Part shown: in pieces, positions 1 to 62,837 of the stretch
Position numbering within the stretch: the first letter of the stretch is position 1
Layout of the letters: each line of letters opens with the position of its first letter
Assembly (NCBI GenBank): GCA_018653605.1
Contig: JABHYY010000004.1
Coordinates: forward strand, 1 to 62,837
Direction of reading: 5' to 3'
Length of the DNA: 62,837 bases
From: an archaeon
GTDB taxonomy: Archaea > Nanobdellota > Nanobdellia > SCGC-AAA011-G17 > GW2011-AR17
Program-made: the position numbers and the translations under genes
Notes under the pieces: generated by a model
What the model was told of the DNA's origin: nothing
The model's input: only the letters and a program-made list of their open reading frames with translations
Databases searched by the model: none

Positions 1-2
1 AT

Positions 3-422
3 GTAAAAAAACACAAAGATCTAAAATTTATAGATAAGTTAGCAGATCTAATAAATAGAAATTCAAAAAAACATCAGTTTGTTTTCATTACATTTTCAAA
101 GCACCCTTTTAGCAGATTTGAGAATGACTTAAGTGTTGCAAAAGAGCTTAAACAAAAGTTAAACAAGCAAGCTGACTTCAAAACAATAAGCAAGGATATC
201 CCTACAAGGGAACTAAAAAGCCTTGTTTCAACAATGCACTATCTAATTGGTATGAGACTACATTCAATGATCTTTGCAGTCTCAACAAAAACACCTTTGA
301 TAGGCATATGCTATTCACAAAAATGCCATTCATATTTGAATGCAAACAAAGTAAAGACACACTCACTAAACCCAGATTTCAAAGAAATAGAGAAACTAAT
401 CAAAAATGAAAAAAGACTTTAG
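3..422 (+). CDS. Polysaccharide pyruvyl transferase family protein (CsaB/WcaK-like), 5'-truncated by window edge
   Basis: Frame is open from position 3; GMRLHSMIFA...P.IGI.Y..K motif is typical of the family C-terminus. Confidence 0.75.
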   Translation, partial: VKKHKDLKFIDKLADLINRNSKKHQFVFITFSKHPFSRFENDLSVAKELKQKLNKQADFKTISKDIPTRELKSLVSTMHYLIGMRLHSMIFAVSTKTPLIGICYSQKCHSYLNANKVKTHSLNPDFKEIEKLIKNEKRL

Positions 423-792
423 CTATACAGGATTGGCATTTGTAACAGTAATTGCAATAATCCTGATTTTAGGCTTTATTTTCATCCCAAAGCCAGATTC
501 TAGCTTTACAGAGCTCTATTTCAATGATTATTCAGATTCTAGCCTTGAATTTACTATAAACAACCAAGAAGGTCATTCAGAACAGTATAACTACACTATA
601 TATATAGTGTACTACAACAATGGGAATTATGCTAAGCAAGAAACAGTTGAAACAGAGTATATAAGCCTAAATAATAGCCAATCTGCGACATTTAGTCATT
701 CTTTGGATATTGACCAGAGTTATGATACAGCCTTAATTATGGCAGATATAGGCTTACAGAACATATATTACACAGTGGAGATAGAACAATGA
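406..792 (+). CDS. Membrane-anchored protein resembling the C-terminal half of DUF1616
   Basis: N-terminal TM, then FTELYF and I.N.EG....Y beta-rich domain. Confidence 0.55.
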   Translation: MKKDFSYTGLAFVTVIAIILILGFIFIPKPDSSFTELYFNDYSDSSLEFTINNQEGHSEQYNYTIYIVYYNNGNYAKQETVETEYISLNNSQSATFSHSLDIDQSYDTALIMADIGLQNIYYTVEIEQ

Positions 793-1043
793 TAGGAGCA
801 ATAATTGGGATAATTGTACTGATTTTACCAGGATATTTATTTACTAGGATGCTATTTGAAGATCTAGATATCTTAGAAACTAGCCTATTTACACTAGTAT
901 TTTCAATGGTTTGTATGGTATTTTTTGGTTTATTCTTGAGTGTATTTCATCAAGTAAATGCTCTTAATTTATACATGTTTTATGGAATAACAATTATCCT
1001 CTCTATATTCGGGTATATATTTAACAAACAGCAACTATTTTGA
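789..1043 (+). CDS. Small 3-TM protein resembling the N-terminal half of DUF1616
   Basis: LILPGYLFT..LF motif, three hydrophobic helices, ATGA overlap with upstream gene. Confidence 0.55.
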   Translation: MIGAIIGIIVLILPGYLFTRMLFEDLDILETSLFTLVFSMVCMVFFGLFLSVFHQVNALNLYMFYGITIILSIFGYIFNKQQLF

Positions 1044-1126
1044 AGTAACAACACATCGAAAGGTTTATAAAGGAGTCCTAATTCTCAAATGGTAACAAAT
1101 ATTACTCCTAGGAGGACGATATAAAA

Positions 1127-2035
1127 ATGAAAAAATTATTTATTGCATTGATGTTGGCACTGACTTTATTGACAGCGCCTGCACTAGCAGATGAAAGTTC
1201 AAATTATGATTTTTTGAACATTGGAATCTCTGGTATCTCATATGCTGAAACAGTGTACGTTGAGCGTGGCGATAGCGTCCCTGTTGAAGTTTACTTTACA
1301 GGTACCGGTGAAACTACAGACGTAAATTTAAAAGTTTGGATAGGCGGTTACGAGTATGATAATGTATTCACAGCTTCTGACATGTTTGATGTTGAAGATG
1401 GTGTTTCATATAAGAAAACCCTAAACCTACAATTACCTGATGACATGATCTCAGAGCAAGATTACACAGTTTACATCGAAATGTACGATGATGAAGACTA
1501 TGTAAGAGAAGAAGCAACTATCAGAGTAAGCAATGTTAGACACGATGTTAGAGTTCAAGACATCCTAGTTGACAATTCAGTTGATGCTGGTGAATACACT
1601 AGTGTTACAGTTAGATTGGAAAACATGGGTGACAACAAAGAAGAAGACATCAAAGTAACAGTTTCTAATGAAGCTTTAGGTTTAGAATTATCAACTTACC
1701 TTGATGAATTAACAAATACTGAAATAGATAACGAAGATGAAGAATCTTCAGGTGATGTAACTTTCACATTTGCAGTTCCTGCAGAAGCTGATGGTTTATA
1801 CACCTTGACAGTTGACGTATTATACGACAATGGTCATAATGAAGTATCTAGTGAAACTAGCTTGAGTGTTGAAGGTGCAGTAGTAGCAGAAGATGGAACA
1901 GTTGTTGTTTCAGCTGATGATGGTAATACAGTAGATTCAGATGACACAAGTTTTGTTACAGCTTTGAAACTAGGTTTCGGTATTTTAGCAGTATTAATCG
2001 TTATTTTAGCATTGATCTTGATCGTGCGAAAATAA
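1127..2035 (+). CDS. Secreted acidic Ig-like/CARDB surface (S-layer-type) protein with C-terminal TM anchor
   Basis: Signal peptide, V.LEN.G CARDB-like motif, C-terminal TM plus RK, GGAGG RBS. Confidence 0.7.
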   Translation: MKKLFIALMLALTLLTAPALADESSNYDFLNIGISGISYAETVYVERGDSVPVEVYFTGTGETTDVNLKVWIGGYEYDNVFTASDMFDVEDGVSYKKTLNLQLPDDMISEQDYTVYIEMYDDEDYVREEATIRVSNVRHDVRVQDILVDNSVDAGEYTSVTVRLENMGDNKEEDIKVTVSNEALGLELSTYLDELTNTEIDNEDEESSGDVTFTFAVPAEADGLYTLTVDVLYDNGHNEVSSETSLSVEGAVVAEDGTVVVSADDGNTVDSDDTSFVTALKLGFGILAVLIVILALILIVRK

Positions 2036-2037
2036 AG

Positions 2038-2054
2038 ATTTTTTTTCTTTTTTT
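2038..2054 (+). terminator. Oligo-T archaeal terminator candidate
   Basis: T-run immediately after the stop of 1127..2035. Confidence 0.45.
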
Positions 2055-2061
2055 AATTTAA

Positions 2062-2129
2062 TTTATTCTTAGTAGGGAAATTAGTTGTATTGACTGCAGT
2101 TTTTGTATTTTTATAAGATTTAGAACTTA
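2062..2129. repeat. 68-bp direct repeat, copy 1
   Basis: Matches 3992..4059 with 3 mismatches. Confidence 0.95.
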
Positions 2130-2148
2130 TTTTCTACCCTAAAAAACT

Positions 2149-3927
2149 TTATCTGAATTGTTCCACAAAATCTTTGAACATTTCTCTTACTTCTGGATTT
2201 TCTTCTGCTTTATATAATCTTTCAAATGAACCTCTTGTTACCTCATTTGAATGCGCAACACTATCGCCATGGTCTTTATATTGGCTAACTACTAATTGAG
2301 ATGCGAAAGAACAAATAGAATCATCCAATCTATCTCTTAATGAAAGATTGCCATTTTTTGTTGGATGTTGCCATGATTTTCTTGCCATATATAATCCATT
2401 CTTCATAGCTTGCCAGGTTGAACCTGCCATTTGTGTTGCATCATAAGCCATATAAGCAACAGTTAAAGGACTTGAACCTAAAGATTCTGGAGGAGTTCTA
2501 TTGGTTTCAGTTAAATCTGAAATACACAAAGAAACTAAATAATCCATTGTTCCTTGTTTTCCATAAATACAATTTCCATTTGCTTGGCTTTCTGAAAAAT
2601 TTCTTGAACCTGGCAAGTCAGTCAAAGAACAAGGTTGCAATCCTATATGCTGTTCCATGCAAAAATCAGCAATTTCAATCCCTGTATGATCTTGAGGACT
2701 CCTAAAGTAATCATGAGGCATCCCTAAAATAAATGCTCCATGTATTGAAATACCATAATCCTGAATTTTTCTTATTTGTTGAGCATAATAATCTCTAACA
2801 GTTAATTTTTTTCTTTTAATATCCTTAACAGCATTCTTTCCAATTGCTTCCAAATTTCTTAAATCCAAGGATTCGAGACCAATAAAAAAATGTGTTGCTC
2901 CAGATTCTCTTAATTTTGTTAGTAAGGATTCATTATTAGCTACTTCTATTGAAATTTGAGCAGCATAATTTATTTTTAAATCACTTTCAATAATTCTATC
3001 TAATATCTGATGTAATCTTTTTCCTCCCAAAAGTAAATTATCAGGTAGAAAAAAGAAAAATCTATTGCTGAAGTTAACACCATCTTTTTGGTATTCTTGC
3101 AATTCTGCAACAAAATCTTCAGAGCCCCTTGATTGGAACTTTCTTTGTTCTTTAGGTAGTGTGGATATTGAACAAAAGCTACATGAATATGGACATCCTA
3201 AATAAGGAGTTGTTGCATTAATTTTAAATTCTCTTCCTAAAACTTTACCTACTACAGGAACTTTTTTTAGTAATTCCATTTGCATTGGATCCATTTTAAC
3301 CACATTTTCAGCACCCCAAATACCATCTTCCATTGTTTCATATCCAATATATTCTGGTTTTAGTTTGCCATCTTGAATATCTTGTAAAACTGATATTAAT
3401 GTTTTGGAATCTCCTGCTCCCTTTACTTGACTAACTAAATCAGGGTTAGGAACAACATTTCTAACAAATGTATCAATATCCTCTGGACTTGTTGATACAT
3501 GAATCCCTCCTATAATTGTTGGTATTCTTGCTTGATTAAGAGGAATTATTGTAGCTACAGCTGTTGGAAAATTTGAACTCATAGAAGTCATAAAGATTGC
3601 CTCAGGTTTACCTCTTTCTTGAATTATTTTATCTAATGTTTTTCTTTTACCATCTGAAAGAACAACTTCCGAATCAGGTCTTAGTCTAGCTAATTGATTG
3701 GCAATATAATGAACAGCATAGCTTTCCATTCCAAAAGTTTCAACCATTCCCTGTCTTTCTTTTCTTAAATCAAACCTCAAGAAGTCCAAATAATTATTAG
3801 GATCTAGCTGACTTACATCTTTGCTAGTAAGATGTGCCAATAATTCATGAGTATCTTGAATATTTCCATGCAAATCCATGAGATTAAATGTTAAAGGATT
3901 ATGCATAATGTAATATTTTTCAGCCAT
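2149..3927 (-). CDS. Radical SAM protein with probable N-terminal B12-binding-like domain
   Basis: CPYSCSFC (CxxxCxxC); IIGGIHVS, PDN, FIGLES, FILG.P.D, LPGS motifs. Confidence 0.85.
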   Translation of the reverse strand: MAEKYYIMHNPLTFNLMDLHGNIQDTHELLAHLTSKDVSQLDPNNYLDFLRFDLRKERQGMVETFGMESYAVHYIANQLARLRPDSEVVLSDGKRKTLDKIIQERGKPEAIFMTSMSSNFPTAVATIIPLNQARIPTIIGGIHVSTSPEDIDTFVRNVVPNPDLVSQVKGAGDSKTLISVLQDIQDGKLKPEYIGYETMEDGIWGAENVVKMDPMQMELLKKVPVVGKVLGREFKINATTPYLGCPYSCSFCSISTLPKEQRKFQSRGSEDFVAELQEYQKDGVNFSNRFFFFLPDNLLLGGKRLHQILDRIIESDLKINYAAQISIEVANNESLLTKLRESGATHFFIGLESLDLRNLEAIGKNAVKDIKRKKLTVRDYYAQQIRKIQDYGISIHGAFILGMPHDYFRSPQDHTGIEIADFCMEQHIGLQPCSLTDLPGSRNFSESQANGNCIYGKQGTMDYLVSLCISDLTETNRTPPESLGSSPLTVAYMAYDATQMAGSTWQAMKNGLYMARKSWQHPTKNGNLSLRDRLDDSICSFASQLVVSQYKDHGDSVAHSNEVTRGSFERLYKAEENPEVREMFKDFVEQFR

Positions 3928-3991
3928 ATTGGTTGTAACTTATGAATTATTTATAAGTATTTTGATATTAAACCAAGATTATTCCCAGTTT

Positions 3992-4059
3992 TTTATTCTT
4001 AGTAGGGAAATTCTTTGTGTTGACTGCAGTTTTTGTATTTTTATAAGATTTAGAACTTA
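3992..4059. repeat. 68-bp direct repeat, copy 2
   Basis: Matches 2062..2129. Confidence 0.95.
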
Positions 4060-4076
4060 AAGGGTTTAATTCTAAT
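4049..4076. other. Candidate dif-like tyrosine recombinase (Xer) site, 11-6-11
   Basis: TTTAGAACTTA-AAGGGT-TTAATTCTAAT imperfect inverted arms; resembles Thermococcales dif arms as recalled. Confidence 0.5.
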
Positions 4077-4156
4077 TGGGAACAACTAAGAATGAAGATT
4101 AAATCATCCTTATAGAATCAGCAAATTATTTAACAGTTAAAAACACTATAATTTTA

Positions 4157-5425
4157 ATGAAAAAAAAGTTAATCCTAATAATCTCAATAATAAGTATAAT
4201 AATCATTACATTAATAGCTGTTTTTCTAACAAACAGCGAATCAGAAACCTGTGATGGATACACCCTTTATAGCAGTGATGGATCTGTTCTAAAAAAACAT
4301 AGTGCAACCCTAATTGACATGGATGGCAACATAATAAAAGAATGGGAAATAGCTGGTTCACCAGTAAAAATGCTACCCTCTGGATCAATAATAGGAACAA
4401 AAAACTCAAGAAATAGTTACTTTAAAACAAGTGGTCATCACGATACAATAGAATTAGTTCAATTAGATTGGGATGGAAATGAAGAATGGTCTTTCTCAAA
4501 CTGGGATGATGCCAATACTGGAATAATGATGTCAAGACAACATCATGACTACCAAAGAGAAGGCAACCCTGTAGGATATTTCTCCCCTTGTTCAGATGAA
4601 ATTCAACAAGGAAATACATTAATATTATCTCATTTAGATAAAACAATTCCAGAAATAAGTGAAAGAAAATTATTAGATGATGTAATCTATGAAGTAAACT
4701 GGCAAGGTGATCTGACTGGATTCGAATGGCATGGTACAGACCATATTAATGAAATGGGTTTTAATGAAACTGAATTAGAAGCAATAAATAAAACTGGAGG
4801 AGATTGGTTACACATAAACAGCATGTCGAGATTAGGAGAAAATATTCATGATGATTCAAGATTCGATCCTAAAAATATTATCATAAGTTCAAGAGAAGCA
4901 AACTTTATCGCTATTATAGATCATGAAACAGGAGACATAGTCTGGAAAGTAGGTCCTGACTTCAATGAAGGTCCTGAAAAAGATTTAAAACAATTTATAG
5001 GCCAACATCATGCCCACATGATTCCAAAAGGACTTCCAGGAGAAGGAAATATTTTAGTCTTTGATAACGGTGGGGAATCTGGTTATGGAGGAGACAATTT
5101 AATCCAAAAATATACAAGAGACTATTCAAGAATTGTAGAATTTAATCCAGTGACATTTGAAAAAGTTTGGCAATACAAAGAAGAAGGATTTTACAGCACA
5201 TTTATCAGTTCAGCACAAAGACTTCCAAATGGTAATACTTTAATAGATGAAGGTGAAAAAGGAAGAATATTTGAAGTAAATATTAATAATGAAATAGTCT
5301 GGGAATATAATGCTCCCAAAGTTGATGGTGAAGCATATATCTATAGGGCATACAGAATTCCTCCTGAATGGATTCCAGAAAATACTTATGAAAATTGGGA
5401 AGATATTTATTCTTTTACTTGTTAA
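4157..5425 (+). CDS. Aryl-sulfate sulfotransferase (ASST family), membrane-anchored
   Basis: HHD, DWLHINS, QHHA, ILVFDNG, SSAQRLPNGNTLI motifs; N-terminal TM. Confidence 0.85.
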   Translation: MKKKLILIISIISIIIITLIAVFLTNSESETCDGYTLYSSDGSVLKKHSATLIDMDGNIIKEWEIAGSPVKMLPSGSIIGTKNSRNSYFKTSGHHDTIELVQLDWDGNEEWSFSNWDDANTGIMMSRQHHDYQREGNPVGYFSPCSDEIQQGNTLILSHLDKTIPEISERKLLDDVIYEVNWQGDLTGFEWHGTDHINEMGFNETELEAINKTGGDWLHINSMSRLGENIHDDSRFDPKNIIISSREANFIAIIDHETGDIVWKVGPDFNEGPEKDLKQFIGQHHAHMIPKGLPGEGNILVFDNGGESGYGGDNLIQKYTRDYSRIVEFNPVTFEKVWQYKEEGFYSTFISSAQRLPNGNTLIDEGEKGRIFEVNINNEIVWEYNAPKVDGEAYIYRAYRIPPEWIPENTYENWEDIYSFTC

Positions 5426-5480
5426 CTTTCATATAGCATCCTTATGTGCAATACCAAAGCAGTCAAAGCTTATACTGACC

Positions 5481-5681
5481 CTACTCATTTTCTACATCAG
5501 AAAGTTCTTTCCTATAAACAGGAACTGCAAATACTTCATCAGTACAAAGATCTTCTAATCTTATAGAAGGATGTATTTCTTGAGGAGGACCAGAATGTCC
5601 ATAAAGTACCACATTACCTCCTGCATATACATGAGCAGTATTCTCTAAACCTTCTTTTGGAGGTTCATAATCATCTACCAT
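5481..5681 (-). CDS. Hypothetical protein
   Basis: 66-aa ORF with TATA-like box about 25 nt upstream. Confidence 0.5.
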   Translation of the reverse strand: MVDDYEPPKEGLENTAHVYAGGNVVLYGHSGPPQEIHPSIRLEDLCTDEVFAVPVYRKELSDVENE

Positions 5682-5743
5682 ACTCTAACAAATACACTCC
5701 TCTTTTATAAATATTATTAATATAAAAAAAATAAAATAAAAAA

Positions 5744-5956
5744 TTACTTTTTCTTCTTAGTTTTTGGTCTTAAATCACAGCATGAATCACACTGTTCTTT
5801 TAGCAAGAAAACAACACCTATTACCAAGAATAAAGCTGTCCACCAATTGATTCCAAAGAAATTCCATACACCTAAATCAACTGACAAAAATATAGCACCT
5901 AATAATAATAAAAGTACTGCACCTGCCATTGTACATTTTCTACACATAGTCAACAT
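5744..5956 (-). CDS. Small 2-TM protein with terminal Cys motifs
   Basis: CRKC, two TMs (WW motif), CDSCC, basic tail. Confidence 0.7.
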   Translation of the reverse strand: MLTMCRKCTMAGAVLLLLLGAIFLSVDLGVWNFFGINWWTALFLVIGVVFLLKEQCDSCCDLRPKTKKKK

Positions 5957-6010
5957 AACTTTCCACCCCCTTATCCAATTTTAAGATCTCTTTATTTATA
6001 AAAATTATCA

Positions 6011-6097
6011 AGATTTCCGGAAACTTTCCATAAAACCTGAAATATTTCCGGATTTTATCCAATTGTTATTATAAAAAATGCTAATAATTGACTATAT
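6011..6097 (+). promoter_or_regulatory. TTTCCGGA-rich element plus TATA box upstream of Mrr-like gene
   Basis: 6025..6052 matches 42132..42159 (27/28); TTATAAAAA at 6069. Confidence 0.6.
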
Positions 6098-6628
6098 ATG
6101 AAATGGCAATCACTAGAAATCTTTGTAGAACACCTATACAAGAACCTAGGTAAAAAAAGAGTTAAAAGAGATGTAACCATTTCAAGAGGAGGTGTAAGAG
6201 ACCAAATTGATGTCCAATATGGCCTTTTTCTAAAAACATATGTAGAATGTAAAGATCATAAGAAGAATGTACCTTATGCAGAGTTTATGAGGTTTGTTGG
6301 AACATGTAATAGGCTAGGCAAAAGAGGTGTAATGGTTGCAACAACAGACTTTACACCAAGGTGCTACAAAGATGCATCCACATATGGCATCAAATTAATC
6401 AATGGCAAAGAACTAATGAAATTGTACAGAAAGTCTGGCCACAAACCAAAGCATCCTAATGTTAGAAGCACTGTAAGATCCCACCCTAAGAAATACAAAC
6501 CAACATTCAAAAGAAGAGCTATTAATTATTCAAAGTATGGCTTGTATTGTACACTTGCATTAGCACTCTATGAAAACCAAGACAAGTTAATGCCATTAAT
6601 AGAAGAAATAAAAAAATTTATCCCTTAA
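6098..6628 (+). CDS. Mrr-like restriction endonuclease (PD-(D/E)xK)
   Basis: E..V..L, QIDV...YVECK, GVMVATTDFT, IKLING..L; hydrophobic C-terminal segment. Confidence 0.8.
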   Translation: MKWQSLEIFVEHLYKNLGKKRVKRDVTISRGGVRDQIDVQYGLFLKTYVECKDHKKNVPYAEFMRFVGTCNRLGKRGVMVATTDFTPRCYKDASTYGIKLINGKELMKLYRKSGHKPKHPNVRSTVRSHPKKYKPTFKRRAINYSKYGLYCTLALALYENQDKLMPLIEEIKKFIP

Positions 6629-7062
6629 GCTTTAGGGATAATTTCAACAACTTTAATTTTAAAGTTCAAAACTTTTCCAGCTAGTGGATGGTTCAAATCA
6701 ACAGTCACTTCAGCATCAGTTACTTCAGTAATCTTTGCAGGAATTTGCTGACCATTTGGTAAACCCACTCCTAAAACCATACCAACTTTAGGTTCTTGTT
6801 CTTTAGGTAATTGTTCCTTAGGTATTTTTTTAACTAGCTCTGGTTTTATATCTCCATAAGCATCAGCTGGTTGCAATGTAATTTCTTTTTCTTCATCTTT
6901 TTCCATACCAACAACTGCTGTGTCAAAACCTTTTATGATTTTACCAGATCCAACTTCAAACTCCAAAGGTGCACCATGATTTGAAGAACTATCAAAAACA
7001 CTACCATCTTCTAAAGTTCCAGTATAATCAATTTTTATTGTATCGCCATTTTTTACTGCCAT
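6625..7062 (-). CDS. slyD: FKBP-type peptidyl-prolyl isomerase (SlyD-like)
   Basis: DYTG.LEDG.VFDSS, AYG, VDLNHPLAGK.L.F. Confidence 0.92.
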   Translation of the reverse strand: MAVKNGDTIKIDYTGTLEDGSVFDSSSNHGAPLEFEVGSGKIIKGFDTAVVGMEKDEEKEITLQPADAYGDIKPELVKKIPKEQLPKEQEPKVGMVLGVGLPNGQQIPAKITEVTDAEVTVDLNHPLAGKVLNFKIKVVEIIPKA

Positions 7063-7159
7063 ATTATCATCTCCTGATTAATTTATACAATTAAGATTTT
7101 TTTACCCTTTAAAAAATTATCCATAAACCTTATATATTGTTGATTTAAATGGTAATCCT

Positions 7160-7519
7160 ATGGCAAGTTTAGGATTCCCAAGAAAAGCAGTTACAGATGG
7201 TACATTCTTTGCAAGTGAAAGTTTTATGCTCCATTACTCTAACACTCAAGGTTTTAGTGATAGATTTAGACAAACAGCAAGGCTGGCAAGTTATGGGTGT
7301 TTCAGAGACACAATTGAAAGTGTTGTTGAGAATGATGGCCTTCTTGAATTCCGATTTGCTAGATACAAATCTCATGTAGATTTAGATCCTAATTTAGATT
7401 CTGTAGCAAGAGGTCTTTTAGGTCTTTCAGAAGAAGGCACATTAAAAGATTATCAAAAATTAGAAGTACAAGTTGTTACAAAAAAAGGTAATGTTAGAGG
7501 TTTCAGACCTAGACCATAG
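7160..7519 (+). CDS. Hypothetical protein
   Basis: 119-aa ORF with TATA about 25 nt upstream. Confidence 0.55.
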   Translation: MASLGFPRKAVTDGTFFASESFMLHYSNTQGFSDRFRQTARLASYGCFRDTIESVVENDGLLEFRFARYKSHVDLDPNLDSVARGLLGLSEEGTLKDYQKLEVQVVTKKGNVRGFRPRP

Positions 7520-7540
7520 GGTCAGTATAAGCATTGACTA

Positions 7541-7924
7541 CTATACAAGAGGATAAACATTTTCTGAAAATTTTCTAAGACCTGTTCCTACAACATAACA
7601 AGCTGTAAATGTTGCAGCAGAAAAACCAGCTCCAGAAGCACTCCAAATAAAATATTGTGCAGTTTTACTATGTTCAGCCTTTCTTGTTGAAAGCCCAGCA
7701 ACTCCACTTGTAATACTGTTTAATCCACCAGCAGCAACCAAACCACACCAAAAATCAACATTACTTTCATTTCCATCACTAAGTCCCAATGCTAAACCTC
7801 CAACTCCACTTACAGTATGTCCTGCTAAAGAAATTTGTCCTGGACTTGTTCTAAATAACCTTTGTTTTAAGGTCATATCTGTTCTTGATCTATATGATTC
7901 CATAACAACAACAAAGCTAAACAA
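7541..7924 (-). CDS. Hypothetical Gly-rich membrane protein (start uncertain)
   Basis: Gly/Ala-rich hydrophobic segments. Confidence 0.5.
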   Translation of the reverse strand: MFSFVVVMESYRSRTDMTLKQRLFRTSPGQISLAGHTVSGVGGLALGLSDGNESNVDFWCGLVAAGGLNSITSGVAGLSTRKAEHSKTAQYFIWSASGAGFSAATFTACYVVGTGLRKFSENVYPLV

Positions 7925-7957
7925 GTTTAAATAAATTAGAGTAAACTAACCTATACA

Positions 7958-8392
7958 TTAAAACAATCTATACAGCAAAAACAGCGCCAAACAAACCAGC
8001 AAAAAATACTCAACAAACCCACCAGTTCTAACAAAACCCTTTACTTGCCACCCAAGTGGCCAAAAAAACTTCACCCCTTGCAAAGTCATAGCATCCAACA
8101 CTAAATGCAGCAAATACCCACAGAAAAAAGCAAGCCCTAAAGAAAAATATCCAAAGAGATACAAAAGAACAAACACTACAAAAGGAATTAACCAACTATG
8201 AAAAACTCCTCTATGTCCTAACAATCCAACAAACCAAGAAAGAATACCAAAGCTTTGTCCAACTTTACTTTTAGGAGCATCAATATCAGGCAACACAGAA
8301 GCAAGAACAAAAACAACAAAAAACCACCAACCATAATCCTTCAAAAGTAAACCAACAACTACACCAACAAACAAATGTGTTACAAACATCAT
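7958..8392 (-). CDS. Membrane metal-dependent hydrolase (YdjM family)
   Basis: TH, LPDID, HRG.FHS, HL.LD.MT..G motifs. Confidence 0.88.
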   Translation of the reverse strand: MMFVTHLFVGVVVGLLLKDYGWWFFVVFVLASVLPDIDAPKSKVGQSFGILSWFVGLLGHRGVFHSWLIPFVVFVLLYLFGYFSLGLAFFCGYLLHLVLDAMTLQGVKFFWPLGWQVKGFVRTGGFVEYFLLVCLALFLLYRLF

Positions 8393-8919
8393 TTTTTCAA
8401 TTTCTTAATTAACTTAATCCTGTTAGTCATACCATAAGAAAACTTCTTAACAACCTTCTTAGTTTCTAACCTTTTCAAGATTCTATGTATCTTAACTTTA
8501 GACAGCTTTGATTCATTAACCAACTCTTTCTGTGTCATTGCATCATCATTATCTTCTAAGATATGAACAACCTTCTTTTCTTCAGGCAACAATACATCTT
8601 CACTAATTTCATTCTCAGCTTTCTTCTCAACCTCTTTCACAATATGGTGCTCTTTAACTTTCATCAAAGCCATACCTGAAAGCAAACTTATAACAAAACT
8701 ACAAAAACTCACTATAACCAAAACTAGAGAAATCCTTTGCATCATAAGCACTGGAAGAGCAGTTTTGCCTGTAACTAACATCCTTTGTAACAATACAGAA
8801 TCTCCTCCCCTAAAATACATCCAAAGAGAAAGTAGCCCTAAAATGAAAGATATTCCAGCATAAAGAAAAGCAATCACCATCACAGTGTTCTGGAACTTAG
8901 TTTCATTGTGTTTCACCAT
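8389..8919 (-). CDS. Membrane-anchored winged-helix regulator (2 TM + MarR-like wHTH)
   Basis: E..V..L....TQ.EL.....SK.K..R.L.RLE.K.......GMTN. Confidence 0.8.
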   Translation of the reverse strand: MVKHNETKFQNTVMVIAFLYAGISFILGLLSLWMYFRGGDSVLLQRMLVTGKTALPVLMMQRISLVLVIVSFCSFVISLLSGMALMKVKEHHIVKEVEKKAENEISEDVLLPEEKKVVHILEDNDDAMTQKELVNESKLSKVKIHRILKRLETKKVVKKFSYGMTNRIKLIKKLKK

Positions 8920-8978
8920 TTTACAGCTTATTCCTCCAACCTATTAAGACTTGTTTCAAGTAATGGATATGTAAGAAC

Positions 8979-9000
8979 TCGAAACTTTTAAGGGTTTCGA
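8979..9000. promoter_or_regulatory. Inverted repeat TCGAAAC-N8-GTTTCGA in divergent intergenic region
   Basis: Perfect 7-bp arms between the regulator and 9013..9609. Confidence 0.5.
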
Positions 9001-9012
9001 AAGGAGGGAAAA

Positions 9013-9609
9013 ATGAATACAAAAAAATTAGGAATGGCAGGGCTTTTGATTGCCTTGTTAGTGATGTCAAGTGTATCAGTATTTGCATTTGAATCAGTAA
9101 AGACATTAGATACAGACACTATGGTTGATGCAGAACCGGTGTTAATGGAAGGAATGGAGTTTGAAGAAGATTTAAACCCTAGAAAAGAACACACAATTCA
9201 TACTTTAGCTATAAAGGCAATTAATTACTTTATGGAAAGGTTTGGATTAGATGAAAACGATTCCATTGGTGAGTTGTTAGATGCATTAGATGACAGTGTT
9301 GCTGATCTTGAAGAAGATGCAATGGACCATCTTGGTGTAGAGTCTGAAGAAGAGATCAAAGGAGCATTGCTGGAAATCAAAGTAGAAAAGCTAAGAGTGT
9401 TATTAGAACTTGATGAATCTTTAACAGATGAAGAAGTTTTAGAAGCAGCACATGAAGCAAAGATTTCAGAGATTACATCCGCACTAGGTCTTGAAGAAGA
9501 TGCAACACAAGAAGAAGTGAACGCAGCATTAGATGAGTGGAAAGAAGACAACAGGTTTTTGCTGAACACAATGAAACCAAAGTTTAGTTTTTTTAGAGGG
9601 CTTTTTTAA
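9013..9609 (+). CDS. Secreted acidic helical protein
   Basis: Signal peptide, AGGAGG RBS, repeated (F/L)G(L/V)xE segments. Confidence 0.7.
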   Translation: MNTKKLGMAGLLIALLVMSSVSVFAFESVKTLDTDTMVDAEPVLMEGMEFEEDLNPRKEHTIHTLAIKAINYFMERFGLDENDSIGELLDALDDSVADLEEDAMDHLGVESEEEIKGALLEIKVEKLRVLLELDESLTDEEVLEAAHEAKISEITSALGLEEDATQEEVNAALDEWKEDNRFLLNTMKPKFSFFRGLF

Positions 9610-10604
9610 GCCTCTTTTTTTTCTTTTAATTCCATTGCCAGCTCTTGAGGATTTGCATCCTTAACAGCATTAGCAACAACTTCTAACCGATTAAAAAAAG
9701 TATTGTTAGTAACTTTACCAATAATCTCTAACTGTTTACCACCAATGTTCCTTTGTACTTCTTTAAACTTATCAGGATTTTCTTTTAGAACAGTAGCATC
9801 TTCAATATCAAGAACTTTGTTCACATTATCACCAAAACAAACAACTCGAACATTATCAGTACCATCATCAAAGAATATATTTAAGATTGGCTGAGCCTTA
9901 CTTTCAACTTTACCATGTGTAGCACACTCAAACCCTTCTTCACCATAACTCAACTTTTTCTTACAATCAGGACAAGCATCGTAAAACCTTGGCTCAAAGA
10001 TTTGAACAACAGTACCAACCAACTTAACATTGTCATTTTCTTTAATATCTTTAATATCTTTTTTAACACCATCAACTTGACCTAAACCTTTTGCTTCAAT
10101 TGTAACACCACTAGGGTTTATTTCCCAAGAACCTTGAGAACCAAGTTGCAATTCCATAAAACCTCTATTCTCTTTAACATAACCATTCATAATTTTTACA
10201 ATATCGCCTTCTTTTACTTTTTCATCTGCAATTTCTTGAATTTGATTTTCATCCCACAATGTAATTCTACAAGAACCAGTTTCATCACCAATAAACATGT
10301 TAGCCACTCTACCCTTTCTCATCCCAGTATTATATTCTCTAATTTCATACAACTTTAACACTTTCCCAACAATTTCAAATCCCTTTAACATTGGATTTAA
10401 ATCTTTAACTTGAATTTTTCTAGCACTTGCATCATACAACTTAACACCAAGTTCATTTGCAATAATGTGCGCAGCACCTTCTTTAGAAATCAGATCTGAT
10501 AACTGACTTAATTTGTCTTTAATCCTGGATTCAATATCCTCTTTAGTCAATCCTTTCTCTTTTTCAATCATTGATAAAATTTGATCATAAGTCATACTTA
10601 CCAT
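9606..10604 (-). CDS. rpa: Replication protein A large subunit (OB folds + Zn finger)
   Basis: GDETG..R.TLW, Y.ACP.C.KK...C..HG, DDGTD..RVV.F. Confidence 0.85.
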   Translation of the reverse strand: MVSMTYDQILSMIEKEKGLTKEDIESRIKDKLSQLSDLISKEGAAHIIANELGVKLYDASARKIQVKDLNPMLKGFEIVGKVLKLYEIREYNTGMRKGRVANMFIGDETGSCRITLWDENQIQEIADEKVKEGDIVKIMNGYVKENRGFMELQLGSQGSWEINPSGVTIEAKGLGQVDGVKKDIKDIKENDNVKLVGTVVQIFEPRFYDACPDCKKKLSYGEEGFECATHGKVESKAQPILNIFFDDGTDNVRVVCFGDNVNKVLDIEDATVLKENPDKFKEVQRNIGGKQLEIIGKVTNNTFFNRLEVVANAVKDANPQELAMELKEKKEA

Positions 10605-10695
10605 ATTATTTTTCCCCCAAACAAGTTCAGAGATTTCTACTATTTAAACTTTTGTGCTAAATAGAATATAGTTAATAAAAATAAAGAAAAAAAAG

Positions 10696-11607
10696 TTATG
10701 GTTCTAACCAGATTGTTACTGCATCAATTGAATCTTCATAAGCAAATCCATCCAATGTAAACTTAATCTCACTAGGATTACTTCCAAGATTTCCAACATC
10801 AACATCGTAAACTTTACAAGTTATAATCTCTTCTTTGGTATCTCTAGACAATTTTACCTCTTCTGAACACTCAGGTCTATAAGCACCTTCAACACTCAAA
10901 GTAACATATTCTCTATAACCTGTTTCTCTGTACTGGAAACATTCATCAAGATCTTCAACAATAGTACCATCACCAGTGTTTTGAATTGTAACCTTAAACC
11001 TTAGTTCACCTGTATTAGAATCTCTGTCAACATCAACAATCTCTTGTTCAATAGCAGTAATCCTAACACTTGATGGTGGATTAGCACCAGATGGCAAGTT
11101 ATCACCAATTTCTGTTTCATCTTCTGTAAAGTATAAGAACCCTTGTACTTCAACAGGCATTTCATAACAATACTGTCCTTCAATATCTTTTGAAATTTTT
11201 GTATCTATTTCTTTTAGATAAACCAAAGGTCCAATATTAACTTCATCATCATTTGCATTACATGTGTCTTGATCAGCAGCATAAAGATCAGTATTTGTTT
11301 CAACACTAGCACCAGAAAATATAGTATCAATTGCAGCATCTCCAGTTAACCTAACTTTAACTTTGCCTTCAGAAATCTCAGTAGGCATTTTATTTTCTAA
11401 AACAACTTCAATATCAATTTGCTCACCAGGTTGGTAAGTATTTGATTCAGAGCTCATTGGCGCATAATCCGCAAAATAAGCCTCGATCATTTGGTTTTCA
11501 TCACCAAAACAAGAATAATAACCTTCTGTAGTACTTGTTGTTCCACCTTCAGAACAACCAGCTATAGCAAGTAGTAAAAGCATTAATCCAATTAATTTAT
11601 AGTTCAT
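10696..11607 (-). CDS. Secreted acidic beta-rich lipoprotein-like protein
   Basis: IAGC lipobox-like motif; F.V.I.N.G.G strand pattern; similar to neighbours. Confidence 0.7.
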   Translation of the reverse strand: MNYKLIGLMLLLLAIAGCSEGGTTSTTEGYYSCFGDENQMIEAYFADYAPMSSESNTYQPGEQIDIEVVLENKMPTEISEGKVKVRLTGDAAIDTIFSGASVETNTDLYAADQDTCNANDDEVNIGPLVYLKEIDTKISKDIEGQYCYEMPVEVQGFLYFTEDETEIGDNLPSGANPPSSVRITAIEQEIVDVDRDSNTGELRFKVTIQNTGDGTIVEDLDECFQYRETGYREYVTLSVEGAYRPECSEEVKLSRDTKEEIITCKVYDVDVGNLGSNPSEIKFTLDGFAYEDSIDAVTIWLEP

Positions 11608-11658
11608 TTCTAAACCCTCCTTTTAGTTATATAATATGATTATGATTTATTAAAGTTT

Positions 11659-12603
11659 CTATCCGAGTGGCACAACTCTAAACTCTACACTATCCATCCT
11701 AGCATATCCATATTCCAGTTCAAGATAACCTTGACTATAACGATTACTAATCTGATTACCATCTGAATCAGATAATGGAACACCACTAATAATACAAGTT
11801 GTCTGTCCTTCACCATCTTCAACCAAGATATCTGGACATGAAACAGATCCATACAACTCTTCCATGTAAGCATTAACTTTAATGATTGGATCATGTTCAG
11901 CAACAATACTACAATCATAACTAGAAGCATCTTCTTGTGCAATCAACCACTCACTTCTTCCTTCATCAACTTTAACAGCAACATTCAGTTCCAAATCAAC
12001 AGCAGAACCAGTTGGTCTTAAAACTTGATAAATTTCAGTAACAGTAACAGGCCCTTCAGAAGAAACATCCAACACATTACCATAAGCATCACAACCCTCT
12101 TCTTTAACATCACCTTTAATACAAGCTTCAAACAAACCATAAGTTGTATACTCATACTTTGTATAAAAGTTAAGAGTTTGATCCAAAACATTATCATCAA
12201 TCAATGAAGGAGAATAACTTGCAAAGTAAACTCTAGTTTCTCTATAATCACTAGAATCAGGTTCATTAACAACAACACTAAAATCTTGACACTCACAACC
12301 TGAAAAACCAAACACTTCTTGATTCAATCCAGATATACAAGCTGAACCAATAGTAACATCAGCTTCACCGTCATTAGAAATATACAACTCAGGTGCAAAC
12401 TCACTAAACTCATAAACCTCTCTATAATTTTCAGGCAAATTTGGATCTGGATTTAAAATTTCAACATCCAAAGAATCTGAACCAGAATGACAACTATAAG
12501 GACAACCAGTAGCAGTTTCTTCAATAATCTCTCCAGAATTAGTAGCAAAATCACAACCAGCCAACAAAACCAATACTAAAATAAGAAAAACTTTTTTTAC
12601 CAT
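11659..12603 (-). CDS. Secreted acidic beta-rich lipoprotein-like protein
   Basis: LAGC lipobox-like motif; Y.Y.T and SS.GPV.V.EI.Q motifs; several Cys. Confidence 0.7.
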   Translation of the reverse strand: MVKKVFLILVLVLLAGCDFATNSGEIIEETATGCPYSCHSGSDSLDVEILNPDPNLPENYREVYEFSEFAPELYISNDGEADVTIGSACISGLNQEVFGFSGCECQDFSVVVNEPDSSDYRETRVYFASYSPSLIDDNVLDQTLNFYTKYEYTTYGLFEACIKGDVKEEGCDAYGNVLDVSSEGPVTVTEIYQVLRPTGSAVDLELNVAVKVDEGRSEWLIAQEDASSYDCSIVAEHDPIIKVNAYMEELYGSVSCPDILVEDGEGQTTCIISGVPLSDSDGNQISNRYSQGYLELEYGYARMDSVEFRVVPLG

Positions 12604-13880
12604 GAAACTGGCTCAGCCTCCTCTTGTCCTTCCATTCCATAATCTTCAACAGGACTCTCTCCTTCACCTTTAATTTCAATAGCAGTAGTTTCTTCATCTG
12701 TCATATAATAATAATCTAAAGTTACTTCATAATCCAGATCAACATAATCAGCATCACCAAAAATACTCTCTTCAATATTTAACCAACATGAAAACTTTTT
12801 CTCTTCAATCTTAGCACCCCACAAGAAATCCTGATTCAAAATATTTTCATCACCACCAGAACTTAACTTGTAAACATTTTTTCTAGTTTGTTGTCCACTG
12901 TATGTCAAAGGACAAGCAAGACTTGGGTTTTGTGTAAGGTCCTCATCAATTGTAACACCAGAAGGAAGATACAAAGTCATATCAATTAATTCTTCAACAG
13001 AACCACTCCATTCATTCTCTAAAAATAACCCTAAAGTAGGAGTTGAATAATCTCTAACAATAACTGGTTGATCATCTTCATCAATTGTAACACTAACTGG
13101 CTCTCCATTATAATAACTTTTTGTTAAATCTTTATCAATTCCATAAGCAGAAAAAAACTCTCTATCATTTTCATCTAAAAAATCAGAAACATCTTCCTGA
13201 ATAAAATAAACTTTTTGTGTAACATCTTCTGTTGCATAAGGAAAACTAAACCATCCAGCAACAGTATAAACTCCATCCAAGTTAGCAATTATAGAATTAT
13301 CAATCCTACAAAAAACATCAACACCTCTTTTCAACAAAACACTTGTTGAAGGCATAATCTCTCCATATCCCAAAATAGTATCTCCCTCTCTTAGTTCACA
13401 AAAAAACTCAGCTTCTACACCATCAGAATCAATATTATTATAATCAATATCATACTCGAGCAAGAAATAATCTATCCCCGCTGGAACAGAATCACCAGAA
13501 ACACTATCAATTCCATCCAAATCAACTCCTTTTTTAGTACTACTTGAATTAGTTGTTGACCCTCCCCAAATATCTCCTGTTTGTGCTTCACCTAACATTC
13601 CTGAATATAAAGTAAAAGGATTATTTTCCTTAACAAAATCTATTGCATTTTGCACATTAACCTGTCCTTGTGATGAGCTTGCATAATTATAAGCATAGAA
13701 TCCAATTATAGGCAATAAAAGCAAAACAACAATAATAATGAAAACAGTTTTTAGTCCTAATGAAGATTTTTCTTCACTACTACCACCAGAAGATTCTTTA
13801 GGTTTACTAGAAAATAATTTTTTTAATAATCCAGCACCTGCTTTTTTTGCAACACCACCTGCCTGACCTCTTTTATTCAT
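12597..13880 (-). CDS. Membrane-anchored acidic beta-rich surface protein
   Basis: MNKRGQ start, single TM, PV.V and Y.Y motifs. Confidence 0.7.
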   Translation of the reverse strand: MNKRGQAGGVAKKAGAGLLKKLFSSKPKESSGGSSEEKSSLGLKTVFIIIVVLLLLPIIGFYAYNYASSSQGQVNVQNAIDFVKENNPFTLYSGMLGEAQTGDIWGGSTTNSSSTKKGVDLDGIDSVSGDSVPAGIDYFLLEYDIDYNNIDSDGVEAEFFCELREGDTILGYGEIMPSTSVLLKRGVDVFCRIDNSIIANLDGVYTVAGWFSFPYATEDVTQKVYFIQEDVSDFLDENDREFFSAYGIDKDLTKSYYNGEPVSVTIDEDDQPVIVRDYSTPTLGLFLENEWSGSVEELIDMTLYLPSGVTIDEDLTQNPSLACPLTYSGQQTRKNVYKLSSGGDENILNQDFLWGAKIEEKKFSCWLNIEESIFGDADYVDLDYEVTLDYYYMTDEETTAIEIKGEGESPVEDYGMEGQEEAEPVSW

Positions 13881-13926
13881 GGTTTAAATAAATACCTTTT
13901 TATATATATAAATCTTTGCACACAAT

Positions 13927-14529
13927 ATGGAAATTTGCATGGAGGGGATTGTAAGATTATTTTTTGTTGCACTAAAATATTTAATTTCTCATTGGGGCTT
14001 ATTATTAACTTTAATTGTACTTGCTTTTTTAATCCAAAAGGTAAGATTTTTACCAAGTATTCTTGCATTTGTGGTAAACCTGGCAACAGATGCAGTAAAT
14101 TGGATTGTTGAAGGTGTTACAAGTGGTTTAACTGCAGGGACGGGATTTCTTGTTGGTGCTCTTTTAGGATTTATATTAACAGCTGGACCTTCAGTAATAA
14201 TGGGTTTTTTGTGGGTTTCAATAATACTAGGTTCTGCAGCAAATGTTATACTTAGAGTATTAACTATTCCATTTGCATTTATATTTGGTTTTGTTTGGGG
14301 TTATTTTCCTTTACCTCTGCCAATAGAATTTGGAATGGAATCTTTAGGTTCAAAACCTGGACCTTCTAACATTCTTTGTATTGCAGTTATAATAGGTGCA
14401 ATTTTAATCCCTGTAATTTTTGGATTCCTTTTCTGGTTAATTGCTACCACATTCGGACCTTCTGGAGCATTTGCTGCATCAGATTTTTGTACTTGGATAA
14501 ATGATTTATTAGTTATGATTTCATCCTAA
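13927..14529 (+). CDS. Hypothetical multi-TM protein
   Basis: About 5 hydrophobic helices. Confidence 0.65.
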   Translation: MEICMEGIVRLFFVALKYLISHWGLLLTLIVLAFLIQKVRFLPSILAFVVNLATDAVNWIVEGVTSGLTAGTGFLVGALLGFILTAGPSVIMGFLWVSIILGSAANVILRVLTIPFAFIFGFVWGYFPLPLPIEFGMESLGSKPGPSNILCIAVIIGAILIPVIFGFLFWLIATTFGPSGAFAASDFCTWINDLLVMISS

Positions 14530-14565
14530 CTCAAACTAATTATTTGAACATAAACTTCAGTAAAT

Positions 14566-15060
14566 TCAAGAATTAAATTCAAAACTATTTAAGCTAGCTT
14601 CTAAAGTAGCATATTCAGAATCAAAAACACCATCAACACTTTGCAAAGTTACAATAAAACTATTCCCATCATGTACAGCAACAACTCCTTGAGCTAATAA
14701 AGGTTGACCTAAATAATATTCATAAAAAATAGTATAAGCAAATTCACTATCCAAAGTAGTTGTCTGTTCTTGTATTGGATGTGTAGCAACCCACCATTCA
14801 GACCTTTCTAATCTATCTTTTTCATCATCCCAAACTTCTGATAAAGTCAAATCTGTTTCAGTAACTTCAACAGCAATATTTACAAAATCATCACCAGTAC
14901 TCAATAAACTTAGAACTCGACCATCCTCAGCTTCTGCAACTATCCAGCCTTCAGGAACATCAATAGAATACCATTGATTACTATAAACACCATCTTCAGA
15001 AACCTCAGATAGAGCACAACCTGATAATAAAACCAATAAGATTAGCAAAAGCCTTTTCAT
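14566..15060 (-). CDS. PsbP/Mog1-like lipoprotein
   Basis: LSGC lipobox; YSI.VP.GW ... ...SLNSF.F pattern. Confidence 0.6.
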   Translation of the reverse strand: MKRLLLILLVLLSGCALSEVSEDGVYSNQWYSIDVPEGWIVAEAEDGRVLSLLSTGDDFVNIAVEVTETDLTLSEVWDDEKDRLERSEWWVATHPIQEQTTTLDSEFAYTIFYEYYLGQPLLAQGVVAVHDGNSFIVTLQSVDGVFDSEYATLEASLNSFEFNS

Positions 15061-15108
15061 AACAATAATAAAACAAAACTAACTTATAAATTTATCCAAA
15101 TTTTCTAT

Positions 15109-15771
15109 TTAGACAAATGTAGCATTTAATACCTCTTTAATTTCAGAATAGCTAATATACTTTTCTTGTTTAAAATCGCCATTAATTATTAAAGTAGGTA
15201 ATTCAGTAATATTGTAATACAATTCCATAGAATCAATTGCGTTATCTTCAAAATAGGCATTAATTGAAAATACAACCACTGTGTTATTTGCATGACTAAC
15301 AACCTTATCCAACACATACCCTTGAGTTTCTGATTCAGAATCCTCTGGATCAAAGAAAAATAAGATTACATCCTGACTTAAATTACACTTATCATGTAAA
15401 CTATTAAACAAAACATAAGCTCTAATCTCTTGCAAGAAATACTGCCTAGCAAGAAGTTGATACTCTTCATCAGCAAACAAACTTTTTTGTTCATAAGCAA
15501 TAAGATTATTCCCTAATTCAGCTAACTCTTGTGACATTATACTCAATCGGATATCAACATTACCACAACCTTCACCTTCAACACTATCCCAGAATAATTG
15601 TTCAACAACATAACTTTCAGTTTCAAGCTCATTCAATTCTAGTTCAGATATAACATCAGCACTCCTTAAGCCATCTAAGTTATACCCTAACATTAAGCCA
15701 GCAACAAAGATAACAACAGTTATTGCTAAACTAGACAAAAAGATATATCTTGGAATTGTTTGTTTTACCAT
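15109..15771 (-). CDS. Membrane-anchored protein with C-terminal thioredoxin-like fold
   Basis: N-terminal TM, coiled helix, ILFFF...QG.VLD, YNI..LPTLIIN; no CxxC. Confidence 0.6.
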   Translation of the reverse strand: MVKQTIPRYIFLSSLAITVVIFVAGLMLGYNLDGLRSADVISELELNELETESYVVEQLFWDSVEGEGCGNVDIRLSIMSQELAELGNNLIAYEQKSLFADEEYQLLARQYFLQEIRAYVLFNSLHDKCNLSQDVILFFFDPEDSESETQGYVLDKVVSHANNTVVVFSINAYFEDNAIDSMELYYNITELPTLIINGDFKQEKYISYSEIKEVLNATFV

Positions 15772-16997
15772 TTTTTCTTCGCTCTTACTGATTCTTTATA
15801 GATAGCAGTGATCCAATGCATACTCCTTAACAAAGGATATACTGAAATATATAAAGCTAATGCAAAAGGATATTTCCACTTCTCTTTTAAATTTTTATGT
15901 GCTAAATGATAAATAGCAAATGCAATAAAAAAGGAAATTACAATAGGAAAAACAAGATTTATGTCTAGATTAAATATAACTTCCTTCAATGATGGAAACT
16001 CAAATGCAATAATTTCCCATTTAATGATTAAGAATCTTTCAACATAAGATATAATTCTTCTAATCAACTCATAACTCATCATAACAACCAATAAAATAAT
16101 TGTTCCCAAAGTAAGAATGTTGACAGGATACTGAAAAGTACCCATTGAACCATACTCCTTATTCATAAACATCTTTTTGTATTTCACATTATTATAAATA
16201 AAACCTCTAAACCAACGAACTCTTTGATTCCACAAGGACTTGAAAGTATTTGGTACCTTTGTATAAGTAATACTTCCCACAGCAATTCTCACTTTATATC
16301 CAAGACTTTGTAATCTCATTGCCATTTCAAGATCTTCAGTTATGTTTTCTTCATCAAACCCTCCATGTTTATCAAAAATCTTTTTTCTATAGAGGCTAAG
16401 TGCACCAGGAGTAACATGCAAAGTTTCAATTTTAGACATTAAAGTCCTCATAAAAGTAGAAAATATGTACTCTAAGTGTTGAATTTTTTCATAAAGATTT
16501 GTTGGTTTTGTTACTTTGATTGTACTTATTACAGCACCAATTCTTTCACTATCAAATTCAGGTATTATTTCTTTTAAACATTCTTTCAATAAAATTGTAT
16601 CAGCATCAACACACCCAGCAAATTCTCCAGTTGCATGTGCCAAACCTGCATTAAAAGCATGCGCTTTTGTGTGTGAAGATTCATGTTCTTTTTTCACAAG
16701 TTTAATATTCAAATCCTTGTATCTTTTGATTAACCTTTTTGCAACATCCCAAGTATCATCTTTAGAACCATGATCAACTATAATAACTTGGATTTTGTTT
16801 TTAGGATAATCTAAGTTAGCAATAGAATGTATTGTTTTAGGTAATCCCTCTTCTTCATTATGTGCTGGAACAACTAAACTAATAGTAGGAAAATGTTTGA
16901 TTTTACTAACAATTTTATCTTTTTTAAGGATTATATGTAACCAAAATATACCTAAATATAAACCTATAAAAGATGCAACCCATATTACCCATTTCAT
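15765..16997 (-). CDS. Processive GT2 glycosyltransferase (cellulose synthase/IcaA-like)
   Basis: VPAHNEE, DAD, TED, QRVRW (QxxRW); C-terminal TMs. Confidence 0.9.
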   Translation of the reverse strand: MKWVIWVASFIGLYLGIFWLHIILKKDKIVSKIKHFPTISLVVPAHNEEEGLPKTIHSIANLDYPKNKIQVIIVDHGSKDDTWDVAKRLIKRYKDLNIKLVKKEHESSHTKAHAFNAGLAHATGEFAGCVDADTILLKECLKEIIPEFDSERIGAVISTIKVTKPTNLYEKIQHLEYIFSTFMRTLMSKIETLHVTPGALSLYRKKIFDKHGGFDEENITEDLEMAMRLQSLGYKVRIAVGSITYTKVPNTFKSLWNQRVRWFRGFIYNNVKYKKMFMNKEYGSMGTFQYPVNILTLGTIILLVVMMSYELIRRIISYVERFLIIKWEIIAFEFPSLKEVIFNLDINLVFPIVISFFIAFAIYHLAHKNLKEKWKYPFALALYISVYPLLRSMHWITAIYKESVRAKKKW

Positions 16998-18379
16998 TCT
17001 TCTTTAGTAACTTCCCAAATTTCTACTCCTTCTCTATAATAAATCTTATTAAATTGATTTGTATACTCTAAAAGGAATAATAAACCTTGGGTATCATAAT
17101 CCCAAATTTCTTCTTTTAATTCTTCATCTACCCAAACATATTTGATATCATATTTTTCAATAAACAAACTAGCATTTTCAACATCTCTTGTGTAAAAGAA
17201 GTTTGTTGAATCTTCATATCTTTCATTAACTTCTGGAGCAAATTTATATTGAGAATCCATAACATTTGGTTGTCCAGCAGAGTTAATCCAAATACCTCTA
17301 GTATAATCTGAGAACACAACACCTTGTTCTTGTTTTTCTAAGAATTCTAAAGCCTTGACAACCCCTTCATTTGGACCTTCTTCAATTAGATTATTAAATT
17401 GTGCAAGACATGAAAAGGCAACACCACACATAATAATAATTAAAACAAATTTTTTCAAAGTATCATTGTTCCACCTCTTTATTCGAAGCATGTGGTAAAG
17501 ACCATAACCTCCAATAACAACAATAAACAAGTTCAATAAAACTAAAACATCTTGTTTAAGATAACTAAAAATAGAAAGGAATACTAAACTAGCAACAAGA
17601 AATTTATTCTCATATTTATTTTTCCAGCTAACCAATATACCAATTGCAGCAAGAGTAATAACAAAAATACCCAAACCAAAACTACTACCCAAATCAAAAA
17701 CCATTCTTTTGAAAGGATCAAAACTAAAACCTCCAAAACTCCCTGGCCATCCAGCAGAAAAGATAAAATAACCATAGTATAAAATACTAGTTATAACTCC
17801 TAATAATAACAATAAAATAAAATGATTCTGGCTCTTTTTTTCATTATATTGCATATAGAAGAATAATACAATAAGTAAGCTAGCACATAAGATAACATTA
17901 AATAAAGGCAATATTAAAACCAATGGAATAGTCCATAAACTTTTTTTCATAAACAAATAAAATGTTAACAAACAAATGAATAGAGGTAAGAATAAAGCAT
18001 TTGTAAAACTAAATAGATACACAAAACAAGGAGACAACAAAAATAACAACAAACTCATGTTTCTAACCTTTCTACTAATCTCTAATTTTTTCAATATTAA
18101 TCCAAAAATAATAAAACTAAGCAAACCAAATATAAAAGGTAAGAGATAAATAAGAATACTTGGAGCAAAACTCATTGCTAGTGGAACTCCCCAATCATAT
18201 GCAGCAAATCTTCCAGAGTAACTTAAATTATCAGTTAATCCAACGTCTTCTGCTAGTCTCAAAAATAAGAAAGGTTCCTCCCCAACAAAACTATCTCCAT
18301 TCGACCATCTAATAGCTGGAACTATAAGTAACACAATGATACAAGCTAGTATCAATCCAATATTAACATATTTTTTCAT
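16994..18379 (-). CDS. Polytopic membrane protein, GT-C/STT3-like architecture
   Basis: About 11 TMs; C-terminal AL.FL...G.WI...KY.I.YV domain; start moved to MKKYV. Confidence 0.6.
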   Translation of the reverse strand: MKKYVNIGLILACIIVLLIVPAIRWSNGDSFVGEEPFLFLRLAEDVGLTDNLSYSGRFAAYDWGVPLAMSFAPSILIYLLPFIFGLLSFIIFGLILKKLEISRKVRNMSLLLFLLSPCFVYLFSFTNALFLPLFICLLTFYLFMKKSLWTIPLVLILPLFNVILCASLLIVLFFYMQYNEKKSQNHFILLLLLGVITSILYYGYFIFSAGWPGSFGGFSFDPFKRMVFDLGSSFGLGIFVITLAAIGILVSWKNKYENKFLVASLVFLSIFSYLKQDVLVLLNLFIVVIGGYGLYHMLRIKRWNNDTLKKFVLIIIMCGVAFSCLAQFNNLIEEGPNEGVVKALEFLEKQEQGVVFSDYTRGIWINSAGQPNVMDSQYKFAPEVNERYEDSTNFFYTRDVENASLFIEKYDIKYVWVDEELKEEIWDYDTQGLLFLLEYTNQFNKIYYREGVEIWEVTKEE

Positions 18380-19829
18380 AGACTTTTGCTTTTTCATTTT
18401 CATATACCAGTTCAAAACAAGTTTCATCACTCACATAAGTGATTTCTTCAATACCAAACATTTCTTGTGTTTTTTCTGAAAAATAAATATAATCAACTTC
18501 ATACTTACTTAACTCCACACCAGCCTTATACAAAGATTCAGTTGTATAAATTAAATCAATATCATAATACCTATCAGGAGCTAATAAAAATTGAGAGTCA
18601 ATAACATTAGCTCTATTTGCTAACTCTAAAATTAAATTGCCTTCGAAAACATTACCTAAAACAACACTATTTTCAGGGGAATTTTCACTTATCCATGTTA
18701 AAGCATCAACTTCTTCAGATGACACACCATTATCAATAACATCATTTGCATTGATCACTGAAGGAATCATTAATGAAACAACAGTAACAAACATTATAAC
18801 AACAATAACCAATGATGAATACTTAACAACTTTTGTTAATTTAAAATACTCAATTATCTCTTTGATAGTAATAGTTGAAGCAATACAAAGTAAAATAGCT
18901 AAAAACATAACTCCTACTTCATATGGAATCAATCTTAAAATTAATAAAACAATATCTGAAAGTATAACAGCACCCAACAAGTAAATTTCTTTTTTATTCT
19001 CTTTTGAAAGTGCCAAACCCAATCCAACAAACCCTAAAACAATTGGTAAAAAACCAATATTGTAAATTAAACCTATGATATCAAAATCCTTAAAATAATT
19101 AGCATATAACTCTGCAGGGATATTCTGCCACAAAGCACCCAATGCACCGTCTATATATAGATTTTTGAATAAGATCAAATTAATTAAAATAGTCAATAGG
19201 AAGAAGAAAATAATTGATTCAGTCATTTCTTTCCTAATAATTATAGACTCAGCAATAACCAAAATTAAGAAAATTAATAGAGTTAATAGCATCAAAAAAT
19301 TCATTGGATCTAAAAGAACAACTAAGAATGAAAGAATAATAAACATAGGAATCCTTTTTCTAATATCAAAGAAAGTGTATATTAACAAAAGTGTTAGTGG
19401 AACATAAATAGAATACAAAGAAATTTGATTAAGTGTTAAAGCAATATAAGTAGGAATAAATGCAGAGATCAAAGCACCAAAGAGTGCAGCCTTAGTATTC
19501 TTAGTTAAATGTCTAGCTATAATAAACACAAAGAAAACTACAAAACTTGCTAAGAAAGCAGGTATGATTTTATACACCAGCACACTCGGTAAAAGCAGTC
19601 CTAAGAGAGCTAAAAAATAATGCCAAACATGTGTATTCAAAATATAATTCCCTTCATAACTCATCTCATCATATATCAAAGGTTTAAAATTTTCTTCTAT
19701 ATATTCAGAATGTCTTAATTCAAAATAAGCATCATCACTACTATAGTGAGAAACTTGTAAACTAAAAAATAATTGAAACCCTAAACTTACTAAAAATATT
19801 AATAATAATATCAAATATTCTTTTTTCAT
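18363..19829 (-). CDS. Polytopic membrane protein, GT-C/STT3-like architecture
   Basis: DDAYF in first loop; AL.WI.EN....SVV, KY.VDYI; paralog of neighbour; TAATG overlap with scpB. Confidence 0.65.
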   Translation of the reverse strand: MKKEYLILLLIFLVSLGFQLFFSLQVSHYSSDDAYFELRHSEYIEENFKPLIYDEMSYEGNYILNTHVWHYFLALLGLLLPSVLVYKIIPAFLASFVVFFVFIIARHLTKNTKAALFGALISAFIPTYIALTLNQISLYSIYVPLTLLLIYTFFDIRKRIPMFIILSFLVVLLDPMNFLMLLTLLIFLILVIAESIIIRKEMTESIIFFFLLTILINLILFKNLYIDGALGALWQNIPAELYANYFKDFDIIGLIYNIGFLPIVLGFVGLGLALSKENKKEIYLLGAVILSDIVLLILRLIPYEVGVMFLAILLCIASTITIKEIIEYFKLTKVVKYSSLVIVVIMFVTVVSLMIPSVINANDVIDNGVSSEEVDALTWISENSPENSVVLGNVFEGNLILELANRANVIDSQFLLAPDRYYDIDLIYTTESLYKAGVELSKYEVDYIYFSEKTQEMFGIEEITYVSDETCFELVYENEKAKVYEKIC

Positions 19830-20464
19830 TATTCTACAACAATACCCCAATCATCTTTGATTTCTGGTTTAGTCTCAATCCTCTTTTGCAATCTCTTTTC
19901 CCTTCTTGCCTCTTTTCTATTTTCTTTCTCTTCCTCTTTCATCTCTTCAAATGAATGTTTTTCTAAAGCAATTTCTTTTGTTTCTTGCAATTTTTCCTTA
20001 AGAGTATCTTCAACAACATCAAAATAATCATAAAAAGTTGGTGTTAATTTTAACAGCCTGGTTCTACCTTTTTTTTCAGAACCAAGAAAACCCTTTTCTT
20101 TCAAAGCCTTAATATGGTCATAAGCAGTATTCCCTCTCATCTTAATAATATCTGATTGTAGAATAGGTTGTTTGTAAGCAATAATTGCTAATGTTGCTTG
20201 TGTTGGAGCATCTAATTCAGTCCCAGCCGCCAAATCAGTAGTCAAATAATTATAATTTTTTCTTATATTCAGTTTAAATTTACCATTTTCTTCAAAAATA
20301 TCTAGCCCAGACTCCTTACTTTCATAATATCCCTTAAGCCCTTTCAAGGCATCTTTAACAATACCCACACTACCCAAATTACAAAAATTAGCAATTTCCT
20401 CATAACTCATGAATTTACCAGTAATGAACAGTACAGCCTCTACCTTATTTTTTATATCTTGCAT
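19829..20464 (-). CDS. scpB: SMC-Scp complex subunit ScpB
   Basis: VEAVLF, TLAIIAYKQPI.Q..I...RG, T..F..YF. Confidence 0.92.
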   Translation of the reverse strand: MQDIKNKVEAVLFITGKFMSYEEIANFCNLGSVGIVKDALKGLKGYYESKESGLDIFEENGKFKLNIRKNYNYLTTDLAAGTELDAPTQATLAIIAYKQPILQSDIIKMRGNTAYDHIKALKEKGFLGSEKKGRTRLLKLTPTFYDYFDVVEDTLKEKLQETKEIALEKHSFEEMKEEEKENRKEARREKRLQKRIETKPEIKDDWGIVVE

Positions 20465-20517
20465 GTTAGATAATTAAAAGGAGATTTGTTTAAAAATATT
20501 GTGCTTTTCTTTATAAA

Positions 20518-21363
20518 TCAATGTTTATAGACCTCTCTATCAAGGTAATTTTTCATTACTTTTTCACTACAGAAGAATATCTTAGCTGGCAATTTTTCAA
20601 AACTAAACCATTGCCACTCAGTTATTTCATCAGGTTCCATAACCTGTGGTTCACCATCAAAATGATAACATAAAAATCCAGCTGTTACAAAATGTGCATC
20701 ATGAACTCTATCATTTGTAAAACTAATTAATCTTAAATTCTCTTTATCCACTTTAATCCCTGTTTCTTCAAGCACTTCTCTATAAGCACCATCTTCAAAA
20801 CTCTCACCAAAGTGTAACTTGCCACCAGGCATTGTCCAAGTACCTTCACCATGTAAATCACTATCAGCCTTTTCAGCAACATCATGCCTTTTACCCAAAA
20901 GCACTCTCCCTTCTTTCAACAACATAACACCAAATCCAGCACCAACTCTTTTATCTTCCTTTAATGCTAACTTAGCTTCTTTCTTTATACCTTGTATTAA
21001 ATCTAAACTATCTAACTCTTCCACTCCAACCCATTTAAACTCTTCAAAATCTCTTTGGTCCAATACAACATTAAAACTTTTGGCTTTAACTAAAAATGAA
21101 GCACCAACAACATTATGCCCATCAGGCCTTACAAAAGTAAAATCCTCTAAATACTTTTTCCAATCTTCAATTTCCAATCCAACCTCTTCATAAACCTCTC
21201 TTTTCAAAGCTTCAAGAATAGTTTGTCCTCTCTCAACCTTGCCTCCAGGAACAGTCCACTTTCCAGGAAACGCAATTTCATCATTTCTCCTTTTTACAAC
21301 TAAAATTTTATCCTTGTCTTTAATAAAAGCAGTCACTGCAACAATATGTTTTTTATCTTCCAT
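20518..21363 (-). CDS. Tandem double-Nudix hydrolase
   Basis: Two Nudix boxes: PGGKVERGQ...REVYEEVG and PGGKLHFGE...REVLEETG. Confidence 0.9.
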   Translation of the reverse strand: MEDKKHIVAVTAFIKDKDKILVVKRRNDEIAFPGKWTVPGGKVERGQTILEALKREVYEEVGLEIEDWKKYLEDFTFVRPDGHNVVGASFLVKAKSFNVVLDQRDFEEFKWVGVEELDSLDLIQGIKKEAKLALKEDKRVGAGFGVMLLKEGRVLLGKRHDVAEKADSDLHGEGTWTMPGGKLHFGESFEDGAYREVLEETGIKVDKENLRLISFTNDRVHDAHFVTAGFLCYHFDGEPQVMEPDEITEWQWFSFEKLPAKIFFCSEKVMKNYLDREVYKH

Positions 21364-21399
21364 TAAATAAAGAATAATTTAGAATTATTTAAAGATATA

Positions 21400-22890
21400 T
21401 TAACTCAAAGCAAACCTTAACAGAGCACCAACCTTGCCCAAATCTCTTAACTGCTTCCCTTCAGAAGTATCAGTAGAAATAACTTGCAATTCACAACCAG
21501 TTTCTTCACACTTTTCCTCAAGCATATCCATGGTTTCCTCATCCAAATCCTCAGAAGCCAACAAAATTTCAACAGCACCAAACTCTAAAGCTTTCTTAAC
21601 CTCATCGAGACCATAAGAAATTTTCTCAGGTTCAACAGACAACATTTTCAAAAACCTTTCCATCAATTTTCTCTCTTGTGCAATAGCTTCATCAGCAAGA
21701 ACATCTTGGCTTTTTTCAACTAGCTCCTTCAAACCAAACTCTCCAGTATAACTTAAATCTTGAATAGAAATAATTTTCCTTTTCAGTTGATCATTCAAAT
21801 AACCTCTATCAATAAACATTTCTTTATACTGTCCTGGCCCACCAATCAAAATTCCTTTCAACTCTTTAATAGTCAAAAAAGCTTTTTGTGCACTATCATT
21901 CACCCTGTTAAAAAATTCTTTTGTAGCTTCTTCTCTAATCCTTGCAAACCTCTGTGCAGAATTATGTACAACAACACCTTCAGCAACAAAATTTTTACTT
22001 TCAACTTCAATATCAATAAGTGTAACTGGTTTATCTTCAGATTTCACATCATTAATTGTGACAGGAGCACCCTTTGCATTCAAAAGATCCATACCAACCT
22101 CCAACTCAGAAGCAGCCTTTTCAGTTCCATCAACTAAAAAGAAAACATGGTCAGCAGAACATTTTATTTCTTCTTCAGCATAACTAATTCTATACAATTT
22201 ATCTTTAACACTTTCCCATGTTTTTACAACTTTAGAAACAATAAATTCTCTCTTTTCAAAATCAAAACTTTTAACTTCATCTCCTTCTTCAATATCACAT
22301 AACATAACAAACTGTCCATCAGCCATTTCAATAGAGGTTTCAGCATCTAAACACTGTCCTCCTGCTTTAGTTTTACCTGGAACAGCAGAACGCATAGAAT
22401 TCAACTCTTCAATTTGAGTACCTTTCAAAAAACCAACAGATGCATCTCTTCTATCCATAACAATTAAACCATAAGTTTCTGAAACATCCATCATCCCTTT
22501 GATAATTTCCAAAACAAAACTTTGGTCACAACGATAAATCCTTGTATTCAAAGGAGTAGGTGGTTCAAAACTATACACTTGAATATCAACTTTCCCCTCT
22601 TTATCAGAAACATTCCCTGAAAAAACAGCCAAACCATTTTTTGGAGTTGCCTTAAACAATTTAAGGTGCCTAATCATTCTTTCTAAAGAATCAATAACAT
22701 GCTTTTGTGTAGTTTTATCTTTAATATTTGTAGCAGTACCTTGCTCTTGCATCAAATGATTAATAATCTTAACAATATCATATCCAGCTGGAATATAAAC
22801 ACTAACTAACTCAGTGTGCCTTCCTCTAACTTTCTCTAACTTCCTTACAAATTTTTTCAGCTTTTGTTTTTCTTTTGTGGATATAGCCAT
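21400..22890 (-). CDS. prf1: Peptide chain release factor aRF1, intein-containing
   Basis: TELVSVYIP, NIK, YRCD..F, GGQ|SAQRF interrupted by intein, GALLRF end. Confidence 0.95.
   Translation of the reverse strand: MAISTKEKQKLKKFVRKLEKVRGRHTELVSVYIPAGYDIVKIINHLMQEQGTATNIKDKTTQKHVIDSLERMIRHLKLFKATPKNGLAVFSGNVSDKEGKVDIQVYSFEPPTPLNTRIYRCDQSFVLEIIKGMMDVSETYGLIVMDRRDASVGFLKGTQIEELNSMRSAVPGKTKAGGQCLDAETSIEMADGQFVMLCDIEEGDEVKSFDFEKREFIVSKVVKTWESVKDKLYRISYAEEEIKCSADHVFFLVDGTEKAASELEVGMDLLNAKGAPVTINDVKSEDKPVTLIDIEVESKNFVAEGVVVHNSAQRFARIREEATKEFFNRVNDSAQKAFLTIKELKGILIGGPGQYKEMFIDRGYLNDQLKRKIISIQDLSYTGEFGLKELVEKSQDVLADEAIAQERKLMERFLKMLSVEPEKISYGLDEVKKALEFGAVEILLASEDLDEETMDMLEEKCEETGCELQVISTDTSEGKQLRDLGKVGALLRFALS
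21961..22353 (-). other. 131-aa mini-intein (Hint only, no homing endonuclease) in aRF1
   Basis: Cys1 CLDAET, block B SADH, block F DIEV..NF.A.G, HN|S junction. Confidence 0.95.
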
Positions 22891-22929
22891 TATTATCTCC
22901 TTATATTAACAAACTTTTAAGCTTTGTTG

Positions 22930-25305
22930 TTACAAAACGATCTTCAATTTTTCACCAAAGCTAATTTTTTCAGCTTTAGTTACAGCTTTAAGATCATCAA
23001 TAAAACCTTTAACCTCATCCTCTTTCATATCAAGGATAATCTCTTTAACAGGTTCTTTTAATGAAACTTTCTTCTCAGACTTAATCTTTCTCACTTGAGA
23101 AATAACTTCAACTAACTTATCACCAGTCTTTTCTAATTTTTCATCAACTAATTTAGAATCATGCTTTGGCCAAGAACTAATATGTATAGACTTGTCTTTT
23201 TCAATATTTTTGAAATATAATTGGTAAATCTCTTCTGTGATAAAAGGTGTAATTGGTGCCATCATTTTTAATACAGATAATAATGAATTGTAGAGTGCAT
23301 ATTGTGCACTTTTTTTGCCTTCTTCTCCTCTCTTATCTGGATTATACAACCTATCTTTAGAAATTTCTAAATAATTATCACAAAAATCATGCCAAAAGAA
23401 GTTTTCAGTTTCACTTTTACATTTAGAATATTCATACTGTTCAAAATTAGTTGTGCTCACTTTGATAACTTTTTGAAGTTTTGATAATAACCAAGAATCA
23501 AAAGCATCTAACTTAGCCTTTTTACCATCATATCCCTCCAGATGCATAATACCAAACTTTGAAGCATTCCATAATTTTGTAACAAATTTCTGACCAGTTA
23601 AAACATCCTTTTCTTGATAAGAAAGATCTTCACCTAATTTAGCAGTAGCTGACCAAAACCTAAACGCATCAGCACTATACTTTGAAATAACATCTTGTGC
23701 AACAACAAAATTATTTTTACTTTTAGACATTTTTTTACCTTTTGGATCAAGACCATGTCCAGAAATCATAACATCTGTCCAAGGAATATTATTGTGATGA
23801 TAATATGATTTAACAATTGTATAAAATGCCCAAGTCCTAATAATGTCATGAGCTTGTGGTCTCAAGGACATTGGCAAAATCCCTTTATCTTTTCCTCCCC
23901 AATCTTCATTAATTTCAGGAGTACAAGAAGAAGTCATCCAAGTATCTAAAACATCTTCCTCTGGAATAATATCATTTGATCCACATTTACATTTTCCTTT
24001 ATATTTTTGCTCCATTGGATCAACTGGCAAGTCTTTTTCATCAGCTAAAAGAACTTCACCACATTTTTTACAGTACCATATAGGGAATGGAACTCCATAA
24101 TATCTTTGCCTAGAAATTCCCCAATTCCATTGTAAGTTTTTAACCCAATGCTCATAACGAACTTTCATATGTGCTGGATACCAATTAGTTTTATTTGCAA
24201 TTTCAATTAATTCTTTTTTCTTATCTAGAACTTTAATTTGCCACTGTGGCTTTTGTAAAAATTCAATCTCAGTACCACACCTTTCGTGAACATTTACAGC
24301 ATGACTTATATCTTTTTGTCCAGTTAATAATTTATTCTCTTTAAGATCATTAATAATTTCTTTTCTTGCTTCTTTTGCTTTCATCCCTTCATACTTCCCA
24401 GCCAACTTATTCAATTTTCCATCCTCAGCAAGAACAACTCTAGTTTCCAGTTTATGTTTTAACCATTTTTCAACATCTTCTTTATCACCAAAAGTACAAA
24501 CCATCATCAATCCAGTACCTTTATCTAATTCTACAGCTTCATCACTCAAAATAGGAACTTCATAATCAAACAAAGGAACTTTAGCCTTCTTACCTTTCAA
24601 TTTTTTATACCTTTTATCATCAGGATGGAAAAATAATCCAACACAAGCTGGAACTAATTCGGGTCTTGTAGTAGAAATGACCAAATCCTGATCTCCACAT
24701 TTGAAAATAATATCATTAAAAGCAGAATTCAAATCAGAACTTTCCAAATCAGCTTGAGCAATAGTTGTTTGACAATGCACACACCAAAGAGTAGGCATAT
24801 CCGTTCTTTCTAACCTATCTTTTTTATACAAATCAATAAAAGACTTTTGAGCAACTCTTCTAGCTCTATCACCAATTGTATGATATAATAAACTCCAATC
24901 AATTGAAAATCCTAGCCTTGTAAACAAATCATAGTAAGTTTTACCTGTTTTTTCAGTCTCTTTTAAACATAATTTAATAAATTCACTTTTAGTAATTTTA
25001 GATTTGTCAACCTTATGTTTTGTTTCAACAAACCTTTCAGTAGGCAAACCATTATCATCATAACCCATTGGAAAGAAAACTTCTCTTCCAAGCATTCTTT
25101 GAAACCTTGCAACAAATTCAAACTGAGAATAATGCATTCCATGGCCAACATGCAAATGGTCTGCTGAAGCATAAGGTGGTGGTGTGTCAATTGAGTAAAC
25201 TTTCTTTTTAGAATTAGGATTATATTGGAATATTTTATTCTCTAACCAATACTTCTGCCATTTTTCCTCTTGTACTTGAGCATCATACTTTTTAGGTAGT
25301 TCCAT
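22930..25305 (-). CDS. valS: Valine--tRNA ligase
   Basis: IDTPPP, HVGH, TTRPEL, ISRQRYYG, DIIRTW, KMSKS. Confidence 0.95.
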   Translation of the reverse strand: MELPKKYDAQVQEEKWQKYWLENKIFQYNPNSKKKVYSIDTPPPYASADHLHVGHGMHYSQFEFVARFQRMLGREVFFPMGYDDNGLPTERFVETKHKVDKSKITKSEFIKLCLKETEKTGKTYYDLFTRLGFSIDWSLLYHTIGDRARRVAQKSFIDLYKKDRLERTDMPTLWCVHCQTTIAQADLESSDLNSAFNDIIFKCGDQDLVISTTRPELVPACVGLFFHPDDKRYKKLKGKKAKVPLFDYEVPILSDEAVELDKGTGLMMVCTFGDKEDVEKWLKHKLETRVVLAEDGKLNKLAGKYEGMKAKEARKEIINDLKENKLLTGQKDISHAVNVHERCGTEIEFLQKPQWQIKVLDKKKELIEIANKTNWYPAHMKVRYEHWVKNLQWNWGISRQRYYGVPFPIWYCKKCGEVLLADEKDLPVDPMEQKYKGKCKCGSNDIIPEEDVLDTWMTSSCTPEINEDWGGKDKGILPMSLRPQAHDIIRTWAFYTIVKSYYHHNNIPWTDVMISGHGLDPKGKKMSKSKNNFVVAQDVISKYSADAFRFWSATAKLGEDLSYQEKDVLTGQKFVTKLWNASKFGIMHLEGYDGKKAKLDAFDSWLLSKLQKVIKVSTTNFEQYEYSKCKSETENFFWHDFCDNYLEISKDRLYNPDKRGEEGKKSAQYALYNSLLSVLKMMAPITPFITEEIYQLYFKNIEKDKSIHISSWPKHDSKLVDEKLEKTGDKLVEVISQVRKIKSEKKVSLKEPVKEIILDMKEDEVKGFIDDLKAVTKAEKISFGEKLKIVL

Positions 25306-25402
25306 ACACTCCGAAGAAATTATATAAATTTAAAAGCTTTTCTAAAGACGCAACTTATATATACAATAAAAGCCTACAAATAGGCAAAAGGGGGTTATTT
25401 AA

Positions 25403-28400
25403 ATGAAAAAATTATTAACTATTCTACTAATTTTATTAGTAATACCATCAGTCGCAGGACAAACAGTTGAGGAAGAAATTGACGACCTAGTCAATTATGC
25501 CGAACAATATGAAATGGGCAACATTGATTATTTTGAACTTAGTGTTCACTCTTCTATCATAAGATCCAACATTAATGAGTTGCTTGGTGAATACAGAATG
25601 GAAGAGCATGGTCCTGGTGGAATCACTGAAGAGGCTGCAATTCAATTCTTTGGAGCACCAAGAGAATATACAAGACACGCTTGGGATATGACTGAAGACA
25701 GAGAAACAACCCTTGACGAACCAGCCCCTTGGTTTGAAAAAATAATTTTTGATGGTAAAAGAATAAAAGTTTCATTTAATGCATGGCCCCATGTTTCTTC
25801 AAAAGATGGAGAACAAATCCTTTACTACTGGACTGATTTTAGACTAAATTTCAAAAAAGATTTCAATTTAAATATTAATGAAATGGTTTCTGAAGTACAA
25901 TCCTTATCAACCTCCTACCTTGAAGGATCAACTTCAGCAGGTCAGGTTGCAGAGAAACTAGAAGAATATGAACCTATCTTATGGGAATACATTGAAGAAA
26001 ATAGAGAAAACTGTAAAGAAACAGTGGGAAAACTCTTTTCAGATTCTGATAAACAATCCGAAGAAAAAAGAGCAAGATATTATATTAATATGTTTGAGAA
26101 TGACAATGGTGTTATATACATAACAATGGACACACCAGATTGTGATTCTAATTGTGAACACCAATGGATAAACTTTTGGCCAGAAGTTCGTATGAACATG
26201 GAAATGAAAATGGATGAAGGTGAAAATAAGGATTTTTATAATTGGGAAGATTTCCAAGGTTACTCTTATGATGAATTGCAATCAATGTTTAAAGATGCAC
26301 TCTCAAATGCAGAGTCTTCAGCAAATGCATTAGGTAATGGTGATGGTTCTTGGTCAAATTTTGACACTTCAATTTCTGAAATAAGAGCAATAACAGAAGC
26401 AATGTTTCAAGTAAAAGTTTGGAACAACCATGGTAATACTGAAGGTTATAATGAAATCCTAAACTTTATTGAAGGTGCAATAAACTCTTATGATGTTGAT
26501 AAAGAAACAATCACAGAATTAAGATATGAAAACAGGCTTGTTACAAACTCAGAAACAAACACCAATGCTTGGTGTAAAGATAGTGGTTGGTATGAATGTG
26601 AATGGGACAGTGTTTGTAGCGAAGGCAGTTGTGTAACAGCAATTGGTGGAGCAGAAGACTGTCAAAATGGATTGGATGATGATGGGGACACAGTTGCAGA
26701 TTGTGATGATCCAGACTGTGCAGTTGAATGTGGCAAAGCATGTGCACCAGTTTGTGAAGATGAATGCTGGCCTTGTCAAGGACAACAGTGTGAAAGTGTT
26801 TGTAAGAACGACTGTTGGGAATGTGACTGGGAAACAGAAGATTGTGAATCAAGATGTGTAGAATGTAATTCTTGTGTGGACACAAATTGTAGGTCTCAAT
26901 CATTTTGTACTTCTTGTCAAGAATGTGAAACTAACCAAAAACCTAGGGAAGATTGTAATGCTGAATGTCAACCTTGTACAGAATGTATAGAAAACTATCC
27001 TCTTGAAGAAGCAGGTATGTGTGAAGCTGCATGTGAACCTTGTTCAGAATGTCAAAAACCAAAAAATTATGCTTGCCATGATAAATGTGAACAGATTTCA
27101 GAAAGTGGAAAAGTTCAAGCATGTCAAAAACTATGTGATGACAATGTAGATTTTTACTGTGGTGGTTCAAAACAAAAAGAACCATGCGATGATGTAACTT
27201 ATTTTTGTGATGGAAACCCTCAGGGATTCCCTTGTACAATTTACACTTGCCATGATGAAGAAGGTAACGAAAGAAAACAAACAGTTCTTTGTGGTGAAGA
27301 ACACCTTTGTGGAGAAAACCAACATGTAAAAGATGATATTTGTGTTTGTAAGGGTGGATGGAGTGACTGTGATGGTGATGGTTCTTGTGAATCAGAAGGT
27401 TCTTGTGGTGGAGAGGAATTAGAAATTTGTTATGACAATATTGACAACGATTTTGATTACTTAATTGACTGTCAAGATCTATCAGACTGTAGATTACAGA
27501 CTTGTGCTATAGATGAAAATAGAAATTGGCTATGTTATGAAGGTGAATGTACACCTGAAGATGAAATTGAAATGTGCGAAGAAAATCAAAAGATCATTGA
27601 TGGTGGATGTGTAAACGCTTGTGAAATTCAAGAAGACTGTGCAGAAGGTTTTGTTTGCCAGTATGGAGTGTGTACAGAATTAAATGCTTGTGAAACAGAC
27701 ATTGATTGTGAAGGTTACAATGAAATTTGTGAAGAAGGATTTTGTAAAGAAAAGATTGAAGAAGGTTGCGTAATCAATGAAGACTGTGGAGATGGTGAAA
27801 TTTGTCAAAACAATGTTTGTCTTTTTGTTGAATGTTCATCAGATAGTGAATGTACAAAAGAGGAAGTGTGTAGACACCAAGAGTGTGTTTCAATAGAATG
27901 TGATGCTTACACAGACTGCGTTGAAGGTTTCACTTGTGAAGATGGAGAATGTGTTTCAATAGAAGCAGAATGTACAGAAAATAAGGATTGTTTTGATCAC
28001 CAATATTGTGAAGACACTTACTGTGAAGAATTAATCTGTCAAGAAGGTACAGTTATGGGAAATCATGAATGTATTACATTAGGTGACTGTACAGTTGATC
28101 AGGATTGTTCAGCAGAAGAAATCTGTCAATCTAATTATTGTATCAAACCTGAAATAATTGAAAAGCCAGAAGAAACAGGAGAAGGTTGTACTTTAGCCTC
28201 AGACTGTGAAGGTGAGAGAGACATTTGTTCAAATGGAAAATGTAAAGAAATTCCAGAAGACAATTATAATGGTTTAGTTGATGAAGGCCTAATTGATGAT
28301 AACCAAGGTTCAGGTGATCTAGGCGAGTTTGATGAAAGTTACTTTGAAGAGCAAGAATATTATTCAGAAGGTTTTAATGAACAAGAATATTATGAAGAGG

Positions 28401-29992
28401 AATCTTATGAAGAGGAAGAGGAATACTCTGGAGAAGAAGAAAACTTTGACAACTATGAAGAGCCAGAAGTAAGCGGATTTTTTGCAAAGATAACAGGCTT
28501 TTTCTTAAGTGTAACAGGTAACTATGGTGGAGAAGAACAGGAGAGAACTTACTGTGAATCACAAGAAGATTGTGGACCTAATATGCACTGTGATGAAGGA
28601 GGTAACACTTGTTATTGTGAATATGGTTTCCATGACTGTGATGGTGATGGTACTGGCTCTGATTCAGATGGTTGTGAATCAGATGATTCAACCTGTGGTG
28701 GAGAAAGAGAAATTTGTCAAGGTGGCTGTGGTGAAAACCAATACTGTAGTGAAGATGCTGGTTGGTGTGAATGTACTGAAGGTTATTACAACTGTGATGG
28801 AACTTGGTGGGACTGTGAATCAACAACTCAATGTGAATCTTGTTCAGCAAATTCAGAATGTGCAGGAGCTCAATGTGACTTCAACAATCCTAGAGCTGTA
28901 ATTGAGTTTGGTTGCTTCCAAGGTTCTGGTTGGGAAGAAGAAAGAGGTGCCGTTTCATTTAGTGGTGGATGTGTACAACACACTGATGGACAAGTAGACT
29001 CTTACATAAACTTTGATACATGGGGAGATCCTTTTGACCAGATTAATTCTCAAAGAGAACATTCCAACAAAGGCTGGTGTGAATGGGAACTTGAAAATGG
29101 TTTAAAGCAAAGAGAAGAAATTGAAAGATCTTTTAATGAAGAATCATTAGAATGGTTCTTTGAAGATTTTGTAACTGAAAACCCTGATAGTTGGGATAAA
29201 CAAAGTAGTGCAATATATGATAGCTATTGGACAATTGTAGATAATACAAGAGAAATTGCAAGAGCTTCAGAATGTTTAGGAAAAGATTTCCCTGAATTCA
29301 ATCCTTTAGAAATTGAATACAAATCTCCAAATGGAAATGGAGAAATTAGAATTTGGGAAGAGTATGGTCATGCTGAGAGTAAAGAGTTTGAAATGGACAT
29401 CTACACACCATACATGCAAATTTGGATTTTCCCTCCTGAAGAATTCATAAAGGACGAATTCCAAAAAGCAATGGCTGAAGGTAGAATGCCTGGACCTGAT
29501 GGTGACGATGGTGGTCCAAGTCCTGAAGAATTAGCAGAAATGAGAAATGATCCTCAAACAATGGAAGAAATTAGAGACATGGTTGAACCATATGATGATG
29601 GGATATTAAATGTTTTAGTTAAAGTTACTGATGAAGATGAAGCAGTTTTCCAAATAAGTATGGAAGTTAGTGAAGAAAACTTAGTTGTTGTTAAACCTGT
29701 TGAAACATATACCTCAACAGCAGACATCACAACTGAAATAGACTTTGACTTTATGTACAGTTTAATCAGAACTGGTGAAAAACACATGGAGATTGAACAC
29801 CCTGAATGGGCAGAACCTGGATTAGATAATACTATTGAAGGTATCAAAACAGGGGCAGTAATGGGAACTAAAATTTCTTCAGGAATTGCAACTGGTAAGA
29901 TTAAAGTAAGCCCTATGTCTAAATTGCCAACTATGATGTCATTAATAGGAAAAATGTCTGGTGATGATGATGATCGTAGAGATGAGGAATAG
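25403..29992 (+). CDS. Giant secreted acidic Cys-rich repeat protein (1529 aa)
   Basis: Signal peptide; C.NG.DDD.D...DC.D.DC, CxxxC and CxxDxDC...C..GxC repeats. Confidence 0.85.
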   Translation: MKKLLTILLILLVIPSVAGQTVEEEIDDLVNYAEQYEMGNIDYFELSVHSSIIRSNINELLGEYRMEEHGPGGITEEAAIQFFGAPREYTRHAWDMTEDRETTLDEPAPWFEKIIFDGKRIKVSFNAWPHVSSKDGEQILYYWTDFRLNFKKDFNLNINEMVSEVQSLSTSYLEGSTSAGQVAEKLEEYEPILWEYIEENRENCKETVGKLFSDSDKQSEEKRARYYINMFENDNGVIYITMDTPDCDSNCEHQWINFWPEVRMNMEMKMDEGENKDFYNWEDFQGYSYDELQSMFKDALSNAESSANALGNGDGSWSNFDTSISEIRAITEAMFQVKVWNNHGNTEGYNEILNFIEGAINSYDVDKETITELRYENRLVTNSETNTNAWCKDSGWYECEWDSVCSEGSCVTAIGGAEDCQNGLDDDGDTVADCDDPDCAVECGKACAPVCEDECWPCQGQQCESVCKNDCWECDWETEDCESRCVECNSCVDTNCRSQSFCTSCQECETNQKPREDCNAECQPCTECIENYPLEEAGMCEAACEPCSECQKPKNYACHDKCEQISESGKVQACQKLCDDNVDFYCGGSKQKEPCDDVTYFCDGNPQGFPCTIYTCHDEEGNERKQTVLCGEEHLCGENQHVKDDICVCKGGWSDCDGDGSCESEGSCGGEELEICYDNIDNDFDYLIDCQDLSDCRLQTCAIDENRNWLCYEGECTPEDEIEMCEENQKIIDGGCVNACEIQEDCAEGFVCQYGVCTELNACETDIDCEGYNEICEEGFCKEKIEEGCVINEDCGDGEICQNNVCLFVECSSDSECTKEEVCRHQECVSIECDAYTDCVEGFTCEDGECVSIEAECTENKDCFDHQYCEDTYCEELICQEGTVMGNHECITLGDCTVDQDCSAEEICQSNYCIKPEIIEKPEETGEGCTLASDCEGERDICSNGKCKEIPEDNYNGLVDEGLIDDNQGSGDLGEFDESYFEEQEYYSEGFNEQEYYEEESYEEEEEYSGEEENFDNYEEPEVSGFFAKITGFFLSVTGNYGGEEQERTYCESQEDCGPNMHCDEGGNTCYCEYGFHDCDGDGTGSDSDGCESDDSTCGGEREICQGGCGENQYCSEDAGWCECTEGYYNCDGTWWDCESTTQCESCSANSECAGAQCDFNNPRAVIEFGCFQGSGWEEERGAVSFSGGCVQHTDGQVDSYINFDTWGDPFDQINSQREHSNKGWCEWELENGLKQREEIERSFNEESLEWFFEDFVTENPDSWDKQSSAIYDSYWTIVDNTREIARASECLGKDFPEFNPLEIEYKSPNGNGEIRIWEEYGHAESKEFEMDIYTPYMQIWIFPPEEFIKDEFQKAMAEGRMPGPDGDDGGPSPEELAEMRNDPQTMEEIRDMVEPYDDGILNVLVKVTDEDEAVFQISMEVSEENLVVVKPVETYTSTADITTEIDFDFMYSLIRTGEKHMEIEHPEWAEPGLDNTIEGIKTGAVMGTKISSGIATGKIKVSPMSKLPTMMSLIGKMSGDDDDRRDEE

Positions 29993-30027
29993 AAACCTTT
30001 AATAACTTTTTTTCTTTTATTTATTTT

Positions 30028-31131
30028 ATGAAAGTAACACCATGGGAAGTAACAGGGAAGGTTGACTACAGTAAATTGATTAAACAGTTTGGATTACAAG
30101 AGTTTAAAAAATTGCCAAAACAATTTCAAGATTTTCTTTTGTTTAGAAGAAAGATTATATTTGCTAATAGAGACTTTGACAGAATTCAAAATGCAATCAA
30201 AGCAAAAAAACCTTTTGCGATGATGACAGGTTGTATGCCTTCAGGCAAATTTCACTTTGGTCACAAAATGGTTGCTGATCAAATAATATTTTATCAATCC
30301 TTAGGAGCAAAAGTTTACATTGCAGTTGCAGACTTAGAAGCATATGCTTCAAGAAACCCTAACATGGATGAACTAAGAAAAACTGCCATTGAAGAATACT
30401 TAACAAATTACATTGCATTAGGATTAAAACCAAAAAACTGTGACTTTTATTTCCAATCTGACAGATCAAAAGATGGAAAAAAAGCAGGTGCTTATTACAA
30501 GCTAGCAGCATTGGCATCAAGACACGCAACATTCAATGAGTTCAAAGCAATTTATGGTTCAATATCACCAGGAAAAATGACAGCTTCTTTATTACAAGCT
30601 TCAGACATGTTGCATCCTCAGTTACCTGAGTTTGAAGGTGCACCAATACCAACTGTAATTCCTGTTGGTTCAGACCAAGATCCACACTTAAGGTTAGCAA
30701 GAGATATTTCACAGAGAATAAAAACACACAAATTTTTACAATTAAGTTCAACTTATCACAAATTTATGCCAGGATTAAAAGGTGGAAAGATGTCTTCTTC
30801 AGATCCTATTACTTACATTGCTTTAGATGAAGATCCAAAGGCAGCAAAAAAGAAAGTAAACAAGTATGCATTCTCTGGTGGACAAGCAACAGTTGAAGAG
30901 CACAGAAAAAAGGGTGGAAATCCAGATGTTGATGTAGCTTTCCAAATGTTAAAGTATGGGTTAGAAACTGACGACAAAAAATTAACAAATATTTACAATG
31001 ATTACAAATCAGGCGCATTACTTTCAGGCGAATTAAAAGCCATAACAATTGAAAAATTAACAAAATTCTTAGAACAGCACCAAAAGAACAGAATCAAAGC
31101 TAAGAAACAAATAGATAAATTTCTAAAATGA
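30028..31131 (+). CDS. trpS: Tryptophan--tRNA ligase
   Basis: VTPWEV, HFGH, DQDPH, KMSSS, AFSGG. Confidence 0.95.
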   Translation: MKVTPWEVTGKVDYSKLIKQFGLQEFKKLPKQFQDFLLFRRKIIFANRDFDRIQNAIKAKKPFAMMTGCMPSGKFHFGHKMVADQIIFYQSLGAKVYIAVADLEAYASRNPNMDELRKTAIEEYLTNYIALGLKPKNCDFYFQSDRSKDGKKAGAYYKLAALASRHATFNEFKAIYGSISPGKMTASLLQASDMLHPQLPEFEGAPIPTVIPVGSDQDPHLRLARDISQRIKTHKFLQLSSTYHKFMPGLKGGKMSSSDPITYIALDEDPKAAKKKVNKYAFSGGQATVEEHRKKGGNPDVDVAFQMLKYGLETDDKKLTNIYNDYKSGALLSGELKAITIEKLTKFLEQHQKNRIKAKKQIDKFLK

Positions 31132-31625
31132 TAAAATTAAGACATCTCACAATAGAAGATTCCAAGGATTATTGGCTTGCACATGATAAAATTTCTGAGA
31201 AGAATTTTAACTCCATACCTAAAAATATTCAACAAGCAAGAAAAGAAGTAAATAAACACATTAAACACTATTCTGTACCTGTTAATAAAAGAGAAGAAGA
31301 ATGTTTTGCAATTGAGTACAATGGTGAGTTTGCAGGCTGGATTAACATACATGACATTTCTTATGAACATAAAGCAGTAACTGGATCTTTGGTTGCTCCA
31401 CACTTTAGAAAAAAAGGAGTTGGAACAAAAGCACACAAAATTTTAATCAAACATGCTTTTAAAAAATACAAACTTAAAAGAATTTCTGGAAGATTAAGAG
31501 CATTCAATAAAGCTTCTGGCAGAATGTTAGAAAAGTCAGGATACAAGTTTGAAGGCAGAAATGTTAAAGATTATAAGAGGAATGGTAGGTACTATGACCA
31601 TTTAGTTTATGCAATAACTAGATAA
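31128..31625 (+). CDS. GNAT acetyltransferase (RimJ/RimL-like)
   Basis: FRKKGVG, N.AS.R.LEK.GY..EG. Confidence 0.88.
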   Translation: MIKLRHLTIEDSKDYWLAHDKISEKNFNSIPKNIQQARKEVNKHIKHYSVPVNKREEECFAIEYNGEFAGWINIHDISYEHKAVTGSLVAPHFRKKGVGTKAHKILIKHAFKKYKLKRISGRLRAFNKASGRMLEKSGYKFEGRNVKDYKRNGRYYDHLVYAITR

Positions 31626-31656
31626 ACTTAAATATTACAAATCCTAATAGTTATTT

Positions 31657-32154
31657 ATGGTTGAAATTAGAAAAACACTTAGCAAACTAAAACCAAAGAT
31701 TGTACATTTTATTCTTTCTATTGATAAAGAAGGAAAACCTTCAGGTATGGTTGCAGATTGGGCAACAACAGTTTCATACAACCCACCACTTATTGCAGTT
31801 GCTTTGAAAAAGAAAGGTTTTACTCATAAATTAATCCAACAAAGTAAAGAATTTGTTGTTTCTATAGCAACTAAAGATTTAGAACACGCAATTAGTTCTT
31901 TTGGTTATGTTTCAGGAGAAAAGATAGATAAATTCAAAAAAACAGATTTAAAAACACTACCTGCTAAAAAAATAAAAACTCCTATTCTCAAAGAAGCAAA
32001 ATACAACTTTGAATGCAAATTAAATAAAGAAATAGATGTTGGAGACCATTTCTTGTATGTTGGTGAAGTAGTTCAAGCCCATGAAAATTCTAAAAAAGAA
32101 ATCTTGCTTAATTTTGGAAGAAAGAATAATATAAGAATATTTGGTACCCGATAG
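31657..32154 (+). CDS. Flavin reductase family protein
   Basis: VSYNPPLI, FEC.L, GDH.L.VGEV. Confidence 0.88.
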   Translation: MVEIRKTLSKLKPKIVHFILSIDKEGKPSGMVADWATTVSYNPPLIAVALKKKGFTHKLIQQSKEFVVSIATKDLEHAISSFGYVSGEKIDKFKKTDLKTLPAKKIKTPILKEAKYNFECKLNKEIDVGDHFLYVGEVVQAHENSKKEILLNFGRKNNIRIFGTR

Positions 32155-32186
32155 CTTTTTAATTAGACCTAATTTTCTTAAACTAC

Positions 32187-33152
32187 ATGCAAATAGAACA
32201 ATGCTACAACAAAGACTACACCTTTGTAGATGTTAGAACACCAAAGGAATTTGAAGAGGATACAGTTCCGGGTGCAATTAACATACCCTTATTCCAAAAC
32301 GATGAAAGAGCAATAGTTGGAACTATTTACAAAAAAGAAAGCAAAGAAAAAGCAATGGAAAAAGGTTTAGAAATTGTAAAAGAGAAATTAGGAGATTTTT
32401 ACAAAGAGTTTTCAAAACTAAAACAACCTTTAGTTATTTTCTGTTGGAGAGGTGGAATGAGATCCAAAAGCATTGTACAGTACTTAAAATCATTTGATAT
32501 AGAGGCACACCAGTTAGAAAGAGGATACAAAGCATACAGAGCTTTTGTAAGAGAACAACTAGAAACAATAAAAATTCCAAAATCAGTTGTACTTTATGGA
32601 TATACAGGTGCAGGAAAAACAGAAGTAATAAACAGATTAGATAATGGTTTAGACCTAGAAGGTTGCGCAAATCACAGAGGTTCAATACTTGGTGACATAA
32701 ACCTAAAACCACATTTACAAAAGAAGTTTGAATCTTTACTTCTAAAAAGATTAGAAGAACTAAAGAATAAACCATTCATAGTGATTGAATGCGAATCTAG
32801 AAAAATTGGAAAAAATACAATCCCAGAAAAAGTTTTTAAAAAAATAAAACAACCTTGGAAAACAGTATTCTTAGACAAAACAGTAGAAGAAAGAACAGAA
32901 ATTTCTTACAAAAACTACTATTTTGATAACAAAGATGAAATCATAGAAAAATTACAATTAATAAAAAACACATTAGGAGCAAAAAAATTAGAACATGTTA
33001 CAAATCTAATGAATACAAATAAAGTTAAAGAAGCTATCAAATTATTACTTGTTGATTATTATGATGGCTATTACAAAAAACTTTTTATCAAGTTTGATCA
33101 CACTGTAAAGAGTGACGAAGAATTCTTAAAGTTAACAAAAACCTTTATATAG
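32187..33152 (+). CDS. mnmH: tRNA 2-selenouridine synthase (rhodanese + P-loop)
   Basis: DVR.P.EF, CWRGGMRS, GYTGAGKT, DLEG.ANHRGS, ES.KIG, YYD.YY. Confidence 0.9.
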   Translation: MQIEQCYNKDYTFVDVRTPKEFEEDTVPGAINIPLFQNDERAIVGTIYKKESKEKAMEKGLEIVKEKLGDFYKEFSKLKQPLVIFCWRGGMRSKSIVQYLKSFDIEAHQLERGYKAYRAFVREQLETIKIPKSVVLYGYTGAGKTEVINRLDNGLDLEGCANHRGSILGDINLKPHLQKKFESLLLKRLEELKNKPFIVIECESRKIGKNTIPEKVFKKIKQPWKTVFLDKTVEERTEISYKNYYFDNKDEIIEKLQLIKNTLGAKKLEHVTNLMNTNKVKEAIKLLLVDYYDGYYKKLFIKFDHTVKSDEEFLKLTKTFI

Positions 33153-33198
33153 TTAATAATATACATTATAAATACATTTTACAAAAGGGGTGAGGTAA

Positions 33199-34689
33199 TT
33201 GAAAACAAAAAATAAAATAATTTTTATAATATTAGCAATTCTTTTATGCGTGTATTTAGTTTTAGCAGTACCTGCTGTTACTAATAACACACCAGCAAAT
33301 GACACATACACAAGTGATAATACACCAACAATAAATTTTACAATAACAAATAATGTTGATGTAGATGATATTAATTTTACAGCAGAACTTCAATTTAATA
33401 ATACAGTTATGAGATATAATATTACAAATGCTACAAATGGTTCAGCTTACAGTTTCTTATTAACAGCAAATGCATCAATTGCAGATGGATGTTACACATG
33501 GCACATTAGTTTAAATGATACTGTGCCTATGAATGGAACAGCCAACACTTTAACCATTGATACAACAAATCCACAAATAGATGTAGGTGATGGAACTGCA
33601 ACAAATAACAGTTTCTTATCAAATGATTGGATTTACCTTAATGCATCTATTAACGAAACAAACCCAGCAAACATAACCTTTATGTTATATAACACAACAG
33701 CTCAAGTAAATAGCACAATTTGGTTTATGGGAGCTTCAAACACAAATAATACTGTGAACTGGACAAGTTTACCAGATGGAAATTATACCTACAATGCTAC
33801 AGTTGTTGATGAAGTTAATCAAAAAAATACAACAGTTACAAGGTCAATAATCGTAGATACAACAGCACCAATTGTAACAGGTATGGGTCCTGCTAATGCA
33901 ACACTTGATACTGATGGGGTAAATTTTACTTTCAATGTTTCAGATGCTCAACAAGTGAACAATTGTACTTTATATGTTGCAGGTTCAGTGGCACAAGTAG
34001 ACACTTCAATTGTAAAGAATGTTACACAAAGCTTTGTAAATCTTTCATTACCTGTATCTGACGACTTACTATGGTTCGTAAGTTGTACAGACAATTCATC
34101 AAACATAGGAAACTCATCACTTTTTAGTATGGATACAAATGGTACAGCAGCTGCAACACCTGCAGCAAGTAGTAGTTCTTCAGGAGTCAGTTCAAGCACT
34201 TATAGTGCAGGTGAACTTACTGATGAGTATGAAAAGACTTTAGACAGAGGAGAAAAAGTCTCTTTTGATATTGATGGAGAAGAGTATAAGATAAAATTAT
34301 CTAACTTTAATAATGATGGTACAGTTGGAATATACTTCTATGGGACAAGAGAAACATATGATTTAGGAGAAGGTGACTCAATAGATCTAGATGTTGATGA
34401 AGATGGTGAGTATGATGTTACAGTCACTTGTGAAACCATTGATGGTGATGATTCAGCAATAATTCTAGTCAACTTGTTTGGCGCTGAAACAGCAACTGAA
34501 ACAACTACAGAAACTGAAACAGAAGAAGAAGAAGAGGAAATAGAAGCTGTTGAAGAAGAAGCTGAGTTAGGTGCTGAAGAAGAGGCAGAAGTAGAAGAGA
34601 CAAGCTCTAAATGGTGGTTATGGACAATTATAGTAGTAATCATAGCAATCATTATTGGTGCAGTAATATTCTTCCAAAGGAAGAAATAA
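33199..34689 (+). CDS. Surface glycoprotein with Ig-like domains and C-terminal TM
   Basis: Signal peptide, many NxS/T sequons, DTT.P repeats, Ser/Glu linkers, WW-TM-RKK. Confidence 0.8.
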   Translation: MKTKNKIIFIILAILLCVYLVLAVPAVTNNTPANDTYTSDNTPTINFTITNNVDVDDINFTAELQFNNTVMRYNITNATNGSAYSFLLTANASIADGCYTWHISLNDTVPMNGTANTLTIDTTNPQIDVGDGTATNNSFLSNDWIYLNASINETNPANITFMLYNTTAQVNSTIWFMGASNTNNTVNWTSLPDGNYTYNATVVDEVNQKNTTVTRSIIVDTTAPIVTGMGPANATLDTDGVNFTFNVSDAQQVNNCTLYVAGSVAQVDTSIVKNVTQSFVNLSLPVSDDLLWFVSCTDNSSNIGNSSLFSMDTNGTAAATPAASSSSSGVSSSTYSAGELTDEYEKTLDRGEKVSFDIDGEEYKIKLSNFNNDGTVGIYFYGTRETYDLGEGDSIDLDVDEDGEYDVTVTCETIDGDDSAIILVNLFGAETATETTTETETEEEEEEIEAVEEEAELGAEEEAEVEETSSKWWLWTIIVVIIAIIIGAVIFFQRKK

Positions 34690-34742
34690 TTTTTTTATTT
34701 TTTTTAATTAACTTTTTAAAGTTTGAATTCTATTAAATTTAT

Positions 34743-35486
34743 ATGGGAATTTTTAAAAAAAAGCCTTCAAAGGAAAAGGGAAAAAAAAGAGAAGGGTTAA
34801 TAAAAAAATTGCCTGATATAAAAACACTAGTAACAGAACTAAACACAATCCTACATGATTTAATGAGTAACTTAGATAAAAATTTCTCAATAGAAAAATT
34901 AAACAGAATAGCAGAATTACTTCAACAAATATATGGTCAACTTAATTCTAAAAAAGCTGATATACAAAGAGAAACTCCACAACTTTATGATGATTTAATA
35001 TTGTTAATTGCAAAATCACATTTGATTTTTAATGAAGTAAATCATATTCCAAAAAGAAATAAAGAAGAAGCTGAGATATATTTAGAAGCAATTTTACAAG
35101 AAATAATATCTTTAGTAGATGATTTATTTGATCTTCTAACTAAAATTGAAACAAGACTGAGGGCTTCAAAAGTGGTTATTTGGAGAATAATAAAAACTCG
35201 TCAATACAAAAATGGTATGAAAAAGCAAGTTTATGCAACAAACGAGACATTAATAAAAGAAACAGAATCTAGGATTATAGAATATTTTAGAAAAGGTGGT
35301 CTTCCTGGGTTAAATAATCTTGCAAAAATAGATCCAATTGGATTAACTGGCCATTTACATTCCAGTATTCCAAAACCTCTAGATAATCATAGAATCTTGT
35401 ATAATGTAGATATTTCTAAAAGAAAAATTGAACTTATTAAAATAGATACTCATAAAGGATTAGGCTTTGGTGGTTCTGGATCTTAA
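34743..35486 (+). CDS. Helical N-terminal domain fused to RelE/YafQ-like RNase domain
   Basis: T.QYK...KK ... H..I.....RILY.......LI.I.TH C-terminus. Confidence 0.55.
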   Translation: MGIFKKKPSKEKGKKREGLIKKLPDIKTLVTELNTILHDLMSNLDKNFSIEKLNRIAELLQQIYGQLNSKKADIQRETPQLYDDLILLIAKSHLIFNEVNHIPKRNKEEAEIYLEAILQEIISLVDDLFDLLTKIETRLRASKVVIWRIIKTRQYKNGMKKQVYATNETLIKETESRIIEYFRKGGLPGLNNLAKIDPIGLTGHLHSSIPKPLDNHRILYNVDISKRKIELIKIDTHKGLGFGGSGS

Positions 35487-35768
35487 AGCAGCTAACAATT
35501 CTGGCATGTACTCATCATGATTTTGGGCAGTTAATGAATATTCACTTGAAATTTTCCCTCTTTCTACAAAATCAGTTGCCATAGATTCACAAACTGTTGA
35601 TCCTAAAGACCTATATACTGGATTTCTAGTCAAATTTTCATCTCTTATGCCAAGAGAATTCCAAGCTTTTAAGAAATTTATTGGAGTTAAAACTCTAACA
35701 GCTAATTCATCTCCATCAAAACTAAATCTTGAATGTTGTCCCCACTCTAAATATTCTGTACTATCCAT
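35460..35768 (-). CDS. Hypothetical protein
   Basis: 102-aa ORF with TATA about 25 nt upstream. Confidence 0.55.
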   Translation of the reverse strand: MDSTEYLEWGQHSRFSFDGDELAVRVLTPINFLKAWNSLGIRDENLTRNPVYRSLGSTVCESMATDFVERGKISSEYSLTAQNHDEYMPELLAALRSRTTKA

Positions 35769-35826
35769 ATTCTAGAGTTTAAACCTACTATTTATAAACC
35801 TTACTAATAGAAAAAAATAAGAAAAA

Positions 35827-36135
35827 TTACTCTACAGATTCAATCTCTTTCTTCAAAGCTTCTTTTGACTGAAACCCAATAATCTCTTTAACTTGCTTAC
35901 CATCTTTAAAGATCAAAATATAGGGTATACTCCTAACTTCGTACTCTTTAGCCAATGTAGGATTATCTTCAGTATTAACTTTGCCAAACTTAACATCAGT
36001 CATTTCTTTGCTCAAATCATCAAAAATAGGCCCTAACTGTTTACAAGGTCCACACCATTCAGCAAAAAAGTCAACAACAACAACACCTTTTTTGATAAAC
36101 TCATGAAAATTTCCAGCATTTAATTCTTCACTCAT
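35827..36135 (-). CDS. trxA: Thioredoxin
   Basis: DFFAEWCGPCK, SIP. Confidence 0.95.
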   Translation of the reverse strand: MSEELNAGNFHEFIKKGVVVVDFFAEWCGPCKQLGPIFDDLSKEMTDVKFGKVNTEDNPTLAKEYEVRSIPYILIFKDGKQVKEIIGFQSKEALKKEIESVE

Positions 36136-36164
36136 TTTAATTAACCTCCAATTAATTTAATTAT

Positions 36165-36992
36165 TTATTCCTTTAATAATTTTGTTATTTCAGAAGGAAG
36201 ATTCACCACTTTGACGCCATTGTTTCTCAGTGCTTCAACCTTGTACTCCCAAGTCCCTTTTTTGCCATAGATTATAGCACCTGCATGCCCCATTCTTTTT
36301 CCTTTTGGTGCAGTCTTTCCAGCAATGTAAGCAATAACTGGTTTAGTCATAGTTTTGATATACTCAGCAGCTCTTTCTTCCAAATCACCACCTATTTCAC
36401 CAACCAGGATTACAGCTTTAGTTTTTTCATCCTTTTCAAACTCTTTAAGAAAATCAATAAAACTCAAACCAGCAATCATATCTCCACCCATTCCAACAAC
36501 TGTGGATTGCCCAATACCACTTCTGGTAAGTTCATTAACAATTTCATAAGTCAATGTTCCTGAACGAGAAACAATTCCAACATCTCCTTGTAAAAATAAA
36601 TAGTTAGGCATGATTCCCAACTTAGTTTTTCCAACAGAACACAAACCAGGACAGTTTGGACCAATTATAAGATTGTCACCTTTATGCTTAACAATTTCAA
36701 TCATATCATTCACAGGAATACCTTCAGTAATTATACAAATGTTTAGATTGTTTTCCAAAGCTTCTATACAAGCATCTTTAGCAAACTTTGCAGGCACAAA
36801 GATAACAGACCAATCAGGAGAATGTTTTTCAACTGCCTCTTTCACAGTTTTGTAAACAGGCATTGATAACTCTTTAGGATTTGGGTTAACACCAGCAACA
36901 ATGTTAGTTCCATAGTTTAGCATTTTATCTAAATGAAACAAACCTTGTTTACCTAGGCCTTGTACAATAACCTTTGCATTGTCAATTAACAT
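36165..36992 (-). CDS. sucD: Succinyl-CoA synthetase alpha subunit
   Basis: ITEGIP, IGPNCPG, SRSGTLTYE, GEIGG, MGHAGA. Confidence 0.95.
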   Translation of the reverse strand: MLIDNAKVIVQGLGKQGLFHLDKMLNYGTNIVAGVNPNPKELSMPVYKTVKEAVEKHSPDWSVIFVPAKFAKDACIEALENNLNICIITEGIPVNDMIEIVKHKGDNLIIGPNCPGLCSVGKTKLGIMPNYLFLQGDVGIVSRSGTLTYEIVNELTRSGIGQSTVVGMGGDMIAGLSFIDFLKEFEKDEKTKAVILVGEIGGDLEERAAEYIKTMTKPVIAYIAGKTAPKGKRMGHAGAIIYGKKGTWEYKVEALRNNGVKVVNLPSEITKLLKE

Positions 36993-36993
36993 T

Positions 36994-37281
36994 TTAATGT
37001 AAAGTTATCCTCCTTCTGCTATTCTGAAGAATTCCACAACAATCATAACAAAGAGGGGTCCTTTTACCTTCTCTAAATCCAGCTCCACCATGTTGAACAA
37101 GAACAAGATATCTTTCATTAGGGAAAAATATATCTCTACATGAATGACAGAAATCTCTCTTTCCAGATCCTAAAAATACATCTTGAACTTCAAAGGCACC
37201 TGCATCTTCAACAACTTCAATATACCCTCCTGGTTTATGGTACAATATGTTTGCTAATGTTCTTGCAATTTCTTCACTCAT
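36994..37281 (-). CDS. Hypothetical Zn-finger-like protein between sucC and sucD
   Basis: CHSC ... CYDC; ATGA overlap with sucC stop. Confidence 0.6.
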   Translation of the reverse strand: MSEEIARTLANILYHKPGGYIEVVEDAGAFEVQDVFLGSGKRDFCHSCRDIFFPNERYLVLVQHGGAGFREGKRTPLCYDCCGILQNSRRRITLH

Positions 37282-38246
37282 TTTACAATCTCCTTAACAC
37301 ACTCTTCCATTGAATCAAAAGCTTTGATACCATTTGCTAACAATATCTCTCTTCCTTTTTCTTGATTAGTCCCAACCATCCTAACCACCATTGGAATTCC
37401 AATTTTTTTATTAACAATAGCTTGCGCAACCTCATCACACCTAGAAATTCCAGCAAAAATATTAACTAACAATTTCTTAACATTCTTATTCTCAAGAACT
37501 CTATCAATAGCGTCTTCAACAACCTCAGTGCTAGAACCACCACCAACATCTAAAAAATTAGCAGGTTTTTCTCCATAGTAAGCTAAAGTATCCAAAGTCC
37601 CCATAACCAACCCAGCACCATTCCCAATAATTCCAACATCACCATCCAATTCAACATAATTCCCACCCTCTTTTTCACCTTCAAAATCTTGTCTAAACAA
37701 AGCATTATCATCAATAATAACTTTAGAGTCAGCTGCATACAACTTATGATCAGACAAAACTAAAGGATTAATTTCAACTAAAATAGCATCTTTCTCTTTT
37801 GCAATTTGTAACAGTTTTTGGAACAACTTTTGTTTTCCAGCACAAACTTTATCTTTAATATTTTCAAACTTACCTTTTACAATATCTTCTTTAGGGACAT
37901 CTTCAATATTGACACCACCTTTTGCAGATGCAACACAGATGTAACCCTTGCTATTCCTGTCAACAGTAACACTCAAGTAATGCTCTTCTTCAATGTTTAA
38001 CTTTTCTTCAATTAGAACTTGTTTTACTTCTTCACCTTTTATTTGCATTCCAAGTATTTGCTGTGAAACATCTTTAACATTAGTTTTATTTGCAAGCTTA
38101 ATACCTCCAGCTTTCCCTCTTCCACCAACCAAAACTTGTGCTTTTACAACAACATCTTGATCAACTTCATCTAATTTAAATTGTTTAGGTATGTTTATAC
38201 CATATTCTTTGAATATTTCTTTACCTTGTGATTCTAATAGTTTCAT
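37278..38246 (-). CDS. sucC: Succinyl-CoA synthetase beta subunit (compact)
   Basis: VKAQVL.GGRGKAGG, EINPL, NGAGL.M.T.D, ANFLDVGGG. Confidence 0.93.
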   Translation of the reverse strand: MKLLESQGKEIFKEYGINIPKQFKLDEVDQDVVVKAQVLVGGRGKAGGIKLANKTNVKDVSQQILGMQIKGEEVKQVLIEEKLNIEEEHYLSVTVDRNSKGYICVASAKGGVNIEDVPKEDIVKGKFENIKDKVCAGKQKLFQKLLQIAKEKDAILVEINPLVLSDHKLYAADSKVIIDDNALFRQDFEGEKEGGNYVELDGDVGIIGNGAGLVMGTLDTLAYYGEKPANFLDVGGGSSTEVVEDAIDRVLENKNVKKLLVNIFAGISRCDEVAQAIVNKKIGIPMVVRMVGTNQEKGREILLANGIKAFDSMEECVKEIVK

Positions 38247-38285
38247 ATTAAAGAAAAAAATCTTCTGGTTTAAAACAGTTTTGAA

Positions 38286-38597
38286 TTACTCAGCAAGAGA
38301 TTCACCATCTAAGGTATAATTTGCTGAATGTTCACTCATATAAAATGTCATAGGATTATTCATTCTAAAACCCCACTCCCTTGGAGAATCTGCGTGGGGG
38401 ACCTTATATTTGAATCCTGGCTTTGAACCAATGGTAACTAAATCATTAACTTCTAACGCTTGAGCAAGATCATGAAAAACTTGAACATCACCAATATGAA
38501 CTTCTCTTCGATCCATCCTATATTCAATATCATTATCTACAGATCTACCTATTTGTTCATGCAACCATGTTTGACATTCATCATTTGGAGTTCCCAT
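38286..38597 (-). CDS. Hypothetical protein
   Basis: 103-aa ORF with TATA about 25 nt upstream. Confidence 0.55.
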   Translation of the reverse strand: MGTPNDECQTWLHEQIGRSVDNDIEYRMDRREVHIGDVQVFHDLAQALEVNDLVTIGSKPGFKYKVPHADSPREWGFRMNNPMTFYMSEHSANYTLDGESLAE

Positions 38598-38633
38598 AAG
38601 AATTAGTTTTTAATTTACTATTTATAAAAATTT

Positions 38634-39146
38634 CTACTCCTTATACCTCAAACCAAACTTAACAGCCTCCAGGTTAGTAGCAAAGAACTTATCAGGTAAA
38701 ACCTTTTTCAACTCATCATCAGAAATTTTAAAACCTAATTCATTCAACACATCTCCAAAGGCAATCATGTTTACAACTCTTTTATCCTTAAACTTTTCCA
38801 AAGCATCGCCTCTAAAATCTCTTACTAAACAAGTTTCACATAAAAAACTAGAAGTATCACAATCAGGCCCACACACCTGTTTTTCAACAATAATTTTCTT
38901 AGCCTTAATCTTTTTTCTAACCTTGTCCAATAATAATAAATAATCAGCATTATCAATAACAGGACTACTAATATGTTCATCACCATAAGTTAAGTATCCA
39001 ACAATTTCTCCACCTCTCATTGCAGCATCATACTCAAAAGTTAAAACAACTTTATATCCTTTTAACACAAAGAATTCACCTAAAGCATGACCAAGGAATT
39101 TAATTCCATAACCACCAGTTCCAGCTAAGACTATTTTTTTAATCAT
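38634..39146 (-). CDS. korC: 2-oxoacid:ferredoxin oxidoreductase gamma subunit
   Basis: AG.GG.G, Y.A.MRGG, NMI..G; start adjusted, uncertain. Confidence 0.8.
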   Translation of the reverse strand: MIKKIVLAGTGGYGIKFLGHALGEFFVLKGYKVVLTFEYDAAMRGGEIVGYLTYGDEHISSPVIDNADYLLLLDKVRKKIKAKKIIVEKQVCGPDCDTSSFLCETCLVRDFRGDALEKFKDKRVVNMIAFGDVLNELGFKISDDELKKVLPDKFFATNLEAVKFGLRYKE

Positions 39147-39867
39147 TGTCATAAACTCCCAAATCCTTATCATCACCAACACTATCCTTTACAACATATT
39201 CTTCTTTCAAAGCCTTAGCAACCTCACCACCATTTTTCAAACCAAGTTGTGCACCATCATTAGTAAAACAATGTGTCCTAATCTCAACAAAACTAAATCC
39301 TTTGTGTTTTATACCTTTAGAAATAACTTCTTTCATATGATCCAAATGTGCACTTGAAGTTCTAGCATAAAATACACCTTTAATACCTTTCAACAAATTA
39401 AAAACATCAATAGGCTCACAATCAGAACCATGAGGTGAAGTAACAGTAACCTTACCTTTACAACTAGTAGGAGCTAACTGTCCACCAGTCATAGCATAAA
39501 TATTATTGTTAACACAAACAACAGTCATATCAACTCCTCTTCGTGCAGTATGTATCAAATGTTGCAATCCAATTCCCAATAAATCACCATCACCAGAAAA
39601 TACCAAAACATTCATATCATTATTTCCTCTTTTCAAACCTTCAGCAACAGCAACAGCACGACCATGACAAGTATGCACTGAATCCAAAGCAAAATATCCA
39701 GCAGCTCTACCAGTACAACCTATTCCAGAAACAACACTAACATTATCTTTAGAAAAATTCATTTCATCAAAAACTTTAGCAACCTGATTCATTGCTATAA
39801 TAATTCCACACCCACCACACCAAAGTGGAGGAAACTTGTCATAATTTATAAAATCTTTAAATGTCAT
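39139..39867 (-). CDS. korB: 2-oxoacid:ferredoxin oxidoreductase beta subunit
   Basis: WCGGCG, SGIGC, GDGD...NN.IY.MTGGQ..PT (TPP motif). Confidence 0.9.
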   Translation of the reverse strand: MTFKDFINYDKFPPLWCGGCGIIIAMNQVAKVFDEMNFSKDNVSVVSGIGCTGRAAGYFALDSVHTCHGRAVAVAEGLKRGNNDMNVLVFSGDGDLLGIGLQHLIHTARRGVDMTVVCVNNNIYAMTGGQLAPTSCKGKVTVTSPHGSDCEPIDVFNLLKGIKGVFYARTSSAHLDHMKEVISKGIKHKGFSFVEIRTHCFTNDGAQLGLKNGGEVAKALKEEYVVKDSVGDDKDLGVYDND

Positions 39868-40517
39868 GCTACCAACCTCCTTCTAATCCACCTAACTCTT
39901 TCTTCAGTAAAACTGATTCTATCACTAGTATCTTCTAAACCACTAATCTCTTCTACTAAACTATCAACCGATTGAACTAATGGTTGAAAACTCGATCTTT
40001 CAAAATCTTCAAATCCTAATTTTGTAAAAACCTTAGCAGTACTTACACCTAAATTTTCTGAAGCACACATATGAGTATAATCACTCAATCTTCTATCAAC
40101 ATAATTTACAAGTGTACTTACAATCCCTTTCCCTTGATGACCTTCCAATGTCCTACAAATAAGATAAAATGGTTTAGTAACATTAGTCCAACCTTCATCA
40201 TCACTACTTCCTCCATCTAATTCACCTCTAAGCCCAAAACCATCATGACATTCATAACCAACTAGAACAGAAACAGCTTTTGGTTTCTCACCACTAATTT
40301 TTGCACCTTGTTGAATTTGAGCTTTACCACTAACTCCCTCAGTCCAAAAACCAAAAACAATCTTTAAATCTTTTTTAGCTTTTAATTTTTCAGTAAAACT
40401 TTCTAAACTTTCATCAACTCTATCTTGTTGTTCTAGGATACCATAAGCTAAGGCAAGTGCTTCAGAACTTCTTGGGTTATTAGGAACTCTGATTTCAAAT
40501 GGAGTTGTGTAACGCAT
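39864..40517 (-). CDS. GNAT-like hypothetical protein inserted between korA and korB
   Basis: HQGKGI acetyl-CoA motif, F.KLGF. Confidence 0.6.
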   Translation of the reverse strand: MRYTTPFEIRVPNNPRSSEALALAYGILEQQDRVDESLESFTEKLKAKKDLKIVFGFWTEGVSGKAQIQQGAKISGEKPKAVSVLVGYECHDGFGLRGELDGGSSDDEGWTNVTKPFYLICRTLEGHQGKGIVSTLVNYVDRRLSDYTHMCASENLGVSTAKVFTKLGFEDFERSSFQPLVQSVDSLVEEISGLEDTSDRISFTEERVRWIRRRLVA

Positions 40518-41502
40518 CCTGCACCTCCTTCAAACTAATATAACCACCAACAATTCCAACCTTCTTAACTTTACCAATCTCTCTCTCCAACAAACCAGCA
40601 AACTGTCCATCATTCATCTCAATTACAATAACCTCTTCATACTTCTTAGCAACCTTTTTCAATTCATCAAGAACAGGATACAATCTAATTGGCCTAAAAA
40701 AATCATAACCTTCTAACTCCATAACAACTCTAGAAACAACACCAAAACAAACAATCAACTTATCATTTCCATTATCAACATGTTCATAATAATTATACTT
40801 CTTTACAACCTCATCTCTTTTATCTTTAACTTGTTTTAACCATTTTTTATAATAATCAGGATCTTTAGTTTTAGGATTACCTTTTTCATCAGTTAACAAA
40901 CCAGAAACATGTCCAATACCAGTCCCAATACTTTTCATATCTCTATCAACACCTTTAATTTCAATATCTTTTATATCAATATCTTCATACATGTGACTCA
41001 AAAAAGCATCACCTAAAAGAATAACAGGTTGCCTAGCTTCTTCAGCACAATTAAAAGCTTCAATAGTATAAACATACATCTCTTCAACAGAATTTGGATA
41101 GAACACTATTGGATATGTATCACCATGCGAACCATGACAGCTTTGTAACACATCACCTTGTGATGGTAGTGTTGGCATTCCAGTACTAGGACCCACTCTT
41201 TGAGAATTGAAAATCACCATTGGAAGTTCAGCTGAATAACCATAACCAATCCCTTCTTGCATTAAAGAAAAACCTGGACCAGAAGTTGCAGTCAGAACTT
41301 TCTTTCCAGCTAATGAAGCACCAATACACATGTTAACTGAAGCAATTTCATCCTCAGCATTAACAAAAGCTAAGTTTTTTTCTTTTGATAAGTAATGCAT
41401 AACTTCAGATGCAGGTGTGATTGGATAACCAGCATAAAATCCTAAGCCAGCTTTCAATGCACCCAATGCTACAGCTTCATTTCCCATTAACAACTTTTTC
41501 AT
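40495..41502 (-). CDS. korA: 2-oxoacid:ferredoxin oxidoreductase alpha subunit
   Basis: GNEA, GYPITP, EDEI, TSGPG.SLM.E, QR.GPSTG.PT; start moved to MKKLLMGNE. Confidence 0.9.
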   Translation of the reverse strand: MKKLLMGNEAVALGALKAGLGFYAGYPITPASEVMHYLSKEKNLAFVNAEDEIASVNMCIGASLAGKKVLTATSGPGFSLMQEGIGYGYSAELPMVIFNSQRVGPSTGMPTLPSQGDVLQSCHGSHGDTYPIVFYPNSVEEMYVYTIEAFNCAEEARQPVILLGDAFLSHMYEDIDIKDIEIKGVDRDMKSIGTGIGHVSGLLTDEKGNPKTKDPDYYKKWLKQVKDKRDEVVKKYNYYEHVDNGNDKLIVCFGVVSRVVMELEGYDFFRPIRLYPVLDELKKVAKKYEEVIVIEMNDGQFAGLLEREIGKVKKVGIVGGYISLKEVQDALHNSI

Positions 41503-41590
41503 ACATGGTTTACAAAATTTCAAGTATAAAAAGATTGTGCCTCTGAGATAAACAAAAACTTTATAAACACATACTACATTTATATAACAT

Positions 41591-42127
41591 ATGCTACAAA
41601 ATTGTAATATAATAAAAACAGCATCAATCTTCTTCAAAGAACCAACTAAACAGCATTATCTAATAGAAATATCAAGAAAAACAGGAATTGCACACACTTC
41701 AACAAAACAACACTTAAAACAATTAATTAAATTAGAATTAATAAACAAAACAAAAGAAAAAAGAGGAAAAAGATACTTCCCCTTATACAAAGCAAACTTT
41801 AATGATGAAATTTTTAAGAAATATAAAACTTTTTACAATATTTACTCTTTAGAACAGTCTGGATTAATAGAATATTTAACAAGAAAATTAACTCCTGGGT
41901 GTATAGTTCTGTTTGGAAGTTATCAAAGAGGAGAAGATATAGAGAATAGTGATATAGATCTTTTTGTAGAAACAGGAGAAAAAGAGATTAATCTTAAAAA
42001 ATATGAAAAAACTCTTAATAGAGAGATACAAATTCATTTTAAAAAATCTTTTAAATTATTTCATAAAGGATTAAAAAATAATATAGCAAATGGAATAATT
42101 CTTGAAGGATTTTTAGATGCATTCTGA
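41591..42127 (+). CDS. HTH + minimal nucleotidyltransferase (MNT antitoxin-like)
   Basis: LFGSY.RGED...SDIDL; N-terminal HTH. Confidence 0.88.
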   Translation: MLQNCNIIKTASIFFKEPTKQHYLIEISRKTGIAHTSTKQHLKQLIKLELINKTKEKRGKRYFPLYKANFNDEIFKKYKTFYNIYSLEQSGLIEYLTRKLTPGCIVLFGSYQRGEDIENSDIDLFVETGEKEINLKKYEKTLNREIQIHFKKSFKLFHKGLKNNIANGIILEGFLDAF

Positions 42128-42204
42128 AAGATTTCCATAAAACCTGAAAGATTTCCGGAAAATCCAACCTCGTTTTTATAAAAAATAATAGTTTTATACA
42201 TAAT
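42125..42204 (+). promoter_or_regulatory. Second copy of the TTTCC element plus TATA, upstream of HEPN-like gene
   Basis: 42132..42159 matches 6025..6052; TTATAAAAA at 42176. Confidence 0.6.
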
Positions 42205-42606
42205 ATGATACTGACCAATGTAAAACCTGACAAAGAAAAAGCAAAATATCTTTTACAAATAGTAAATCAAACACAAGAAAGGTTGAATCTATTTAACAAA
42301 GAAGCATTTGCTTCAAACACATTAACAGATTATTATGATATTTTACATCAGCTTATGGAAGCAATTACTTGTTTAGATGGGATTAAATTCAAAGGAGAGT
42401 CAGCTCACTACCAATTAATAAAATACATTTGTAAAAAATACAAATTATCACAAAAAAGCTCTTTTTTACAAAACATAAGAATTTATAGAAACAAAGTTTG
42501 CTATGAGGGTTTACAAATAAATAAAAACTACATCAAACTTAATCACAAACAAATAGAAAAGATAATTTCCTTCCTAAAAGAGATAATCAAACAAAAACTC
42601 AAATAA
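42205..42606 (+). CDS. HEPN-like protein (partner of MNT)
   Basis: Helical; YY...H, H..LI, R..RN...Y variant motif; follows MNT. Confidence 0.7.
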   Translation: MILTNVKPDKEKAKYLLQIVNQTQERLNLFNKEAFASNTLTDYYDILHQLMEAITCLDGIKFKGESAHYQLIKYICKKYKLSQKSSFLQNIRIYRNKVCYEGLQINKNYIKLNHKQIEKIISFLKEIIKQKLK

Positions 42607-43237
42607 CCATACGAGCATCAACAACCTTGCCACCACGAGAACTAATCACAAAAGGATTAATATCCAACTCTTTAATCTCAGGATACTTAGAAACTATCTT
42701 AGAAACATTAACCAAGGTCTTCTTCAACAACCTAATATCAACACCTTTCTCACCACGAACACCAAAGAGCAAATCCTTCATCTTCAACTCACCAATCATT
42801 TCATTAGCATCCTGCAAACTAATCGGACAAACTCTAAAAGTAATATCTTTCATATACTCAGTATAAATCCCACCCATTCCCAAAGCAATAGCATGACCAA
42901 AAACAGGATCTTCTTTCAAACCAATTAACACAGACTGTCCTTCAATATACTCTTGAACCATAATACCTTCAAACTTTAATCTTCTAAATTTAACAATCTT
43001 AATCAAAGAATTAAACTCATCTTCCAACTCCAACCTATTCTTAACCAACCGAACACCATGAATATCAGATTTGTGCAACGCATCTTTTGAAATAATCTTC
43101 AGAACCAAAGGATATCCAACCTTTCTACAAGCTTTTTCACACTCATACCAAGTTTTCACCAATTTGTGCTTAGCAACCTTAACATACTTCTTCAAAAACT
43201 TCTCTGTTTCAAACTCAGTATACACCCCTTGTTTCAT
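42599..43237 (-). CDS. acdB: ADP-forming acyl-CoA synthetase beta subunit (ATP-grasp)
   Basis: GYPLVLK..S....HKSD..GV, DP.FG, ELDINP, VDAR. Confidence 0.9.
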   Translation of the reverse strand: MKQGVYTEFETEKFLKKYVKVAKHKLVKTWYECEKACRKVGYPLVLKIISKDALHKSDIHGVRLVKNRLELEDEFNSLIKIVKFRRLKFEGIMVQEYIEGQSVLIGLKEDPVFGHAIALGMGGIYTEYMKDITFRVCPISLQDANEMIGELKMKDLLFGVRGEKGVDIRLLKKTLVNVSKIVSKYPEIKELDINPFVISSRGGKVVDARMVI

Positions 43238-43311
43238 ACTACATTATAGGTCCATAATATTTATAACTGTTTCCCATAGATTTATTAAAACAGAGGTTCT
43301 TTACAAATAAA

Positions 43312-43764
43312 ATGGAAGATAAACAAGTCGGATACTTAATCCTTGGATTTTGCTTTGCTATATTATTCTTAATAATATCTTATGATATTAGTTTAGCTCA
43401 GATAGTAAATGAAGGATGTTCACATGGTTCTGAATGTCCTATGTATGGAACATTACAATTACAAAGAACAATCAGTTTTACTTTACTAGGAATATTAACA
43501 TTATCAGGTTTATACTTTATATTCAATAAAAAAATATACAAAATAACAAAAGAAAGAACAAGAAACAATATTCCATTATCAAGTGAAGAGAAACAAGTAG
43601 TAGGGATATTGAAAAGCAATGACAACTCGGTCTACCAATCAGAGCTAATTAAACACACTGACAAATCAAAAGTACAGATTACAAGAATTCTTGATAGATT
43701 AGAAGCTAAGAAAGTCATTGAAAGAAAAAGAAGAGGCATGACTAACATTATAATTTTAAAGTAA
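43312..43764 (+). CDS. Membrane-anchored wHTH regulator with Cys/His/Met loop
   Basis: TM-CSHGSECPM-TM, then QSEL...SK...TRILD.LE.K..IERKR.GMTN. Confidence 0.82.
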   Translation: MEDKQVGYLILGFCFAILFLIISYDISLAQIVNEGCSHGSECPMYGTLQLQRTISFTLLGILTLSGLYFIFNKKIYKITKERTRNNIPLSSEEKQVVGILKSNDNSVYQSELIKHTDKSKVQITRILDRLEAKKVIERKRRGMTNIIILK

Positions 43765-43957
43765 TTGCTCCATGTTTACAAGCTTCAACACAAGCACCAC
43801 AACCAGTACATTTGTCTTCATGAAATTCAATAATCTGTTTTCTTTCTAAAGCTTCAGTAGGACAAACTTCAACACAACCTTCACATGTTCCCTTACATGA
43901 ACACTGTGTGCATTTACCTTCTTTCCAGCAACATTTTTCATAATCTATTTTAATCAT
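43748..43957 (-). CDS. 2[4Fe-4S]-type ferredoxin with Cys-rich insertion
   Basis: CEGCVEVCP and CTGCGACVEAC; 12 Cys in 69 aa. Confidence 0.85.
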   Translation of the reverse strand: MIKIDYEKCCWKEGKCTQCSCKGTCEGCVEVCPTEALERKQIIEFHEDKCTGCGACVEACKHGAITLKL

Positions 43958-44049
43958 AATAAATAGACTAAGACTAATATTTATATAATTTTTGTTAAGA
44001 AACTAGTTTCACTACATCCTTTATAAGGGGTTTCAAACACCCAATTGGA

Positions 44050-45456
44050 ATGGAAACAAAATCTTTCAGAATTAGTGGCATGGTATGCCACAGTTGCGAG
44101 AAAGTAATCATAAATGAAGCAAAAGATTTCAAAGGAGTAAAAGACTTCAAAGTTGATTACAAAACACAAAAAGCAACAGTCACATTTGATCCAAAACAAA
44201 CCAGCCTAAATAAGATCTTCTCACAAATTGAAGAAAATGGTTATTCTTGCTCAACTAAAGGTAAGAAGAACTGGTTAGGTTGGGCATTTGGAACAATTGG
44301 AGTAATTATTCTTTTTTATTTTATATTACAATTATCAAACACATTTGAATTACCACAAATAAGTTCAGGAATGGGCTATGGCTTACTTTTCGTAGTAGGT
44401 TTACTAACAGGATTACATTGTGTTAGCATGTGCGGTGGCTTTGTACTATCTTATACAGCAAAAGATGCACAAGAAGGAAGAAAATCATATCTTTCACATT
44501 TCAGATATGGCCTAGGTAAAACAATCTCTTACACTTTAATAGGTGCAATGTTTGGTCTGTTAGGTTCAATAATAGCATTCACACCAACAATGCGAGGAAT
44601 TGCAGGTTTACTAGCAGGATTATTTTTAATCTTATTTGGATTGAAGATGTTAAACATAGTTCCTGCTTTGAGCAAGATTCAATTCACAACACCCAAATTC
44701 ATTTCTCAATTTGTTGGAAAGAATAGTAAAAACTCAAGTCCATTAGTAATTGGTCTGTTAAATGGTCTAATGATAGCTTGTGGTCCCCTTCAGGCTATAT
44801 ATATCATGGCAGCAGGAACTGGAAGTATGATCGAAGGTGCAAAACTTCTTTTCATCTTTGCATTAGGAACACTTCCAGTAATGCTTGGGTTTGGATTCTT
44901 TTCAACATTTGTTTCAAGCAAACTAACAAACAAGTTAATCAGAGCCTCAGGAATTATAGTTATAGTCTTAGGACTTTTCATGATCAACAATGGTTTAGCT
45001 TTAACAGGAACAGGTTATGATTTTAACACATTAACAACATCAGTTTCAGCAAACTTTTTAGCAGGAAATGCAAACTCAGAAAACCTTCCATCAATTGTAA
45101 ATGGTTACCAAGAGATAAGAATGGATGTAGATGGAGGTTTTATCCCTAACCAGTTCATCCTACAAGAAGACATCCCTGTGAAATGGATAATTGATGGGAT
45201 AGGAATAACTGGTTGTAATAATGCAATCCAAGTTCCAGAGTACGATTTATATTTTGATATTGTACCAGGAGAACAAACAATAGAGTTCACACCAACAGAA
45301 ACAGGAACAGTATCTTGGAGTTGTTGGATGGGAATGATCCCAGGAACTTTTATTGTTGTTGAAGACTTAGGTACAACAGAAGTAGAAGCAACATTAAACT
45401 CAGCTCCAGCACCAACCGGTGGAGGTTGTGGTGGTGGCTGTGGATGTGGAGGATAA
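44050..45456 (+). CDS. HMA + DsbD_2/TauE-like membrane + cupredoxin-like fusion
   Basis: GMVCHSC; HCVSMCG and CGPLQ; GC...SCWMGM; GGGCGGGCGCGG tail. Confidence 0.85.
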   Translation: METKSFRISGMVCHSCEKVIINEAKDFKGVKDFKVDYKTQKATVTFDPKQTSLNKIFSQIEENGYSCSTKGKKNWLGWAFGTIGVIILFYFILQLSNTFELPQISSGMGYGLLFVVGLLTGLHCVSMCGGFVLSYTAKDAQEGRKSYLSHFRYGLGKTISYTLIGAMFGLLGSIIAFTPTMRGIAGLLAGLFLILFGLKMLNIVPALSKIQFTTPKFISQFVGKNSKNSSPLVIGLLNGLMIACGPLQAIYIMAAGTGSMIEGAKLLFIFALGTLPVMLGFGFFSTFVSSKLTNKLIRASGIIVIVLGLFMINNGLALTGTGYDFNTLTTSVSANFLAGNANSENLPSIVNGYQEIRMDVDGGFIPNQFILQEDIPVKWIIDGIGITGCNNAIQVPEYDLYFDIVPGEQTIEFTPTETGTVSWSCWMGMIPGTFIVVEDLGTTEVEATLNSAPAPTGGGCGGGCGCGG

Positions 45457-45458
45457 AA

Positions 45459-45758
45459 ATGAAAAAAATATTATTATTAGGAATTATCATGCTGGCACTA
45501 ATAACAGCATGTAGTCAATCACCAACAAGTAATGCAGTTGCTACAGGAGAACAAGAGTTGACATTAGAGGTTGACATACCTTGCCCTGGACATGCTTCAC
45601 TAATTACACAAGAGTTATATACAATAAATGGTGTAATAGATGTTAAGTACAGTTCACCAAACATTTATGATATAACATATGATTCAACAGTAACAAGTGA
45701 AGAAGAAATTCAAAGCTTAGATGTATTCAATGAATACCCTTGCCAAGAAATTAAATGA
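45459..45758 (+). CDS. Lipoprotein with HMA-like domain (CPGH)
   Basis: ITAC lipobox, IPCPGHA..I...L....GV; GGAGG RBS supports this start. Confidence 0.75.
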   Translation: MKKILLLGIIMLALITACSQSPTSNAVATGEQELTLEVDIPCPGHASLITQELYTINGVIDVKYSSPNIYDITYDSTVTSEEEIQSLDVFNEYPCQEIK

Positions 45759-47908
45759 AAAAAACAGAACTACAAATAACTGGAATGCATTGTGCTAGCT
45801 GTGCTGCTAACATAAACAAAACTTTAGACAATTTAAAACAAGTCAAAGAAGCTAATGTTAACTTTTCAACAGCAAAAGCAACTATCATGCACAGTAACAA
45901 AATAACAAATAAACAATTAATTAAAAAAGTTGAATCCTTAGGCTTCAAAGCAAGCATAGCACAAGGCAATGCTTTTGAAAAGCAAGCAAAACAACAAAAA
46001 AAAGAAATAAAACATTATAGAAACACTTTTTTATTCTCTTTAATATTTGCAATACCAGCATTTATTATAGGAATGATTTTTATGTGGTTCAACATAAACA
46101 TTCCTTACAATGATTATATTTTATGGTTCTTAGCAACACCAATTCAATTTGGAGTTGGATATCAGTTTTACAAAGGAACCTGGAATGCAATAAAAAGTAA
46201 AACAGCAAATATGGACTCTTTGATAGCATTAGGTACAACAGCTGCATACTTATTCAGTGTATATGCAGTACTATTCAATCCTTCTTTAGGACAATACTTT
46301 GAAACTTCAGCAATACTAATCACTTTAGTTGTAATGGGAAGATGGTTTGAAGCAATTGCAAAAGGTAAAACATCAGATGCAATAAAAAAACTAATGAACT
46401 TAGCACCAAAAACAGCAACAGTAAAAAGAAAAGGTAAATACATCCAAGTTCCAGTTGAACAAATAAAACTTGGAGACATAATTATAGTAAAGCCTGGAGA
46501 AAGGATTCCAGTTGATGGTTTAGTACTTTCAGGTCATTCAACAGTAAATGAATCAATGATTACAGGAGAATCAATCCCAATTGAAAAGAAAAAAGGTGAC
46601 AAAGTAATATCTGCAACAATAAACAAACATGGAACATTGACATTCAAAGCAACTGCAGTTGGTGCAAACACAACTTTAGCACAAATTATAAAACTTATTG
46701 ACGAAGCACAAGGTCAAAAAGCACCAATCCAAAGATTTGCAGACACAATTTCTGGATACTTTGTACCAACAGTTATCGCAATAGCTTTAATCACATTCAT
46801 CTCATGGACACTATTTTTTGGTAAACCCATTTCATTTGCATTAATTACAGCAGTTGCAGTGTTAGTGATAGCATGTCCTTGTGCATTAGGTCTAGCAACA
46901 CCAACAGCAATCATGGTAGGCTCTGGAAAAGGAGCAAGAAAAGGAATTCTAATCAAAGGTGGAGAAGCACTAGAAACAGCACACAAACTAAAGTACATTA
47001 TTTTTGACAAAACTGGAACAATAACAAAAGGTGAACCAGAAGTAACAGACATCACAGGAAAATCAACTCTAAAGATTGCAGCATCACTAGAAAAAACATC
47101 AGAACATCCTTTAGCAGAAGCAATTGTAAAAAAATCAAAAACTTTTTTCAAAACAACAGCATTCAAAGCAATTCCAGGACATGGTATTACAGCAAAAATC
47201 AAATCGAAACAATACTGGTTAGGTAATAGAAGATTAATGAAAAGAAACAAAGTAAATATAACTAAGTATGAAAAACAAATAACAAAATTAGAATCACAAG
47301 GTAAAACAGTAATGATCTTAGCAGACAAGAAAGTAATAGGATTAATTGCAGTTGCAGACACAATAAGAAAAACCTCACCAAGAGCAATCAAACAATTAAA
47401 AGAGCTTGGACTAAAAGTTTACATGATCACTGGTGACAATGAAAAAACAGCAAAAGCAATTGCAAAAAAAGCAGGGATAAACAATGTTTTCGCAGAAGTT
47501 CTACCAAAAGACAAAGCAAACTATGTTAAGAAGTTACAAAGAAAAGGAAAAGTTGCAATGATTGGAGATGGTATCAATGATGCCATTGCATTAGCACAAG
47601 CAGACATAGGCATTGCAATGGGTTCAGGAACAGATGTAGCAATGGAAACAGGAAACATAGTATTAATGAAAAATGATCTTTTAGATGTACCTAGGTCAAT
47701 CAAACTAAGTAAACAAACAATGAGCAAAATCAAACAAAACATGTTTTGGGCACTTTTCTACAATTCAATGGGTATCCCTATTGCAGCAGGAGTGCTTTAC
47801 CCTTTCACAGGCTGGTTACTATCTCCAATAATAGCTGCAGGTGCAATGGCTTTGAGCTCAGTTAGCGTTGTAACAAACTCTCTCCTACTAAAAGGGAAAA
47901 AACTCTAA
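45755..47908 (+). CDS. copA: Cu(I)-translocating P1B-type ATPase
   Basis: GMHCASC, TGES, CPC, DKTGT, SEHP, GDGIND, YN, MALSS. Confidence 0.95.
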   Translation: MKKTELQITGMHCASCAANINKTLDNLKQVKEANVNFSTAKATIMHSNKITNKQLIKKVESLGFKASIAQGNAFEKQAKQQKKEIKHYRNTFLFSLIFAIPAFIIGMIFMWFNINIPYNDYILWFLATPIQFGVGYQFYKGTWNAIKSKTANMDSLIALGTTAAYLFSVYAVLFNPSLGQYFETSAILITLVVMGRWFEAIAKGKTSDAIKKLMNLAPKTATVKRKGKYIQVPVEQIKLGDIIIVKPGERIPVDGLVLSGHSTVNESMITGESIPIEKKKGDKVISATINKHGTLTFKATAVGANTTLAQIIKLIDEAQGQKAPIQRFADTISGYFVPTVIAIALITFISWTLFFGKPISFALITAVAVLVIACPCALGLATPTAIMVGSGKGARKGILIKGGEALETAHKLKYIIFDKTGTITKGEPEVTDITGKSTLKIAASLEKTSEHPLAEAIVKKSKTFFKTTAFKAIPGHGITAKIKSKQYWLGNRRLMKRNKVNITKYEKQITKLESQGKTVMILADKKVIGLIAVADTIRKTSPRAIKQLKELGLKVYMITGDNEKTAKAIAKKAGINNVFAEVLPKDKANYVKKLQRKGKVAMIGDGINDAIALAQADIGIAMGSGTDVAMETGNIVLMKNDLLDVPRSIKLSKQTMSKIKQNMFWALFYNSMGIPIAAGVLYPFTGWLLSPIIAAGAMALSSVSVVTNSLLLKGKKL

Positions 47909-47945
47909 CAAAACTTATTTAAACTTTTTCACCCACAAATTAAAC

Positions 47946-49265
47946 ATGCAAAACTTTTTCACTCCAAAATCAGTAGCAGTAATTGGAGCTTCCAAAAATA
48001 AGAAGAAAATAGGTCACATTATTTTCAAACAAATTATAACTAAATATAAGGGCAAAGTATACCCTATAAATCCTAAAGAAGAAAAGATTCTAAACAAAAA
48101 ATGCTATCCTAGTGTACTTAAGGTAAGAGCAAAGATCGACCTGGCAGTAATTGCAGTACCAGCAAAAGCAGCACTCAATGTAATAGAATCCTGTGGAAAG
48201 AAAAAAATAAGAAACATAATTCTAGTAACTTCAGGTTTCAAAGAGATTGGCAACCATGACCTAGAGAAACAATTATACAATCTACTAAAAAAATACAAAA
48301 TTAAATGTGTGGGACCAAATTGTTTAGGAATATTTGATGCACACTCAAACTTAGACACTCTATTCTTGCCAGAAGAGAAGCTTACAAGGCCAAATAAAGG
48401 CTCAATTTCATTCATTTCACAATCAGGAGCATTAGGCTCAGCATTAGTTGATCTTGCAGCATACGAAGGCTATGGCTTTGCAAAGTTCATCTCATATGGT
48501 AATGCAACAAACTTAGATGAATCAGACTACTTAGAATACCTAGACAAAGATCCCAAAACAAAAGTAATCTGTTTATACATTGAAGGAATCAAAGATGGAA
48601 AAAGATTTATCAGAACTTGTAAAAGAATAAAAAAACCAATAATTGTAATCAAAGGTGGTAAAACAAAAAAAGGTTCAGAAGCAACTCTTTCACACACAGG
48701 ATCAATGGCTGGCGCTTACAACATTTACAAAGGCGCATTCAAACAATCAAACCTAATTGTAGCAGACTCTTTAGAACAAATGTTTCACATTGCTAAACTC
48801 TTTATCACCTGTCCAAAACCTAAAGGGGATAGAGTACAAGTTATCACAAATGGTGGTGGCTATGGCATTGTTACTGCAGATGGATTAGAATTAAACAACA
48901 TTCCTTTAGCAAAACTTAGCAATAGAACAACAAAAAAGTTAAAAAAATCCTTACCAGAAATTTGCACAATTTCAAACCCAATGGACTTAGTTGGAGATGC
49001 AGACACAAAAAGATACAAATTAGCAATTGGAACTTGTCTAAGAGATAAAAACAATGATATTTTACTAGTAATTTTATTACCACAAACACCTTTGATAACA
49101 AAAGATGTAATAAAAATATTCAAAAAAACAAAAAAACCAATTCTTTTGGTTATGACAGGTGGAAAACAAACTCAACAGTTCAAAAAAGTTTTAGAAGATC
49201 ATGGTTTACCAGTTTTCGATTTCCCAGATCATGCAGTCAAAGCTTTGAAAAAGTACCTTACTTAA
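47946..49265 (+). CDS. acdA: ADP-forming acyl-CoA synthetase alpha subunit
   Basis: PKSVAVIGAS, GPNCLG, SQSGA, SHTGS, TNGGG.G, NPMDL.GDA. Confidence 0.9.
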   Translation: MQNFFTPKSVAVIGASKNKKKIGHIIFKQIITKYKGKVYPINPKEEKILNKKCYPSVLKVRAKIDLAVIAVPAKAALNVIESCGKKKIRNIILVTSGFKEIGNHDLEKQLYNLLKKYKIKCVGPNCLGIFDAHSNLDTLFLPEEKLTRPNKGSISFISQSGALGSALVDLAAYEGYGFAKFISYGNATNLDESDYLEYLDKDPKTKVICLYIEGIKDGKRFIRTCKRIKKPIIVIKGGKTKKGSEATLSHTGSMAGAYNIYKGAFKQSNLIVADSLEQMFHIAKLFITCPKPKGDRVQVITNGGGYGIVTADGLELNNIPLAKLSNRTTKKLKKSLPEICTISNPMDLVGDADTKRYKLAIGTCLRDKNNDILLVILLPQTPLITKDVIKIFKKTKKPILLVMTGGKQTQQFKKVLEDHGLPVFDFPDHAVKALKKYLT

Positions 49266-49269
49266 TTTT

Positions 49270-49566
49270 CTACTTATTTCTATAAATTATTACTTGATAA
49301 ACAATCATTCCTGTGGTTATAATTCCAACACCTTGTCCTAATATAAGCACCCAATCTCCTTGAAGTGCACCATGCAAAGTCCATAATATATACGATACAA
49401 ATGCAAGTACTATAAAGATTGTAGATAAACCTCTGGTAGATTTTCTTTTAAAGTTTTTTCTGAATTGATCAGGAAAACCAATTATTTTCACAAGAATTCC
49501 TATAACAACAGTCAATACACCAATTATTACAGCAAAAGTAATTTCAAAAGGTAACATAATAATCAT
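49270..49566 (-). CDS. SemiSWEET/PQ-loop transporter
   Basis: FPDQ..K..K.KST.GLS, LW..HG; 3 TMs. Confidence 0.8.
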   Translation of the reverse strand: MIIMLPFEITFAVIIGVLTVVIGILVKIIGFPDQFRKNFKRKSTRGLSTIFIVLAFVSYILWTLHGALQGDWVLILGQGVGIITTGMIVYQVIIYRNK

Positions 49567-49614
49567 CTATATTTTATAACTATTTAAAGATATTGTAGAG
49601 CTTTAAAGAAATTC

Positions 49615-49722
49615 TTACTTACTAACAGCTCTCTCAGAACCACCCTTCTTATACACTCTAAACTTTCTCTTCAATTTACCTTCTTTCTTTGTTTTCCTAT
49701 GATCAGAAGTATATTCACCCAT
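49615..49722 (-). CDS. 35-aa highly basic small protein (not in ORF track)
   Basis: MGEYTSDHRKTKKEGKLKRKFRVYKKGGSERAVSK; TTTATAA about 25 nt upstream. Confidence 0.6.
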   Translation of the reverse strand: MGEYTSDHRKTKKEGKLKRKFRVYKKGGSERAVSK

Positions 49723-49812
49723 AAAATAAGCCAATCTAAGCTAAGTTATAAAGATTAACACACTACTAACAGGTAACGAAACCTTTAAATATCACCTTAA
49801 AATCCCATTTTT

Positions 49813-50631
49813 ATGGATAATGTAATAGCTAGTGATGTTGATGGAACTTTAGCCTTTGGAGAAAAAAGTCATGGAATAAGGGTTCTTGAAGAAAATGATA
49901 AAACATATGTAGTTACAACTCCAGATTCATCTACAACTCACCAAGCTTATAGTGTTTCAACAGATAAGTATAAGGTTTATTTAGCACTAGAAACAAGAAG
50001 CCTTCTAAGAACATTAGCAGGAAGACATGACATTGTCCTTGCAACAGCTGCAAGACCTTCTACAGTTTATACAAGAAGAGAATCTTTTGATTTTGTAAAA
50101 ACAGTAGTACTAGAAAATGGTGGAATGATTTTAGATTCAAATTATGAAATTGATAGGGGATGGGAAGCAGAACTTGAACCACAGAGAAAATATTTAAGAG
50201 AAGTACAAGCACAATTAGAAGGTAAAGGTTGGGTTCTTGATCATGAAGGAAGAACATCAGCATTGAGAGTAAGACCAAGAGATAATCCCCACAAAGGAGA
50301 AGATGAATTTGAAGAACTTCGTAGAGAAATACAACTTCCTTTTGAATTAAAAAAAACAGCAAATTTTGGTTGTCTTGATATTATTTTAGAGGGTGCAGGA
50401 AAAGAAAATGCATTAAGATACTTATTTGATAGAGAAGGTTATACAGAAACAAGAGGTATTGGAGATGATATTAATGACATGAGTTTCCTAGATATAACCA
50501 ATGAAAGATTTGTTCTTAGAAATGCAGAACAAGAAGTATTAGACTTAGCAAGAAAGAGAGAATGGTTTGTTTCTAAAAAACCTTATTTTGAAGGAATTAA
50601 TGAAATATTACAACACATTCTTATGAGTTAA
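49813..50631 (+). CDS. HAD-superfamily hydrolase (Cof/class IIB-like)
   Basis: DVDGTL, ATAR, ENGG, GK, GDDIND. Confidence 0.88.
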   Translation: MDNVIASDVDGTLAFGEKSHGIRVLEENDKTYVVTTPDSSTTHQAYSVSTDKYKVYLALETRSLLRTLAGRHDIVLATAARPSTVYTRRESFDFVKTVVLENGGMILDSNYEIDRGWEAELEPQRKYLREVQAQLEGKGWVLDHEGRTSALRVRPRDNPHKGEDEFEELRREIQLPFELKKTANFGCLDIILEGAGKENALRYLFDREGYTETRGIGDDINDMSFLDITNERFVLRNAEQEVLDLARKREWFVSKKPYFEGINEILQHILMS

Positions 50632-51530
50632 TAATCATTACTTTCCCAAAACTTACCAGAATTAATAGTTTCCCACTCTTTTTTAACTTTTTTCTGAATA
50701 TAATTTATCATAGAAGCATTCAGATGTTTATACCTACCCTGCATTTTCAAAACATCTTTAACAGGAGTCATTGCTGGTTTAATATTAATTGTAACTTTTT
50801 TGTTTTCAATTTCATAAACAGGCCACATACCTGAATCAACTATCATCTTTCCAACTTTAAACATTTCATTAGTCTTAACTAACCAACCTGGTTCACAAGG
50901 TGTTAACAGATCAATAAATTTGAAACCCTTAATCTTAGAAGCTTTTTGCAATTTTTCAATAAAATCATGTGGATAACTAGTTGAAGCAGTAGCAGAATAA
51001 ACAGCACCATTTTGTGCCATCAACTTAGCCAAACTTTTCCTAGGCAATAAATTACCAAATTTGTTTTTCTTACCAATGGGACTAGTAAGGGTACGAGCAT
51101 ACTCAGGTGTTTCAGCAGAAACTTGATGTCCTGTATTAGCATAGTTTCCATTGTTATAACAAATGTAAATTATATTATCATTTCTATAAGCAGCACCAGA
51201 AACAGCACCAAATCCAATTTCAGAAGTTGAACCATCACCAGCATAACAAACAACATTAACTTTTTTACCCTGCGCTTCAAACCCTTTTGCAACACCAGTT
51301 GCAGTAGAAGCAGCATTCTCAATAGCATTAAACAACCAAGGTGTTTTATAACAAGTGTAAGGATGAGTTGCAGTCAGTGTCATACATCCTGCAGCATTAA
51401 TAATAACAGTATCTTTACCAAGAGCCATTCCAACCAACCTCAAACCATAAATAGCCTGGCAACCAGTACAAGCAAAAGTTCCTCCAGTAATCAACTCTTT
51501 TTTCTTTGCTAACTGTTTTACATTAACCAT
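50628..51530 (-). CDS. porB: Pyruvate:ferredoxin oxidoreductase beta subunit
   Basis: ACTGC, ENAA, GDG...IG, N..Y.NTG.Q, PC..GW. Confidence 0.9.
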   Translation of the reverse strand: MVNVKQLAKKKELITGGTFACTGCQAIYGLRLVGMALGKDTVIINAAGCMTLTATHPYTCYKTPWLFNAIENAASTATGVAKGFEAQGKKVNVVCYAGDGSTSEIGFGAVSGAAYRNDNIIYICYNNGNYANTGHQVSAETPEYARTLTSPIGKKNKFGNLLPRKSLAKLMAQNGAVYSATASTSYPHDFIEKLQKASKIKGFKFIDLLTPCEPGWLVKTNEMFKVGKMIVDSGMWPVYEIENKKVTINIKPAMTPVKDVLKMQGRYKHLNASMINYIQKKVKKEWETINSGKFWESNDY

Positions 51531-52642
51531 TTCCTCACCTCTTTACCTTTTTTCAAATCATCAAATATTTCAATAAACTCTTTATCACTAACATCTTTCC
51601 CACCCAAACCACCAATATAATTGCTAACCTTTACACTTGGCAACATACCACGAACCTCTGAGAACAAAATCCCTGACAAACCAGGTGCAATGCTTTGGTC
51701 AACAACACCAACATGTTTAACTCCCTTCAACATTTTCTTAAATAAGATCTCATTAAATGGTCTCAAAACCCTAATTCTTAACAAACCAACCTTTCTACCT
51801 TTCTTTCTTAATTGATCAACTGCATTCTTAGCAATAGTTGTATAACTTCCCATCATAACAATAACCTCTTTAGCACCACTCAATTTATACCCTTCAAAGA
51901 AATCATACTTCCTGCCAGTTAACTTGTACCAATCAGAATGAACTTTCTTAATAACACTAACAGAATCCAACATTGCTCTGTGCACTTGTGACCTAAAATA
52001 CATATAACCATGTAAAACAGGAACAGCCATTGATTTTGGATTTCTAACATCTAACTTAATTTTCAAATCTTGTTTAGGAATAAACTTATCAACCATTTTT
52101 TGTTTAGGTATAACCACTTGTTCTCTGGTAAAAGAATGAACAAACCCATCCATGTTAACTAAAACAGGTAATACAATTTTTTTATCTTCACTAATTTTAT
52201 AACTCATAATTACAGAATCTAAAACTTCTTGATTTGTTTCACAAACCAACATAATCCAACCAAAATCACGAACAGACAAAACATCACTGTGATCACACCA
52301 AAGCGATATTGGAGCGCTAACAGCACGAGAAACATTCACATAAACCATAGGCAACCTAGTTCCAGAAATGTTTGGAAAAATTTCATGAGCTAACAACAAC
52401 CCTTGCGAAGAAGAAGCAGTAAAAGTTCTAGCACCAGTTGCAGCACTACCTAAAGCAGCACTCAACACAGAATGCTCTGAATCAACTTGCTCAAAAAGTC
52501 CTTTAAACTCCCCATCAGCTTTCCACTGTGCAATTGTTTCAATTATTTCAGTTTGAGGAGTAATAGGATAACAAGGAACATACTGTACTCTAGCTAAACG
52601 AGCTCCCCATGCAGCACATTGGTTTCCATCTAATAATTCCAT
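51518..52642 (-). CDS. porA: Pyruvate:ferredoxin oxidoreductase alpha subunit
   Basis: YPITPQT, SEHS, SSQGL, DHSD, DGF..S. Confidence 0.92.
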   Translation of the reverse strand: MELLDGNQCAAWGARLARVQYVPCYPITPQTEIIETIAQWKADGEFKGLFEQVDSEHSVLSAALGSAATGARTFTASSSQGLLLAHEIFPNISGTRLPMVYVNVSRAVSAPISLWCDHSDVLSVRDFGWIMLVCETNQEVLDSVIMSYKISEDKKIVLPVLVNMDGFVHSFTREQVVIPKQKMVDKFIPKQDLKIKLDVRNPKSMAVPVLHGYMYFRSQVHRAMLDSVSVIKKVHSDWYKLTGRKYDFFEGYKLSGAKEVIVMMGSYTTIAKNAVDQLRKKGRKVGLLRIRVLRPFNEILFKKMLKGVKHVGVVDQSIAPGLSGILFSEVRGMLPSVKVSNYIGGLGGKDVSDKEFIEIFDDLKKGKEVRKWLM

Positions 52643-52643
52643 T

Positions 52644-52916
52644 TTATTTTTTCACCATCCTAATACATTTAACAGGGCAATGCTCAGCACATATGCCACA
52701 ACCTTTACAATTTTTACTAATCAATTTAGGACTTCCTTTAACAACTTTGTAAGCAACATCAGGACATTGCATCCAACAGGTTAAACATTTAATACATTTT
52801 GAATAATCAATAACAGGAGTGACAACTCTCCAAGTAGACATATCTTTAACAACACCAACTTTACAATGAGGAACTCCTTTTTCTCTCTCATTTTTCAACT
52901 GATTTTCACTTAACAT
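52644..52916 (-). CDS. porD: Pyruvate:ferredoxin oxidoreductase delta subunit
   Basis: WR...P, CIKCLTCW..CPD, CKGCGIC...CP. Confidence 0.92.
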   Translation of the reverse strand: MLSENQLKNEREKGVPHCKVGVVKDMSTWRVVTPVIDYSKCIKCLTCWMQCPDVAYKVVKGSPKLISKNCKGCGICAEHCPVKCIRMVKK

Positions 52917-53419
52917 CTTACTTTTTCATAACACTCCTTTGCAGCCAACATATTTTTCTTAACAATCTCTTTACCTTTTTTACCTAACTCAATACTAACA
53001 GCTTTTTCTAAATCCTTCAGACTAAACAGTTTAGAAACTTTACAAAAAGCACCTAATAATGCAATATTAGGAACATTCCTTCCAAGATGTTTCATTGCAA
53101 TCTCAGAAGCATTAACATTACAATATGCAGTACCATTAACAACAACTTTAGTACTTTTTTTCTTCCCATCCATCACAACTTTATCATCAATACTCTCATC
53201 AAGAACAATAATATAATCAGGTTCATGGATATAACCTCTTGTACCAATTTTTTTCTTATCTAGTCTAACAAAACTTACAACAGGAGCACCTCTTCTTTCA
53301 GCACCATAAAGTGCAAAATCTTGTGTTAAATTCCCTTTCAAGAAAGCAGCCCTAGCAAGAATTTGTGCACTCTTCTTAATACCTTGACCACCTCTTCCAT
53401 GAATTCTAATCTCTATCAT
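52910..53419 (-). CDS. porG: Pyruvate:ferredoxin oxidoreductase gamma subunit
   Basis: EIRIHGRGGQG, YGAERRGAP, PN...LGA. Confidence 0.92.
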   Translation of the reverse strand: MIEIRIHGRGGQGIKKSAQILARAAFLKGNLTQDFALYGAERRGAPVVSFVRLDKKKIGTRGYIHEPDYIIVLDESIDDKVVMDGKKKSTKVVVNGTAYCNVNASEIAMKHLGRNVPNIALLGAFCKVSKLFSLKDLEKAVSIELGKKGKEIVKKNMLAAKECYEKVRC

Positions 53420-53466
53420 TGATTCACTATAATAAGAAGTATATTTGTTTAAATAACTTTCTTAAA

Positions 53467-53781
53467 CTAAATTCTATCTAATATAGGTTCAGTAGGAGTT
53501 CCTACAGGATCAAACTCTCCTTCTTCACATCTTGCTAATAATTCATTTATGTAAGGGACATCATTCTCAGGAGAAATTCCACGACTAAATCTCATAAAAT
53601 AATCTCCCTCCTCAAGCATCCTTACATCATCAACATAGCAACTGCCATCATCCTCTCTTCCAATATCATAATTACCTACAGTTTGCAAAAATTGACCAGA
53701 TCTCATATAAGCACATCCATTTAATGTACCTAAGGAAAATGCAAACAATACTAACTTATTAACAGTTGACGCCAAATTCAT
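53467..53781 (-). CDS. Hypothetical lipoprotein-like protein
   Basis: Hydrophobic N-terminus ending LNGC. Confidence 0.5.
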   Translation of the reverse strand: MNLASTVNKLVLFAFSLGTLNGCAYMRSGQFLQTVGNYDIGREDDGSCYVDDVRMLEEGDYFMRFSRGISPENDVPYINELLARCEEGEFDPVGTPTEPILDRI

Positions 53782-53843
53782 AGAAAACAGTAATTTGTCT
53801 CTATTTAAAAAACTTTTTAAACCCTTTAAGCATAAGCATATAC

Positions 53844-54623
53844 ATGCCCTGGAGATTATTTAAAAGAGGAGAAAAACCGAAAGTAGGCTTTGTTTCCTTT
53901 ACTGGTTGTCAAGGTTGCCAATTTTCAATATTATTCATAGATAATATATTAAAGATATTAAAAAAGTTTGACATAAAATATTTTCATTTATTAAAAGAAA
54001 AAAATAAAGAATCAGATTTTGATCTAATATTTGTAGAAGGTGCAATCTCAACAAAAAGTCAAGTAAAGAAATTAAAAGAGATTAGAAAGAAATCAAAATA
54101 CTTGGTAGCCTTTGGAACATGTGCAACCTGTGGTGGGATTCCAGCAATGAGAAATTTCTTAGAGGCAGATGAATTAAAAAAACATGTTTACAATCAAAAA
54201 TTATCCAAAGATTCAATAGATGCAGGTCCAGTAGAAAAACATGTTAAGGTGGACTATCATATGTATGGTTGCCCTGTTATTAAAAAAGAATTTGTTAATT
54301 TTATAAAAACTTTCTTAAAGAAAAAAGAAGTTAAAGAATGTGAAACACCAGTATGCTTAGAATGCCCTAGAAAAGGAAAAAATTGTTATCTGTTAGAAAA
54401 GGTTCCTTGTTTAGGTGCTGTAACACATGGTGGTTGCAATGCATTGTGCATTAGAAACAATCATCAATGTATTGCTTGCAGAGGACCACTAAAAACTGCA
54501 AACTTTGCAGCAGAAGTAAAACTATTTGAAAATCTTGGATTATCAGAAAAAGACATAAAGAACAAACTACACAAATTCATAAACAATGAAAAAAATAACA
54601 CTAAACCACATAACAAAGATTGA
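53844..54623 (+). CDS. [NiFe] hydrogenase small subunit, group 3b-like
   Basis: CQGC, EG, G.CA..GG, GCP, VC.EC, C.G..T..GC.A.C, C..CRG. Confidence 0.9.
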   Translation: MPWRLFKRGEKPKVGFVSFTGCQGCQFSILFIDNILKILKKFDIKYFHLLKEKNKESDFDLIFVEGAISTKSQVKKLKEIRKKSKYLVAFGTCATCGGIPAMRNFLEADELKKHVYNQKLSKDSIDAGPVEKHVKVDYHMYGCPVIKKEFVNFIKTFLKKKEVKECETPVCLECPRKGKNCYLLEKVPCLGAVTHGGCNALCIRNNHQCIACRGPLKTANFAAEVKLFENLGLSEKDIKNKLHKFINNEKNNTKPHNKD

Positions 54624-55860
54624 AGGCCATGCTAAGCTAAATCTTGAAATAGAAAAAGGCAAAGTTAAAACTTGCGAACTATCTATTTTTGAAGGTTCAA
54701 GATTTTTTGAAGGTATACTAAAAACTCAGGATTACTCAGAATTACCAGACATAACTTCAAGAATTTGTGGTATCTGCTCAATATTTCATACAATTGCGTC
54801 AATCAGAACAGTAGAGTCAGCATTTAACATTAAAGTTTCAGAACAAACAGATTTGTTGAGAGAACTTCTTTTAATTGGTGGTATGATACAGAGCCATATT
54901 TTACACTTGTACTTCTTAGTTCTCCCTGACTACCATGGTTGCAAAAATGCTTTGGAGTTAGCTGCAAAAGATAAATCCTTGATTAGAAGAGCATTAGAAA
55001 TTAAAAAAGTTTCAAACTTAATTGTGAATACAATCGGTGCAAGGGAAATTCATCCCATATCAGCAATAATTGGTGGGTTCACAAGACTTCCAAAAGAAAA
55101 AGAATTAAAAAAAATATTAAAAGAATTAAAAAAGTGTAAAAGGGAAGCAGAACAAACAGTAAAAATATTTCAAAACCTAAAATATCCAGAGTTTGACTTC
55201 AAATCAGACACATTTGCTCTAACTGATGGTTCTTACTTCTGTTCAGATAAAATAATCTCTTGTGAAGGAAAAGCCTGTGTTCCAACAAATGATTATGAAA
55301 AACATTTTAAAGAATATTTCAAAGAAGGTTCAACTGCAGAGTTTGCAAAAACAGATGATGGGAGTTACAGAGTTGGTGCTTTAGCAAGATTAATGTTAAA
55401 TAAACACCTTTTATCAGAGAAATCAAAATCTTTTGTAACACAAATTAAAAGTAAAGATAATCCTTTTATGAACAATGTAGCACAAGCAATAGAAATTTAT
55501 GAAGGTTTTGAACAAGCAATAAACATTTTAGAAAATCTTAAGATTAAAGAAGAAGAATTGCCAGAAGTTAAAATTAAAGCAACAACAGGAGTTTCAGCAT
55601 TAGAAGCACCAAGAGGGATTTTGTTCCACAAGTATAAGTTTGATAAGAAAGGAAAGTGCACCTTTGCAAACATTACAACACCAACAACACAGAATTTACA
55701 AAATATTGAAGATGCAATAAGAGTTTATGTTCCTGAATTGCTAAAACAAGATATGAATGAAGAACAAATTAAACTAGAGATTGAGAAATTAATAAGAGCT
55801 TATGATCCTTGTATATCTTGTTCTACTCATTTTTTAGAATTTAATTTTAAGAAAGATTAA
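54586..55860 (+). CDS. [NiFe] hydrogenase large subunit, group 3b-like
   Basis: IEGH, R.FE, RICGIC...H (L1), EAPRG, DPCISCSTH (L2) plus 9-aa C-terminal extension. Confidence 0.93.
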   Translation: MKKITLNHITKIEGHAKLNLEIEKGKVKTCELSIFEGSRFFEGILKTQDYSELPDITSRICGICSIFHTIASIRTVESAFNIKVSEQTDLLRELLLIGGMIQSHILHLYFLVLPDYHGCKNALELAAKDKSLIRRALEIKKVSNLIVNTIGAREIHPISAIIGGFTRLPKEKELKKILKELKKCKREAEQTVKIFQNLKYPEFDFKSDTFALTDGSYFCSDKIISCEGKACVPTNDYEKHFKEYFKEGSTAEFAKTDDGSYRVGALARLMLNKHLLSEKSKSFVTQIKSKDNPFMNNVAQAIEIYEGFEQAINILENLKIKEEELPEVKIKATTGVSALEAPRGILFHKYKFDKKGKCTFANITTPTTQNLQNIEDAIRVYVPELLKQDMNEEQIKLEIEKLIRAYDPCISCSTHFLEFNFKKD

Positions 55861-58800
55861 GCAGCAATTTCAACTTCAGGATCAACATACCATTTTTTGG
55901 TATTAAGATTTATTACTTTTTTTGAATCTCCATTCAAACCATATCCACACTTTTTAGAAAGATCAATGATATAATCATTAAAAAATGGATCCAAATCAAT
56001 ATTAGTTGCATAGTAGGTTGGAAACCTCACAATATTTTGATTAGAATCAACAGCAATCAACACTCTTGCTAATACCTCTCCCTTTGAATCTTTTGCCCAT
56101 AAAACTCTTTTATTTACATCAATAGCATTAACAACAGTACTCCAATAATTAGCTCCACCTGTGGATAAACAAGATCCATTAATATAATTGCCCATTTGTA
56201 AAATTTCTAAAGGATCAAATTCAGGTTGTATAATTATTTGTTTTGAAAAATTCTCATGCATCCTTTTAACACCTCTAGTAGATTTAATCCCATCAATTTG
56301 TGTTCTTAAATCAGAGATCAAATTCTCATCATACTTGTCTTTCTTTTCTGCAAGGATTTTATATATTTTTTCAACATTTTCAAAATTCAATTCTCCAAAG
56401 TCTATCTTTAATTCATTCAAGATTCTAGAACATTCATTCAAATGGTTTTTAATCCTCTCTTCTGTATTATCTTTTTTCAAATCTTCTTTAGTAATTTTAT
56501 ATTTTTTCCTAAAATCCTTATACCAATATTTATTTTTAACATTTTTTCTTAGCCAGGTTTGATTTTTTTCCAAACTAAAAGGATAGGATTTCAAAATCCT
56601 TTTTTTAGGGTAGGTATTATTTAACAATGCATTTTTTATAAGGTAAAAACAATGATTAGAAAATTCTTCTAAATCCTCTCTCTTCTCTAATCTATTCAGG
56701 ACTAATAAAGAATTAAGAAAACTCTGATTTTTTATATTCTCTTTTATTGTTCTAGCTCCCATATTGAATTTCCTCTCTAAATTTAATAATATTTTATCTT
56801 CACTAACATCTATATACAAATGATTTACCATGTCAAAAAACATTTGTCCTACCTTTCCAAAATTCTCTGATAATCTTTTAGGAGCAATTCCTTTTAAATC
56901 ATAAATAGTTTTATTATTTGAGATTATATTTAATATGTTTTTTTCATGTTTTCTTAATTTGAATATACTTTTTTTCAACTTCCTTAGTTTTAATTCTGGA
57001 TTTCGCGCAAATTTAAGATAAATATAAACTAATTCCATATAAGAATATTCATTGATGTCCCCTAATCCTTCAGTGCTATTAAAAGATTTAACAAAATCAG
57101 CATTCATTCCTTGGAATGTTATAAAATTTTTATTTAATTTACCTAAAAAGAACTTTTTTATTCTTGGAGGTAAGCTACCTATAGGAACAACGATTATTTT
57201 AACCTTATCTAATTCCTTTGTCTTAAACATCAAAGGATTAGCAATACTTAAAAATAATTGCAGTTCTTCTTTAAATCCCATTTTTAATGCTTTTATCAAT
57301 GAATAATTCCTAATAACATCTACAACTTTGTTGGGATTATTTACCATTAAATATTCAAAAAATACAATCATTTCTTCTTCAAAATCTTCAGGTAGTGCAG
57401 AGATTAACCCCGTTAATTCAATTAATTTACCTTTAGATTTACCCATCTGAACGGAGAAATCCATAAAAAGATCCCAATTATTTTTATTGATTATTCTTAT
57501 GAAAAAGGCTGGATGACTATATATTAAAGCAAACCCTATTCCATCTTTTTGAATACTACCTAATTTACAAAAGCCATCTACAATTTGATTCCAACTAATA
57601 TTCTTATTCTCCATTAATTCTTTTGCAGAAAGAAATATAAATTCTCCAATAATGTTAAAAATTTCTTTTTTACAAGATTTTTGTATTTTTAATACTCCTT
57701 CATAAATTTCTATCCAAGTTAATTTATTTGATCTTAAAGATTCTTCAGTTGCTTTAAATATGGAATTTATTACTTTTTTACAATAACTCTCTCCCAATGT
57801 TTGTCCCAAGGATGGAAATGTTTGAATTATATCTTCCCAAGTAATAAGTCCTTCCATTAAGGGCTGTAAAATTTCACCAAAACCTTCTTTGTAATAAGCA
57901 GCATCTCCCATTCTTATAAATCCATTCACTATTTCTTTCCAACTATAACCCTTTCCCAAAAGAACTCTAACAAAAAACACACCATATTGAAACATATCTT
58001 CAGTACGATGTTTACAACTATTTCCTAATGTAATATATCCCTCAACAAAATCTCTCCAATTAATTTCAGTATTAATCAAATCTGAAACTTCTCTTTGAAA
58101 AAGATGATTAAATGTTCCTAAATCCTCTATAACAACACCAGAAGCTATAGGAATACCATATTTTAAAACATGCACTTCATTTTTTGTTTCTGAATTAATC
58201 CTTAATAAACCTTCAATAGCATCTTGTAAACTAAGTTTTCCACTACAAATTGTTTTCTCTAAAGAACCTAAAGAAAAAACAAGTATTCTTCTTAATTGTC
58301 CTTGATTTAATTCCATGTCAGTAAGTTTTTTAATAATATTTAATGCTTCTCTTAGTGTTGCTCCTTTTCGATGCACAATTTTAAACAAAATACGAGTATA
58401 ATCACTAATAATATGATCCACATATATATCTTTCTTCACTTGTAAAAACCAATTAAATTCTTTAATAGCTTCATCCCAAGTAACCACTCCATCTTGTATA
58501 GAAGGAATTATTTGATAAAATGTTCCAAGAACTCCATCATCATTCTCCCATTTTTTGGATTTTATCACTAATTTTTCAAAATCTAAAACAATTCTTTCCC
58601 ATGGAACTTTTTTGCTTGTAACTAATCCTTCTACAAAATCTAAATACTGTACATAATAATCACCTTTTGAACTTAAATATCTTAAATCAGAAGGGTGTTG
58701 CTGTAAGAATTTTTTGTAATCTGGATCAGGTTCTTTAAAAAAACTATGGTGACTCATACTTCCTTTTCCCACTTCTTCAATAACATTTCCAGGATTTTCT

Positions 58801-59339
58801 TCATGATATCTTTTCAACAAATTATTTGCTTTTCTAAAAGCACTATCCAAACTAGTTATCATAGCATTGATTTCTTTAGTTTCTTCTATTAAATGATTAA
58901 AAATCTCTTGAAAATGGCTTGGAGCACCCTGGTCTTCAGACAATTGTAATTTTAATTGTGCAGGAGACATATTTTCTAGCAAAGCAGTATATTCTTTTCC
59001 TATTTGTAAAAGAACATCTCTTTCATCCATCCAGAATCTCTCTATTTTTTCATTAACTCTCATTAACAAACTATATTTTTCTGCAATTTGAGGATCTATA
59101 CTCATCAGTTTTTCAATAATTCCATCTGGAGTTGTCCACCTTCCAGCTATTTTATTAATTCTCTCTTCATATGCATACAAATAATCTAAAAGACCAACTG
59201 CTTTTTTTAGATCAAGAAGCCTTTTCCTTCCTTTTTCACTCCTAATTCTTTCAAATGTTCTTTGGAGTTCTAACAAATGTTTTTCTTCAGAAGCAAACCA
59301 TTCGATTACTAAAATAAGACTATCTTCAATATCATCCAT
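55857..59339 (-). CDS. Large hypothetical protein with helical repeats and conserved-looking C-terminal domain
   Basis: About 10 W.(D/E)I..GF...G repeats; C-terminal L.MG....SCLS..G.N...N..D.NK.V motif. Confidence 0.75.
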   Translation of the reverse strand: MDDIEDSLILVIEWFASEEKHLLELQRTFERIRSEKGRKRLLDLKKAVGLLDYLYAYEERINKIAGRWTTPDGIIEKLMSIDPQIAEKYSLLMRVNEKIERFWMDERDVLLQIGKEYTALLENMSPAQLKLQLSEDQGAPSHFQEIFNHLIEETKEINAMITSLDSAFRKANNLLKRYHEENPGNVIEEVGKGSMSHHSFFKEPDPDYKKFLQQHPSDLRYLSSKGDYYVQYLDFVEGLVTSKKVPWERIVLDFEKLVIKSKKWENDDGVLGTFYQIIPSIQDGVVTWDEAIKEFNWFLQVKKDIYVDHIISDYTRILFKIVHRKGATLREALNIIKKLTDMELNQGQLRRILVFSLGSLEKTICSGKLSLQDAIEGLLRINSETKNEVHVLKYGIPIASGVVIEDLGTFNHLFQREVSDLINTEINWRDFVEGYITLGNSCKHRTEDMFQYGVFFVRVLLGKGYSWKEIVNGFIRMGDAAYYKEGFGEILQPLMEGLITWEDIIQTFPSLGQTLGESYCKKVINSIFKATEESLRSNKLTWIEIYEGVLKIQKSCKKEIFNIIGEFIFLSAKELMENKNISWNQIVDGFCKLGSIQKDGIGFALIYSHPAFFIRIINKNNWDLFMDFSVQMGKSKGKLIELTGLISALPEDFEEEMIVFFEYLMVNNPNKVVDVIRNYSLIKALKMGFKEELQLFLSIANPLMFKTKELDKVKIIVVPIGSLPPRIKKFFLGKLNKNFITFQGMNADFVKSFNSTEGLGDINEYSYMELVYIYLKFARNPELKLRKLKKSIFKLRKHEKNILNIISNNKTIYDLKGIAPKRLSENFGKVGQMFFDMVNHLYIDVSEDKILLNLERKFNMGARTIKENIKNQSFLNSLLVLNRLEKREDLEEFSNHCFYLIKNALLNNTYPKKRILKSYPFSLEKNQTWLRKNVKNKYWYKDFRKKYKITKEDLKKDNTEERIKNHLNECSRILNELKIDFGELNFENVEKIYKILAEKKDKYDENLISDLRTQIDGIKSTRGVKRMHENFSKQIIIQPEFDPLEILQMGNYINGSCLSTGGANYWSTVVNAIDVNKRVLWAKDSKGEVLARVLIAVDSNQNIVRFPTYYATNIDLDPFFNDYIIDLSKKCGYGLNGDSKKVINLNTKKWYVDPEVEIAA

Positions 59340-59356
59340 AATAATGCTTTGTCTTT

Positions 59357-59704
59357 TTATTTAATATAAGTTTTGTTTTTCAACCCATCACAAACCTGAT
59401 CATAACTCCAACCAAAAGGCAAACAAATAACTTTAACTTCTTTAATCTCACCAACAGCCATTCGCAAACGAAGCTCAGTTCCATAATCAAAATCATGCAC
59501 AGTAACAGGATTTCGAGCCAAAAACTCATCCAAACCCAATACAACAATCTCAGAAACACCCTTAACAACATCCATAACAACCATTTCTTCACAAACTTCA
59601 CCAGAATATTTAACAAAATCAAAACCAGAAATCCTTTTGCCAACAAACTGCAAAGCCAACTCATCTCCAGAAATACTAGACCCCAGACAATACACTTTTA
59701 CCAT
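59357..59704 (-). CDS. Hydrogenase maturation endopeptidase-like protein (short)
   Basis: LG....GD..A, VMD.V, TVHD motifs; genomic context. Confidence 0.7.
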   Translation of the reverse strand: MVKVYCLGSSISGDELALQFVGKRISGFDFVKYSGEVCEEMVVMDVVKGVSEIVVLGLDEFLARNPVTVHDFDYGTELRLRMAVGEIKEVKVICLPFGWSYDQVCDGLKNKTYIK

Positions 59705-59737
59705 AATCTTTTTAAAACTACAAACCTTTAAAATTTT

Positions 59738-60664
59738 ATGGATAAAAAAAGAGGAATATTACTAGTCCTATTAACAGCAATTATCAGTGGATTTTCAATC
59801 TTCATAAACAAACTAGGAGTGCAAGGAATAGATCCTTATATATTTACATTTCTAAAAAATACATTAGTAGCAGTATTCCTTTTCTCAATAATAATCCTAG
59901 CTTACCAATACAAAAAACTAAAACAATTAAAGCTAAAGCAGTGGTTTCAACTTGCACTAGTAGGCCTTTTAGGAGGATCAATACCTTTCCTACTTTTCTT
60001 CAAAGGACTAACATTAACATCTGGTGCAACAGGAGCATTTATACACAAAATAATGTTTGTTTTCGTAGCAATCCTAGCAGTAACTTTACTTAAAGAAAAA
60101 CTAAATAAAGCACTATTCATAGCAGCAATTTTACTTCTAACAGGAAATTTACTTTTACTAAAACTAACAGCACTAACTTTTACAAGTGGAGAACTGCTAA
60201 TCCTAATAGCAACACTTTTCTGGGCAGCGGAATTTACATTCTCAAAGCACTTACTAAAAAATATAGAACCTAACCTTGTAGCTTTTGGCAGAATGTTTTT
60301 CGGATCAATATTCATAATAGCCTTTTTAGCAACAACTAGCAAGCTTACTCTAATAACAACATTAACCTTAAACCAATTTTCTTGGATACTAATAACAGCA
60401 GTCTTCTTACTCCTTTATGTTTTCACTTGGTATAATGGATTAAAACATGTAAAAGTTACAACAGCAACATGCATACTATTATTAGGCTCACCAATAACAA
60501 CAATACTATCAGCTATATTTTTACAAACAACAATAACATTCACACAAATACTAGGAATAACATTAATTTCAGCAGGTGTAATAATAACAATCTACTTCTT
60601 AGAAGCCATTTCTGCAGCATACCCAAAATGGATAAAAACAAAATCACCAATTAAAGCATCTTGA
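59738..60664 (+). CDS. DMT/EamA family transporter
   Basis: About 10 TMs with internal duplication; LLKEKL. Confidence 0.85.
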   Translation: MDKKRGILLVLLTAIISGFSIFINKLGVQGIDPYIFTFLKNTLVAVFLFSIIILAYQYKKLKQLKLKQWFQLALVGLLGGSIPFLLFFKGLTLTSGATGAFIHKIMFVFVAILAVTLLKEKLNKALFIAAILLLTGNLLLLKLTALTFTSGELLILIATLFWAAEFTFSKHLLKNIEPNLVAFGRMFFGSIFIIAFLATTSKLTLITTLTLNQFSWILITAVFLLLYVFTWYNGLKHVKVTTATCILLLGSPITTILSAIFLQTTITFTQILGITLISAGVIITIYFLEAISAAYPKWIKTKSPIKAS

Positions 60665-61062
60665 ACAAAATCATTAAACACCCTTCTCTTACCATTCTCA
60701 TACTCAACTAACAAAGTACCATTCTTAACTTCTAACACTTTAGCTTTAAACACTTTAGACAAATTCTTAAAACTTTCAGGTGCAGTTGCATAAGTTCCAA
60801 CACCTTCAGCAATTTCTTGGTTATGCCTCTCATGCCAATACTTTTTCATAACATCCATATGCCAATAATCTTCACCATGCCAATCTTTAATTTTTTCAAA
60901 AGCTCGAAAAAAAACTTTTTCTAACAAGGCTCTTTCAACAGGTTTGTTATTAATAGAAATATCTTTCAACTCATCAAACTGTTCTTGAGTAATCTCTTTC
61001 CAATCTAACAAAATATGAGCACAAGGAAATGCGTACCTCAAAAAATAATGTTCAACATCCAT
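60592..61062 (-). CDS. Protein with C-terminal HypC-like domain (DUF6390-like)
   Basis: F.RYAFP N-terminus; GDFV.IH.GYA C-terminus; overlaps hypC stop. Confidence 0.6.
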   Translation of the reverse strand: MDVEHYFLRYAFPCAHILLDWKEITQEQFDELKDISINNKPVERALLEKVFFRAFEKIKDWHGEDYWHMDVMKKYWHERHNQEIAEGVGTYATAPESFKNLSKVFKAKVLEVKNGTLLVEYENGKRRVFNDFVQDALIGDFVFIHFGYAAEMASKK

Positions 61063-61246
61063 GCTTCTCAAAAAACTCCCTAGCTTTCCGATCTACAACC
61101 TCAACAACAATTCCATTCTGTACTAAAACATAATCACCTTGCTTAATTTCATCCATTGCAAGAACTTTCTTAAACTCTCCACCCCAATCTACAACAACCT
61201 CATCTTTGTTAACTTCCACCACCTCAACTGGATATTTTAAACACAT
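61052..61246 (-). CDS. hypC: Hydrogenase chaperone HypC (atypical)
   Basis: MCL..P..VV, VVD.GG, GDYVLV; conserved His replaced by Gln. Confidence 0.8.
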   Translation of the reverse strand: MCLKYPVEVVEVNKDEVVVDWGGEFKKVLAMDEIKQGDYVLVQNGIVVEVVDRKAREFFEKHGC

Positions 61247-61542
61247 ATCTCTTTTACTATAACATTCTTACCTTTTAAAATTTTAGGAACTTTACCACAA
61301 GATGGACACTCAAAAAAGACAAAATCATGCTCCTTTTCTAATATTTTAGGTTCACCTTCAAAACCACACTCACATTTTACTACTCCTTTTTTCTCTAAAA
61401 CTTCACAATCAATTCTAATTTCTAAAGCTTTTTTTATCTCTTCAACAGTATATCCACTTAATTCTCCAACAATAACCTTCACTTTCTTAGCATTACCAAC
61501 TTCTCTTAAAATACTTTCAATAATTTTGCTTTCATGATGCAT
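61237..61542 (-). CDS. hypA: Hydrogenase nickel metallochaperone HypA
   Basis: MHHE..I, VGELS, CECG, CPSC, G; start moved to MHHES. Confidence 0.85.
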   Translation of the reverse strand: MHHESKIIESILREVGNAKKVKVIVGELSGYTVEEIKKALEIRIDCEVLEKKGVVKCECGFEGEPKILEKEHDFVFFECPSCGKVPKILKGKNVIVKEICV

Positions 61543-61640
61543 AGGCTTTGGAGGATTAATGTAAATAAAAAGGTTATGGGAGTTACTTAACAGTAACAAC
61601 AAACCGAAACCTTTAAAAATGGTGATTTAGCTATAATATT

Positions 61641-62150
61641 ATGGCAGAATGGATTTATTATGCAAGATCTCAAAGAGATGCAGATATATTAATTGGATTA
61701 CAAGAGATTGCACAACCTTATACTGTAGAAGGTCGTACTGAGGAAGAAGGCCGTGTTTGGAGAAAATTATATCTCGAATTTAATGATAGGAATCCAGAAA
61801 CAGTAAGAGTTCTTTTTAAAAGAGGAAAGACAGGCCTTGTGGCGCTTATTCCAGAAAAGCCTGAGCCAGTTGAACAAAGAGTAGAAAGATCTTGTCCAAG
61901 ATATATTGATTTAAACCCCTTAGAAAGTTGGTTTGTAGATTCTGTTGTTGAAAGTGAAGGGAATTTGGGCCATGGAGAAAAAGAAAGATTATTGCTTCAA
62001 TGTTTTGCTAAGAGATATGGTCCTGGTGCAGAATTTGATTTAGAGAAATTTCCAGATCCTGATGCCAGAGAGAAAATTGTAAGAGTATACTTTATATCAA
62101 GAGAAAGGCAATATAGAAGTGCAATTAATTGGAGATCAAAACAACTTTAA
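61641..62150 (+). CDS. Hypothetical protein
   Basis: 169-aa ORF; GAAACC-TTTAAA promoter about 25 nt upstream. Confidence 0.6.
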   Translation: MAEWIYYARSQRDADILIGLQEIAQPYTVEGRTEEEGRVWRKLYLEFNDRNPETVRVLFKRGKTGLVALIPEKPEPVEQRVERSCPRYIDLNPLESWFVDSVVESEGNLGHGEKERLLLQCFAKRYGPGAEFDLEKFPDPDAREKIVRVYFISRERQYRSAINWRSKQL

Positions 62151-62836
62151 TTCAAAACTTTCTCAATCCGATCCATAGCTTTCTTAATTAATTTCAAATC
62201 AGTAGCATAACTAAACCTAACAAACCCTTCACCATACCTACCAAACTCAGTTCCAGGCACAACAGCAACTTTAGCTTTCTTCAGTAACATGTCAGCAAAC
62301 TTAACACTATTATTAGAATACTTTCTTATATTAGCAAAAGCATAAAAAGTTCCACCTGGCATTGTAGTTCTCAAACCCATTCCATTTAACCTGTGAACAA
62401 TATACTTTCTTCTTTTGTCATACTCTTTATTCATGTTGTTAACATATCTATCACTAATTTTCAAAGCTTCAATACCTAATCTTTGAGAAATATGTGGTGC
62501 AGAAATAGTCATGTAATGTATTGAAGTTCCCATTGCCTTTATTACTTTTTTAGGACCATGACAATAACCCAGCCTAAACCCACACATTGCATAACTTTTT
62601 GAAAATGTAAAAAAACTCACAACATAATCTCTCATACCATTAAAAGAACCAATTGAAACATGTTTATTATCATCATAAACTAATTTTTCATAAGCTTCAT
62701 CAGAAAAAACATACAGGTCCTTATCAACAGCAATATCAGCAATCTCTTCCAACAACTTTTTACTCAAAACAGTTCCAGTAGGATTTGAAGGTGTATTAAG
62801 CATAATAGCTCTAGTTTTACGAGTGATTTTTTTCTT
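62147..62836 (-). CDS. Class I/II PLP aminotransferase (AspAT-like), 5'-truncated by window edge
   Basis: NTPSNPTG, DEAY, SKSYAM.G.R.G, PG..FG..GEG.VR.S. Confidence 0.92.
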   Translation of the reverse strand, partial: KKKITRKTRAIMLNTPSNPTGTVLSKKLLEEIADIAVDKDLYVFSDEAYEKLVYDDNKHVSIGSFNGMRDYVVSFFTFSKSYAMCGFRLGYCHGPKKVIKAMGTSIHYMTISAPHISQRLGIEALKISDRYVNNMNKEYDKRRKYIVHRLNGMGLRTTMPGGTFYAFANIRKYSNNSVKFADMLLKKAKVAVVPGTEFGRYGEGFVRFSYATDLKLIKKAMDRIEKVLN

Positions 62837-62837
62837 A

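Follow-up and report, generated by a model that had tools for sequence, protein, structure and literature searches.

Among the described systems closest to the element reported here are compact inteins such as gp41-1, a naturally split intein from a phage-like helicase gene, and BIL domains, which reside in variable, non-essential host proteins and for the most part follow other routes of cleavage or ligation. Archaeal inteins whose splicing is under redox gating are also known. The window analyzed here, a stretch of 62,837 nucleotides, comes from a marine DPANN archaeon of Woesearchaeota/Nanoarchaeota type, whose single aRF1 gene very probably harbors a class-1 mini-intein. Full-text searches of openly accessible articles returned no report of an aRF1 or eRF1 intein; in the accessible portions of two papers, eRF1 and inteins appear as separate items (PMC5871332) and inteins go unmentioned (PMC6514570). 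An earlier note on this DNA could not confirm that the insertion site is unreported. In public sequence data the element is abundant: databases contain hundreds of examples of aRF1 inteins at the same GGQ/S junction. Some of these precursors are named "polymorphic toxin-type HINT domain-containing protein" or "hypothetical protein" by NCBI, names that conceal an essential gene.

The gene and its insert are laid out as follows.

21400..22890, minus strand: aRF1 precursor open reading frame, 496 aa plus stop, made up of N-extein, mini-intein and C-extein (ORF list and family models)
22354..22890, minus strand: N-extein, residues 1-179, covering the N domain and the start of the M domain, with GGQ at its C-terminal end
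22354..22362, minus strand: catalytic Gly-Gly-Gln codons, Gln179 being the intein -1 residue (coordinate check by translation)
21961..22353, minus strand: 131-aa class-1 mini-intein of HINT fold, without endonuclease domain (family models, AF2, Foldseek)
22351..22353, minus strand: block A, Cys1, the N-terminal splice nucleophile (translation; 128/128 relatives)
22147..22158, minus strand: block B, Ser66-Ala-Asp-His69 (SADH), S-x-x-H replacing the usual T-x-x-H (translation; Ser66 and His69 in 128/128)
22012..22014, minus strand: block F aspartate, Asp114 (translation; 128/128 relatives)
21958..21966, minus strand: block G, His130-Asn131, followed by Ser+1, residue 1 of the C-extein (translation)
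21403..21960, minus strand: C-extein, residues 311-496, with the remaining M domain and the C domain
21400-21402, minus strand: aRF1 stop codon (coordinate check by translation)

The precursor scores 391.7 bits against the NCBIfam model TIGR03676 (aRF1_eRF1; cut-off, 234.7), and the insert breaks this match exactly at model position 174: the N-extein (MAISTKEKQK...VPGKTKAGGQ) covers positions 1-174, and the C-extein (SAQRFARIRE...LRFALS) covers positions 174-318 and 358-402. The Pfam domains eRF1_1, eRF1_2 and eRF1_3 each exceed their cut-offs, and the NIKS-type motif (within TATNIKDKTT) and AGGQ are both present, identifying the host protein as an aRF1 class-I release factor. It is the only aRF1 locus above cut-off in a 0.96-Mb genome that is 93.1% complete. 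A search of the assembled sequence found no second aRF1, and the weak second match to the aRF1 model is identified as pelota at 239.5 bits (cut-off for pelota, 177.65). Since no second aRF1 turned up in this 93%-complete genome, termination would have to depend on splicing, in line with what the earlier note had proposed, and each round of termination in these reduced-genome archaea would require prior protein splicing.

Translation of positions 21961-22353 on the minus strand yields 131 stop-free residues (CLDAET...SADH...VVVHN), set in frame between ...KTKAGGQ and SAQRFARI... at the GGQ loop. The intein-free aRF1 genes L079 and L082 of the same family read contiguously there, KTKAGGQSAARFSRI and KFKAGGQSAQRFSRI, and the loop in intein-free relatives is GGQSAQRF or GGQSAARF, so that excision of the 131 residues restores a normal host sequence. 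The insert exceeds the cut-offs of Pfam Intein_splicing (PF14890; 43.9 bits versus 35.8) and of the NCBIfam models intein_Nterm (TIGR01445; 31.1 versus 24.5) and intein_Cterm (TIGR01443; 17.2 versus 15.6); judged by sequence models, with scores above curated cut-offs, the match is not a chance one. Cys1, Ser66, His69, Asp114, Phe122, His130 and Asn131 are invariant in 128/128 distinct mini-inteins, as are the same seven residues in the 39-row alignment A1. Ser+1 is found in 113/113 parsed homologues, 7/120 homologues being unparsed by the junction pattern. Block B carries Ser where most inteins have Thr, which is a conservative variant, and the -1 residue is Gln. The in-frame insertion, HINT fold, blocks A, B, F and G, +1 nucleophile and model scores over cut-off together define a class-1 intein. 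Thus coordinates, motifs, family scores and fold bear out the mini-intein that the earlier note had placed directly after GGQ. It was also right that the element lacks an endonuclease, as the 131-aa intein has no extra domain and no LAGLIDADG or HNH homing endonuclease between blocks B and F, and that its length lies toward the lower end of the range for contiguous inteins: mini relatives span 124-134 aa, and gp41-1, as solved, is a chain of 128 residues. The same genome carries three other inteins, in RadA, the DNA polymerase II large subunit and a P-loop ATPase.

The AF2 model of the intein is all-beta, with a mean pLDDT of 97.4 and a pTM of 0.89. Foldseek aligned it to solved mini-inteins and BIL domains with probability 1.00 and TMq values of 0.83-0.94, the individual values being 0.94 for Tetrahymena BIL2 (6y75), 0.93 for the Clostridium thermocellum BIL domain (2lwy), 0.88 for Ssp DnaB, 0.87 for the Mtu RecA mini-intein and 0.83 for gp41-1 (6qaz). 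In a profile search of PDB sequences, the best match was again the BIL2 domain 6y75 (1.3e-17), with gp41-1 (2.6e-15) and the Spl DnaX mini-intein (2.4e-12) also recovered. Identity as a BIL domain was considered and rejected, the host being aRF1 at its conserved GGQ loop.

These features point to a simple course of events. Translation would yield a 496-aa precursor, probably inactive, with a HINT domain of 15 kDa projecting from the tip of the GGQ loop. Once folded, this domain would carry out, presumably constitutively, the standard four steps of splicing: an N-S acyl shift at the Gln179-Cys1 junction, transesterification to Ser+1, cyclization of Asn131 and an O-N shift. The product would be a 365-aa aRF1 with the native GGQSAQRF loop. 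Its ancestor, or else its sister, would be a LAGLIDADG homing intein for which GGQ/S remains the target in related archaea; lacking an endonuclease, the mini-intein would no longer be mobile and would be inherited along with its host gene. Its persistence may be explained by the difficulty of leaving a catalytic loop, for which nothing short of an exact deletion or a gene conversion would suffice, and purifying selection would keep it splicing competent because unspliced aRF1 would be useless or harmful.

The window's intein is a selfish element of an ordinary kind, long resident in its host gene and frequent among related archaea. Within the same order, the GGQ/S site occurs in three states: empty, occupied by a mini-intein, or occupied by a LAGLIDADG-bearing intein. 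Matches were obtained in 182/201 genomes of the order. Among those listed, the match runs unbroken through residues 1-496 in 40 genomes (mini), open frames reach 784-882 aa in 23, and ~365-aa frames ending at GGQ are numerous. The parsed gene set (n = 79) comprises 39 mini, 23 big and 17 empty alleles, the empty ones being a chosen subset. The endonuclease-bearing alleles that the earlier note proposed to look for do exist: the big inteins in this set are 421-510 aa long, match Pfam LAGLIDADG_3 and have 381 extra alignment columns placed after residue 96 of the window's intein. Every one of the 120 best protein matches to the precursor carries an insert.

On the host-protein tree, the three states are intermixed and need 25 changes, and the window's aRF1 falls in an all-mini clade of 10 (SH-aLRT, 99). 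Empty alleles occur inside the same family as mini alleles, and the distance from L033 (mini) to L080 (empty) is only 0.126. On the intein tree, the group that holds the window's copy has 28 members, all of them mini, and support of 80-94, a moderate value under the 95 mark. Because this support is moderate and the tree is unrooted and built on 131 columns, the mini lineage may reflect either one loss of the endonuclease or a history without any. The intermixed states resemble an ordinary homing cycle, and the endonuclease-less 130-131-aa lineage, including the window's intein, is for the most part co-inherited with aRF1 under purifying selection.

Selection on the intein was compared with that on its host. 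dN/dS is 0.05-0.37 for the intein and 0.02-0.20 for the extein in the 11 pairs computable for both (13 tried), rough values because dS is near saturation. Median identity to 38 mini relatives is 46% for the intein and 60% for the extein, the intein being lower in 38/38. Contigs from four marine/seawater runs, none of them flagged as a possible source of the window's DNA, span both intein junctions with 0 differences.

Two observations among the relatives stand apart. Some have a sole aRF1 gene that reads GGW, GGF, GGM or GGA instead of GGQ. In the sister genus g7, aRF1 is intein-free or re-invaded by a big intein, and beside it lies a free-standing 131-aa copy derived from the mini lineage, in which all four splice positions are replaced, leaving it catalytically dead. 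The dN/dS of this copy, ~0.2-0.3, suggests that its HINT fold may have been worth keeping for a purpose other than splicing. The non-GGQ sole aRF1s and the dead g7 copy are more unusual than the window's intein itself.

Could redox state, metal ions or temperature gate splicing, letting the intein tune termination capacity post-translationally? We regard this as improbable. The location in a single essential aRF1 would suit such a switch, and so would the two extra cysteines of the window's copy, Cys19 and Cys65, the latter adjoining block B; yet among 128 distinct mini relatives no conserved second Cys or metal site was found. Cys1 is the sole invariant Cys, Cys65 is present in 54/128 and otherwise replaced by Ala or Ser, Cys19 occurs in <10%, and no His is invariant apart from the two with catalytic roles. 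With Ser at position +1, a disulfide between Cys1 and Cys+1 cannot form. Purifying selection despite the absent endonuclease also fits regulation, but it is expected just as much if the intein is purely selfish and its host protein essential, and close relatives with empty alleles, such as L080 next to L033, manage without the element. With no second Cys or His conserved, the redox/metal switch is unsupported, and the earlier note's reading of endonuclease-less retention as a hint of such control does not hold up. There is likewise only a slim chance that the HINT domain of the 130-131-aa lineage has acquired a role tied to aRF1, for example by timing or gating how active release factor becomes available; the free-standing g7 copy is what hints at such a role.

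The resemblance to BIL domains, the best matches both in structure and among PDB sequences, raises the question of whether the insert is splicing dead or merely cleaves, in which case the gene would be a pseudogene or the protein would work unspliced. This is highly unlikely, since every splice residue is invariant, Ser+1 and the terminal Asn included, dN/dS is far under 1, and the insert lies where a conserved protein is itself conserved, not in a variable region. Moreover, this is the sole aRF1, and the peptidyl-transferase center would not admit a GGQ loop bearing a 15-kDa domain. The truly dead homologues of genus g7 have exactly these splice residues replaced, showing what decay looks like in this intein family. 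Removal at the nucleic-acid level, as an intron or by programmed deletion, has a negligible probability: no evidence in its favor was found, whereas the insert is in frame, stop-free and confidently predicted to adopt a HINT fold with complete splice motifs. Contigs from the four runs, which drop rare variants, contained no joint across the insert such as an intein-free variant would give. A protein-splicing mini-intein is thus the reading that we retain.

Compared with public DPANN aRF1 inteins at GGQ/S (for example P0016, "archaeon GW2011_AR17"), the window's copy has the same host, insertion point and splice residues, and P0003 is 88% identical to the window's aRF1 across the whole precursor. 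P0101, P0114, P0116 and P0120 are GGQ/S aRF1 inteins with LAGLIDADG that have their splicing domain in common with the window's intein and differ by an endonuclease insert of ~290-380 aa after residue 96. The window's intein is no different in kind from these public examples and is one more member of the group. Comparably small inteins already exist, and the mechanism here would be ordinary. The many natural 124-134-aa inteins of this group, with Gln at -1 and Ser at +1, are nevertheless candidate cis-splicing tools for protein engineering.

gp41-1 (6qaz, 6riz) and Spl DnaX (7cfv) are likewise compact endonuclease-less HINT domains with Cys1 and a terminal Asn, aligning at TMq 0.83-0.85 but with only 24-30% identity to the window's intein in structural alignment; in contrast to them, the window's intein is contiguous, archaeal, lodged in a translation factor and has Ser instead of Thr in block B. 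BIL domains (2lwy; Tetrahymena BUBL BIL2, 6y75) are the nearest folds (TMq, 0.93-0.94; rmsd, 1.4 Å), whereas the window's intein lies within a conserved catalytic loop, is followed by a +1 nucleophile and, on removal, restores the host motif. Inteins in other archaeal information-processing proteins, the three further ones of this genome among them, likewise sit at the most conserved catalytic site of an essential protein, the P-loop or active site. What differs here is the host. With this element, the known intein hosts come to include a class-I release factor, interrupted at its catalytic GGQ loop, which strikingly illustrates the rule that these elements occupy the most conserved and least deletable sites.

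The aRF1 gene of the window is one long reverse-strand open reading frame that scores 391.7 bits against the equivalog model TIGR03676 (cut-off 234.7) and matches all three Pfam eRF1 domains. An insert interrupts the TIGR03676 match directly after GGQ (model position 174); it starts with CLDAET, ends with VVVHN and is followed by SAQRF.

21400..22890, minus strand: aRF1 precursor ORF, 496 aa
21961-22353, minus strand: mini-intein insert, 393 bases giving 131 residues without a stop

In the same family, aRF1 genes without an intein have GGQSAARF or GGQSAQRF at this place. The earlier note had placed a mini-intein right after the catalytic GGQ; comparison of the ORF, its translation and intein-free relatives bore out its coordinates, its residues and the motif restored on removal. 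The insert exceeds the cut-offs of Pfam Intein_splicing (43.9; curated cut-off 35.8), NCBIfam intein_Nterm (31.1; 24.5) and NCBIfam intein_Cterm (17.2; 15.6). Cys1, Trp46, Ser66, His69, Asp114, Asn121, Phe122, His130 and Asn131 are invariant between it and 38 same-site mini-inteins of related genomes, and Cys1, Ser66, His69, Asp114, Phe122, His130 and Asn131 are found in 128 of 128 distinct mini-inteins, a set that takes in the class-1 intein residues of blocks A, B, F and G. At +1, 113/113 parsed homologues have Ser, the other 7 of 120 not being caught by the pattern.

A protein search gave 3,415 matches among 8,000 scored candidates, and the best 120, which were inspected, all carry an insert. 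In this best 120, 116 proteins are 423 to 530 aa long, and 4 (784 to 866 aa) additionally carry Pfam LAGLIDADG_3, with GGQ/C...HN/S enclosing two LAGLIDADG-type motifs, so the endonuclease-bearing alleles that the earlier note proposed to look for are present at the same site. Within the order, 182 of 201 genomes have a match; among the matches listed, 40 genomes (the window's included) show one unbroken match over residues 1 to 496, 23 have open frames of 784 to 882 aa, and many frames of ~365 aa have a match ending at residue 178-180. The intein alone as query found same-site matches also beyond the order, inside the class, in frames of 502 to 532 and 854 to 876 aa; these include the unpublished genome G471, and nothing depends on it alone. 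The 79 genes parsed comprise 39 with a mini-intein (mini), 23 with a LAGLIDADG-bearing intein (big) and 17 without intein (empty), the empty genes being a chosen subset, so that these counts are not frequencies. The big inteins measure 421 to 510 aa, and their 381 extra alignment columns lie between blocks B and F, following residue 96 as numbered in the window's intein; there is no space for an endonuclease in the 131-aa intein.

On a host-protein tree of exteins only (79 rows), the mini, big and empty states need 25 changes. Even if only well-supported branches (SH-aLRT ≥95) are counted, the mini state must have changed at least 8 times. Close pairs of loci differ in state:

L033 / L080: mini / empty, distance 0.126
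L035 / L057: mini / big, distance 0.144
L039 / L061: mini / big, distance 0.147
L051 / L078: big / empty, distance 0.189

This is the pattern that a running homing cycle of invasion, endonuclease decay and loss would leave. The window's aRF1 lies in a well-supported host-tree clade (SH-aLRT 99) of 10 genes, all mini. In an unrooted splicing-domain tree (62 rows, 131 columns), one well-supported clade (SH-aLRT 95) unites the 23 big inteins with a fresh mini, L039, the sister of the big L061. The window's intein falls outside this clade, among 28 inteins that are all mini; this group covers at least 5 GTDB families, and its support in the unrooted tree is 80 to 94, under the 95 mark. The small clusters within this group, such as L020/21/26, L022/24/25, L027/30/32, L011/12, L006/09 and L007/10/13, agree with those of the host tree, so the all-mini lineage has largely been coinherited with aRF1.

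Genus g7 of the window's family has a free-standing 131-aa ORF homologous to the mini-intein and downstream of aRF1, at 46 nt in genome G137, 1.7 kb in G090 and ~5 kb in G121; the neighboring aRF1 is intein free in G137 and G090 and carries a big intein in G121.

L091:1966-2361, plus strand: free-standing HINT gene
L092:3296-3691, plus strand: free-standing HINT gene
G121, contig C50, 10142-10525, minus strand: free-standing HINT gene

The family comprises 11 clusters (proteins P0122 to P0132), all of them 131 aa long except one of 146 aa. With Cys1 replaced by Ala, His69 by Gln, Asp114 by Ala, Thr, Leu or Glu, and the terminal His-Asn by x-Glu, these proteins are predicted to be catalytically dead; their dN/dS is 0.21 to 0.31 (three pairs, dS saturated). 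They group together with good support (SH-aLRT 100), in a clade that nests with the family f1 mini-inteins, the window's included (support 85), and may represent an intein co-opted as a protein in its own right.

The window's genome has 0.96 Mb in 42 contigs and is 93.1% complete; its closest proteins carry the NCBI names Woesearchaeota, Nanoarchaeota and "archaeon GW2011_AR17," and the window's DNA turns up again in metagenomes of marine and seawater origin. Contigs of four marine or seawater runs, none of them flagged as a possible source of the window's DNA, span both junctions with 0 differences, and none joins across the intein, although rare intein-free variants would not show in contigs. 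The aRF1 model found no second locus over its cut-off in this 93.1%-complete genome, and a weak second match on contig 37 is pelota (239.5 bits; cut-off 177.65). With a single locus over the cut-off, the cell's only class-I release factor therefore appears to be made as an intein-bearing precursor. The GGQ loop must reach the peptidyl-transferase center, and because a 15-kDa domain at the loop tip would block this reach, the unspliced precursor is probably inactive. With its N and C domains intact, it might in addition be a competitor for the A site, which would strengthen selection for fast splicing.

Median identity to the 38 mini relatives is 46% for the intein vs 60% for the extein, with the intein lower in 38/38, and dN/dS is 0.05 to 0.37 for the intein and 0.02 to 0.20 for the extein (both computable in 11 of 13 pairs, dS near saturation). 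The intein thus evolves faster than its host yet is clearly constrained, as is expected if splicing loss is lethal. Its GC content (0.316) matches that of the window (0.318).

How is a mini-intein retained without an endonuclease? The earlier note had proposed redox or metal control of splicing, an idea that finds no support in the sequence. Across 128 mini relatives there is no invariant cysteine besides Cys1, and position +1 holds Ser; the window's intein shares Cys65 with 54/128 relatives, the others having Ala or Ser there, Cys19 is unconserved, and no histidine other than the catalytic ones is invariant. Individual inteins might still behave conditionally. A simpler account without regulation suffices: since an imprecise deletion from the GGQ loop is lethal, the intein can be retained with no endonuclease.

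The window's own aRF1 has GGQ, and several related DPANN lineages have GGW, GGF, GGM or GGA instead of this "universal" tripeptide in their sole aRF1, with or without an intein behind it. GGW (codon TGG) precedes an intein in five family f22 genes (L041, L042, L043, L065 and L066), and GGF (codon TTC) is intein free in three genes of families f5 and f6 (L085, L086 and L088). The non-GGQ gene is the only aRF1 match in five genomes that are 92 to 100% complete (G034, G006, G005, G119 and G062). A GGF query gave 150 diverse representatives biased to its relatives (P0133 to P0282; 21 unparsed), and the 129 parsed have 103 GGQ, 15 GGW, 5 GGM, 4 GGF and 2 GGA, i.e., 26 non-GGQ; 54 of the 129 carry a Cys-initiated insert directly behind the tripeptide. 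TIGR00537, the model of archaeal HemK-type (Mtq2-like) methylases (cut-off 87 bits), scores 125 to 143 bits in 5/5 GGQ genomes, the window's included, vs 31 to 97 bits in the five non-GGQ genomes, 2 of which reach the cut-off.

Contig C25 of the window's genome, 14142-14630: HemK-type methylase match (TIGR00537)

This small sample of ten genomes, which are kin and not independent, hints at loss or divergence of the Gln methylase in genomes whose aRF1 lacks the Gln. The weak second match of the aRF1 model in the window's genome, to pelota, has no counterpart at E ≤ 0.001 in the five non-GGQ genomes, which, judged by this model, may have a more divergent pelota or none at all. Literature searches found no paper on GGW, GGF, GGM or GGA variants of aRF1.

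Three further genes of the window's genome (~1 Mb) bear inteins: RadA (large, behind GSGK), a P-loop ATPase (large, LAGLIDADG type, behind GGGK) and DNA polymerase II large subunit, on contigs C10 (L047), C11 (L048) and C19 (L044). The polymerase mini-intein, as read from the translation, starts at RRD/CVHP and has an apparent end at ...NIINLR before CDGDE, a boundary that would mean it lacks a terminal Asn.

The aRF1 intein is abundant in public data, and full-text literature searches, with registries and paper supplements beyond reach, found no paper naming an intein in aRF1 or eRF1. Precursors are publicly named "peptide subunit release factor 1 (eRF1)" and, in many cases, "hypothetical protein"; some (P0009 and P0064) bear the NCBI name "polymorphic toxin-type HINT domain-containing protein." The intein thus hides an essential translation factor from automatic annotation.

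In block B, the aRF1 mini-inteins have Ser in place of the usual Thr. The AlphaFold2 model of the window's intein, built from its alignment with same-site mini-inteins (A1, 39 rows), is all-beta with a mean pLDDT of 97.4. A profile search of PDB sequences finds gp41-1 (2.6e-15) and the Spl DnaX mini-intein (2.4e-12), and Foldseek puts the model among solved HINT domains:

Tetrahymena BIL2: TMq 0.94
C. thermocellum BIL: TMq 0.93
Ssp DnaB: TMq 0.88
Mtu RecA mini-intein: TMq 0.87
gp41-1: TMq 0.83
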